Assembly: GCA_030265395.1 (NCBI GenBank)
Contig: JARFYF010000059.1
Location: 8,260,895-8,324,894 of the forward strand
DNA: 64,000 nucleotides
Reading direction: 5' to 3'
Source: Rhina ancylostomus
Taxonomy: Eukaryota
Part shown: piece by piece, positions 1 to 64,000 of the stretch
Layout of the letters: each line of letters opens with the position of its first letter
Numbering within the stretch: position 1 is the first letter of the stretch
Position numbers and translations under genes: made by a program
Notes under the pieces: generated by a model
The model's database searches: none
Seen by the model: only the letters and a program-made list of their open reading frames with translations
Told to the model about the DNA's origin: nothing

Positions 1-120
1 TCCAGTCCAGATGAAGGGTCTCAACCCAATATATCAACTATTTCCCTCCACAGGTGCTGCCTGACCCACTGAGTCCCTCCAGCTTTTTGTGTGTTGCTCC
101 AGATTCTTTTTGTTGTCTCC
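1..120 (+). mobile_element. Penelope-like element terminal repeat fragment with decayed hammerhead motif
   Basis: CAGTC-CAGATGA-AGGGTCTCAACCC... followed by the family tail (gctgcctgacccactgagt..ctccagc) seen in many other copies in the window. Confidence 0.7.
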
Positions 121-1126
121 TTCCACCTCATCAGCCTCCATGTTGAATGAATCATTCTCTCGGAGAGAGGGGAGGAGGGGAGTGCAGGTATACAAGGTGG
201 AATGGATGCAATTGAGGGGCTGAAAACTATGGTGGAGGGAGATCTGCTGTTGAGGAAAAAGGCACATCAGGTGCACTGGCCGAGTATGTGACATTGTCAG
301 AACTAACAGAATGGAGAAACTGGAAGCATGGAAAAAGTCTGATGTCAGAGGCTGAAGGTATCCAGCAGACACTGGCTGAAGACCCACATCCAGAAAACAA
401 AATAGAAATCAAGAATGATTTATATGAAAGTAAAGAAAGGGTTGAAATTGGAAGCAAGTTTAATGGAATTTACCAGTTTGGGTTGTGAGCAAGAAACAGC
501 CTCAATTATTAATACCTCTGAACGAGACGAAAAGGGACCTGGTTAAGCCCAGAATAAAGAATGTTCCTCATCTCTCGCAGCAAACCAGGCCTAGTTAGCA
601 CCCTTACAGATCTCCATGGTAACAGCTTCCAGCTAGAGGAAGTGAGGGCCCTCTGCTTCCTCCAACAGAGGAGAAAACAGTCCCCCTCCATCACTCTCCT
701 CCACCAGCTGGCTCAACTTCTTCCTTTGACTCCGTTCACTTCCCTTAAAACATGGACACAAAATACAAGAGTGAGTTTGATCAGCTTATCAAAGTCCTTG
801 AAGGTAATGTAATGACATTGGACACGTTTCAAAACCCTATTTGCTTTTGTGGTATTGTCGATGTTTCTGTTTCTATACTGAAGTTTCACCAGATTCTTCC
901 TAGTTGTTTCTAATTGCTGACATTACACAATGGCATTTGGGACATAACGTTACTGCATCATTAGGCTAACTCAACGCCTATTATATGATTCAATGTGTCA
1001 AATCAAGCTGGTGATTAGGAAAGGAACAGCCAGTATTCAGCCACAAGCAGGTAGGTACATCTCAGGCTTAAGTGACCGTTGCCATCGTTCTCTGAGGAGC
1101 TGAGTGAGTGACAGCTGGCAGCTGGG

Positions 1127-1211
1127 ATTCCCCATTACAGTGGGGAATGCGCCTTCTGATCCCATGCCAGCCAGACTTGGCATGGGATCAGAATTCCCAT
1201 TAACTGGAAAT
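1127..1211. repeat. Cluster of inverted repeats (perfect 16-bp and 8-bp stems)
   Basis: TTCTGATCCCATGCCA (1154-1169) pairs with 1178-1193; ATTCCCCA (1127-1134) pairs with 1141-1148. Confidence 0.8.
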
Positions 1212-1799
1212 TGGAAGGAAAAGGTGGGTTGTTTATTTCTTTCATTTACTTTGATTTTAATATCCTAGTATTTTACTGTACTTTAATAATTTTTATATTT
1301 ATTTAGAAAGTATAATTAACATATATTGAACTATTTAAAACAACTTGAATACGTTTTAAATGTCTCTGGATATAGGAAGCATTTCAAAACTCCTGCAGAA
1401 TGTCGCAGAATCTGACAGAATATGAGACTCTGCCATCGCCTGCTGTTAAAATCTTAGTTTATATATTGATTCCATGCATGGAAACAGAGATTGGAATTAA
1501 GATCCATGAACTGCTTCCTCGGTGATAAGGATTACATAAGTGCAGAATTTCCAGTGGAAGGTTAAACGTTAGCTGTAGGAAGGCATGTTGTTACACTGCA
1601 AGTCTAACGATACTTTACCACTACAAAGGTGGGAGATATTTCTCCTATAGGCAGTAACCACAAAGTTCTTGAAATGTAGTGGTTGCTACTTATTTGACAG
1701 GCAAAGCCTAAAGCTTTCTGTTTTCTTAATTTATCTTAGAAATTGAGCAAGAAAGTCCTTACCAACAATAACCTCAATAACTGTGGCAAAATCCCCATT

Positions 1800-3200
1800 G
1801 TTTCACCAATGCCCTTCAGGGGAGTCAATCTGCCATCCTACCCAAGCCTGTTATATACGCACCTCCAGACCTGCAGTGATGTGGCTGACTGAACTGCTTT
1901 CTGAAGTTTCCTAGCAAGCCACCCAGTTATACCATAACCACTATTTTGAAATGGAAAAAGGATGAAACTGGGCAGACCACCAGCAATGACCTTGGCACTG
2001 AATTCAGACATGGCAAAGTCACTCCCAGCCCTGTCAATGTTGCAAAGTCCTCCTCACCAATTTCTGGGTTCAGTGGTCAGAGGTGTCCCACAGACCAGCC
2101 GAGCAGCAGCCTGACATAGTCACATTCACAGAATCAACCCTCAGAGGTGACATGCCAGACTGCTGCATCACAGTCCCTGTACTACCAGAGGAGGTAGTGC
2201 GGTGGTAGAACAAGGGTCCTCACTGTTGGCTTCAGACTCCGTGAAATCCAATGGTAAGCAGCTGAAACATGGAGAAGGAATCCTCCTGATTGCCACCTTG
2301 TGTCTCCCTCAGCGGGTGAGTCACAGCCTTGAAGTATTGTAAGTAACAAGTGCAAAAATATCCTCTAGGTAAGGAATCAATGTCCCATCATCAAGGAAGG
2401 CTGGATAGCATCATCTGAAGGACGAAGGTGCCAGACTGGACCTGAGGAGATGGTGAACCAACAAGGAATAAATCTACTTCACCTTGTCCTCAGCAATCTG
2501 CCTGTTGCAGATATGAAAGCCTTGGTAGAAAAATGATCCCACCACACAGTTCTAAGGAGACCAGATCCCACCATCACCATCAGAATACCTGCCATTGTAT
2601 TGTGTGCCATTACGATCATGCTAATTGGGATAGACTCAGACCAGATCTGGCCACTCTGGGCATTCCTGAGGGGTCTGGACCACCTGCAGCAGAATAAGTG
2701 ACATCACCACAATCTGTAACCTCATGGCCTGACATATCCCTCATTCTACCATTACTATCAAGTCAAGATCATAGTGCAATGGGGCAAGCTGGAAGCAATA
2801 TCAGGTGTTCCTGCAAATGGCGAGGTGGGGAGGTGCCAACCTAGTGGAGCTGCAGCACTGAACTACATGTATGCTATACAGCAGAAGTGTGTGCAATACA
2901 TAAAGACCACAACCAATGGGTCAAATCAAAGCTCTGCAGTGCTGTCACATCTAGCTGTGATGGGCAATGAAAGAGGTAACAGGAAGAAAGCAAGAGGCCC
3001 CGAGAGCATCATCGCTTTCATTAGGGAATGTGGTTGTTGATGCCAAGACAAACATTCTCAACCACGTTCAGCCAGAAGTGCCCTGGATTATCCAATTCAA
3101 TCTCACACAGAGGCCCCACCAACACAGAAGTCAGTCTTCAACCACTCAATTTATTCCACGTGATATTACTGTGCTGAAAGTGTTGGATACCTTTGGGACC
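1800..3200 (+). mobile_element. Degenerate LINE (CR1/L2-group), 5' region with AP-endonuclease remnants
   Basis: KVLLTNFW and QQPDIVTFTES-like codons at about 2045-2135; homologous to the reverse copy at 27.3-28.2 kb; many frameshifts. Confidence 0.6.
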
Positions 3201-3329
3201 AGGCAACACCTCACAAGGGCACTCCACAACCAACAACAAGTTGCTCTTCTCACAAGCTGAACATTACATTCAGGCAATTAAATAAATATGACTTTCTTTC
3301 AAAGATGCTAGTCTCACTAAAGATAACAA

Positions 3330-3500
3330 CTGAACCCTCAAATTGTTGTTAAAAACACATCTGGTTTGTTCATCCTTTTTCAGAAAAAATTCTACTGTCC
3401 TTACCTGTCCAGCCTACATGTGACTCCACATCAACCCATGTGGTTGATTCTCAACTGCCTCCTTTTCAGGGCAATTAAGTATGGCCAAGAAATGCTGGTG
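3330..3500 (+). mobile_element. SINE-like fragment sharing a conserved block with the LINE 5' region at 1810-1900 and a LINE-type tail
   Basis: ctgtccttacctgtccagcctacatgtgactcc...tgtggttgattctcaactgcc resembles 1830-1897; tail cagggcaatta...aaatgctgg resembles 34920-34950. Confidence 0.5.
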
Positions 3501-5659
3501 TAATTAGTGATATACATTTGCATGGATCTTAATTCCAATCTGTGTTTATGCAGTAAACTACTTGATAAAGGTTTATTAACGCCTGTTGTAGTTTTGCAGT
3601 TTGACTTTCTCCCAATTCCTTTTGTTTGTGTTCACAGTATTTGGGTTTCCAGTATCCACATCTGTAGTTATCTCAAAATTCCAGTCGTGGACACAGCATG
3701 AAAATAAGGAGCACACTTCCCATCACCTAGTCCTACTCTTTCTGGTAAGTGGAAAATCACCACTCCATCAGTCAGTTTCCTTTTGTTTAAAATGTTATTT
3801 ATATGTTTGAATCAAAGTTACACAAAAGAAAAATAATGCAGTAGGGAATTAGCAAATATCAAAGGATTTTACTGCTTTGCAGAATTCTTGCAGACTCAGT
3901 CCTCATGCAAAGAAACACCAGAATATCCAGTTTGGTTATTTTATGGTGGAGTGAAACATGATCCTGCTGACTGCACTGAGCCCAGCGTGGCCTAGCATTA
4001 ACCAATACCAAACTGGGGAAAAGAACTAACAGCCAGATCAACAGACCTCAACATTCAGAATTGTCAGTAAACCCAGATTACAGACAAACATTGGCTCACA
4101 ACTTGTCTTAAACTCGTGCACCCAAGGATTGCCTAAATGGGTGATAATCAGATGAGCCCTGGGGTGAGTTCTATGCATCCTGTCTGATTTGGAAATACAG
4201 GCTGTCCCTGGGTTACAAACAGCTGTTGTATGGGCACCCTGACATATGAACAAACTCCCATATTTCTATTAAATTCTAAAGTCTGATGCCTGTACAAACC
4301 TTTGCTCCTATGAACGGCAGAACTAGTTTCCCCTCTCTCCCCACTTTTATATATTGCTCTCCTATCACACATGTGGTTTTGATGCCATTCATTACAATAC
4401 AGTGGAGGTTTGGCATAATATGGAGTGATTTTTGTGTATTTTCTGACTTGCAGACAAAACCAACTTATTGATATCTGTGAAAACAGAACATGTCTGTTAC
4501 CTGGGGACAGTCTGAGTGTGTTCCAGGCTACATCCTGCAGCATTCATCGCTTTCTGACTGAGCGGCATCTGGGAAAGCTCACTGGCAAGATTACAATCTT
4601 GCATCTTGGTTTTTCGTTACTAGATTTTAAATATTAAGCAACTATAGCTTACTATCCTAATCAAGTATTACATCAAATTATTTTAGATTGGGTGATCAAA
4701 TACAGTACATTTCAAATTGATTAAATAATGGAAAGATTCACTATACGTAATTTAATCTTTATGTAATTGGTCTCATTATTTTATCCACATCGAATTAACC
4801 TGTGGGTGAATACATTTTAAAATTAATATACAACCATTAAGATACAACCATTTTAAAATTAATTAAATGCATCACTTGCTTCATAATTATTATTCATTTG
4901 CCAATTTAAAAACATGGACCCTAGAAATTCAAAGAAAATGAACAATATCAGATTTGGCTTGGGACTGTCTAATAACTATCAAGGGACCTTCAAAACAGAT
5001 AGGCTATGGAAGCTCAAGCATTATAGATGGAAATCCACCTGTCCTTGTAGATGTAGTACTATTTGTATCCTTCCNNNNNNNNNNGCCACCACAACTCCAC
5101 TGTTAAAGAACTGAGGGAGATCCCTTCGGTCAGCAAGGGGAGAAGTTGAGAAATTTCAACCCCTCAAGACAATGAGACAGACTGCATAAACATATGGCCC
5201 AATGGACACATCCAGCTGGCGAGAGGTTTCTTTCTAGTCCTCACTTGAATCTCCAACGTGGCTGGAAGATACAGGAGGATAATTGGTCCAACTGGTCTCT
5301 CAGTGAGAGATTTACTCCTGTTCAACTATGGTACACTGAATTGGTTTTGTTAGTTGAACTCCAGTCCAGTTGGTGTCTCCAATTCAAATATCAATCCATG
5401 GAAACTCACCGGATTACATTCAAAATTGTTGGAAATAATCAGCACATCAGGCAGGATCAGTGGAGGGGTAAAAACAACAGTTGGTGTTGAAGGACTATGA
5501 CATCTGCAGTACTTTGCTTGTTTGGGGGAACTAGATGTTCAGAATATAAGGCCAACAGAAATTCTAATTTTTTCAGTGGCTCAATGTGGTAATTACTCTT
5601 AGACAGTATGGTGGTTTCTTCATACTTAGTTGCTTGGCTGGCCAAATTGAACATCTCTA

Positions 5660-5766
5660 CATCAATGCACTTTGTACTAACTCAATGCAACTGCACTGTG
5701 CGATCAGTTTGTAAGACAAGTTTTTCACTGTGCCTTGGTACAAGTGACAATTATAAACCAATACCA
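5660..5766 (+). mobile_element. Rex1/Babar-type LINE 3' tail fragment
   Basis: agacaagtttttcactgtgccttggtacaagtgacaattataaaccaatac is nearly identical to the tail at 22135-22188. Confidence 0.65.
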
Positions 5767-7458
5767 AAAGCATTTTCTTATGGGATCTTTGAAAATATTA
5801 AACAAAATCTGAAACATTTCACATTAACCTATTTTGAAACATTTCATAAAATCTGGAGGCTTTACCTGTTAATCTATTCCACTTTACATAAAGAGTCTGA
5901 TGATAAGAAATAGTGTTTACTTTAGAGGTTCTGTAGGCAATAGAAAATGTATTTTAAAAACCACAAATTTATAATCACAAATATATGAAATATTTTTGTA
6001 GGAAAGGAAATTAATCCAATTTCAAATGATGACTGCTGTGATTACCTAATAATGGAAAAACAGATATTGGTGGCTATTTACAATTAATTTATCAAGGAGA
6101 AAAGTGCAGAAGGAAGTAGTAAACACTATCAACCTGTTAAAAAAATTTGTAAAGACAGTGTAAACTTTAAAATCCATGAGATAGTGATTTTAATCGCTCA
6201 TTGTTTCAACAGAACTGTTACTGGTTTCAAGTAAATTACATGTTAAAACACTGCTCATAGCTCACTGCATTATTTGCTTCTCATTGTTTGGTAGCTATCT
6301 GAAAATAAACTAGTCTGTTAATTTTTAGAATTTGTTTTCATGTATGTGACTAAAAAGAGTCTGGTCACATCTGGTTAAAATAAAATGTTTCATGAGTCAC
6401 CCTCAGAGGTGACTTTGTTTGCCAGAATGATCCTCCCTGCCAAATATTTGTGCTCAAGAAGATAGTTGTTACTCTAAAAGCAAGATCTTTTTAATTTGCT
6501 CATCATCCCCACTGTAGTAAATCCATGCTTATCCCAAACTGGTAATCTTTTCCAGGGTCAGCATGTGTCTCCAGAGGACTAGTTCCTGGGACTTAATAGA
6601 TTTTATTTAGAATGTATAGGGGGTCTACCCTAACTACTTAATGCTAGTGATCATGCTGTACAAGACATTTCTTCCCCTTCTTCATCTACACCCCAGCATT
6701 TCTATTCCTTTTGCCCTTGTATACTATCCAGCATCATTTTAGATGATCCATATCTACCTCAACAGTTCCAAGTGTTCCACACTCTAAAACCTTCTAGGTG
6801 GGTGCCTCCATCAATGTGGAGTGGGCATTTGTTGGGCTGGTGCAAACTGCTCTGAGGGTTGGATCGGGACAAATATCAGGGTTGCACTTCATCCAGCCCC
6901 AGAGGGTGAGGGCAAAAACCTGCTCCACATCCTGCCATCCTTCTCTCTCTCCCCAGTCTTTACTTAGTAGTTGACGGCAGCTGAAGAAGAGCTGGTTCTC
7001 AACAGGAGCCACAACACCTTTGCTGGCAAGTTTAATGTTTTTTAAGATGTAAAAAGGTGTTCGTGCAGTCGTAGCTGTTTTGCCCACAGGAAACAAACAT
7101 GGCTCCTGATTTCTGAAAATTACAATGATTAAGAAAAATGTAGTATTACCTTTCTGAACGTTTGTCTGTTCTGCCTGCAACTCAACAGCAACTTTTCTTT
7201 AAGTTCATTCTGCAAATTAAGTGGAGCCTGGAAAAGATCCCCCCCATGCACCCGCATCAATGAAAATTCCTGGCAATAATATTGTCTTGTTGAACTTACT
7301 TTTTCCACTTGTCTCTTTAATATCATCCAGTTTTCAGAACTTCTATGAGACAGAGTAACCCTGAGTTTATAATTCCCTGTCACTTTAATTCTCCATCGTA
7401 ATGCCACCCTGACCTCTGGGTGTTTGGCCTCTTACATTGCTCTCAGGAGGCTTCACAT

Positions 7459-8700
7459 AAGCTTGAAGAACACAATCTCATTTTCAACTTGTCACATTAA
7501 AGCTTTCTGGGCACATCATCAGATTTAACGGTTTTGTATAATCAATCAATTCAGCTTTATATCTGACTTTTAACAACGTTTGTTTCTTTCTCCCTTACTC
7601 CAGTATTTCAGATTTCATTCAGGGTCCTATTTCAACTTGCTCCATACTTGCCTTCACCACCACCTCAGCTGGCATCACCGCCACCACTTGCATCATTCAA
7701 TCACTTCCAGTCTCCACCCCATCAGAAACCTTTCCTTTTCATGCTTTTGTTACGAACCAGCAACAAAAGAAACACACCGAGTCATGTATCGGTGTTAAAA
7801 ACTATGTTGTTAATAACTACTTATGATAATAAGAAAAATAAAAGTAAAAATGTTAGAATGTTAGAAGTAAAAATGCTAAATTTTAAACATTAACCCCAAA
7901 AATTAAACTCAAAGTGTGTGTGTGGCAAATTCCCAAACCAAGTCCAGGAAAAGTTTTCAGAGTTCAGTTCAGCAAACCCTAAGGAGAAACGTGAGCAAAG
8001 GCTTCTTCAACAACCACCATTGACTGAAGACAAAATGTAGAGAGAAAATAGAGAGTAATTACAAAATCCAAATGTTCCACGATGGAACCCAAATGACACC
8101 TCAGTGTCCACTCAGCAGTGACTACTCCAACGCATCTGCCTCACCCTGAAAGGCACTCGAATTGTGGCTGTCCACAGAAATACCTGTTTCCTTCTACAGG
8201 TCAACAACAAAGTGAACTCCACCACTTTGTTCCTAGGTATCTGCCACCCCGAAAGGCATCTGAGACATAGCCGTCCACACAAATATCTGTTTCCCTCTAC
8301 AGGTTGACGACAAAGAGAACTCCACTGGATTACTCCAAAAATCCGTATGTGGATTGTAGTGACAGTTACTGTTTTTCATCCTTCGATAGAGACCAGCAAG
8401 CTGCTGTCTCTCTCTTCTGACTTCGTCTGACTTCTCCAAAAACATCATTATGTCCTTTATCTTCTGTTGATGGAACCACGCCACACACACTACTCTGCTA
8501 TGTCTTAAAGGAACATTCCCCAATAGTAACCTAATCTGTAACACTTTGCCCTGCAATTTAAATGTTTTATTTATAACTTACCCATTTCTTATGTAAAAAT
8601 CGCTGAGCTGAAGTGGTGGCTACTTTTCTTTCCAGAGATGCTACCTAACCTGTTGTGAAATTTCAACATTGTGTTTTTAATGTTAGATTTCCAGTTTCTT
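7459..8700 (+). mobile_element. Penelope-like element 3' remnant interrupted by a solo LTR
   Basis: KLEEHNLIF-like GIY-YIG C-terminal codons from 7459; family tail (agagatgctacctaacctgttg...agatttccag) at about 8630-8695. Confidence 0.55.
7748..8543 (-). mobile_element. Solo LTR (796 bp) of an LTR retrotransposon/ERV
   Basis: Termini TGTTAC...GTAACA (6-bp inverted, TG..CA); 4-bp TSD CTTT at 7744-7747 and 8544-8547; internal roughly 103-bp tandem duplication at about 8135-8330. Orientation inferred from a U5-like end near 7750-7830. Confidence 0.85.
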
Positions 8701-11700
8701 TAAAATCTGGATTTCCATTCACAATCTCTTCAAGTCACTGCTTTCACTCCCAAGGTGTCCCGCTTTCCTAGTCATAATGCAGCAGCTTTGGTATTGACCT
8801 TGTTAAAATATTTGTGTTTTCAGCAGTACTTCCATTTCACTGCATGGGACTCCAAATGTCTGACATTAATCTCCATGCTTTTACATTCTATTACTTTGCA
8901 CCGATGTAATAGTAATGTCGTTGTACCCAATGTGAAGAATCTGATTTTCTCCAACACTTTTTTTTATTTTAAAGGTCTATCATATGGAAATCATCTTTGA
9001 ATGAGATTATCCTCGCACTGACTGGATTATCAACCTAGTGTATTTTATCTAGATCTACTTGACCCCCATGTATTGAGAATGGTACTTTTAATAATTGGAC
9101 ATTTGTAGCAAATTAGAACTATCATTTTATGCACTATTTTTAGAAGACATCTTCCTGATGCCTACAAACAGGTCCTACATGTATTGGTCCAAGAGACTGC
9201 CATTAGAAGTAAATTTCTTTCCTTCTCCAATGAAAAGCATTCAATTTAGCAAGGTTCATACTGGCATCTTTTTAGACTTTTTTTTTCCCCAGTGTCAAGT
9301 TTGGAAGAGCATTTACACAAGTGACATAGGGAGAAAAATGTATTCAATTACAATAGTTGATTTTAAACTGTTAGTCTGTGCTTGCTGGGATTTACTGTTC
9401 CAAGAATGTTATACATTTATCAGCTCCACCTATGATTAATTACTTTTGCTGCTTTAAACTGATTGGGAGTGCAAATTCTTTTTCATTACTCCAAATACAT
9501 AGATCTTTTATAGATTGCACTTGAACAATTTGGAATAACACAATTAAAATACTTTTCCTATCTCCATAATATACAACTATTCTTATTCCTGCATTTTAAA
9601 TGCTTTTTAGATTTGTACATCCAATGAATATGTAAGAAATAATGCTGACATTATTCAATATTTCCTGGTCTCCACATTCATCAGTTGAGAAAGGGAGCAC
9701 TAAAATTTGTGTACAGTCTTTCAAAAACACAAACCCTACCCCAGTGATTTACCAGAATGCACAGGATTAATAGTTCCCATGAGATAATCTGAAATAATGC
9801 AACATACAGCAAGAATGTGAACAGTACTTCCAAAAACTGGGGAAACTCTAATACTTAAAATAGGTGAGAGATACGTTTTGATCTACCTATAAACAAAAAG
9901 TGATAATAGATAAGTGGCAGGTGCTCCTAGAAGAACCCTGGGTCTTTTGGCATTTATGCAAACACAAGTTTTGGTTGGAATGGGGATGGGAAGAATCCCT
10001 GAACAGTCCAGCCATGTTCCCTCATACTAAATGAGAAAAATATAGAGTGAAGTTTCTTTTTAAGACTTGCTGAAACATTTATTTTAGCAGCACTAGAACT
10101 CCAGGCTTCTCTTATTGGAACCTGCCAAGTAGTAACTGAATTGAAGGCAAACCTACATTCCACCATTTGAGTACTGCAAGATGGCAGCCAGTGTAACAAA
10201 TGCTGAAAGAGCAGCCTAATTCCTTGTAAAATTGAAGACATACTGACTCAGGGCAACAATGCTTATGAATTGCAAGAAACTGATTATTTAATATGCAGTT
10301 GATTAAATTACAAATGTAAATTTGTAGACAAGATTCTTCAAATAATGACATGCATTATTGTAAATTCTTGTATTCTTTTATAATCGAGTCAGCCCACCTA
10401 AGATGGTAACATTGGTTCTGTAGTATCTCATCATTGCCTCCCCTGGCCCTCCAGCATCAGATTCCAACTGGCTCTTCTATTTTCCAAACTATAGTGAACA
10501 ACATAACTAATGTTATATCAAGCAATATATTTTAAAATGGGTTGAAAGCTCATATCCATTATCGAAACCCAACTCAGGGATTAAGCTCCCAAAGAACCGT
10601 TATGCAGTTGTACAATGGGAGATGCAGTAAACCCTCAACTTTCACAGGTGATACCAGTTGCCAGAAATGATAAAGTCAGCTCATCAATCTTTTCCCCTTA
10701 AGGTTGCAGTAAATTGAAAGCAAACCACACTTACTTTGAAAAGCTGAAACTTAAAAATCCAAATCAAAATCTATTGTCTTTTGTTGCCAGATCGAAGAGT
10801 GCAGGTGCTCAAGAGAGTCCCCTTCCATTTTAAATAGCTTAATTTATTTCATGGACTCTTTTCCATTAACCTGATCAAAAAGTATTAACTGTTACAGGTT
10901 TTCACAGATGCATGTTTGAAAAAGTCTCCAAACATGTTCCCTTTCATTTGTTGCAGCAAACAAAACCTTGTTAAAGAACAAATTGAATTATTGCTGTAGC
11001 AAGTTTTTAGTGAATGTTCACTAATTGGGATGTGGAGTGGGGGAGACCCATAGTCTAGATGGGCAACAGGTGGCAAAATACGGCAGATGCAGAAAATCCA
11101 ATTTACACAAAGGAATTGAGGTAAGAAATTAGACAACATTAACGAAGAGGATTAATGTTTCAGATCAATGACACTGTGTTCTCATAGAAGACAATCCACC
11201 TGAAGCTCTGCTTCTGTTCAGATGCTGCCTGGCTTGCCGGGTGCTTCTAATTCCTTCTGTTTTATCATCACAGATGCACAACTACTTTCAAAAATATTCT
11301 GAACCAAAAACTCTTTTTCGGTGTGCAATTTTAAGAGGATAGCTTAAGGGTAAATGTCATCTGCAGCCAATCTACTGCCAGTTATGTTTAAGGAAGGTAA
11401 TAGTAGACATAATGGACGGAAAACCCTGTTCCAATATTTCTTCCTTCTTTGTCATAAAGAATGTTTATTTTACACTGAAAAGGTGAAGTGATGGAGAACC
11501 AAGAGTTTTGAATTCTGAAACAATTCATGCGAATTTGTGGACAAAAGATTGTTGACAACAATACAATGTACAGTATTTTTACTAAGTGAGACAAGATTAC
11601 AGAAAAAAGCTTAACAAAATGGTGCTGCATGCAAGTACTGTACTTACAAATCTGACACTAATGCAATTATCAAAAGTAAAAGAGTAGCAACATTCAGTAA

Positions 11701-12307
11701 TACACATACCGTGTGTACAGGCCAATTTCTTAAGACTAATCTTCAATACAAATCATACAAGGATTTTGAACAAAGTTAATGAACTTGTAATTCCTGACTT
11801 CAAAAGGGCAAAGACACACCAAAATGCTTCCATTTTCACTCTGTAGTTCTTTCATTTATTTTCATGACTAGGCAGTAATGTCGAAGCTCAATATACTATG
11901 GCACAAATAAACTTTCACATTAGCTCAGGAGGGTTCTCCCCCCACCTCCCCAAAGTGTATGTATCATCTGTACATATCAATTACCTTATTTAAAAGAAAA
12001 CTCCAAGTAATGAATTCTCTAATCATGATTTCCGTTTAATTCAACTCGCATGTTGGTTTGCTCCCCACTTAAANNNNNNNNNNNNNNNNNNNNNNNNNNN
12101 NNNNNNNNNNNNNNNNNNNNNNNNNNNNNNNNNNNNNNNNNNNNNNNNNNNNNNNNNNNNNNNNNNNNNNNNNNNNNNNNNNNNNNNNNNNNNNNNNNNN
12201 NNNNNNNNNNNNNNNNNNNNNNNNNNNNNNNNNNNNNNNNNNNNNNNNNNNNNNNNNNNNNNNNNNNNNNNNNNNNNNNNNNNNNNNNNNNNNNNNNNNN
12301 NNNNNNN

Positions 12308-12613
12308 CGAAGAAGAGCTTTCCAGCTTTGCTCTTGGTACTTTCTCTGCCTCTGTGAATGCCTTGTGGTAGCCTTGGCAGGTCCTTTCATCTTCTTTGGG
12401 GTTGCAGGAGACTTTTTAGGAGACCCACGCCGAGGCTTTTGAGGTGCTGTTGGCTTTTTAGCCAACTTTGCTGATGATGGCCTTGACTTTTTAGCTGTTT
12501 TTTTTGCGGGTACTTTCTTTGACACCATGCTCTTCTTAGCAGTAACAGCTTTCTTCGGTTTGGCAGCTTTTCGTTTCTGCAACTTGGCCTTGGCTCGTGG
12601 AACTGGCTTCTGC
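12308..12613 (-). CDS. HP1BP3: HP1BP3 last coding exon, Lys/Ala/Pro-rich H1-like C-terminal tail (partial; runs into N-gap)
   Basis: CAG acceptor at 12615-12614 in the required phase; QKPVPRAKAKLQKRKAAKPKK...AKKSRPSS...SPKKSPATPKK; no stop before the gap. Confidence 0.88.
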
Positions 12614-13005
12614 CTGTTTCAGATTTTAAATGTGATAGCTTTAATACTGGTAGTCTAGTCAAATGGCTCTATTGACTGCTCAGGGTTACAGTACAACTTT
12701 GAGCTTTTGCATCCACCAAGGAAAGAAAATGTTAAATGGCTCTGACAAAGGACATTAGCTTAAACCAAAAGGTACTATATTGTTACTCTTTCCAGGCATT
12801 GGTTAAGCATATTGAGTAATTGTAGCATTCTATTTTTGTTTCAGTTGCCTAGTTTATTTTACTTCTTACCCGAGTCTTTGTAATTTTTAAATGTTGATGC
12901 TCTTCATACTGTTAGAATTCCCAACTGATTAGTTGGGCAACCTTGTCAATACATTAAAAATGCAGCAACAAGCATTCTCAAAATTATTTAACACTAAACA
13001 CACAC

Positions 13006-13137
13006 CTTTTTTTAGGTGGCTCATCTTCGTCAGATTCTTCTTCTGACTCTGATAACTCATCCTCATCTTCCTCTTCCTCTTCTACCTCAGATTCGTCCTC
13101 TTTCTGATGCTGCTTTTCAGGGAAAAGGACATTTGGA
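13006..13137 (-). CDS. HP1BP3: HP1BP3 coding exon 10, acidic region (PNVLFPEKQHQKEDESEVEEEEEDEDELSESEEESDEDEPPKKR)
   Basis: Resembles human PGVLFPKK...EDEEPPPKRR; 132 nt; TAG acceptor and GTGTGT donor. Confidence 0.94.
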
Positions 13138-14636
13138 CTAAAGAAAATAGAAATATTTAGTCACAGTTAAGGGATGTTGCTCAACACCAAGAAAGCTTGA
13201 TCCCAACATTCTGCCCGTGACCTAAATGGAAGCAGTCCTGCAGTAGCACAGGTAATCCTGATAACACACAATTTAAACAGCAAATTATTAGAAACAGAGG
13301 TGTATAGAGTAAATTAGAAAGCAGAGCAAAAAAGATCCAAGGAAGAGACAGAAAAAGACCAACAGGAAGCTTTGAAGCCTCAGTGTGTGTCTCCCTGCAC
13401 TTAAAAGTCAATGATGTACATTTGAATTGTAGTCAGCTGTAATGTAAGAAATGATCCAAGCGTTCAGGGCCTTTAAAAGTTGTATTTAGATTGTCCCTTC
13501 ATGAAAACCCCAAAGGTGTCCCATACAGATTTGGAAGACAATGATAGACCTCCAGAGTAACAGAATACATTTCAAAACAAAAAGCTCTAGTTAGCACATT
13601 AAAAATACCACTTGAGTGCAATAGGAAGGAATATTATGGTGCTCAACAGAAAAATACACTATCTTCGATAAATGACAAATTCATATTGTCCAAGCTCCAT
13701 AAGCATACCAAAGTAATACAAAAATCAGTGGTGCTATAAATACAATGAAAAAAACCACCCCTGAAATACTTATTCAAAGTTGTTCAACTAAAACAAATGC
13801 CATTTACTCAAAGCATGCTAATTATCTTAAACCTCAATTACCTTGCAAATACTCAATCCTCTCTGCTGGCCAGATAGTGGTTATGAAACAGACTGAACAA
13901 TCTAATCGCCTCTGATGAATCCTGCTACTCGAGATATCATCACAAGGACGCACAATTAACTTGCCGTTCCACCAGCAGCTTCAAGAAAATCCCAGGCAGA
14001 AATGGTCCTGGCTGGGTTCTACAGTTGCAACTAAGAATGAAACAGCAGAGAGGTCTGCTGTTGGTCACCACGTTAACTCACACCCTGGGTGCATCAGAGA
14101 ATGGTCAGCTGGTCAAAATGTTCGCTAGGTAAGATGTAAAATTCAGAAGTAAAAATTAATTGCCCACTTAAAAGTTACTGTTGTGAATCCACTAAAAGGA
14201 AATAGAAAGTACAAATCTTAAACTAATTTGCCAAAAGGCAATTACTGACCAAGACGGTGACTTTAGGGGGTTCAGAGGACCAGAATTGTCAAATCAAACC
14301 CCATCATTCACACAACCAAAATGTACACAATGCAAAACATCTTTTTCAGTGTAACTTTCAAGCCTTGGAATATTTTTCTTTAGATTTCAATAATCAAGCC
14401 TTATGCTGAAAATTAAAAATATTGGACATGCCAAAATAACAAGCTTCGTATTGAAGTAAGTCCCCATTCCCTGTATCACTGTCAATGGCTGTAGCTACTT
14501 CCACACAGAGGATCAACAAATAAGAATGTGGTGTTTCTAAATATGGAAACATGCAAGCCCTTTGACCAAAACTATATGTGAGTATATTGTTGGATTTTCA
14601 CATTCTTTGTTTTTTAATAATTAAAACTGTTCTTAC

Positions 14637-14748
14637 CTGGGGTAAAATGGGAAACAGAGCTGGAAGGAACCACTGAATCCTTTGCCCGAAATCTGTTCAA
14701 TCCATCCATTTTTTTCACATTTCTGCAGTGTTCTCTTCAACATATGCA
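14637..14748 (-). CDS. HP1BP3: HP1BP3 coding exon 9 (MHMLKRTLQKCEKNGWIEQISGKGFSGSFQLCFPFYPS)
   Basis: Third wing motif GKGFSG; 112 nt, phase 1 to 2; CAG acceptor and GTAAGA donor. Confidence 0.97.
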
Positions 14749-17181
14749 CTGGAAAAGATAACACAGGACAATCAAAATGCCGAAAATTACATTCATTTGG
14801 TTACAGTGGTATGATGGATAAAAGGTACAGGCCCAAATCCATTCTTCTCTGCAGAATGGAACTTTGCTTTCCTTGGAAGAGAGAACAGCAATCAATGCTT
14901 TTGAAAGAAATGCCACTCCAACCTTCAATTACAATACCTAACACATTATTCAAATTTAACTTCTGCATGCCAAATATTACATCTTGTTGCAACACTACAA
15001 TGATGTAAAATTTGCTCAATTTAGGTTCAATCACAAAAGAACCATGTGGTCCCTAAATAATAATCAACACAGTATTTCCTTTGGTAGAAAATATGAAACC
15101 CATTTTAATCATCTGTATTCATTCCTGCTCGAGGATACAATTAACATACTGAATAGTACCATCACGTCTATTTCATGAAATCTGGTGAGATATCATCTGG
15201 ATTATCGTGCACCTGACACTCCTACCATAATAACGATATTCCAGCTCGAGACAAGGTATAATGCATATTAATGTCGATAATCTCTCACCTAAGTCACTGA
15301 AGCATGGGGAATGATTTTATGTCTTGGCCTTATTCAAGAGTCTGGGAGGGAACCTGATCCATGCCTTCCACATTATTAAGGGAATTATTAACACAAGCAA
15401 ATTTGATGCACACTGAGGGAGGGGAGGAGTTACTTGTGCAGCGGTTTCACTTTACTTAGTTGGTGTGCACTTAAGCAGATGAAGACCAGCTCTTCACTAA
15501 ATTAGCTACAAACACCTTGGAAAATGAGATTAAAACAGAAAAATGCTTATATTTTCAAGTAGTAAGTACAAAGTTCTGTCCTCCCATACCAAGACTCATC
15601 ATCTTCAGTGATTTAATGAAGAATTTCTGATTAGTTGAGATGTGTTGAATTGGCTTTCGATCTCTTTGCAACTCAACAAGAAATATATTGTGGCATGTGT
15701 GGGAGCTTACTGTGTAATAGTCAAACAACATTTTAATTTGCATTTTAATTCAGATTTCTTTACATCTGGAGGAGTATGAACAACTGTGCAACGAGTTTAA
15801 GAATTACAAATTGGTCTTCATTTGTGCCTTGCACTTTGATAAGGTGGCAGAGATTACTACCCTCGATCAGTGTGGGTAAAATTAAGGAGAAATGTAATAA
15901 TTGAGATTTAAAAGCGCAAGTTTTTTTTCCCCCTTGATTTCCATATTCCACCCAAGAGGTAGCAAAAATCAGGATTTCTGTGCATCCAAGTCCAAAGCTT
16001 CCTGACAGCTAATCCCAGGCATTTTGCTGTCTGCGTTTTCTCCCTAACTCAGAGGATCAGTCCAAACAACCTGCACTAGGTTGGACCTAGACCAGAAATA
16101 GCAACTATATTCATTTTGATGTTGAGGAAATGACTACAAAAGGACCAGGCCAAACCTTAGTAAATTGATTAAATACGTTTCTAAAGGTTTGTGAATGCAC
16201 CCAAGTAAAAAGCATTTGATAACTTTGACAGTCTTCTTAGCTAAGGGTCCTCAGTTCTTTTTGGCATTTTCGCAGGTGGGCTTCATCCTTGAACTTCTCC
16301 TGTGTATTAGATCTGGGCTGCAAAAAACCCCATCCTAACATAGGGACTAAATTGCTCTGTTCCTCATCACTTTGCCCAAAGAGAAACATCTAGGTAATTC
16401 CAGTTTAATATGCCAGTTAACGATGAGGGTGATGCCTTGCTGCCGACTGAAAAATGTTGCCCAATGTTTCTCACTCTGGTATCTGGCACTCCTCTTCTTC
16501 AACATACCCACAGCTTTTTCAAAGTTTTGTTTTCCCCCAGAATGAACTCCCTTTTAAATAGTTTAAAGTAAAAGCTTTAAGCAAGTAAGGTTTCCCATTA
16601 TTCTAATTCCTTTCTTCCCTAGCTTGGTATCGATATCTTTACCCTTATTTGTAAAACACCCAGGGATATTTGTTTACATTGAAGTAAAGCAAGTGAAAAT
16701 TGTTGTAACGTCCTCACTTTCAAACAGATCGACAGACTACATTCTTTAATAGCAGCACCAATCAACTCAGTGGGTTGGGTTATATAGTTTTTCAGACTGA
16801 TGCCATGCATGAAGCTTCAAGTAACTTTAAAAAACACACACAGCGTCCACTATCAGCACGTTTATTGACCTTCGAAGAGCATCATGAAGTTCGACATAAA
16901 ATTAAATTTTTTCATTACTGGATAATACTTAAAACAATTGTCCTTTATCAATATACAATTTGATGCACCAGAAGAAAAAACACACAAAATTACAAGAACA
17001 AATACTAATTCTTCATACACTTGCTGCAACTTAAAATAACCACAACTTTTTATTCCCCACAATTGAACTAGCAGTTTCCAGAATAGTGTCATTAAATTGT
17101 ATCCCAGGCAACTAAATTATAACTAGCTTTTTAATGAAGTAAATATAATCTAAAAGACAAAAAAGATAGTGTCCAACTTAC

Positions 17182-17341
17182 TCTGGAAATTTGAATTTGT
17201 TGCAGGAACTTTCTCCGAAACATACTTTTTAAGAGCTGTGGTAGAACAGGTTTTTGGTTCATTCATGGCAGTTATAGCACTTAGAATTGCATCCTCAAAT
17301 GGACCTCCACTTAACAATGGCTTGTCTCCAGCCTTTTTAAG
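17182..17341 (-). CDS. HP1BP3: HP1BP3 coding exon 8, H15 domain 3 start (LKKAGDKPLLSGGPFEDAILSAITAMNEPKTCSTTALKKY...)
   Basis: MNEPKTCSTTALKKY motif; 160 nt; CAG acceptor and GTAAGT donor. Confidence 0.97.
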
Positions 17342-18077
17342 CTGCAACAGAAGATGGAAGCAGTAAAACCAAGTGAAAAATTCTCAACACCAATCAAGTT
17401 TCAATGTTATATTACAAGTGGAGTTATGGTGTAGACTTTTCTTTGGGTTCGTTACGATATTTCAAGATCCCAGGTAACATTAGGACAATGAAATGGTTCT
17501 ACCCAGTTCACCCAAGTTGTACAAAAGCCTCTGTGTGAGAACTCATCCCTGCCCAAATTCCCCACCAGATATTCCTGGGACAAGAATTCCTCCTGCTCCT
17601 GTGTTTTCCCAAGGAGCAGGAATGTCTGACTATGGTTAATATCATCAAGCCAAACCAATTAAAAATTTAATTCATTCTTCTTTTGTCCTCTAATAATTGA
17701 CACTAAACATCAGGCTCCATACAGGAAGTACTCAATATCAAGAGTCCCAGACACAAATAACTACTGTTTAAACAAAAAGATGTGCTCCAATGGTTTATGC
17801 ACTTTAATAGCTGCTTGCCAATTTTCTTTACTCCCAGATGGATCTTTGTGATGAGATAAAATTGAAAGGATAAATGACATTTACAACTAAACCCATGCTT
17901 CTGGGATGCAGGTATTCCAACAAATTAATACAATCCCAAACTGGTGGTGGGAAGCAAAATCCTCAGGATAACTTCCAAAGGTGGTGAGACTGAAGTCCAT
18001 TTCAATGCAGCAGAATGCATGTACCCTAAACCGACAACAACACTGCCCATCCATTCTTCAGCATCAGTGATACTCAC

Positions 18078-18168
18078 CTGGAATGTGCCCGATGCTCCCT
18101 TGCCAGTGATCTGCTCCAACTGACCCTTATCCACAGCTCTTTGCAAAGCCTGTTTGAGTAAATAGGGC
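18078..18168 (-). CDS. HP1BP3: HP1BP3 coding exon 7 (RPYLLKQALQRAVDKGQLEQITGKGASGTFQ)
   Basis: Second GKGASG wing; 91 nt; CAG acceptor and GTGAGT donor. Confidence 0.97.
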
Positions 18169-18993
18169 CTGTAAATTAAGCACATGCAAAATAATCTCCG
18201 ATGGTAGAAATGCAAGTATGATAAATCAAGCTCTCAGGAGGAAAAAAAATCACAACTTCAAAGCATCCTTATAGAATTGAAGGGCCCACTTCATGTGCTG
18301 AAGATGGCAGAATTCTGGTGAAAGACTGCCAAAGGGTTAAGAAGCATACCTATCAGACAATTTTCTTGATCATTAGTTATTTGATTTCTATTTTGCTCTA
18401 CCCAGCTTTCTGAGTGAAAGTGGAAAAGATCATGCTCGCTGGGGAAAGGGACACAGACAGAGATGGTAAAGGAAAGCAGATCAACATAACAATAGAGAAA
18501 AAGAAATCACACAAAGGAAAAATTAAAACCCAAGGCCATTAGATGTTTTTTTTAAAGAAAGAGTTGATATGACATAACATTGCTGCTCTGAGCTTCTTCC
18601 TTCCCTTTTGTATGTATGCAACTTTCCGGTGTCTCTCTCCTACTCTGACTAACATTTGGTGACTTTGTGGTTAAATTAGAAAACTTATTCCTCTTTCTTT
18701 GCCTCTACTTTCTATGATGCAGTTTTGGAGCAAAACTCAGTGGCTAAAATTCAGTTCACTTGGGAGAACTAGCCAGTTAGCCAATCAATTGCACTTAAAA
18801 GTTTTACCTGGACAAATGACCGGACCAACTGGCAACTTTAGTGCACCTGATGACCAATCTTCAGGAATGAAAAGCAGACTACACTAAAAGAATCCATAAT
18901 CTTACAGGTGGAATCTCAAAGTAAGGATTTAGTGTGCTTCACATTGGCTGTAGCCTTGGGCAAATATGCTAACATAATTCTTTACTTTCATAC

Positions 18994-19148
18994 CTGCTTT
19001 CAGCATTCAGTTTGGGATAATATTGAAGAAGATACTTCTTGATAAGACTGTATGATGCCTCTTTAGGTTCACACAGCTTTGTGAATGCCAGTGGTAGAGC
19101 ATCCTCCAGTTTTATTGGCTGCTCCGTTGGTCCAGATGAAGTGGTTTT
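18994..19148 (-). CDS. HP1BP3: HP1BP3 coding exon 6, H15 domain 2 start (KTTSSGPTEQPIKLEDALPLAFTKLCEPKEASYSLIRKYLLQYYPKLNAES)
   Basis: Translated by hand; matches LPLAFTRLCEPKEASYSLIRKY; 155 nt, phase 0 to 2. Confidence 0.97.
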
Positions 19149-20245
19149 CTATTAAAAAAAGAATACTAGGCTTGATCAAAAACAACTTTTCTTTGAAAAA
19201 ACACTTACCATCTGTACAATCCATTTAAGTTGTCAGTGCAGAGGTACAATATGCAAGATTTGAGGCGATCAAGATCCTGCTCCAACTGGAAAAGCATATC
19301 GACGTACTGAAAACTGAAAAAAGTTATCAATATGGCTATTTGCTGAATCAGTGGAGGATTGTGGCCAAGAAAAACAGTGAAAGCTTTGACAGTCATTTCT
19401 GCTAATGCCTAGGAAAAAGTCCATTCACTAGAATCAGACAGAGCCTGGTTACCTGACTATGGATGGGAACCAACTATGTGGTAAAATATTTGATCTGAGT
19501 TGGACTGTACCATGCTGACCCAACTCAGTACTTTATTCAGGGCAAGATGATTTGGTTGGTATTATAACATCCTCTGTAATCAATATTTGGTGCTTTAGCC
19601 TTAAACAGATCAAGAGCATGTTTGAGATTCTCAAGTCTGTGGTCAGATATGGAAATAAAAATTATGAGTATCAGTGCTCAGGCTGGGTTTGGACTGGCCC
19701 TGATCAGGTCACGTTACAATTTTATAACCAAGCAGACTCCTGGATGAAAGTCCAGAGTTCAATTAAAATTCTCCAGTTCTTGTAGGAGGAATTCTCCTGC
19801 TTACAGAGACAAAACTAACAGGAATATACCAACAATAATTGGTCTAAAAAGCCACTGTCAGTTTACAATCAGAGGCATCACAATGAAATTCAAGTTGCTG
19901 CTTGCTGGACATGTTGAAAGCTTCACTTAGATTAGGTCAGAAGCTTAGCTGGACTGTATAGAAATTCTATCACTACTTTCTGCTCTAATTAAATTTTACA
20001 TATTTTCTTAAGCAATTTGTGATATTGAGGCAGTAGCAAACCCTGATACCTAAATACTGTTATGCAACAAACCATTCAAAATGAATTCCATATAGAAATA
20101 TGCTGAGTTACCTGACCTGAATGCCTGCAACGTGGACCAGTAAATGCATGTAGCCCCAAAGAAAGTGCTTCAGCAGTTTCCTTCCTACTCGCTTCATATA
20201 CATTTCCAATCTATTTGTCCCTGCCAATATTAATAAATGATGAGC

Positions 20246-20405
20246 AACACACATGCTGCGGGAACTCAGTAAGTCAGGCAGCAACTATGGAAGAATGGGA
20301 AGTTGATGTTTTGGGTTGAGACCCTTCAAATGTTGACTGTCCATTTTCTTCCATATATGCTGCCTGACCCACCGAGTTCCTCCAGCATCTGCAGCTTCTT
20401 GTGTC
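20246..20405. mobile_element. Head-to-head inverted pair of Penelope-like terminal repeats inserted as one unit
   Basis: Left arm is the reverse complement of the right arm; flanked by a perfect 16-bp direct repeat TTAATAAATGATGAGC (20230-20245, 20406-20421). Confidence 0.85.
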
Positions 20406-20864
20406 TTAATAAATGATGAGCCCAATTACCCTAATATTATGTACTTGGGGACCTAAACTACCCAAGAGGTTCTTCCACACCATCATACNNNNNNNNNNNN
20501 NNNNNNNNNNNNNNNNNNNNNNNNNNNNNNNNNNNNNNNNNNNNNNNNNNNNNNNNNNNNNNNNNNNNNNNNNNNNNNNNNNNNNNNNCACACCATCATA
20601 CGCTAGATGGAAATATGGTAAAACTTTGATAATTCAGCATCAGATTGTTCGGAAATCCTGATGATTCAGCAACTACCCCAATCATTGGTCCAGGGTGTGA
20701 ACTAGGGATCCAGGCTGCAAATGGGGCATGCAGCCAGAGCTGGGGTCAGGACTGCTAGCTGTGGTGGGAACACCATGGCTCAATCCAAAACATTCAAGCT
20801 GAAATTGACTGGGTTCTATTTCCCAATCTCTTCAAACCCATCGGTTTCACTGGAAAATGTATTA

Positions 20865-21600
20865 TGGAGACAAAAGAGACTGCAGGCGCTGGAGCAAAAA
20901 CCAAACAGCTGGAGGAACTCAGGGGGTCAGGCATCATTTGTGGACACAGAGGGATAGTTGACATTTCAGGTCGAGACCTTGCATCATGGCTGAGAGTGCA
21001 GAGGAGAAATAGTCAATAGAAAGAGGGAAAGGTGAAAGTACATACAGAAAGTGATAAGTGAAGACAACAAAGTGCCAGAGATATTGGAATCTGATAAATG
21101 AAGGTAATAAGTGGAACCAGAAAAATGAGGGATGGTAGGCAGATGGAGCCAATGAGGAGAGGAGGGTTTGAGAGAACCTGGGTTGATCAGAGGAAAGAGA
21201 GGGAGAGAAACACAGGGGTGCAGCTTACCTGAAATTGGAAATTTCAATGTTCGTACCATTGGGTTGAAGACTACCAAGGCAGAATATGAGGTACTGTTAT
21301 CTAGTTTGTATTTGGCCTCACCCTTGCAGTGAAGGTGAAATTACCTGGAACCAGGAGCTCATGATGGCCACCTTCAACCCTTTGTTGTCTCCACATTACC
21401 ATCTAGCCTCTGACTACCTCCACCTCCCCCATTCCTGGCTCCAGCTGCCCTTCATCCCCCTCCTCACCTGGTTCTACCTGTACTGTCCATCTCCCCTTTA
21501 CCTTCTCAGCCCTGATGCAAGGTCTTGGCCCGAAATGTAGATTATCACTCTGAGCCCACATATGTCACCTGCCCCGCTGAGTTTCTTCAGCAGTTTTTTT
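20865..21600. mobile_element. Inverted Penelope-like element with GIY-YIG C-terminus and two hammerhead-like motifs
   Basis: Minus arm encodes YLIFCLGSLQPNGTNIEISNFR* (about 21225-21293) and has a hammerhead motif at about 20955-20992; plus arm has CTGATGC...GAAA at 21512-21535; TSD CTGGAAAAT(G/T)TATTA at 20850-20864 and 21601-21615 (14/15). Confidence 0.85.
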
Positions 21601-21759
21601 CTGGAAAATTTATTACAGTATATAACATATTAAAAAATGTGAAACGAAAAGGTGTTTGTGTATTAATAGAAGTAACACCCAAAAGTTTGAAAAATCCACT
21701 AGTCTGCCACTACCAAGTTTCTGAGGATGCAGATTATCAGAGCTTTACTAATAAATGCA

Positions 21760-22190
21760 CATCACGGAAACCAGCCTTCCCTCCATGGACTCTTGTCCAT
21801 GCTTCTCGCTGCCTTGGTGAAGCAGCCAGCATAATTAAAGACCCCATCCACTCAGGACATTCTCTCTTCTCCCCTTACCCATCAGGCAGAAGTTACAGGA
21901 GCCTGAGGGCACACACCACCAGGCTCAAGGACAGCTTCTATCCTGCTGTTATAAGACTATTGAATGGTTCCCTTATACGATGAGATGAACTCTTGACCTC
22001 ACATTTTACCTTGTAATGACTTGCACCTTATTGTCTACCTGCCCTGCACTCCCTCGGTAGTGGTGACACTTTATTCTGTATTCTATTATTGATTTTACCC
22101 TGTACTACCTCAATGCACTGTACAAATGGTAAGAAAGACAAGTTTTTCCACTGTACCTCGGTACAAGTGACAATAATAAACCAATACTAA
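21760..22190 (+). mobile_element. Rex1/Babar-type LINE 3' end
   Basis: ORF end ASIIKDPIHSGHSLFSPYPSGRSYRSLRAHTTRLKDSFYPAVIRLLN is typical of the Rex1/Babar ORF C-terminus, followed by a 3' UTR ending ...gtgacaataataaacc. Confidence 0.8.
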
Positions 22191-22480
22191 TGTAAGAGGA
22201 AAAAGAGTGGATTTCTCTTACAGCTGGACGCAGTAGATAAAAGTTTAGGAATTTTGATTCTTGGACATTGCTGTTTACAGTATGTTCCTACAAGAATAAA
22301 TGAAGCAGTTAAAGATTAAGGTCTGCCTCAGCACAGCTATACCTCAAGCTAAACACTGCCTTCCTGACCTGATGAACAATCCCAAAAAAGTATTAGAAAA
22401 TGTGGTAAATAAGAGCAAAGAACATGAAAACTTGTTTTAAATTCCACTTTTACACCAATAATAACCATGCAATTAATTAC

Positions 22481-22564
22481 CTTTTTGTCCTGTTTGGATT
22501 TATGCGATTGTTTCCCTGCATTTGACACAACCACAAAACTTCCAGAGGCACCTTTTCCCTTCAC
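22481..22564 (-). CDS. HP1BP3: HP1BP3 coding exon 5 (VKGKGASGSFVVVSNAGKQSHKSKQDKK)
   Basis: H15 wing motif GKGASGSF; 84 nt; CAG acceptor and GTAATT donor. Confidence 0.96.
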
Positions 22565-22889
22565 CTGAAGAACAGGATGCATTCAACATTATTCCTTTTA
22601 CGTAATGGACTATAAGTAAGTTGAGAACTAGTTTAGAGGTCAATAACAACATTATCATGCACTTGCAAGGAAATAATTCATCCTAGTACCTGGAATCAAG
22701 TAAAATTAGAAGTTAAACATTTCTTCACAAGGTTAACAACTATACGATAAATTGCACTTAAGTTTTAATGAAATTCAGACTCTATTGAACTCAAAATGAG
22801 TCACGCCACCACTGGCAGAATATAACTTGTTCATTGTGTCTATTTTCTAGTACGCTCAGGTAAGGCACAGGGTAGATAACAGCAGAGCC

Positions 22890-23200
22890 TAAAGATATCA
22901 ACCTTCAAATATAACCTCCTCTGGACTCCTACCCCTGGCCAAATCAATTGATTGGTCTGTCATCCTTGCCCAGGAACCACACACTGTAATTGTTCCGATG
23001 TGTACTACTGATTCCCATGACATTTCAGGTTTTCTAGTGCCTAGCCTAGGTAGATTTGAAACAGAGTCAAATAGAGAACGGAAAAGACACACATTAGCTC
23101 CTACAGCAATATCATTTCCCAATAATCCTTCCCATTTTGCAAACATGCCCAATTTACGTGACTGCTCCTCAGATTCCAATCCCTCCATTCAGTAAGTAAA
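22890..23200 (-). mobile_element. Degenerate CR1-type ORF1 (SGNH esterase-like) fragment
   Basis: VVHIGT motif in ORF 22898-23188 resembles the CR1 ORF1 VVHVGTND block. Confidence 0.4.
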
Positions 23201-23469
23201 ATATTCTTTTCGTACTGTGACAATCAGAACTGCACACTATGTTTTAGGTACAGATGAACAATGATTTATAAAGTGTAAACGTGCTCTCACTATCCTAGGG
23301 ATAGAGAGGAACAAGTTAGAAGTCAAATAAGCAAGGAGGGAAAAAGCAATACCAACTTTCCAGTGTTGAAACTTCCTGTGCAGGATGCAATCCACTCCTA
23401 CTTATCTTTCACTTAATTTTTATTGATATATAATGGAAGGGAGCTCCATAAAAAAAATCTAATGGTTAC

Positions 23470-23613
23470 CTGTTTGATAGCACCACGTTGCAGCTCCCGT
23501 TTTAAGGCTTGCTTTAGTATATATCCCCTGCGTTCGAGTTCCAGTGATGGATACTTGTTAATGATATATTTTCTTATGGCGACAACGGAAGCACCAGACT
23601 TCTGGAAACAAGC
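23470..23613 (-). CDS. HP1BP3: HP1BP3 coding exon 4, H15 domain 1 (ACFQKSGASVVAIRKYIINKYPSLELERRGYILKQALKRELQRGAIKQ)
   Basis: Translated by hand; 144 nt; CAG acceptor and GTAACC donor. Confidence 0.97.
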
Positions 23614-25244
23614 CTGAAAAGTGTCTGAGTATTTTTAAAATGTCCCATTTTCAGCGTGCATTTGCAAGTTTGAAACGACTCTCACTACAATGGTCATCCT
23701 ACAAAGAGGATATTTTGTTTTAACCAAATTAATTTGAACAATAACAAGTATAAATATTGCTAATCACCCTAAATAACCAAAACAACAAAGAAAAACAAAC
23801 TGCACAATATTTAAACACAATTTGAGACTTTTAGAAAACACATCACGATACCAGGAGCATCATTCCTCATTACAAGTTGAAAAGACAACTGTAACTATGA
23901 CACGTTGCTGAAATTCCAAAGCTTGATATTTCAGATCAGTGCTAAGTTGAGAGACTTCAAACAGAGTGCAAAGAAGGCTGACAAAATTGGCCTCAACATC
24001 CAGGGCTAAGGTGCAATAAGGCTGTTCACAACCTCACCAATCCATCCAACACTGAGCTTTGCTTCCAACCCTGCATGCTTTCTAAAAGTCTTCCTATTTC
24101 TACCATATGTTATCCCTAGCATACCACCTGCTGTTGAAAACATCCAACTCCTTTCAGCAACTCAAGACTCAATCTGTTCCAACACACATCTGCAGTTGAG
24201 CCCATCCTCTGCAAACACATCAATGCAGCATGGAGGGAGTACTACACTGATGGAGTACCATCTTTCAAGTAAATGAAAACTGAGGGCCTGTTCTCTCAGA
24301 TGGATAGAGAAGATGCATGGTACTACTCTAAAGGGGAGAAGTAGAGTTATCTCCAGAGTCCTAGTCAATAATTATCTCTTAATGAGTAAAAAAATAGATT
24401 TTTTATCANNNNNNNNNNNNNNNNNNNNNNNNNNNNNNNNNNNNNNNNNNNNNNNNNNNNNNNNNNNNNNNNNNNNNNNNNNNNNNNNNNNNNNNNNNNN
24501 NNNNNNNNATAGATTTTTTATCACTTTCACCTTATTGTTTTTGAATTTTGTGCACAAAGTGTCTACCACGTGACTACAAACTACATCATTATCTGTAATG
24601 TGTTGTGGACTGTAAAAAGTCCTGCGTAGGTGCAAGTCTTTCTTCAATAAGATCTATTGACTACATCCTCTCCTATCATATCCTATCCAGTACTAGATCC
24701 TGCTTATCCATGACTTTGTCTCTCAATATCTTAAATATGAAATGCTCACCCTTTTAAAATTCCATAGTGGCATTACCCCAACCCATCTGCGCAATCTCAT
24801 TCCTTAAACTGTTCCTGACCCCCACCCCTCCCCTAACCACACAACTGTTCACAGTGCATTCAGCTACCCAGGTTTCCTGCTCAAGAATCTCTTCCGTTAA
24901 ATCCTCCGCATTTCCACATTAGATCTAATGCTTAAATCTTCAGAGTTGAATTTGCAACCTTCCGATTTGAACCACAGTACAATCACTGAGCCAAAGACAA
25001 AATTTACAGGCAAACACTGCAAAAAGAACATTGATATCTGAGTGCAACCTTTGATATTGCACTCAAATAGTAATGTGGCACAGGAGTTGTGGCAGACTAT
25101 TGAGTTGAGTTTAGAGGTGACAAAGGTCTAAGCGAGTGCTTCTTTAAAAAAAAATCAGAAAAATAGGCATTTAATTTTTGACATCCAAGTACAAAAGTGA
25201 GGAGATACAGATGCTATGTTGTTATGAGGTTTGCCACCATCTAC

Positions 25245-25398
25245 CTTAATAGCTTCCGTGACAATTGCGTCCATTTTTGGTCGTGCAGTAGCAGTCATCT
25301 GAGAATTTTTCTGCACTCGAGCTAGTTGACTAGCAGACAAGGTAGCCCATGATGGAATGGTCTTTTTAATCTTCTTATCCTTGGTTGGTTCCTTTTCT
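25245..25398 (-). CDS. HP1BP3: HP1BP3 coding exon 3 (KKTIPSWATLSASQLARVQK...PKMDAIVTEAIK)
   Basis: Near identity to the vertebrate HP1BP3 motif; AG/GT boundaries; 154 nt, phase 2 to 0. Confidence 0.97.
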
Positions 25399-26271
25399 CT
25401 GCAATAGGTCACACATTTCAAAACTTTAGTGTTGGTCAACATTTAGCATTCTCTCCAATACGTTTTTACTAACATCTGATCAAAGCCTTGCACTTTACAT
25501 TGAAAATTAACATTATCTATTTTTAAGTGATATTAGTTGAGTGATGAAGGTTGCCAGAATAAATGAGAAAGCTCATCACTTTCCTTCGGATTGAGCCATG
25601 GGATCCTCAGTGTCCGGTATAAATAAGTGTATGGACAAATAGGATCTTGATTAAGCAACTGTACAGAACTCCTCCAGACTTCAGATCAGATATCTAAAAT
25701 AGTGCTCATCTACTAAACAGGCTAGGTGGACATAAGCTTCACTGTGGAACTGCAGGATTGAATCATTTTTCCCCCTATGCCATGCTATTAAGGATGGGAA
25801 TGTGCAGCGCAAGGGTTCTTGATTGCACAAAACTAGTATCGTAACTTTAATCATCAAATCCATGAGAAGGTTGAAAACAAGTTTTCACACTAATCCCAAG
25901 TAATGTCATACATCGTTGCTGGAGACACAGAAGAGGAAATAAAGAGGTATCAGAGTAATAATACAGATAATTTGTCCATGAATGGCAAATGGACATCTAC
26001 TCCAAACATAATGTCCTTTTCAGGACATGCAAATGCTTCTGTTCAGAGTGCAGTATTTTAATGTTGCACGTTGGGATCTTTTCTTTCACCATCTGCCTTG
26101 GACTTAGGTATCAATTGCTGCCTGTCTAAAAAGTCATTAGAGGAAAAACAAAACAAACCATAAAACAATGAAGATATTTCTGGTCTCTCTGTAGCAATGG
26201 TCTTCAAAATACAAATTATTCTATTTTCCAATGTTAGCACCATACAACATTTCTGAATTGGATATACTTAC

Positions 26272-26410
26272 TCTTTTTTAGGCTCCTCTGAAGATTTTAT
26301 TTCTTTCTCTTCATCGCCACTTTTTTCTGCTTCCTTCTTTTCCTCCTCTTGGGCTGAAGTGTCATTTTCTGGTTCCTCCTCCGCCGAGACAGATTCTTCA
26401 GAAGTCACAT
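26272..26410 (-). CDS. HP1BP3: HP1BP3 coding exon 2 (DVTSEESVSAEEEPEND...SSEEPKK)
   Basis: Acidic exon similar to human DISSEESVS...KSSEETKK; CAG acceptor (an alternative in-frame AAG acceptor lies 6 nt upstream), GTAAGT donor; phase 1 to 2. Confidence 0.9.
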
Positions 26411-27339
26411 CTGCATCTTAATGTATGGAAAAGAGTAATTATTGCAGTACTTGAAATCTGAGCAAATTATTATTTGGCAATTATGTTTCTGACAAATATA
26501 AATGTCAATCACTATAATTAAAAGTTCTGATGCAATCCAAGAAATTGTTTCCCTAGTCCCAACTGTACAGGAACAAGTTGTACTAAGGAGCAGAGCCAAT
26601 CCTGTGGGCCCCTCCTCACTAAAGATGGGTACACTTCATCTTCAACAACCGCACAGTTCAGTTTATCCAAGAAGGATCTTGCAGTCGTTCTACTCCTCAT
26701 CTAGACAGTTGCCCTTTATTAGGTGATTTGCTGGTAAAAGTTAACAACCCCAGGACAAAGAAACAGACGAACCTTTGTGGATGACATTAGTAAGCCAAGT
26801 CAGCTGCCAAAACATAAGCAGTGGCCCAATTTCCAGCACAGACACTTGATCTTGGAACCATTTCATAGACCATTTCCAGTAACTGCAAACTATTACCAGT
26901 AATACCNNNCCAGTAATCCCATTCTCACAACCATTCAGTAGAAAGAATATTACTGAAAAGTCTTCAAGTTTAGAATTTCAACAATACAAAAAGGATGTGC
27001 CAGAAGAATGGAATCTGATAAGTGTTCTACTTTCCATTTGCAATTACAGTGATCGTTACACTAATTTATACAGAGCAATTTCCAATGAAAAATTTAAAAG
27101 ATTGGCATTAGCTTTTTGACACACGTAGACACCAAGAACCATATTTTTTAAATATACAAATGGTAATAGCCCCAGCAAGAGTTAAATCAATTGCAATCTC
27201 AACTGCTTCTTTACAACAAACTTTGAATAAAGTGGCTGCCATGCTTCCTGCACTGTAATAATCATTATACTTTCACAATACTTTGTTAGCTGCAAAGGAG
27301 GTTTGGGACATTTTTAAGTAGAAGTTGTTATATAAATGA

Positions 27340-28200
27340 AAGACTTTTCTTTCCTTCTGTATCTAGCTTGAGATAGAGATGAATTGCAAATGGTTCAGCC
27401 TTGTCCTTGACCGTCTCATTGTAAAGGATGGGAATGTTCTTAATGCCTCTTCTATCCATTAGCTGGTTAATTGTCTGGCACATGGCAGGACTGCAGATCT
27501 TTGGTAATCTGTCAATTGCAAGATTGGTCTGTTTTGTCCAGTAAATATAGCTGTTCAGCATGCACCTAATCCTGCAGTGCCTCTTTGCCAAGTTTCATCT
27601 TATTTTTAGATATGACTTGTACTGCCCCCATCAAGGACCAGTGCACCAGGACTGAACCCATCTTGATTGTAATGGTCTAATGTGGGATATACCAGGCCAC
27701 GAGGTTACAGATCATCGTAGAATACAACACTGCTGCAGCTGACATCCATAGCCAACTCCCGATGGTTGCCCAGTTTTGAACTGCCATCTCCATTCTGAGT
27801 CTATCCTAATGATAGTGCCACACAAAATTTAGCATGCTTTTAATCTGAAGATGGAAATTTATAGTACAGTGGACACTTCTACCAATGCTGATGTCTACAA
27901 CAGTAGATCGGTGATGAGGTCAAACAGATTTATCCCTCATTGTTGATTCACTCACCATGTCCAGCAACAATGACAGCAATGGTGCCACTGAGCCAACTCT
28001 TTGTAATAGCCATTGCACCCCAATCCAGAGTACGTTTTATGCTTCATGCTTCCTCAGAGTTGTTCAGCATGGAAAGCCGAATCACTACTTGAGGGAGGTG
28101 GCAAGCAATCAGCCTTCCTTGGCTGTGTTTGACTCAATGCCATGAGTACTCATGGGGTCCAGAGTCAACACAGAGAATTCTCAATGCCACATTCCACCAT
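27340..28200 (-). mobile_element. Degenerate LINE fragment, same family as 1800-3200
   Basis: 27665-27740 is the reverse complement of 2685-2755 (cagcag...acaatctgtaacctcatggcctgacatatccc...accattac). Confidence 0.6.
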
Positions 28201-28574
28201 GCTATTATATTAGTGGGTCAAAGCAATGGAGCTTTAGCTCACCTTTACTGAAAGTGTTATTTCTGAAAGTGTTATTTCATTTTGGCATACTGAGCTCACA
28301 CTTAATCATAATTCCCTTCCAAATGGCCTAATCTTCCATGAAGTTAAAGCATACATATTTAAAATCAAGAAACTTAAATCAAATAAGCAACTTAACCAGT
28401 GCTTTCCAATTTCCTACTGGCTGTTTCTTCACAATGCCATAACAATGCCACCTGACTTGTACCAGGTTAAGCAGGAATAGGCTCAGTGGATATTTGACCA
28501 TATGTGGCAACTATGGGACACCTGAGGAAGTCCAAAATACCCCAGAGGTCTCCTCTTGGAGGCAAGCAGCACAG

Positions 28575-28869
28575 TAGATATAATATCTTTATTAGTCACA
28601 CGTACATCGAAACACACAGACAAATGCATCTTTTGCGTAGAGTGTTCCGGCGGCAGTCCACAAGTGTCGCCACGCTTCTGGCGCCAACATAGCATTCCCA
28701 CAACTTCCTAACCCTCACGTCTTTAGAATGTAGGAGGAAACTGGAGCACCCAGAGGAAACCTATGCAGCCATGGGGACAACATACAAACTCCTTACAGAT
28801 GGCAGCCGGAATTGAACCCAGGTCGCTGGCACTGTAATGGTGTTACACTAACCACTACACCACTGTGCC
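28575..28869 (-). mobile_element. Full-length tRNA-derived V-domain SINE with Rex1-like 3' tail
   Basis: Minus strand: GGCACAGTGGTGTAGTGGTTAG (A box)...GGTTCAATTCC (B box), central GGTTTCCTCTGGGTGCTCCAGTTTCCTCC (V-SINE block), tail ...tgtgtgtttcgatgtacgtgtgactaataaag. Confidence 0.85.
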
Positions 28870-29694
28870 TGACCCTCTGACTTTGCTCTGAAGTCCTGAC
28901 CTATATCTCAGTTAAAGTGTGTAAACGCCAGAATATTAGTCTCATATTCTCTCTCAAGCCTGATCTACAGAGCTATTATCACTTCTTGAATTGATTTACA
29001 TTACTTCCTTCTAACTTGCTACAAGACCTATTGCTGGTGAAATTCTTTACCAATTTGCCTGCCCTTTCCAATGTCCTGCTATCAGAACCCATTAAATTCC
29101 CCTAATTAAATTGGCCAATTCCATCAACCTTGGTCACATTCTCCACTGAATGATGAGCTGCTCAAGTTTTTTGGTCAACCTGCTTATAGTTGAAGTGAGC
29201 TCTCTGAAACCCTCACTGATGCTAGAAGACCATTATAGTTGCCCAAGACCAAACATCATTTGTTCAGTAGATCACAAACTTCACATTGCTGGCTAGTTGC
29301 TAAGACCAACCAATTTTAGTTACTATATCAATGATCAAGTTTCAAAGACAGGAGTGAGGCTGTTAGCTAATAATTCTATCATTAGCACCTTTATTAATAA
29401 AGTGAGCGACCAGCTAGCCTACTGTATCACCATAGAAACATGCATGCAGCTTGAAGTGAGATTTATTTGGTCCAAATATAAGTAATGGACACCTTGAACA
29501 AATAGAATGCCAGACATGTACCCTAACTTTAGGCAACACCATCAATATCTTGGAGGTGGTGGGGGTAGGGGAAAGAGAGAGAGAGCAGGAATGTGATGAG
29601 TACCCACTTTTGGTAACCTGACCCCTGTCTTAATTAATCTCTCACACAAAAAACAACAATCATTTTGAAAACGAAACTTAAACATGACTTATAC

Positions 29695-29761
29695 CTGTAG
29701 TAGGCTTGTTTCTTACTGGACTCTCCTGCGCTGAGGGACTAGCATTCCGCCGAATAGGCAT
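29695..29761 (-). CDS. HP1BP3: HP1BP3 first coding exon (exon 29695-29785, ATG at 29761): MPIRRNASPSAQESPVRNKPTT
   Basis: MPIRR matches the conserved HP1BP3 N-terminal motif; acceptor AG at 29787-29786, donor GTAT at 29694; phase 1 fits the next exon. Confidence 0.88.
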
Positions 29762-31169
29762 GTTTACAATGATAGAATGAACGACCTGTTAAAGAAACTG
29801 CATAATAAGGTTTCAGCCAAAATATTATTTTGAACAGCATTTTATAACAACGATGGACAGGGAACAGGGACAGAAGGACTAACACTGTGCCAAGATTAGT
29901 GAATCAATGGACATCAACTATTATAAAGAAACAAACCCAGCATTTCAATTTTATGTGCACCATTTATAGATGTCTAACTGCAATTTGTAATTGAACAAAA
30001 TGTGCAAATAGCATAATAACATTAGCTGAAAAGAATCTAATATTAAATGAACTGCATTGAATTGTCAAAGAATGGACTAAACTTTAAACAGAAATACAAC
30101 TTAGAGTGAGCTGCGAGTTGTGTGCTTTGTAATGATAATGAAGTAGAACTGCCTATTTACTAGACAATTAATCTTTTAAAATCTTACAAAATCTGGATTT
30201 ACAAGAGTAAATGGATGAAATCTTCAAATTACTCAGATGACAATAAGCGTAGCAGGCATATTTCTCGTTGCACAGGTGAGCCCTTGTGCACAAAGTTTAA
30301 ATGTCAGTTACAGCATTCAGATTACTACAAGGACCCAAGTGTTCCCAATTATACCCTGTAAAAGAAGTAATGGAGGGAAGGGCAGGAGACAATACAGATG
30401 TGAAAATAACTAGTGTTATTGAAGTCATGTGTACATTATCAGAGATTTACCTTGATGTCAAATGCAAAGTTGTCAATGAAATAGCTCAGCCTCAGATGCG
30501 ATGGTGACAGACTTATTTTACAATTAGGAAACAGGGGCTTACAAACAGGTCTAGACTGGTTTCAGTCTACCAGATATTTAGTTGGAGCAAATCTCTTGCT
30601 ATCCAGTACCAGAAATCAAACAAGCAGTTTGACAATTTGAAGAAAGTGAGCCAAGAGATATGATAGTGGGGTACAGCCAGGTTGACCAGCTGACACACGT
30701 TGCAGATTTTGAATGGTTGCCCAAGGTAGGTCTGTAGATGAGATCTGTGGAGATGCCAAAGTTACCATGGGCACAGAAGCAGAATTTTTATTGCTTATCT
30801 GGCTGGATGGATGAAAATTGGTCAATTTATTTGAGGGAAGTTATTAGGTTCTGATAATGGGAGGGGAAGGGGAAGGGGAAGGGGAGTCCATCAAGCTGGA
30901 CACCACAGGAGAGGTAAACTATCAAAGGGTACAAACAGATCCCAAAAAAAGGTAGAAAATTTATCAAAACTAGTTGCCTGGTACTGTCAAAAGCGTACAA
31001 CTAATCTGTCTTCCTAATGTGCTTTAAGGAACACTGCCATCCTCACCAGGACTATCTATATGCAGCTCCAGTTCGTTGTCTGTGTGGCTGAATCTTAACC
31101 ACCAAGTAAACTGGTCCAGCAAGTCAATTCAAAGCATCAACTGCTGCAAACCGGGACACCAACAATTTA

Positions 31170-31305
31170 ACAGCTTGCTGGAGGAACTCAATGAGTCAAG
31201 CGGCATGAGAGGAAAGGAATTGTCAACAATTTGGGTTGAAACCCTGCATCCTGATACACGCAGAATTTGTTCATTCAGCCCACTGAGTGTGCTCCACCAC
31301 TCAAT
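31170..31305. mobile_element. Short inverted Penelope-like terminal-repeat pair within a SINE-like fragment (about 31000-31530)
   Basis: gctggaggaactca...ttgggttgaaaccctgcatc (minus arm) followed by ...cccactgagtgtgctcca (plus arm). Confidence 0.55.
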
Positions 31306-31899
31306 CATGGCTTGTTTTTATACCATGGCTCTACAGTAGCTCTAGGTTATGTTCTGAAATGTGATCTTAAAATCTCAAATATTTCACTAATGTTCTTCAG
31401 ACAAAGAATTGAGCTGAACCAACACAATTTATCTACAATTGCTTCTTAGTTCAAAGATATTTGGTTTACCATTAGCCTGGATTAGTCCAATAGTTAATGG
31501 TTGATGTGAACTAGGGATGGACAATAAATGTCAAATTGCCTGGAATATCCAGATTCAGAAAATTTATAGATATTAAACTGTTGGCAATTTACATGAATGA
31601 ACGTTACGTCACAATTTAAAATACCAACTAAGGTTGGAAAAATCAATGCCAAATTGCCCTTAGTTAGAAAATGGGAAAAATGCTGTGTTCTAATACATAT
31701 GTAGCTGTAGAAACCTTACAAGAATGAACATTTCTCAAGACTTCTCTTAATTACATTATGCCAGAAGAGCTTACATTTCTAGGTAAATCTGTAACCAAGT
31801 AGGTCCAGAAACATAACTGCACACTGTAAGTGAATGAGGTGACTACTTAAGACACAAGGACGTGCAATAATGTTTTGGAGAGAGGGGAGATCAGGCATA

Positions 31900-33300
31900 A
31901 AACAGAGCTTGTGGCACGTAGCTTGGGCTGTCCAGTGGGAGTACAGGGACGAGCCTCAGCTGCGGCCGAGCCTTTCGGAGGAGGGAGGCTTCCTCCAGGG
32001 GACGGAGGGGGCCCCAGCGCTGCAGGGGCGCATGCTCAGTGCCACCCCACGGAGCAGCCCCTCAACAAAAGCAAACAAGCGCCTTCATTNNNNNNNNNNN
32101 NNNNNNNNNNNGAAATAACCGACTCCAACTGCCCGCAGCCACACGCAGCGCCGCTCCCCGCAGCCGAGGGAGCAGGGCAGGCGGGGGGCCCGTGCGCCCT
32201 CCCCGGGCGGTGGGGAAGGGGGCGGGCGGCGGCACCGAACCCGCTCCCACATCAAAGCCCCAGCATCAAAATGGCGCTCCGAGCAAACACAAACATTGCA
32301 GCGGCCCGCTGCCGCCGCTCCCCCGCCCGCCGCCCCAGAGGGGTGGCGCGCCCCTGCCGTTGTTTTATTACCCGGCGGACTCCTCACGTCGGCGGCCGCC
32401 CCACTCTCTGCCTCCTCCCGCTGTGCCTGCAGCCCGGGCTCTGGCGCCTCTTCACCCTACCTGCCTCCGGCCGGAAACGCCGTCACCCAACCGACGGTGC
32501 GCGCAGCAGGATTCAAACAAAAACAAATGGAAATACCTCCCACTGACAAACCATGCCCCTCCCGCAAAAATCCAGCGGGCGCTGTGAATTACCTCGCCTT
32601 AAATTATTTACATTGATAAAATCAACCGCGTTTTTTCTCTTTTGACCGTTTATTTTTTTCCGTTTTACCCTCAAAAACATGGCGGGGGCGGGGGGTGTTG
32701 CCCCTCACCAAGATGGCGACAAAGGCATCTTGCCCCTCAGAAAATGGCAGCCGCGGTGGGGCGGGTGCCCCTCACAAAGGTGGCAGTCACCGTGGGTTTT
32801 GCCCCTCACAAAATGGCGGCCGCGGGGGTTCTGCCCCTCACAAAGATGGCGCGCTGATCTCCAACATCACCCCCTCCCCCCGTCATTTTTTTAAACATAC
32901 TTATTTCCTTGGAGTTAAAAAGTGCACCTGCAAATTCCAAATACACGCTTCATTGGAAATACCGAGAGGATGTTTTCAACCAGAGACTATTGCTCATTTA
33001 TATTAGTGTTTCAACGCACAGGACCCTCGGGCGTTGGTGCTGACTCCTTCCAGCCGAGGGCTCCGCCGGCCGCCTCCGGGCAGAGGTAATGATTAATAGT
33101 TAATGTTTACTCTTCGGAAGCGAGGGGCGACATTTCCAGGCGCCGGCTGAACCAACCGGCAGCCCCCGCCTCTCGCTGACCACCATTTACATTTGAAAGG
33201 GCCAACTGAATGGCGGCGCGGCCCATCCCATCCAATCCAATCCCGGCCGGGCCCCAGCAGATCGTTGTGTTCACATGGAGCCCGGGGCTTGGCTTCACCT
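31900..33300. promoter_or_regulatory. CpG island / HP1BP3 promoter and probable non-coding first exon(s)
   Basis: Abrupt GC- and CpG-rich stretch in otherwise AT-rich, CpG-depleted DNA, about 2.2 kb upstream of the first coding exon; GC boxes, GCGCATGC (NRF1-like, about 32028), CCGGAA (ETS-like, 32471), several AAnATGGCG (YY1); candidate minus-strand donors at 32592 (AG|GTAATT) and 32460 (AG|GTAGGG). Confidence 0.85.
32666..32851. repeat. Phased array of six roughly 20-bp repeats TGCCCCTCACAAA(A/G)ATGGCG (YY1-like motif) with variable spacers
   Basis: Units start at 32666, 32699, 32731, 32766, 32800 and 32832 (period 32-35 bp); spacers are dissimilar. Confidence 0.9.
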
Positions 33301-33449
33301 CAAACATGAGGGATTTAACCAGGAACAGAACCAACCGTGGGGCAGTATCCTTTCCAAAGAATATCTCCAAAATGGGAGAAGTATTTTATGGGAATGTTTT
33401 CATGTTTGCAAGAGGTTATGCCACAAGAGTAAGCAACAAAGCTAACATA

Positions 33450-33645
33450 AAAAGAGTAAATACTGGAAACACCCAGCAGCTCAGGTAGCATCTGTGGAGG
33501 AAAAGACGTGTGGATAGGAAAGGTGTAGAGAGATATGGGCCAAATGCGGGCAAATACTAAGTAAGTTTGGTAAGGCAACTTGGTTGGAGCGAAGAAGTTC
33601 GACTGAAGAACCTGTTTCCATGCTGTGCAGCTCTGTGACTCTAAA
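33450..33645. mobile_element. Penelope tail fragment (minus) abutting a CR1/HER1-type 3' tail (plus)
   Basis: ctggaaacacccagcagctcaggtagcatctgtggag, then gatatgggccaaatgcgggcaaa...gaagaacctgtttccatgctgt...tgactcta. Confidence 0.55.
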
Positions 33646-33859
33646 GAATCAACTGTCAAATCTGGGCCAAGGAACGAAAGTTTCTAAACTTTCTCAAATA
33701 TTTAAGTGAATGGTTTACTCAGTATTGATTTATCTAAACACTATCTTCCCCACACTGTTAATGATGAAAAGTAAAATCAGGATGGATTTAAAATAAAATA
33801 ATTTTATCCCACGTTAGTGGTTAGACTTGGCTCTGTTTGTAGAATGAAGCATTGAGAAT

Positions 33860-34955
33860 TACGAGACAAATGTTCCCGGCTGGAGCCATACCTCACATCA
33901 AAAAATATGGTTCTTGGACGTCATTTATTCATCCCGAGGTTGTTACTGCAGGACTTCCTCACGGCAGAGGTTCCTCAGGGTAAGGTCTTAAGCCCAGCCA
34001 ACGTCAACTACTTCATCAATGGCTTGCATTCAATTGTGAAGTCAGAAGTGGGAAAGCCATTTGCAATTCTTTATAAAACAAGGCAGCCCATTCCTGCAAG
34101 TGGCAAGTTTGGATGCCATGGGCAGATAAATGACAACATTTATGCCACGCAACTGCCAAGCAATGACCATCTCCAAAGATAGAGTTAGGCATAGAGTTAC
34201 GGCCTGTTTCCATGTTCTTCAGCTCACCGGGACTGCATCAACCATCAATCACCCATTTACACTAATCCTATTTAGCTTTTCCTATCCTCGTGTTCCCATC
34301 AGTTTTCTGTACATCTTTCGGAATGTAGGAGGGAAACTGGAGCACCCAGAGGAAATAAACAATCACAGGAAGAATGTGCAAACTCCACGCAGACAGCACC
34401 AGAGGTCAGCATTGAACCTGTTCTCTGGTGCTGTGAAATAACAGCTCTATTCACCTTGTCAATGCGCTGCCCAATTGCATCTTCCCAATGTTAAGTGGTA
34501 TTACCATTGAGTCCCTCATTCTGGGGGTCACTATTGACCAGAAATGTAACTGAACTAGTCATATAAACACTACTGAGACAATGCTTGGTATCTTGCAACA
34601 AGTGACTCATCTCCTGACTTCCCAAAACCATTTGACAAGATACAGATTGGGAGTATGATGCAATACTCTTTACTTGGTGTAGAACTACACTTCTCCAGCT
34701 TAGGCCAAAGAGCACCTCCTAAACCTGTGAACTCAATCACCAAGGACATGGGTAGCAGATGCATCAGAACACTACCAGCATGTTCTCCTGCAAATCAAGT
34801 GCTGTGCTAAATTGGAAATATAATGCCAATCCCTGCTGTAAATTGTGGAACATCTTACCTAACAATATTGTGGATGTACTCTCAACAAGTGGACTACTGT
34901 TGCTCACCACTACATTTCCAAGGGCAATTAGTGATGAGCATTAAATGCTGACTTA
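33860..34955 (+). mobile_element. Degenerate LINE reverse-transcriptase/3' region with nested SINE (about 34180-34472, minus)
   Basis: EVPQGKVLSPANVNYFINGL resembles the RT motif GVPQGSVLGP..F..FINDL; the nested SINE has ggaaactggagcacccagaggaaa and a B-box remnant attgaacc. Confidence 0.7.
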
Positions 34956-34989
34956 TGCACTGATCCTGACTGGTTACATCATAGTCAGG

Positions 34990-35475
34990 TACCGCATTTC
35001 AAATGCACAGGACTGTAAGAAGCTGCAGAGAATAGTGGACTCGTCCAATACAGGCACATCCCTCCCCACATTAAAAGTATCCTCACAAGGTGCTGCCTCA
35101 AGAATGCAACATTTATCATCAAAGATCCCCACCATCCAGGCTGTGCCACCTTCTCATAGCTACCATCGGGCAGGAGGTACAGAAGCCTGAAGTTCCACAT
35201 CACCAGTTTCAAGAACAACTATTTCCCTTCAACCATTTGATTCTTGAACCAACCAGCACAACCCTAACCACTACTTCAGTATAGCAACATTATGAACATC
35301 TTGTACAACAATGGGCTTTTTTCTGTTCTAATTGTGTTCTTTCTTATATAATTTGTGTTTTTCTTGTGAAAGATATGCCTCTACTGCTTTGTGCCTGTGA
35401 TGCTGCTGCAAGTCAGTATTTTTATTGCACCTGTGCATACATGTACTTGTGTATATGACAATAAACTCGACTTTG
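34990..35475 (+). mobile_element. Rex1/Babar-type LINE 3' end (second subfamily)
   Basis: AQDCKKLQRIV..., IIKDPHHPG, SGRRYRSL, FKNNYFPSTI remnants across frames; tail tgacaataaactcga. Confidence 0.75.
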
Positions 35476-35959
35476 ATGCTCATACCAGTATATTAAGTTT
35501 AAAACGTACGGGTAGGTTAATTTGGGATTAAAATGGGCAGCGCAGACTTGTTGGGCTGAAAGGGCCTGTTACTACGCTGGAAGTAAAAATTTAAAAAACA
35601 TTTTTTAAATACAGTAGCAGAGAATAAAATGGAGGAAAATCTGGTGCCGCCACAAGTCAAATGTGCATATTGTATATATTGACTGTTCCCAGGTGCTGGA
35701 TTCTCCTTTCCTCCTCACCTCTCCCCGTCCCCAGCCACTGCCACTGCCCTCAACCATGCTGAACTTGTTTTCATATTGAAACTGTTACTATGGGAACACA
35801 AACAGTTTCTGACTCAGTCTGCCTTCTTGTGGAATATATGGAACATTTTGTTTTACAGTTCCACTCAGGTTGCCTCCCTTCCTTTTTCTTGGACAATGTT
35901 GACTCATCCGATCGGTCCAACTCTTGCACTGAAATAGAAAATTATTAAGTTTGCTGAAA

Positions 35960-36820
35960 ATTAAAATAAAACAGTAAATGCTAGAAATCTAAAATAAAAA
36001 CCAAATGTGCCAGAAATACTCCGGTCAGGCAGTACCTGTGGAGAGGAAAACAACCAATTACTCTTCATTAGAACCCAGCATCCACTTAAAATTTCCATTC
36101 TTCCCACCTGATCTTTTTCCTTGCTCAGCTTCTATATCCTCATTTCTCCCAATAATTCATTGACCTATCAGCTTTAAGCCTTGACAGTCATCTGCTCTGT
36201 GGAGGTATTCCATTGAATTTGCCCATTTCCTTGTTCTCCATCAAAGTTCAAATGAAACCATTACCTTTCTCATCTTAATTCCATCTTCCATTGTATTGCA
36301 TTCAACATCCTTCAATGCCATTTTAACACCCATTCTCTTCTTTGAACTTTCTGGGGATACTGTTTCTAGTCACATCAGCCTATTCCTCAGTCACTCTTAA
36401 CATTCTTTCCCACAGACCTTTCTATACAAGTTCAGGACATGTATTGCCTGCCCTTCCCACCATCTGCGACTCCAAAAATTCCTTCTAGATGAAGCAATTT
36501 ATGTACTTTGAATTTAACATGCTATATTCACTGTTTATAATCCATCTCTTCTACACTGGGGAGGCAGCTTCTGGAAATGAAGTGCAATGTGAACCTGACC
36601 ATGCCTTATTTTAAATTAGGCACATTTTGCCTTGTGCTCTGTTTTGTCATTTGTTTCCTGCCCTCCACATTATCTTAGAACCTCCCTTTTGTTATTTCCT
36701 TCCATTGCCTACTCTGTACTTGCATATTAACTTGTTATCTCTACATTTTCCCAGTTATGATGCAAAGTCAATAACCTGAAACATCAACTCTCTCCACAGA
36801 TGCTATCTAACCTACCAAAT
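35960..36820. mobile_element. Inverted Penelope-like element with degenerate GIY-YIG motif
   Basis: Minus terminal repeat at 35960-36075; plus arm has an NLxYxIxC...LYxGE-like remnant at about 36511-36565 and a hammerhead-like cagtt-atgatgc-a...gaaac-atc-aact at about 36752-36790. Confidence 0.6.
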
Positions 36821-36949
36821 TCGGAGCTCAGATAGGTTACCATTGCACAAAGTGGATCATAATTTGGCACACAGCAATTGTGAACACACCTGCCGAATAT
36901 CACACTGAACGTCCACAGAATCAGAGGGATAAGAGCATGCTATTTGGGC

Positions 36950-37150
36950 CCTGAAATAAAATTGAAATCTGGAGGTCAGGCAGCATCTACAGAGAGAGGA
37001 AGAGAGTTAATGATTCAGGTCAATGACCCTTCATTAGATCTGGTCATTGATCTGAAATGTGAACTTTGTTTTTCTCTCTACAGATCCTGCCTGACCTGTT
37101 GAGTGTCTCCAGGATTTTCTGTTTTTATTCCAGATTTTCAGCACCTACAG
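36950..37150. mobile_element. Head-to-head inverted Penelope-like terminal-repeat pair
   Basis: aggtcaggcagcatctacagagaga...ttcaggtcaatgacc is mirrored by ggtcattgatctgaa...tctctctacagatcctgcctgacct; centre near 37038. Confidence 0.75.
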
Positions 37151-37249
37151 TTTGTTTTCACTCCTCTACATAGCCCCTTGTACCTATTCTATCATTCAAT
37201 GATATTATTAAATTGAAGATCTGACTCCACATATCTAACTTCTCCCCAC

Positions 37250-40200
37250 AGATTCCTTTATTTAAAAACTAGTAATCTCAGATTTAAAAATAACAGCATA
37301 CAGAATTCCAAACTAGTAACCTTTTTACAAAGAATTGTTTTGTAAGTTCATCCTTAAAGGCTGTGCTCTATAATTTTTAGGCAATGTCTCTTGCTCCTTG
37401 AATCCCAACCAGCAGAAATAGTTTTCCTCTTTTTACTTTTTTCACAGGACAATTCCTCCGTACCTGGGATAATCCCAGTGAACCTTCTGTGAACCTCCTC
37501 CAATGAAATAATATCTTACCTTAAACAGGGGGCCAAAACTATATGCAGTACTTTAGATGTGGTATAAGTGCCTTGTACAGTTGCACTATGACTTCCCAGC
37601 TATTCTATCCTGCGTACAAAAAGGGCCAACATTCCATTAGACTTCCCCATTACCAGGTGCACTTGTCTTCCAGCTGTGTTGCATGGACAAGGCCCCCCAA
37701 ATCCCTTTGAGCTGCAGTTTTCTGAAAATTTTCTCCATTTAAATAATACTGTTCTTTTGTTCTTCCTTCCAAACTGAACAACTTAATTTTTTCCAACATT
37801 ATTTGCCAACTTTTTGCCCACTCACTTAACAATAACTTTCTGGAAGCTGTCTGTGTCCTCCTTGCCTTCCCATCTATTTTTGTATCATCTACAAACCTGG
37901 CCATCACGCATTCACTTTCTTCCTCCAAATCATTTATATATAGTAACCAGCACTGATTCCTGTGGTACTTCACTGGTCACAGGTTGCCAGCCTGAAAATA
38001 ATACTCTTATCCCTACCTGTTGCTTCCTGCCAGCCAGCCAGTCTTCTATCCATGCTAACACGATACCTCCAACGACATGCAGACTTGTAAATTAATCTTC
38101 TGAGAGGCACCTTGTCGAATCCCTTCTGGAAGCCCAAATATACAGTATCTGCCAATCCGGTCGACACTTTCTCAAAACAACACTATTAGTCAAACACAAA
38201 TTTCTGTTCATGAAGGTCTGCCAACCCTGCTCATTTAGATTTTGTTTTTCCAAATGTGCTAATAACCAATAGTGAAGAAATGCAACATCTCCGCTAATTC
38301 ATGGGAACACATGGCCCATGAACACCGATGGCCCATGCACTGGGAGCACAGAGAGGCCCCATGTAAATTACCCACTAGCCAGCTCTGTCAGCCACCTCCT
38401 ACCCCATCGGTGGAAGAGTCTACAGTTCCCACATTGGCCTCATTAGCCAGCTCAGAACTTGGTAATAGATGGAAGCAGGTCATCCTTATACCTCCATAGT
38501 TCTGTATCATTAAGAGGAAGAAGAATCAACTACAAAATATTTCCAACAACATCCATAAGGAAATTGATTGATGACTACCTGCTTTTTGCTTCCACCCCTT
38601 TTTATGAAGAGGTGTCACTCTGGCAGTTTTTGATCCTCTGGCACTTGCCCAGAATCTAAGGATTTATGGAAGGTTACAGCTAATAAATGCAATATTTTGG
38701 TAGCCACTTTTATAGGATGCAAACTATTTGAGCCTAGGGACTTATCAGCCTTTCACCTCATTAGTTTGTCTAATACTATTTTTCTAGCAATGGTGATGGT
38801 ATTTAATTCCTCACTGGCATCATTAATGGGATGCTCATAGTATCATCTACTTAGAGACTGATGCATAACATCTATTTAACATCTGTCATTTTCTCATGCG
38901 CCCTAACTACTTCCCTTTCTCTTCCTGTTTATATATATTTAAGTAAAGTCTTATTATCCATTTTTATGTTCCTTGCTAGTTTTCCCCTCAATTTATTCTA
39001 TTTTTTTTCATCTTTTCCTGGATTCTGAATTATCCCAATCTTCAGGTCAACTACCAACTTTTGCCTCCTTATATATTTTCTCTTTCAACTTAATATCCCT
39101 CTTTAACTTGCTTATTTAGTTTTCCCTCGCTCATTTAGAATCTTTCCTTGTTACTGGAATATATTTTTGCTGTGAATCATGAATTATCTCCTTAAACATC
39201 TGCTTGCCCACCGTCTTTCCTGCTAATCTGTAGGCCCTGTCCTCTTTTGTCAACTCTATCCTTGTTTCATTGTAATTACCCATTTTTAAGTTAGACAGTT
39301 GTTTTGGACACAAATTTCTTGTTCTCAATGGAATACAAAATTCTATGTTATGATCTCTACTTTCCATGAGATCTTTTACTCTGAGGTAGCTTATCAAACC
39401 TGCCTCGTTATGCATTACAGACACAGAGTTATCTGCTCCCTGGTTGGCTCCATGATATATTGCTCTAGGAAATTATCCCAAATGGATTCTCTGAACTGGT
39501 TTTCATAGCTACCCTTCCCACCTTGATTAATCCCATCCACATGAAGATTGAAGTTTCCCATAATTGTACAGCTCTATCCACGTGCCCCCATTATTTGTTT
39601 GTCCAACAGTGTGGCTACTATTTGAGAACTTAGACACTTTACCTACCAGTGCCTTCTTTCCCTTGTTGTTTTCACCCCCATCCAAATGGACTCAACATTT
39701 TCTGACCTTAGCTTCTCTCATAACTGTACTTATTTCATCTCCTATTAACTGCTATTCCACATCTCTTCCTTCCTGTATGATTTTTCAAATATCCCCTAAT
39801 ATTAAGTTCCCAGCTTTGAACCCCTTGCAACCATGTCTCCGCAGTGGCTATCAGATAATACCGTTTGTATCTTTATCTTATTATGAATGATTTTTGTATT
39901 AAGCTACAAAGGTTACAGGTTAGCCTTTATCATTTTTATTGTAGTTCATTTTGTCTCTCACCCTTAATTTTCCTGTTTTATGCTTTTGCGTTAAGCTATT
40001 CTTTTTCCCTCCCTAATCATCCTGCTAAGGTTCCCAACCCCCAACATTCCAGTTTAAAGCCTCCCCAACAGCATTAGCAACAATCCCCTGCTAGGACATT
40101 AGTCCCTGTCCTGCCTGGGTGTAAGCGGTCCTATTTGTACAGGTCTCACTTTTCCCAGAACTGATTCCAGTGTCCCAGAAGTCTAAATCTCCCCACCTGC

Positions 40201-40700
40201 ACCATCTCTCCAGCTATGTGGTCATCTGGTCTGTTATCCTGGTTCTATACTCATTAGCATGTGACACTGGCACTAAGCCTGACATAACGATCTTTAAGCT
40301 TTCTAATTTATCTCCTAAGTCAAATTTATCTTGTTGTTCATTTATCCCTCATCGTACTTATGTTGTTGGCACCATTATGTAGCCGTTTTGCAAGATCCTT
40401 GTTCCTAGGACAAGAAAGCAACATGGAGTCATGTCTGTGGCTATAGAGAAGCTTCTTTACTCCCCTTACAATGGTATTGCTCATCTCAATAACTCTGCTC
40501 TTTTATTCCTCCCCTCCTATGCAGCAGAGCTACTTGGAGTGCCACATATCTTGTTGCATTCTCTTGAGAAGCCATCTCCCCAACAGCATCCAAAACAATA
40601 TTTGTTTCAGAGGGGATGCCCACTGGGAATGTTTTTGCTTTACTTGCCTTAATCCACTCTGCCTGGTGTTAGTCCTCGAGAAGTTTGTTTAGTGGTAGCA
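37250..40700 (-). mobile_element. Long degenerate CR1/HER1-type LINE (ORF1 esterase remnant plus ORF2 RT)
   Basis: RT motifs YINDLEEESECVMARFVDDTKI (37650-37973) and VYLGFQKGFDKVP (37970-38167); endonuclease-region SRDHNIEF (39131-39424); ORF1-like HWNQFW..DLY..DRLH at about 40110-40190. Confidence 0.8.
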
Positions 40701-43700
40701 TAGCTTCTATTTCCTTAGATACAAGGGCCAAAATTCCATTTGCCATTTTGGTCATTTCAAAAGATCCTTGTGTGTGGACTCCCAAATCTGTGGAGATCCA
40801 CTGCATCTAGAACTTCCACCATCCAGGAAGCACTCCATTCTAATCTTTTGGTCCATTATCAATGACTCTAATTTGCATACAAGAAAAGGAATTTGCCTCA
40901 GTTTTGCTCATTTGCTCTATTTATTAGTATGCCTTTATAATTCACAGTTTCCATATATTTCCAAACCTGGATACATGGATCTCTAACATCTAAAATACTT
41001 ATAGGTATGGTGAATGATTGCACACAAATTATTGCACAGTACAACTAGAAACATCTTGCCAGTTTGTGTNNNNNNNNNNNNNCTATACTCCATCTCCTAC
41101 TGTTCGCCAGTTTTCTAACCTGGTCAATAATTGGCATTCAGTTCTATGAGCTTCAGCTTTAGCTAACAGTCTCGAGGGATTTGACTACATGGATTCTGGA
41201 AATCCATATCATTATTTTTAGCACCCTGTCCACTACTTCAGTCACCACTTCTAAGTAATTCTTCAGATTCATCAGACATGACCTACTCTTCATAAATCCT
41301 TTCTTCAGGAAACTGAACATTTTCAGGGCATACAGTCACGCTGTCTTGAACTGTAGATTTATAGTCATCCCTGACAGATGTTATACTAACTAGATTCCCT
41401 GTGACACCATTTTTTTAAAAAATAGTGCACCTACACAAGTAATTTTCCAACTTAATGGCCTGGTTCCTGAATTGAGAGAACTTCCATTATCTGCAGCAAA
41501 CAGCTTCTATTATCCATGTAATCCATTCTTATTTGGCTCGAAGTCAGAGATGTTATCTTAAATCGGTATACAAATTAATGTGTCTTTGTACTGAAAAACA
41601 CAAGCATGGAAATGCCTGCTTTCACAAGGGCTTGATTAAAATAGCCAAAATAAATGGATTTAAGAATAATCTGTAATTTTATTCCAAAAGTTTGAGGTAA
41701 ATATGCACTTGATTACAGGGTTTTGTATTCAGAATTCTTTCTTAAAAATAAAAAAGTAGTGGGCTTCATCTGCAGTATGATCGAACCAGATACGACTTTT
41801 ATATCCACAGTTGGCCCACTGTGCCTTATGGCTCTTTTAAAGAACTGCACAATGAATCTCATCTTTTTTTTTGCCATGATCTTATTACATTTTCACCTCT
41901 CAACAGGAGCTTGTGTACACAGTTTAACACTACTCTTGAAACTACTTCCTGCACTTTTTCAGGTAATGCATTCCAGATCATAACACTGTGTATCGTCTCA
42001 AAATGTCTTATCCTTTTGTCAATAACATTTTGTTGGTGACCTTTGGTTATTGATCCTGCTGTTAAAGGTGCTAAGTTGTAAGCAATCTATCAAAGCTCTT
42101 CACTTTTCTATTAAATGCCTCCCTTTGCCTTCTCCACTGTCCTGGGAATGATCCCAATTTCTTCATCCTCTCAAAGTCCTTCAGTCCTGGTAGAATCCTT
42201 GTTAGTTTCAACAGCACTTTTTTTCCAGCCTTGATATCTTTTGTAAAGAGCAGTGCCCTAAATCAATCTAGCTGGGATCTAATCAGTGTAAGTTCCTTGA
42301 TCTAGGTTCAGTGCTTTTATAAAGCCAAGAGCTTGGCTGACTTTTTAAAAAAATAATCAGCTTTCTCAAACCTGCCATGCTGCTTTCAAGGATCTGTGTA
42401 TCAATGTCTAAACCTCTTTCTTTCTGCACCCCTTTAAAATTGCACCACTCATCCATGTTACTAAAACTAATTACTTTGCAACATTAAATTTATATGTTAC
42501 ATGTCTGCCTCTTTCACCAACCCAACACCTCCTGAAATCTATTACTATCCACCTTTAGCATCTTTGCAGAATCCTGGGAAATAAAGCACTATTTCTGTAG
42601 CCACCTCCTTTTGGACTGAGGATGAGGTTAGAGGATATAGGGAATATGATAGCTCTTTGCCTCATTAGCTTATCTTGGGCTGTCACTAAAGTGATAGTGT
42701 TTCAGGTTCCTCATTCTGTATCACCCCTTAGTTATCCACCATTTTTAGTATGCCTTTCATGTTTTCTGTTGTAAGAGCAGATACCAAATATTTGTTTAAG
42801 ATCTCTGCCATTTCTTTGTTCCCTATTGTTAATTTCTCTGCCTTGGTTTCTAAGGGACCATCATTTACTTTTGAGTTTCCAAAAGGAAGAGAGAAGCAAT
42901 GATTTAAAAATATACATTTCTTGCCATCCTTTGCTGGCTTCTAAAATTCTCCCAAATTTACAGGACTATATTACTCTGTCATTTTATAAACCTTTTCTTT
43001 CAATCTAATATCATAATTAACCAANNNNNNNNNNNNNNNNNNNNNNNNNNNNNNNNNNNNNNNNNNNNNNNNNNNNNNNNNNNNNNNNNNNNNNNNNNNN
43101 NNNNNNNNNNNNNNNNNNNNNNNNNNNNNNNNNNNCTTCACCCAGACTGATTCAACCTACCGACCTTGAGCCAAGGTTCGTTCTCGCTACAGTCTGAATG
43201 TCATATTGTTAGAACTACCTACCGTCCCTTTTCAATGCTGTCAAGAAATGCCAAGGACCTCAGTTCCCAGGGTCTGTTATCTTGCAGCCATATTTCTCTA
43301 ATGGCTATTAGATCAAACCCAATTACCTCTAATTGTGCTACCCATTAATCATTGGCCATTTAGTATTTTATGGATCAACTTTCAGCTTAGTGCTGTCTGT
43401 GATGTTTCAGTCCAGCAACAATACCCAAGCATTACAAAGGAAAGCATCATATATTTTAAAACTATCTAGAGCTGACATGAAGTATACTTGACATGTCCCC
43501 TACAATGTCACATGCTTATGACTGAAGATGACAAGCTTGCCTTCTTCCTGGTTGAGAGAGAATGATTCAATAAATCTCTAATCTACTTTGTTACAGACTA
43601 TGGAGCTAGGGTTCACATTTTATTAACATGTAAGACTTTGTTATTGTATTAATTTTTTGATTTCTCTTTAAGATTGCTTGGAAAAAGTTAGTCAAAGCCT

Positions 43701-46700
43701 AACAATAATAACTGAACACAGTTAAATAGCTTGATAAAGTTCCATGATTTTGTATAAAATGTTAAAGGTCCAATATATACCTAAAAGAGAACCATAGCTA
43801 GTTGGTCTTTATTAATTACTTCACAAACTTCCAAAACGTCTGATGGGTTGACCTGGAAGATCACTGATACTTAGAAAACTTGCTGATAACTTACCTGTTT
43901 AAAAAAAACACAATTGCACTCTACAACTGGAAAGCTGTCTCAAAAACAGAATCCTTAAAAAAAGCCCTGAAGCAGCAGCTCTAAAGTAAGCCTTTAATGC
44001 CAATTTGCTTCACTCAAGGAGTTTCAATTACTGCATTTTATGAAGACACTTCACTGAGTTGTTTGCAAGTTGTGAAAGACAATCCACCATTGTGACTGTT
44101 CCTACAAGCAGATGAATCTCTAACCTGTGGAATTCTCTTCCAGAACCCCTCTGCTCGACTTCCTTAAAATCCGTCACTTTGATAGTCAAAATATCACCTT
44201 TCTGGCTTTCAAATTTTGTCTCATGATGTTCCTGTTGAAAGCATCTTAGAATATTTACTTTAAGAATGTATTGCAAACGAAATATGTTGTTCTCAAAGCA
44301 CCTTTAACTTACCTTTTCAAACTGAATGGAGATATGAGCACTTCACCTTAAAGCAAAGCTGCTATCATTCAAAACTGATGAACAAAATAAAAATCGGGAC
44401 AATGAGTGGTTGCCATTTATCACTGCTGAAGAGCAATTTCTTCACTGAATTTTTAGAATGCTTAGCCATTGATTAGTGATCAAGTTTATTCAAGGGCAAG
44501 ATTCTTACACAAAGGAAATCAAGGAGTTTGGGGATAGGGCAGGAAAGGGGAGGTTGAGGATCAGCCATCATTTTATAGAATGGAGAGGGTGTGAGAAGAC
44601 ACTGGCAGCTTCTGCTATTTCTTATGAATCTCATCTATAACCATCAAATTAGATGGCAAAAGGTCCACTTTCTCTTCTCAATCTGGATCCACAAGGTCTT
44701 CATCTCTCCATTACGATGAAGTAATGTGTCAGTGCTTTTATCTGCAAGAACTATCAGCTTANNNNNNNNNNNNNNNNNNNNNNNNNNNNNNNNNNNNNNN
44801 NNNNNNNNNNNNNNNNNNNNNNNNNNNNNNNNNNNNNNNNNNNNNNNNNNNNNNNNNNNNNTCAGCTTACATTTGCATTGGTGGTCTTCAAGCGAACAGG
44901 TCAAAGTCATCTGATGTCAACTCTAGAGACGGTCACACTACAGCATGTCTTATACCGAATCACCCCTAAGTATAAATATTATCAACAATGTGCATATTCT
45001 TAGGACCTCCAGCATAAAAACATGTCTTAAGGATTTTCACAAAAAAAACCCTTATGAAATTCTGTACTGATTGGAGAGAAATTATTAGGTAAGAAACAAA
45101 AGATGGAGATTCAGAGAGGGGAAGCCCAAGAAGTTTAGCCTGGAAAGAGGGAAGGAAATGGCAGATATAGTGACAAAGAATTCATGAGCTGTTTGTATTT
45201 CTTGGTGTTGAAAAGAGAAAGTTTTGATAATACTGTTTCTTCTGAACAGAGGTGAAACCAAGAGTTACCATTCCATGATGATACTGGAATAGTTTTGGCA
45301 ATTGAATGCAGGACCTTGTGGTGCTGTTACAACCAGGTCAAACTAGGTGATTAATGGTTAAACTAATTTTCCTTTACAAGCATTCAAGTTTGCAAGCTTT
45401 GGATTTAAGGCAATGTACTGTAAATGGAGAGCATTCCTGAGCTAAAGGCAATGGTGAAAGTGACGGTTTTGTTGGAGACAAGAACTCAAGAAAATAGGAG
45501 CAGGAGCAGGCCTCTCAAGCCTGCCCCACTATTCAGTACGTCATATCTGATCTGCTCCAGGCTTCATCTCTTTCATGCCAGTTCTCTATACCAGTTCTCT
45601 TTCAAAATTTTATCTCCCCTTTAAATATCTCTGGTGATCCAACGTCCACAACCGTCTGGGGCAGAGAACTCCAGAGATTCACCATCCAAAAGATATGATT
45701 CTGCAGACTGATAGTTAGAAAAAAAGTCACCACAAATAGAGGTACAAGGTCTAGATAACTGTGCAAATGACTTCAGAGGCTCTCTGGGGTGAACACAAAG
45801 AAATTGTACTGGGAAGAGAATAAATTTGAATGCAATAGCATACAAATGTCCAGAGATGGTCTTACCTGTGATTGATAGAGGGCAGAAAAAACAACGAACA
45901 TGGTGAATTTGAGGGATTGGCCATGAACACCAGTAGTTGGGTGAACGTGAAGGGAAAGGTTATGGAGGATAGAAGATCAGTGACTCCGAGGAAAGTGGGG
46001 AAGATGACTTAAAATAGAGTTTTCACCAAGGGTGAAAAGTTGGGAAGCTGATAGAATGGAAATATCAGATGAAAAACACGGCCTTGTGTGAAACCAGAGA
46101 AAAAGGATTTTAAAACCAAGATACCCAAAGCAAGTAAACATCCCAGAAAAACAAGGGGGCTGTTGTGATTATGGGTGTGATTTAGGATACTGGCTGCATT
46201 ACCATCAAGGTGGCCTGGATGGAGCAAGTAGTGGAAGATATAGCCAGATGGAAAAACTGCTTCAAGACAAAAAATGTTAACTAAGTTTCCTTAAAGAATA
46301 TGATATTGATGCAATCATCTATGATAAGTTCACAGACAGCAAGGGCCTTGTTCACAACAGAGCAGGCATTCTGGATGAAGATGCAAAGGGGAGTGTAATA
46401 GTTGATGTGCTGGCATCCAAAGGGTAGGAGGCATCATGTCTCTAGCTTTTGGTGACAAATAAAATTCAAAGTTCCTTTATGAAACATTACAGAGAAACGT
46501 TGGTCTCAGTGGTTTCTAAACTGATCCCTTGATTTGGATAACTAATGACATGAAAGTGGAGAGCCTTGGGAAAAAATGAAAATCATTAAACACAAGCCAT
46601 TAAAATGTACTTTCATACTAGTATTTGTTAACTTCCACTATCTCAGTAATTTATCACTTTTAAACTCTAATACACTACAATTTTGAAATCTTACTCTCAA

Positions 46701-46899
46701 TGGTCCAGCTTCATTCAATGCACAGGCAGAAATTCCACGCAAGTGTGTGTCTGGAAAATGGAGGGTTGCAAATATTTCCTCCTGCAGAGGTAAGTGAGGT
46801 AACTACTGACTGGTTATGCAGGTAGAATAAAAATTGGTTAACAAAAAACTGGCATTGAGGTACTAAAGTCTGACCAACATGATTGAGCTGCTCAATGAA

Positions 46900-47700
46900 G
46901 TAATGTGATTTATAATATAATGTTTTTTGAATGGATTCTCAAAATTCATTTGATAACAAGTCATGTAATGGATTGATCAACAGAACTGAAACCCAGGATT
47001 CAAGGAGCAGTGATACCAGAGATAAGAATTTGCCTAAGAGGCAGAGCATAATGAGAAGAGAGAAATAGTTTATTGGACAGGATTGACATATATAATATTG
47101 GGACCACCATACTTGTTGATATATATTTATGACATTGATGTGGGTAATCAGGGCATCAAAGTTTGTAAATGACAAAATAACAAAATTTTGATTGTGGGAA
47201 GAGTGGAGATTTCAGGACAATGGGCAGGACTGGCAAGTTGAGCAGGCACCTGTCAGTACACATTTAATATAGAGAAACATGAAGCGATACACTTTCAAAG
47301 GAAGAGCACAAAGCAAGGAAAAGTAAATGGTGCAACTTCAAAAGGGGTATAGGAATAAAGAATTGGTGTTCATGCAGATTTTATACCGCCAGAATTCATA
47401 AATAACTTTTTCCATTTATATCTTTTGTTTGCCAAAATATTATAAAATCATTCATTGGACCTCAGAAGTACATCATCATCAGGTTTGTGTACCAGATTTA
47501 TCGAAAGGCATTTGGAATGAAAGACTTCATTTATGCATGTTATACTCCTTGGGGAATAAAAGATTTAATCTAGAATAAGGAAAGGTTTGTTGAGTTAATT
47601 GGGAGCGATTGTCCACACTGATTAATTTTAGTAACTAGAGTGCACAGATCTAACATAATTGACAATAGAACCTGGAAATAATATTTAAAAATACAGCAAA
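46900..47700 (+). mobile_element. Highly degenerate CR1-type RT fragment
   Basis: ttgggaccacc...atatatttatgac...aagtttgtaaatgaca resembles LGP..F.IYINDL...KFADDT; many stops. Confidence 0.5.
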
Positions 47701-48149
47701 TTGTTATTTCTAATACATTGTCTGAAAGGGTGGTGGAGGAAATTGTCAATACATTTTACTTCATTTAAATTTTTTATGGTGTTAATTACTTTATACAAGT
47801 TGAATGTGTTTTAAGATAAATCATCATTTAATTGTGACAATTTTATTCTTTAAAAAACTCAGTATACTTCCACATTAAAACAACAACAGCTGTCAGAAGG
47901 CACTCACAGCCTGCTCTGCCACGTGGAACAGCTGTGGCATGAGACTTTGAGGTCATTATGAGCTGCAGGGCTGCAGCAGGTGAATGCAAGGCACAGGTTT
48001 CTAAAATAATTTGGCCCAACAATCATTATATTTGTCAACAGAAAACAGGATTGAAATGCAGAATGCATCTTCCACGTATTTGTTTCTAAACTGTTTTTGA
48101 AAATAAAGTTGTTATTGTTATAAATGCAGTTTGAATTTATATAAGAGTA

Positions 48150-49900
48150 CATTAAAGTGACTACATTACAAAAGGCTATTTGGCCCACTGTGTCCATGCC
48201 AGTGGAGAAAGAACTGCTCAGCCTAGTTCCACATTCAAATGCATAATGATTAGTCATGCAAATCACTGCTCTTCAAGTACCCATCCAAGTGCTTCTTAAA
48301 TGTGGGAAGCACTTTCCCTACCAAAGACTCCAGACTCCCAGCATTGGCTGGGTTAATTCCCTTCCCCAAATCACACCTCTAATCCTTCTACCAATTATTT
48401 TAAACTTTGACCCTTGGCTTTTGACCTTCCTGCAAAGGGAAATAGGCCCTCCTTACTCTGAGGCCCCCTGTAATCTTAGCACCTCAATTAAATCTCTCCT
48501 ACGCCTCCTGTCTTCCAAAAAAAATTTGAGCCCATCTAATTTTTGCTCATGGCCAAAATATTCCAGTGCTGACAAAAAAGCCTCAAATCTGCTCTCATGC
48601 AACCACATCCTCCTTTTCATGTGGTCAAGGTTGTCTAATAGCATTGAATACTAGTTGTAGCAAATCCTCTCTGCTCTTGTATTTTCTGCCTCAGCTATTA
48701 GAAAGGTAATCATCCCATGTGCCTTTTTAACTAGTTTCTTGACTTCTGCTACCACTAAAGATCTGTGGACATACACTCCAAGGCCCCCTCATCTCTCCGC
48801 ACCCATCAGTGTCCCCACCCCATTTATATATTTTCTTGCATCTCCCCAAATGCTTTATCTCACACTTCTCTGGATTGAAATCGATTTGCCATTATTCTGC
48901 CCCACTGATCAGATCAACTAAATTTTCTGGAGTTAAAATTCTTACATAATTTGGAAACTTATCATGCCCCTTACATTTATCTAGAACATTAGTAGTCTCC
49001 AAAAATTGAAGGTTGAACAACTGAGCCCTGTGGAATCACATGGTTAACAGCCTTTCAGTTACAAAATACCCATCAACCTCGAGTTTCTGCCATCAAACCA
49101 TTAGCGGTTCTAATTTGGCTCTACATCCAAGGGGGGAGTGTCAAGAGTTATGCAGCAGAGAAACAGGCCCTTCAGCCCAACTTGTCCATGCTGACCAAGG
49201 TGCCCACCACAGCTGGTCCCATTTGCCCATGTATGGCCCCTAGCGCTCTAAACTTTTCCCAGCCATGTACCTGTCCAAATGTCTTTTAAACATGTAATTT
49301 AACCTGTTTCTACCACTTCCTCGGGCAGTTCGTTCCCTATACCTACCATCCTGTATGGAAAACGTGCTCCTCCAGGACCCTTTAAATCTGTCCCCTCTCA
49401 CTTTAAATCTCTGCCCTCTAGTTTTAGACTCCCCTCCCCTTTAGAAAGACTATCTACCCCATTTATGCCCTTCATGGTCTTACAAACCTCTAAAGTCACC
49501 CCTCAGCTTCCTTCACTCCAAGGAAAATAGCCCCAGCCTATCCAGCCTCTCCTTTTAACTCAAGCCCTCCAATCCCAGTAACACCCTTGTGAATCTTTTC
49601 TGCACCCTCTCTAGCTGAATCACACTCTTCCTGTAGCATGATGGCCAGAACTGCGCACAATATTCCAGGTGCGGTTTCACCAATGTTCTATATGGCTGCA
49701 ACATTCCTTTGCCCACTTTCATGATATCGTGGGCTGTTATTTCTTTGATTGGCTGATCATGCAGGACCTTGTTAAAAGCTTTGCTGAAATCCATGTCGAC
49801 CCCAAACACACCATCGTCATTGACTCATTACCTTCTCAAAAAAATCTATCGTTAGTCACAAGCTTCCCTTAACAAATCTGTCCTGCCACTGATTAATCTG
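48150..49900 (-). mobile_element. CR1/HER1-type LINE 3' fragments, with a younger copy nested at about 49140-49705
   Basis: ORF 49555-49809 has DFSKAFNKV and YRTLVKPHLEYCAQFW...LERVQKRFTR; 3' tails aggcccttcagccca. Confidence 0.8.
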
Positions 49901-52547
49901 TGCCTTTCTANNNNNNNNNNNNNNNNNNNNNNNNNNTGATTGTAATTATTTGCTTACCACTGCAGTTAAACTAACCGGCCCACAATTACTCAGTTTCTTC
50001 CTTCCTCCATTTTTTTTTTGTTAGCAACATTAATCCTCTGGTACAACTGTAGTGGCCAGGAAGGACTGAGAAAAGATTGTATGCATTTACTAGTTTTGTG
50101 TTCAAGGATTTACAACCTGAGCTAGCCCAACAGAATGTATATTCTCCCATTTATAAAATGATCTTATGGTGGAAAAGCAAGAACCATTGCTCTCATCACA
50201 TAGAAAGTAGAAATCAAGCAATGAAAAACACATTTTGGTTTGTAAATCTGTGGTCAATTACTGTATTGTTTCATAACTTCTCCATCCCCACACTTAAATG
50301 CCACTCCAAAAACGCTTCATATTCACCTCATCTTTTCAAATTCTCCTCAAAATATTTGGCTTGTTTGATTCCTCTTGCAAGTTCTCCAGTGATTTTTCTT
50401 CATTACAAGCACGTGTATGGTTTTTGTAATTTACAAGAGAAATAAGTCCTTGAAGGGTTCAAAATGTTATGTTCGTCCAGAAGAATGCATTCCATTTTCT
50501 TTTAAAAATAATAAATTACATATCAGACTGAAACACATCCAATGATATTCATGGCTATATAAATTACAAGACACTAACCAGTGATGGTATTGCATCCTGT
50601 GATGTACGGTATCATTTGGAATCAACAAATCGATACCATTGTCTACTTTTTCATCAATAACCCAACAGTGAAGGGAAAGACTTAAGGATGATCCAAATTA
50701 CTTCCACATAAATAGGACGATTTACCAAATCATTTGTACAACTGCTGACAATCTTGGTGTCACATAAGCAAAGTTAATTTCTGATTGCGTATTCATTCAG
50801 TCATTAAGACTGCTCACATATCACTTTGTCAGATTTGCCCCTGCTCCAGCTGATCTGCATCCCAAGACCCTCATCCATGCCAGTTCCCATCAGACGTGAC
50901 AATTCCTTCAGTGTGACTACCTTGTTTTCATCCTCTGCCAAATTTGAGTTCATTCAAAATTCTGCTGTCCCATCACATTCCCACACCCATAGCCTTTCCA
51001 CCATCGATATAGCTCTAGTAGGAGTGCAATGGAATACTCTCCACGTGTCTGGATGACGACAGATCTAACACTTGGGAAGCTCAATGACAAACCAGCTCCT
51101 TTGATTAGCACCTGATCCACCATCTGAATTATTCATTCGCTCCATCATTGAGACACTATGGTTGCAAGCTGTACTATCTGCATACTGCACCAGTTCCTCA
51201 TCTAGGCTACTCCAACAGCACCACCACCTGATTTCCCCCCAGGTTACACACCATCATAATGAAATTCCTTCACTGTCACTGGGCTTTAAATCCTAGAACT
51301 CCTCACCCCACAGGATTGTTAAAGTACCATCAGCAGAAGGGCTGCAGCGGTCCAAAGTGGCGACTCCCTTACCATCTCCTCACATCCTGTAAATTAAGAA
51401 AAAAGTTTTGAAGTGTTTCAATGTATTTGAAATACCCCAAGGACATGAAAAGTAATAAATCAATTCAAATTCATTATCTAAATACTTTGAAAATATGTGC
51501 CAGTATTCATTTCACTTTATTAATACACTGTCATTATCTCAATTTGCCAGACAAAAGACTGCTCCCTTATAAATTCAGTTCGGCCTTTAATCTAATTTTC
51601 TAGGTAGCAAATTTATTTTGTATTTTATCCATTATCAAAATTTCTTTTTATGATTACATTATTTTAAAATGTATTTTCAAACACTTCCTTTGGTTTGCAA
51701 GTATCCCAGAACAACATGTGGTACAAAATCTGATAGCCAAGACATCACAGTAGAGAATAAAAACTCAGACTTTAAGAAGGTTCCTCAAAGTGTCGTGCAA
51801 ATCACATCTTCCAAGAGAAAATGAGTTAAGTTTGTGAACCCGTTTGCCACCCAGTGACCGCTGCAGGAATTGCAAGAGGTCTCACGATAGAACAAGAGAT
51901 AGATGACTCTTGATTTTTCTGACTTAAATCTCATTGGTTATAACTGTTTGAATGTGTTTAGGTTTTAAAAATGTTGATGCTTGTGTTCATGTACTCTAAA
52001 ATCTCAGTGTCAGGAAAAATATATCTTTAATCAAAAAATGGAGAATTAAATGTCAAGTTGGGCGCAGAAAGAGGGGTCAAAGGGGAAAAAAAAGATAAAT
52101 TTATACCTAACAATTCACAACTAGAAGGAATGAGATTCCATTCTTATAACTGTACACTTTCGAGCGAACAGAGGTGGACATTAACAAATATCACATTGTT
52201 TAGACAAGGACACATCCTGTAACTGAACTTGATGATCAGTTTTAATGGACAGCAATACAAACACAATCTTCATGAAAATCACATCAAGGAGAGATGCTAC
52301 ATTCACAAAAATAACACCAGAGTGACTCAAAATGGCCATAAATTTGAGGAAATTTACTGAGCTTTCCTTCTTCACTTTAAACTACCCTGTTGATAATGCG
52401 CACCAATAACAGCGTGTGTCGTTCAGATGCCCATAGCTTTCAAGCAANNNNNNNNNNNNNNNNNNNNNNNNNNNNNNNNNNNNNNNNNNNNNNNNNNNNN
52501 NNNNNNNNNNNNNNNNNNNNNNNNNNNNNNNNNNNNNNNNNNNNNNN

Positions 52548-52635
52548 GCGGGCTGCCCCCAGAACACTCTATGCAAAAAGATGCATTTCACTGTGTGTTT
52601 CGATGTACATGTGACTAATAAAGATCTTATTTTAT
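52548..52635 (+). mobile_element. 3' end of the V-SINE family seen at 28575-28869 (5' part lost in N-gap)
   Basis: gctgcccccagaacactctatgcaaaaagatgcatttcactgtgtgtttcgatgtacatgtgactaataaag matches the reverse complement of 28585-28660. Confidence 0.8.
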
Positions 52636-52679
52636 CTCATCCAAGAAAAGAGTAAAAATGCTCGAATCTTGTGTAATAA

Positions 52680-52985
52680 AACACTGCAGTTGTTGAAAAT
52701 CTGAGATAAAGGAAAATGCCAATTCTGATACAAACTGGAAAGCCAGCTAAAAGTTTTTGGATTCAGCATTGAGACTCAAGGGCTGTAACGTGCTTTCAGG
52801 GAAGATGAGACAGTGTTCTTCAAACTTAGTTGTTAATTATTACAACACAGTAGGAAGTTTGAAGTCAGAACAATCAGAGAAGGAATATGTTGGAGGAATA
52901 AAGTAACAGGGTCAGGATCACTCCTATGGACTGAGTGAAAGTGTTCTGCAAAATGATCACCCAATTAACACTTGGTTTCTCCAAG
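52680..52985 (-). mobile_element. Penelope-like GIY-YIG endonuclease remnant
   Basis: Minus strand encodes GETKC*LGDHFAEHFHSV (about 52930-52983) and KFEEHCLIFPESTLQPLSLNAE (about 52770-52827). Confidence 0.7.
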
Positions 52986-52999
52986 AAATAATCTTGTAA

Positions 53000-53587
53000 A
53001 AGTTTTGCATGCTTCAAGTTTAGTAATTTCTCATTCTTCTGAACTCAATAAAATATAGGCCCAGTCTGATTAATCTCTTCTCAAGAAGCAACCCCCCCAA
53101 CACAGGAATTAATTTGGTGAAGCTTTGTTGCACTCCCTGTATTGCAAGAACATTCTTCCTGAGGTAGCAAGAACAGGTGGACACAATATTCCACATGCGA
53201 CCCTGTAAAATTTCAGTAAAACCTCTTTACTCTTGTGCTCAATCCCTCTTACAATACAAGTCAACATACCACTTGTCTTCCTAATTGTCAGCTGTACCTA
53301 CATAGAACATAGAACAGTACAGCACAGGAACAGGCCCTTCGGCCCACAAGGTCTGTGCTGAACATGATGCTGAATTAAACTAATTCTTTTCTGCCTGCAC
53401 ATGATCGATATCCCTCCACTCCATTCTTATTTATGTGTCTAGCAGCCTCTTAAATGCCACTATCGAACCTGCATGTTAACTTTCAGTGACTTGTGAACCA
53501 GGACCCTCAGGTCCCTCTGAAAACCAGCACCAATTTTAAAAATACTCCACCTTTCTTTATTTTCTACCCAAGTGGATGATCTCAACA
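53000..53587 (-). mobile_element. CR1-type LINE fragments, including a nested 3' end with (TTCTATG)n tail at about 53301-53470
   Basis: catagaacatagaacagtacagcacaggaacaggcccttcggccca is the typical CR1/HER1 3' terminus in reverse. Confidence 0.7.
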
Positions 53588-54005
53588 TAGAGACAAAATA
53601 TTCTCCAGATGCTGGAATCTAGAGCAGTACATATAAAGTGCTGGAGGAACTCAGCAGGTCAGGCAGTGTCCAGGGAGTGAAATAAATAGTCAATGTTTTG
53701 GGCCGAGACCCTTCATCAGGACTGGAAAGGAAGCGGGCAGAAGCCAGAATAAGAAGGTGTGGGGAGGGGGAGGAGCACATGCAGGCAGGGGATAGGTGAG
53801 TTCAAGGGATAGGTGAGTCCAGGTGAGAGGGGATGGTTACTGGTTGTGGGAGGGGGAGAAGATGTAATAAGCTGAGAGGTGATAGGTAGAAGAGACAAAG
53901 GGCTGAAGAAGAAGGAATCCAGTAGGAGAGGGCAATGGACCATGGAATAAAGGATGGGGGAGGGAAGGAGAGGAGATGGGCAGGTCATCAAGGCGGAGAA
54001 GGGAT
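53588..54005 (-). mobile_element. Penelope-like terminal repeat, best-preserved copy
   Basis: Purine-rich (plus) body and family tail; contains the hammerhead-like motif at 53687-53725. Confidence 0.8.
53687..53725 (-). ncRNA. Minimal type I hammerhead ribozyme motif (CpG-decayed, probably inactive copy)
   Basis: Minus strand CCAGTC-CTGATGA-A-GGG TCTCGG CCC-AAAAC-ATT-GACTA: intact CUGAUGA, stem II GGG/CCC, stem I AGTC/GACT; GAAAC-GTC recoverable by reverting CpG transitions. Confidence 0.65.
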
Positions 54006-57000
54006 GATTTGGAATGAACGCCTTCAAGTGGCATGTTTCACAGGTGCAGATAATTGAACAATTATAATTTGGTAAACTGTCACAAGATTTATACTTTGCA
54101 TGTACTGTCACAAGAGAAGATTTCAAAGATTTTGCTTTAAACAATTTTGAGGAGTATCAGTGGGAATTTCAGGTACTATAACTTAATGCACAGCAAAGCA
54201 ATACATCATCATGATTATATATTTCTATTTAATCAGCCCCACATCAGTTTAAGTAGTAAATTTCTGTAACCACTCAGAATTTCTCTCCAGGTCAGAGGAG
54301 TGAGAAGAATATGAATTTTGATGAGATGGAGAGCCCTGGAAACACATTAGTATGAAGATAATAAATATCAATAAAGAGGGGGTGGGAAAAAAGAAATCAG
54401 AACATCGAGGTAAATACCCCTTAACAGGTTTACATTTTTTAAAATTATCTACTGGAAAAGCATTGCAACTTGCTTCAATTTAAACTTGACTTTGATGCAA
54501 ACTGAACTATACCCTAGGAAAGGAATAAAGTTATCATATATTCCATTGGGTGAAAGCAATTTTAGTAAGTTTACGAAGATTATTTTGACAACAGTGTCAA
54601 ATACAAGATGGAATAACAGATCAAATTTAATAATTTTGAACTTTGTTACTATAGGCATACTGTGCAGCCACTATTTTACATAGCTGATCTTGCAGATAAT
54701 TCAGTAATTAACTTTTTCATATTCATAAAGAAAATAAAATCATAAATTTTAACCACACATTTTGGGAAACTGCACTTCCTTATGTTGTTTCACTTAATAA
54801 TTATAAGTGGAACGTATGGCCCAGTAGGATCCCAGTATTCAATTCAAACACCTGCATGCTTCCAGTGTTTAATTACATTTGTACTGTTCATAAAATGCTG
54901 CATTTCAAAAGTGCTATTAAGTCTGGTGTTATCAAAAGCTGCAGTAATTTTTTCATAAGCAAGCAGTTTCATTAAAACTTCTGAATCATGATACATTCTT
55001 CCACCTCACAGCAAGCTGTTGCAGTTGCCACTTAGTTCTCTGCTGTTAGACTGAGCACACAACATCTGATTTTTAGTTCCTTCTTTCAATAACTGAGTTT
55101 ATAGATCATGCTCCCTTGAAGATCACTGATAAGTTCTATGGCTAAATGGCATCCAATTTTTATACAATGGGTCAGGACCTTTCTCTCTGTGATCAATTGC
55201 ATTCACTTAGGATAAAGCTGTGTTGTCTGAGCCTAATAGTCCTCAACCTAGAAAACAGCAGATTGGAGAACACAAGTACATCACACTAATGTGTTACTAA
55301 ATTACAACTTTATCTGGCAAAGGATTACAACTGAGTGAAAAGGTAATGAAAATAGGATACAATGCAGCTTTATACAGTTGGAACATTCATGAAGCACCAT
55401 TCATGCATTCAGCAATATATTTTGGCTCTCTGGACTTGTGATGAAATTAGTTATTCTCCACTTTTAATTATTTAATATAGTGAATCACAGAATGCAAAAA
55501 TACTCACTTTTTCTTGATCCGTAATGTAGTAGCCCATGCACAACCATGAGAAATAAACCACGTCAGTGACTTTCTGATAAAAAGGTTAACTTCAACACTA
55601 CAGCATCTGAGATGTCATTAGGAGTAGAGAGCCAGGTTAATCCCCTTGGGTANNNNNNNNNNNNNNNNNNNNNNNNNNNNAATCTCAATTTTTGCTTGGA
55701 TCAAGTTTTGACAATGCAGAGTTAGGTTTTACTAATGAACAACCCGGACCCACCCAGACCTAGCAAGACTCCCACAATACAGAATCATCATTGTATTAAA
55801 ATTCAATTCTTCTACCAACCAGTTAGTTGCCATTTTAAAATGATCCTCTTAAACCAAAGATTTCATTTTTGATGTTCAAAGAACTAAGAATACTTTCAAA
55901 TCTACTTTAACTGCTTTACCATTTCATATGTGTACCCAAAGTATCCAATGGTCATTTGAGCCTCCATTTTGTGCACAATGGAACCATTTTATAGTCTTTC
56001 ATTAACTTGTTATTTCCTTAGGTTATGACTTTTGGAAGAAGTCACAGGATAAGTAAAATGCATTAATTCAGAGTCCATTTTAACTTTTTTGGTTTGGACA
56101 CATTTCTATCCATCATGTAATATTTCCTGTAGGCTGATGCTCGTCAAGGCACGTTACATATCGAAAAAAGTGAATAACAGTCCAGTCACCAGCATCAACA
56201 GCTCATACCATTGATGAATCTATGGGACCTTTACATCTTGCTTTTGTATTAATGAACCAATGCCAACAGACAATTTGGCAGCTAAGTGCAACAGCTGCAT
56301 CCAGAACAGAACCACTGAACATGCAAAAATTCCAAAAACAGGGAAAAAAAATCCACCCAGCATTTATTACCAGCCTAGAACAGTTTTTAATTCAAGTTAT
56401 ACAGTTATTTAATGGCATCTCAAGTCTGGAACATTATCTTCATAAGCATTCCAATAGCCACTTGCATTGAAGCAAGTCTCAAAATCATAACTGATCCACG
56501 TTAAGCTTGGCTTTTCAAAACCAATTTTCAAATAAATGCACAAACTGGTACAAGTAAAATCTAGCATTAATCTGTGAGTTGCCGTTTCAAATCAGACCAG
56601 TAACTCATAAGATTAACCACACAAGTTTAAGGAAAGTGCTGTTTCACATGGTAATATCCTCGATTTGCTGTATGTAGAATCAAGGCAGCAGCTTCTGAGA
56701 AAGTTTGCATTTCTGTATGGGACTTGTAATCCTTTATTTCAGAGACTCTGACCTCCTAGGTTTTTCACTTCTTTCACAAGATCCAACAGTCGTCTCGGAT
56801 CACAGGTAGAAAGTTTGTAAGGAGAAAGGATCCTCATTCGTGCAGTGTGTTTTTTTTAAAACTTCTGTCATAATCCAATGACCGACCTGTGTCAGCCAGC
56901 CATTCGATAATGACTTCTGCCACAATAATCAGCATTGCATCTACTGCACTATATATTACAATGAGGTAACGGAGCACAAACTTATGTCGAACAGGTCTTG

Positions 57001-57030
57001 TGATCATGAACTTTCAGATAAACAGCAGTT

Positions 57031-57796
57031 TTTATTGATTCTTTCTCAACTTGCACGGTTTGTTTTTATTTAGTTTTGAAAGTGAAAAGATAGTAATGAG
57101 TCATCTTTTTTAAATATTTCTCTTTATGTATTTACAAGCTCTTGAGTAGCTCTATAGTTTGAAAGTATTACAAGCACTTCCTCAGTTGAATTTTTGTTTT
57201 GTACAAGTTCTCCATATTCTGCAGTTCATAATGTATGGGCTTGGAAATTCGGGGAGCGTCATCTTCCAGTTGAATGTTATGTACATTTCTAGAGCAAGCT
57301 GAAGCAGGCAGGAAGAATTACTGGTACATATTACTACTTTCAGCCATTATTGTTACCACCCCCCCTCCCCCCAACCCGACCCATATACTAAATTTTGATG
57401 CCCTATATTTGTTTGTAATGGCCATGTAGGCAAGAGTTTGGGTCTCTTTTTCTCTATGTTACATTCTGTTTACAGTAACTGCAAACTCAAATTACATCAC
57501 TGTTGCAGTTCTAAAAATAAATTAAAGTGTTCAATTTTTTTTATTTTTTTGCTGCACAGAAAAATGGAACCATATGTCCTTTTAAAAATAACAAAAAAGC
57601 GTAAAATTTAAAACAAAAATATTTTCTATAAATAATACATTTCTTTTAGTGCTCCCACCCATGGTTCTTTAACATCACCGCGGCTTTTCTTTACATGCGT
57701 GTACCATAATTTTCATCATGATCGCTGACTGTATATCCGTGCATATTTGTTGCGATGATTGGCCTTTGTGCACTTTGATTGGCGAAGACTTTAGTT
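57031..57796 (-). other. EIF4G3: EIF4G3 3' UTR with candidate polyadenylation signals
   Basis: Repeat-free AU-rich sequence after the stop; AATAAA on the minus strand at 57065-57070 and 57031-57036; the true end is not determinable from sequence. Confidence 0.55.
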
Positions 57797-57978
57797 TTAG
57801 TTATCTTCCGACTCCTCCTCTGCTTCTCTTAGCCATGTAAAAAAAGCCGTGACAGATTTTAGCGCTACCCCTTTGCCACTCTGTTCTGCTGGGTCTTTGC
57901 TACATTCCCATTTGTAGAATGTATCTTCAGATATAACATCCTCATCATACAAAGTGTCAAAGAACATCCTTAGCAAGT
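57797..57978 (-). CDS. EIF4G3: EIF4G3 last coding exon ([60 protein letters not shown])
   Basis: C-terminus [15 protein letters not shown] is the EIF4G3 form (EIF4G1 ends [15 protein letters not shown]); CAG acceptor, TAA stop; neighbour of HP1BP3 as in human. Confidence 0.96.
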
Positions 57979-58642
57979 CTGTTTGGAATAGGAAAAATGG
58001 AAAAGGAATGCAGCATATTAGTATTATCGCAGCACAGAGAAAAACTATTAGTCTGTTTATATTGGGGGCAATTTGATGAAATGAGAGTAGTTTTTTTTGA
58101 AAAAGCTTATGATTGCATACAGTATTACTGGAGTTGTGTTTCAGCAGGGACCATGGCAAGTTTTAAGATTAGAGAGGCAGCTGTAAGAAATGTGAATAAA
58201 GGTCCATAGGATTGGGGTAGGCACGCGGGGTTGGGAGTGCCATCCATATGGAGAAAACTCAAAGGTCTATTTTAAAATTCTTATTCAATAGAGAAAAAAA
58301 AACTCAGTAATTAACCATTGAGGATATAAAATACCATCAATCACAACTAGTCTTTTCAGAAATTATAACGCAACTATTAGGAATGGGGAACTGTGACTAA
58401 TTTCCTCTCTCTCACTTTTGAATACGTAGATCAAAGCCAACACGATTACACAAAGCTTGCGCTGAGATGCACTCACCCTGAAGGGATTCTCAAGCTTGCA
58501 CAGCTCTGGACTGCAAGGTATACAAAGACATAGAATGGCGAAGTCTTACTGATCAAGTGCCTGTCTGTATTGATCTGTTGCAAACGTGGAAAGCCAATTT
58601 CACTGGCCCAAAGCATCCAGGACTAGTGGCATGGTGTCAGTG

Positions 58643-58722
58643 ACTGCAGAGCCATCAGCCACGCAGAGCTCACTGCAGAGCCTTCAGCCACGCAGAGCTC
58701 ACTGCAGAGCCTTCAGCCATGC
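58643..58722. repeat. 29-bp minisatellite, about 2.7 copies (ACTGCAGAGCCTTCAGCCACGCAGAGCTC), in the last EIF4G3 intron
   Basis: Units start at 58643, 58672 and 58701. Confidence 0.9.
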
Positions 58723-58951
58723 TTTGCCTTCAAATCACCCTGAAAACCTGGACAGGCGACACCCTGGTTGTAAAAGCTCCCAGCTGCTTTCAATCATTTT
58801 TATATATTTGTAATATTCAGAAATTTTAAAAATGATTGAAATTCAAATAAATGAAAATCAAAATTACTTTGATTAGAGGAAGGGGTGAGAGAGATTATAT
58901 TCCATAAAGTTTAGATAAAACTATTAGTAAAGAAGCTTGCACAATACTTAC

Positions 58952-59098
58952 TAGGAGGTTGATCAAGTTTTACTATTAATGCTTGTAGTGCATAAAGTGC
59001 TTGTAATTCTCGTTCAGGATCAGAATTAAGGTACTTGAGTAACAATCGCAATCTCTGCTGTATAATGTTTGCATCTACACGACTTTGAACCCCTTCTC
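58952..59098 (-). CDS. EIF4G3: EIF4G3 penultimate coding exon, W2 domain ([48 protein letters not shown])
   Basis: [10 protein letters not shown] motif of the eIF4G W2 domain; TAG acceptor, GTAAGT donor; 147 nt, phase 1 to 1. Confidence 0.96.
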
Positions 59099-60604
59099 CT
59101 AGAAGTAACAAGAGAAACAACATTGGCAAGGAACTCATGGACAAAAATCAAGAACATCTTTTCAAAACAATGGTATTCTTTAACACTTTGCGGCAAAATC
59201 ACTCTCTAAGAATGCAAAGCACTTTTCCAATATACCATAACCACAGCATCCTTAAAACGTTTTAAGCTATACAACAAGCCTACATTAAATACTCATTCTG
59301 TAATTTGTGTTCTTATTTTACCTTGCACACAAGATTTAAAATATTTCAGATATTCACCAAAACACAGACCAATGTATAAACTCCAGTACTCCAGTGAGTA
59401 GACTTACAGAGCATACAGAAACCTCACCATGGTCTGATGTAAAGAAAGTCTGCCTACATTGCTCCGCCCTGTGTCGCACACCTCAATTTTACTTTGCTCC
59501 CGAGACCATTTATAAGAAACTTTATTTTTTCCAAATGTCTGACATTACACATACATAAAACCACGCTATAAATCTTAAGATTGAAAGAAGGCATGCACTA
59601 TTGTTTACATGCTAATCTCAACTACAATTTAATTGATAATGTGGACCCTATGATATCTGCCTTGGAATTGAGAATATTTGAGTCTAAAGGGACAAGGATA
59701 TTGGAAACAGATGGGAACTTCATGTACAGGATTAGACATGATCTCACTGAGTAGTGGATCAGCCTCAAGGGATAAGATGTAGTCTTCTATTTCTAATAGT
59801 ATCAACACATACTTAAAAACAAACAGGGAAGTACCATTACATAATTAATCCTGTAGAATATGTTCAAAATCTATATGGTTTTCCAGTGTTCCATCAGTTA
59901 GGTTGTATTAGAATTACACCAGGTTTTGAAGGGGAGGTTTAACATCTCAATGCTTGCTTGTATTCCCTGCATCCCCAGATCACATTTACCACACAGTATT
60001 GCATTACACAGAACTGTCAATCAGGAAATAAGCAAAAAGATGGCTTATTCCTGGACCATCAAAACACCCCATGGACTACTAAAAGATTTAGTTTGGTACC
60101 ACCCACAGCTTCCTCTGACATAATTATCCAGGGTGGCTTTAAAAAGATTAAAAGGCTTGCAGTCTTTCTACACTTGTTTTTCTGTGTCCAAAGATGTGTT
60201 TTTTACCCCACTGAAAAACACCCAGTTAACAGTTACCATCTGCCTTTCTATATTTTTCCTCTATGCACCAAGATTCAGTATTTTTATGTGCTCTCACTGT
60301 AATGATTTTCATCAAATCTTTGGAGTTAGATCATTTCTTTGATTTGGTTTAAATGGAAAATTCAAATAAAAACTACAAGTATTAGACATTTATCACCACA
60401 TGATAACTGAAAATATGATTTGCTAGTTTTGAGAAATTACATAATTTAAAGGGAGGATCTTACAGAATCTATAATCTTAATGACCACACCTATGAGTCTT
60501 CTAAGTGAAATTATTCATAGTTCTTGGTTCATGGCTATTGTGGCTAACAGTCTCAGTGCTCACCAGCAATTAAACCAATATTTATGATTTTCAACAGCAC
60601 GATC

Positions 60605-61110
60605 GCTGAATTCTCCAATTTCAGGTAAAGTGCTCCCCTTCCATCCCTCTTCTCTCTCCTCCTGATCTAACCAGTTCCTCCCACACACCCCAGACCCTTA
60701 TCACCCTATTTATTTCCCCTCCTCCACTCACTCCATCTATCCATCACCCTTGCACTCCTCCCACTGGGTCTCCTTCCCCACCATTCCTATCTGCCAACCC
60801 CAGCTCCTTTATTTGATTCCATGCTCCACCTTCCTTTCTGATCAGATTCCATCTTCTGCAGCCTTTTGTTTTCTCTTCCTATCACCTTCCAACCTCTGTT
60901 GCTATTTCTGTTCTTTACTCCTCTGTCTGCTTATCACCCTTCCTCACCCTCTACCACCTATTGCTTGCCAGCTCTTGCCCGACCCCTTTATATCTCCTCT
61001 ACCTTTTAGTCCAGGTTAAGGGTCTTGACCTGAAACACTGACTGTCCATTTCCCTCCATAGATGCTGCCTGATCCACTGAGTTCCTTCAGCTTCTTGTTT
61101 GTTGCTTTAC
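60605..61110 (+). mobile_element. Penelope-like element 3' end in an EIF4G3 intron
   Basis: Begins with EFSNFR* codons (gaattctccaatttcaggtaa, 60608-60628), pyrimidine-rich body, decayed hammerhead agtc...agggtcttgacct-gaaac-act-gactg at about 61008-61044, then the family tail. Confidence 0.8.
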
Positions 61111-62135
61111 AATCAAAGAATTTTGCTTTTAAAATTTAAAGTTTTTGCATATAATTTAAAAAAATTATTGGAACCTATGAAGTTAAAAACAAAATCTGTT
61201 TCTAAGGGTTTAAATTAAATCCAGGGATTTGGGGCTGTGTGGTCTGATCCATGGACCAACAGTTGCAGAAGTAATTACTGGTACTTACCTCTGTTCCTGG
61301 TCGGAAGGTGGCCAGGTTGGCAGAGTGGTTTGCTGTTTGCCAAGCCAGCCTCACTCACTGACATGCTGCTGGGAGTGCAATTATCTGACCAGTGTGTCAG
61401 TCTTACCTGTAAGTCCACCTCTGCTCAGATTTTTTGGCACAGTAGAATGGTGACAGAATATAGGTTAGTGAAACCCCAGCTTTTCCCTGGGGTTCTGGTT
61501 TGTTGGGTACCCTAGGAGTGGAGAGTAAATTTGGCAAACACTACCCTTATAATTGTTGCAAAAATTACCCACGAACAAAGGTGAGCCATTTTGGCAACCA
61601 ACCAAATAAAAACAGAAACTGGTCCTAATTTTTTTGAAATTTACTGAGACTATTACAAAAAATTTCCATAGTTCTTGATTTCTACCAGATGATTGACATA
61701 AACACCCTGGTGACATTTCTCAGCTGAAACCTTTTGAAGGGTGAGAAGAAACAGCAGAAGGAATTGAAGGAACATGAATCACGGGAAATGATTAGTGCCT
61801 CAGAGGGATAGTCATGTGAACACCCTGTCTCTTGCTCTCTCTCAGCACCCCCATTCCCACCCCCCCAACCTCCTCTTCTGCCAATAAAGCAAATGTCATA
61901 GAGTATTCAGTCAGGAGTTCAACAGGCTCAGTTGATATTAGGCTGGCCACATTGTGGCCACAAACCATTGGCAGGTTATGGGTGGATGTCAAATTAATGA
62001 TTTGACTCATGACTTTCCATAAGAACATACAACATACTTAGCAACAAATTTAATGAATCACCATTTTTTTTGCATTGAATTTGAATCAGTACATAGTATA
62101 TTATAAAAGCCACATAAAGAAGCTGATTTATTTAC

Positions 62136-62217
62136 CCGTAATAGATGATCTACATACTGTTGTCATCAAAGCTCTAAGGAATGTAGATGAACCAATCTGT
62201 GATTCATCTAAATTAGC
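62136..62217 (-). CDS. EIF4G3: EIF4G3 third-from-last coding exon (ANLDESQIGSSTFLRALMTTVCRSSITG)
   Basis: Translated by hand; resembles EIF4G3 ANLDEIQMSSPTFLRALMTAVC; CAG acceptor, GTAAAT donor; 82 nt, phase 0 to 1. Confidence 0.94.
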
Positions 62218-64000
62218 CTGTAAGAAGATAACGAAATAATTTTAGAATTGGACAATAATGAAAGGAACTTCCTTTGATTTGAACCAAGTGCATTTCTGAC
62301 CTTTCAGCTTGAGGTTTCACCCTGCAATTTCACATTTAAAGTAAAAGTACATCTGAATAAAACCAACTACCAGACTCTATCCATAAGAAATCTGCATAAA
62401 AAAGCCTATCCAAATTATAGCACCACAGGACAAAGAGCAGGAAGCAGAACTGGAAAAATATCCAATTTTAAAAATTCTTCGTGATCACTTAGGTACTTAG
62501 GTTGCGGTGTGGTACTTAGTGACTCCTTTTTTTCAAAAAAAAGAGAAGCAGCATTTATGGAAAATTAGTGACAGATGATGCCTACTGATCATCGATGCAA
62601 CAAAGAGAAAGCACATATGCAACAATTAAAAGGGGAAATGAGAAAATTTTCTGTACACAAAGGATGCTGGTACAGGAAATTCTCTGCTAGCAATCATGCC
62701 GAAGTAGACACCAAAAATAATATTAAAAAGAAAATTGGACAATTGCTTAAAAACGAAACAGGGTTTGGAGAGAGAGCTGTTGTAAAATGGTCACTCCTCA
62801 AAGCAAATTAAAAACAAAAACCTGTTCCGATTTTTTTCCTTTCTGAAAGATTAATTTATATAGCATCTCACATGATAACAAGACATCCCAAAGCATTTTG
62901 CACTTAATGCTGGATTTTTAAACTGTTATAATATAGGTGGTGGGCCTGTCATTTCTTAATATTGTAAGGACCCAATGACTAGATAATTTATTTTAGTTAT
63001 CTCAGTTGAGGGATAATTATTGGCTAGGACACAAAAGAGAACTCCCCTGAATCTTTTGCACTTTGCTAATAAAGGCAGATCCCTCAAATTTCAGTGCACA
63101 GTTGGGTGATCTCCCTCAGTATCACACTGGAGTATTGTCTAGATTTTATGCTCAGTAGGACTTGAACCTAGAATCTTCTGACTCAGGAGGTGAGAATGCC
63201 AATCATGAAACAAAAAAAAAATCACATCTATAATTATTAATAATTAAAATGACAATATGAAGTTAGCATTGGTCAGATAAGCAACAGCTACAAGTACTAA
63301 CTGTACAGGAAAATCATAAAGCTAAAATATGGATTTATAAATTTACCAATTATCAAAATGCCACAAAACATTAAAGGCAATCATTGTAAATTAGATGCAT
63401 CTGATTTTCAGAAATTATATTGAAAACATTTTTGATTAATTTTACAACAACAGTTTTAGTTTAACATAGAAATCTGTATTATGTGCTTGCCTAATTGGAT
63501 ATAATCCTTGCAGATCAGGATTGCAACGAATTACATACGAAAACAATAAAAAATTGCTGCAATGTTAATTTTGCAACCTGCCTTGTCTCAGAGGAGTCAT
63601 CTTAATGACTAAATGACATCTAGAGTAAGCTTCAATTGACTGAAGTCTCATTGTTTGTGTTTGATTTTTTTTGGGGAGGTATTTGACAAGCATGAAAACC
63701 TGATGCTATGTTTAACAATCTCTGAATTAAGTACTGAGAAATCTATGCACAAGTAATCTCTGCTTACCTGAAGCAAAATGCCCTGCCTGCCCGTAATTAC
63801 ATTAGATCAATAAAAATTAAATTAACACATCAATATTATTAAATGAAAGAATCAACAGCATCACAGAATTATTGATCACAAACTACTGCAGGGAAGGCAA
63901 CTGAAAAATCAAACACAGACTCTTCAACAGATTCTGGACATGCCTGGGTTAAAGTTACACTTTTCTATATGTAACAATCAAAATAAATAAAAAATTGCCA

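What the first reader, a model, noticed from the sequence alone, without database searches (positions are those of the whole stretch)
20230..20421. 160-bp palindromic Penelope mini-insertion with a perfect 16-bp target-site duplication
Seen in sequence: two oppositely oriented terminal-repeat arms fused at the hammerhead (…gagacccttca|aatgttgactg…), bounded by TTAATAAATGATGAGC on both sides. The TSD shows the hairpin arrived as one insertion. The junction falls inside the ribozyme core close to the predicted cleavage site, and similar fusions occur at 36950-37150, 31170-31305 and about 11140-11270. Inference: either inversion during reverse transcription of a ribozyme-processed RNA, or a non-autonomous MITE-like hairpin element mobilised by the Penelope machinery.
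Basis: partly seen in the sequence, partly recalled or inferred. Interest (0 to 1): 0.7.

Follow-up and report, generated by a model that had tools for sequence, protein, structure and literature searches.

The report
Head-to-head Penelope retroelement end stub
This 160-base hairpin in a gene's intron is an old, decayed leftover of a Penelope-type jumping gene: two short end pieces joined back to back, likely built at landing when both cut DNA strands primed copying, in a layout that is already described and very common in this genome.

Summary
In detail: a perfect 16-bp duplication brackets two head-to-head end pieces of a GIY-YIG Penelope-like element, in an intron of an HP1BP3-like gene. 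In 1.05 Mb of evenly spaced genome sample, 34 such pairs occur against 2.3 expected.

The MITE reading fails. This junction occurs once in the genome, all 34 sampled junctions differ, and the two commonest junctions occur with the tail on either arm, 8:7 each. The cleaved-RNA reading also fails: only 3 of 68 arm ends lie at the predicted cut and 54 run past it, as both arms here do. Neither arm keeps a complete hammerhead.

One arm starts at the element's long end and the other about 31 nt further in (25 of 34 pairs). This matches the two copying start sites and two-strand nicking shown in vitro for an anole element. Most likely both nicked strands primed a short cDNA and the two were joined inside the quasi-palindromic ribozyme region.

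The layout (inverted repeat, one-sided tail, duplication) is published, and this scan noted it many times before, in this and other genomes. Ordinary, with modest mechanistic value as a population.

The parts
20230..20245 (.). Left copy of the 16-bp target-site duplication; its last 4 bases also match the end of the left arm (possible primer-template pairing)
20246..20328 (-). Left arm: element end piece from -24 to about +64/+67 relative to the predicted cut; short start, no tail; hammerhead lacks the first CUGA bases and G12; 3-nt deletion absent in relative D
20327..20329 (.). Head-to-head junction, 1 nt of microhomology, unique in the genome
20329..20405 (+). Right arm: element end piece from -6/-7 to about +98; long start with tail; 27-nt internal deletion between 10-nt direct repeats; no ribozyme core
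20406..20421 (.). Right copy of the 16-bp target-site duplication
20850..21609 (.). Neighbouring longer head-to-head insertion of the same element (minus arm with tail from 20867, plus arm ending near 21600, 9-bp direct repeat at 20850-20858 and 21601-21609): same layout, longer arms
36951..37156 (.). Head-to-head pair of the older subfamily A, junction -33/-20
18174..22528 (-). Host interval between two H15-domain exons of an HP1BP3-like gene (intron; exact splice sites not mapped)

Best explanation
The insert is two short end pieces of a Penelope-like retroelement joined head to head between duplicated target bases, likely built in one landing when the element's enzyme nicked both DNA strands and each nick primed a short cDNA from uncut element RNA. 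Steps: (1) staggered nicks 12-16 bp apart (shown as a TSD; the enzyme is inferred); (2) one nick primes at the outer start site (+99, with tail), the other at the inner site (+67), often with 1-5 bases of pairing (start positions shown; pairing statistical); (3) both cDNAs run through the uncut ribozyme region and stop at or before about -32, probably the RNA's capped front end (pile-up shown; cap inferred); (4) the two cDNA ends are joined, helped where the ribozyme helices offer complementarity (shown for hotspots, only 1 nt here); (5) gap filling fixes the hairpin, which then decays. It does not copy itself further and has no working ribozyme (inferred from sequence).
For: Arms are the 3' repeat of an element whose frame ends in a GIY-YIG-type domain about 410 nt upstream (relatives' proteins hit GIY-YIG at E 5e-4 to 2e-3, below Pfam's cut-off, and carry an RT YIDD motif). 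34 head-to-head pairs against null 2.3. TSDs in 10 of 34 pairs against 0 of 34 shifted controls. Long+short arm in 25 of 34; 25 of 29 classifiable, p = 5e-5. Same subfamily on both arms in 31 of 34; for subfamily B, arm identity within pairs 0.793 against 0.746 between pairs, p = 0.0013. In the two commonest junction classes the arm that stops earlier is the longer-tailed one in 7 of 20 each, which simple fold-back copying cannot give. T is depleted at the four positions beyond both nick sites (25 of 192 and 32 of 192), as expected of one enzyme cutting both strands. In vitro, the anole element PAc nicks and extends both strands, starts at two sites that define the tail, and does not need ribozyme cleavage (PMC11167929).
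Against: No intact full-length element was found in this genome, so the RT link rests on relatives' proteins. The within-pair similarity test is not significant for the older subfamily A (0.737 against 0.724, p = 0.28). Microhomology explains junction hotspots only in part (Spearman 0.45, p = 0.02; the 34-nt peak sits at 1 nt), and 15 of 34 junctions carry inserted bases. The 5' boundary is a zone (-31 to -34), not one base; 28 of 66 solo copies and several partners of long arms run past it, so the capped-end step is not general. 24 of 34 pairs show no TSD by my finder, which also missed this insert's own. PMC11167929 reports priming without homology, whereas I find 1-5 nt of pairing in about half of the sides. 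No empty site was seen.
Confidence: 0.7

Rival explanations
1. Fold-back or self-priming: one cDNA (or an antisense template, as proposed by Arkhipova et al. 2013) folds at the ribozyme helices and primes its own inverted copy.
For: The ribozyme region is quasi-palindromic, and the 27-nt junction class is exactly a helix I fold-back (13 of 100 listed matches, 5 nt microhomology). Arms are more alike within a pair for subfamily B. PMC3846280 (passages) reads palindromic junctions as self-priming.
Against: A fold-back copy cannot be longer than its template, yet the earlier-stopping arm carries the extra tail in 7 of 20 loci of each hotspot class. Both outer ends sit at the two defined start sites. 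This insert has 1 nt of junction homology.
Confidence: 0.15
2. The template was cut by the hammerhead, and the junction marks the cleaved 5' end.
For: In the 27-nt junction class one arm can begin exactly at the cut. The family majority sequence keeps a minimal hammerhead. Junctions cluster over the ribozyme.
Against: 3 of 68 hairpin arm ends and 1 of 66 solo ends lie within 2 nt of the cut; 54 of 68 pass it; both arms here pass it. The larger 40-nt hotspot (23 of 100) is not at the cut. Cleavage was dispensable for PAc. A circular or concatemeric cleaved RNA could let copying pass the cut; not excluded.
Confidence: 0.07
3. A non-autonomous hairpin element (MITE-like or retrozyme-like) that spreads as a unit.
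For: Two junction lengths recur (13 and 23 of 100); 20 exact matches each genome-wide. Penelope-derived non-autonomous elements exist (PMC3846280 pLTR-mediated trans-mobilisation; bioRxiv 10.64898/2026.07.22.740005).
Against: This junction has 1 match in the genome, itself. 34 of 34 sampled junctions differ; 21 different lengths among 100 listed. Recurrent junctions occur in both polarities, 8:7 and 8:7. TSD length is not fixed (7-21 bp). A 740-bp sibling with the same layout lies 430 bp away.
Confidence: 0.05
4. Two independent insertions at the same spot, or later recombination between two nearby inverted copies.
For: The family is dense (260 arms per 1.05 Mb), PAc can target its own repeat, and tail-to-tail neighbours are also somewhat raised (9).
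Against: One TSD encloses both arms; 34 pairs against at most 9 in 1000 randomisations; long+short pairing and subfamily match are non-random.
Confidence: 0.03

Closest known systems
Insertion unit of endonuclease-positive Penelope-like elements: inverted 5'-truncated pLTR, one-sided tail, TSD (Adineta Pen2a, PMC3846280; Fig. 2 legend of PMC8557442; passages read)
   Same: Head-to-head inverted end copy, tail of about 31 nt on one arm only, overlap at the junction, one TSD around the unit.
   Different: Both arms are cut down to under 100 bp with no ORF between; TSD 16 bp (7-21 in the family) against 8-10 bp in Adineta; copy number in the tens of thousands by extrapolation.
Poseidon element PAc of Anolis in vitro (PMC11167929; main text and part of methods read)
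   Same: Two RT start sites separated by the tail, both strands nicked and extended, minimal hammerhead not needed for insertion, AT-rich targets.
   Different: The paper does not model inverted products or TSDs (word search) and reports no primer homology. The family here has a Cys-rich linker before the endonuclease, the mark of Neptune/Nematis per PMC8557442; clade not tested by a tree.
Minimal hammerheads of metazoan PLEs (PMC4209133; parts 1-2 of 4 read)
   Same: No helix III, bulged base before helix II, palindromic 15.2-16.2; the paper notes dual motifs 100-700 bp apart on opposite strands.
   Different: Here the two motifs are fused and each is incomplete; sharks and rays are not named in the parts read.
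LINE-1 twin priming
   Same: Both target strands prime cDNA and the ends join by microhomology, giving an inversion inside one TSD.
   Different: L1 arms are non-overlapping parts of one RNA; here the arms overlap over about 60-70 nt, which needs two template copies or strand displacement.
MITEs (recalled) and non-LTR retrozymes (bioRxiv 10.64898/2026.07.22.740005, passages read)
   Same: Short, non-coding, abundant; hairpin (MITE) or Penelope-derived hammerhead (retrozyme).
   Different: No homogeneous unit, no terminal inverted repeats at the very ends, no fixed TSD, no tandem array, no intact ribozyme.

Membership tests
EN+ Penelope-like element insertion unit | Arms belong to the terminal repeat of an element with a C-terminal GIY-YIG endonuclease | tested here: met
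   (LLYIxET motif frame ending about 410 nt upstream of the cut); weak Pfam hit E 0.22 in 1 of 4 frames; relatives E 5e-4 to 2e-3
EN+ Penelope-like element insertion unit | Single ORF with RT upstream of EN in an intact copy | tested here: inconclusive
   No intact copy found (the 979-aa frame was an N run); RT motif seen only in relative's protein P0001
EN+ Penelope-like element insertion unit | Inverted 5'-truncated copy adjacent to the 5' end | tested here: met
EN+ Penelope-like element insertion unit | 30-40 bp tail at one end only | tested here: met
   left arm ends +67, right +98; 25 of 34 pairs
EN+ Penelope-like element insertion unit | Short TSD around the whole unit | tested here: met
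   10 of 34 against 0 of 34 controls; empty site not seen
EN+ Penelope-like element insertion unit | Minimal hammerhead in the pLTR | tested here: met
   present in the family majority sequence, read by eye against the descriptor in PMC4209133; Rfam gave no hammerhead hit in the window
Active hammerhead ribozyme (this copy) | Complete core boxes and helices I and II on one strand | tested here: not met
   left arm lacks positions -28 to -25 and G12; right arm starts at A13/A14
Neptune/Nematis clade | Zn-finger-like linker between RT and EN | tested here: met
   Cys-x4-Cys-x2-Cys in L284 and P0001; feature from PMC8557442
Neptune/Nematis clade | RT phylogeny | not tested
   no tree built
MITE / replicating hairpin | Many copies with the same internal structure and polarity | tested here: not met
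MITE / replicating hairpin | Terminal inverted repeats and fixed-length TSD | tested here: not met
   outer ends differ by the tail; TSD 7-21 bp in 48 insertions
Non-LTR retrozyme | Tandem monomers each with a type I hammerhead | tested here: not met
   single inverted pair with incomplete motifs; definition
L1-type twin priming | Two non-overlapping segments of one RNA | tested here: not met
   arms overlap from -6 to +67; feature recalled
L1-type twin priming | Second strand primes independently | not testable with these tools
   indirect support only: polarity counts

The most novel reading that the evidence does not exclude
Tens of thousands of these stubs are a fossil record of the unsolved Penelope insertion cycle: an enzyme dimer nicks both strands, assigns one nick to each of the two RNA start sites with 1-5 bases of pairing, copies uncut RNA up to its capped start near -32, and uses the hammerhead's own helices as the joining platform, so the ribozyme sequence acts here as an annealing scaffold rather than a cutter.
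Probability: 0.4. Interest if true: 0.45.

Novelty: new member of a known kind. Interest (0 to 1): 0.2.

Why it matters
The single copy does not matter much: it is old, shared with at least one other species, and decayed. As a population, the stubs bear on how Penelope-like elements form their inverted ends, which PMC8557442 calls still undefined. The counts here (one long and one short start per hairpin, both polarities at one junction, ends passing the ribozyme cut) favour two-strand priming on uncut RNA and give predictions for the existing PAc assay. About a quarter of sampled arms (68 of 260) sit in such hairpins, so intronic double-stranded RNA from them may be common; this was not tested.

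Tried and rejected
Rfam scan of the window: no hammerhead family; 3 matches below their gathering scores (mir-3158 twice at 36974-37096, CRISPR-DR43), rejected as chance or generic hairpin. Pfam on four short broken frames: 0 of 4; on four more: 1 weak GIY-YIG hit. Search for an intact element: the long frames were N runs or short pieces. Empty site: no contig in 8 runs from 5 coded organisms skipped the insert; contigs show presence, not absence. No RNA holder listed. The first junction mapping used a reference limited to -330, so its rows for long arms are unreliable and were not counted; counts come (34 sample pairs). The 29 best look-alikes are biased toward similar junctions and were not used for frequencies. 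Cap test on solo copies: only L065 shows TSD + one G + start at -32; the 30 loci had too few TSDs to decide. The fusion claimed at 31170-31305 was rejected. Literature searches found no paper on shark or ray Penelope hairpins or on twin priming in Penelope; the library lacks most subscription papers and Repbase/Dfam entries, and no supplements were read, so this is not proof of absence.

Full report
Observation. The sequence is as described. Identical 16-mers at 20230-20245 and 20406-20421 enclose 160 bp. The insert folds far better than its shuffles (z about -10). It lies between exons at 22567-22529 and 18173-18066 of a minus-strand gene matching HP1BP3 (PDB 2rqp, E 2.7e-6). The genome is 2.2 Gb. 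The nearest named proteins of the element come from rays, so the host is likely a cartilaginous fish.

What the arms are. Thirty long copies found with window 60600-61110 align into a reference whose upstream part translates to an endonuclease-like frame, followed by about 410 nt of non-coding sequence, a minimal hammerhead and a 101-nt end piece. Three longer relatives of that frame hit Pfam GIY-YIG below cut-off (E 5e-4 to 2e-3); P0001 also shows an RT YIDD motif and a Cys-rich linker. That is the domain order of endonuclease-positive Penelope-like elements; the linker points to Neptune/Nematis (PMC8557442, passages). No intact copy was found here. I number positions from the predicted cut (0 = first base after GUC). 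The left arm is the reverse strand of -24 to +67; the right arm is -7 to +98 with a 27-nt deletion between 10-nt repeats. Neither arm has a whole ribozyme core.

Is it more than chance? I took 120 evenly spaced 10-kb stretches from large contigs (1,049,236 non-N bases). They hold 260 arms at a score threshold of 10, where reversed decoys reach 5.5. 34 adjacent pairs are head to head, 9 tail to tail and 6 tandem; randomised positions give a mean of 2.3 head-to-head pairs and at most 9 in 1000. That is about 32 per Mb, or some 60,000-70,000 per genome by extrapolation. A TSD was found in 10 of 34 pairs and 0 of 34 shifted controls. This is a lower bound: the finder missed this insert's own TSD because of the deletion, and I added it by hand. 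Among 48 distinct TSD-bearing insertions from all sets, lengths run 7-21 bp and 8 are 16 bp, so the 16-mer is normal for the family.

Replicating unit or built at each landing? A 29-letter pattern of this junction, allowing CpG decay only, matches once in the genome: itself. All 34 sample junctions differ. A gapped pattern gave 175 matches; the 100 listed fall into 21 lengths, with peaks at 40 nt (23) and 27 nt (13) and one at 29 nt, this insert (lengths read off by hand). A replicating element would keep one polarity. For the 27-nt class, the far-reaching arm has the tail in 8 of 20 loci and lacks it in 7, with 5 unclassified; the 40-nt class gives the same 8, 7 and 5. The peaks lie where the ribozyme helices give 5 and 3 bases of complementarity; over all lengths the link is moderate (Spearman 0.45, p = 0.02), and the 34-nt peak is not explained. 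A 740-bp insertion with the same layout and a 9-bp direct repeat lies 430 bp away. Hairpins are therefore made anew each time.

Was the template cut by the ribozyme? Of 68 arm 5' ends, 3 lie within 2 nt of the cut, 11 stop before it and 54 pass it; 27 lie at -28 to -38, six of these at the limit of the subfamily A reference. Of 83 solo subfamily B copies, 66 had clean upstream sequence: 1 ends at the cut, 14 at -28 to -38, 28 further up. The pile-up lies at an initiator-like TCAGT with a TATA-like word about 28 nt upstream (motif names recalled; PMC3846280 reports such signals in a pLTR). Among copies that match from -32 but not at -33, my hand count of the 100 listed of 799 is 45 G, 32 T, 23 A, against 50 G and 50 A one base further; non-consensus bases are also common at -32 (745 matches). 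This fits a copied cap at a somewhat loose start, a lead taken from note e1-9816819, but it is not proven. PAc likewise inserts from unprocessed RNA (PMC11167929).

How it most likely forms. Arm 3' ends fall into two groups, near +67 and +99. 25 of 34 pairs have one of each, 2 have two long, 2 two short, 5 are unclassified (p = 5e-5 on 29). Both arms come from the same subfamily in 31 of 34. For subfamily B they are more alike within than between pairs (0.793 against 0.746, p = 0.0013); for subfamily A they are not (p = 0.28). PAc nicks and extends both strands and starts at two sites that bound the tail. The simplest model is one cDNA per nick, one per start site, joined at their ends. Fold-back copying of one cDNA cannot make the second arm longer than the first, which is what 7 of 20 loci in each hotspot class would need. 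At sides without extra bases (18 of 44 short-start, 26 of 45 long-start), the TSD end matches the element for a mean of 1.6 and 2.2 bases against 0.4 in permutations (0 of 2000); the other sides carry 1-8 extra bases and were left out of that mean, and maximal TSD extension may inflate it. This insert shows 4 and 1. Shown: structure, start groups, polarity, end positions. Inferred: the dimer, two templates, the cap, the joining step.

Age. Contigs of organism D cover the left flank through the left arm (19955-20326, 17 other letters and 14 gaps; 20039-20325). Contigs of B, C, D and E cover the right arm's last 29-30 bases, the TSD and the right flank. None of the 8 runs showed an empty site. 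The insertion predates those splits. The arms match the family reference at 72 of 86 and 54 of 63 positions.

Comparison and verdict. PMC3846280 (passages) describes an inverted pLTR, a 31-bp one-sided tail, a junction overlap and a 9-bp TSD. PMC8557442 (passages) and PMC8969392 (passages) call this typical. PMC4209133 (parts 1-2 of 4) notes opposite-strand hammerhead pairs 100-700 bp apart. Of PMC11167929 I read parts 1-2 of 4 and a word search; of PMC6155905 and the 2026 preprint, passages. Supplements were not read. This scan's earlier notes report the same thing in this and other genomes; they are unchecked and not counted as support. The finding is a real, tidy, minimal member of a known insertion type. 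Interest 0.2.

Noticed in passing
window 20850-21609: A longer head-to-head insertion of the same element in the same intron, with a 9-bp direct repeat and 8 extra bases at the tailed end; its minus arm reaches the endonuclease stop codon.
   Followed up: partly
window 12418-23529 (minus strand) and 57797-58162 (minus strand): Exons of an HP1BP3-like gene (three H15 domains) and a W2-domain exon of an eIF4G-like gene; GC-rich island near 32000-33000. The same neighbours as in human is recalled, not tested.
   Followed up: partly
L045:7648-7980 and L032:3186-3610: Tandem copies in which the tail continues into about 130-170 nt of further shared sequence before the next hammerhead, probably the element's 5' part; could define the transcript front or a tandem retrozyme-like unit.
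   Followed up: no
sample loci L031-L090, L121-L180: Nine tail-to-tail neighbours within 150 bp, as many as the null maximum for head-to-head pairs; perhaps insertion next to earlier copies.
   Followed up: no
48 TSD-bearing insertions: T is depleted and A/C enriched at the four host bases beyond both nick sites, suggesting one weak cut preference on both strands; position -1 is biased by TSD extension.
   Followed up: partly
window right arm, L017:1564-1643, L022, L217: Deletions between the two 10-nt direct repeats of the tail region recur in unrelated copies, likely slippage.
   Followed up: no
G000:C36:37164332-37164886 (L236): Three hairpin junctions within 560 bp, two identical: local duplication of a hairpin.
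   Followed up: no
window 21516-21983 and L294:6881-7300: A frame resembling the C-terminal end of a LINE reverse transcriptase (label recalled; no Pfam hit).
   Followed up: no
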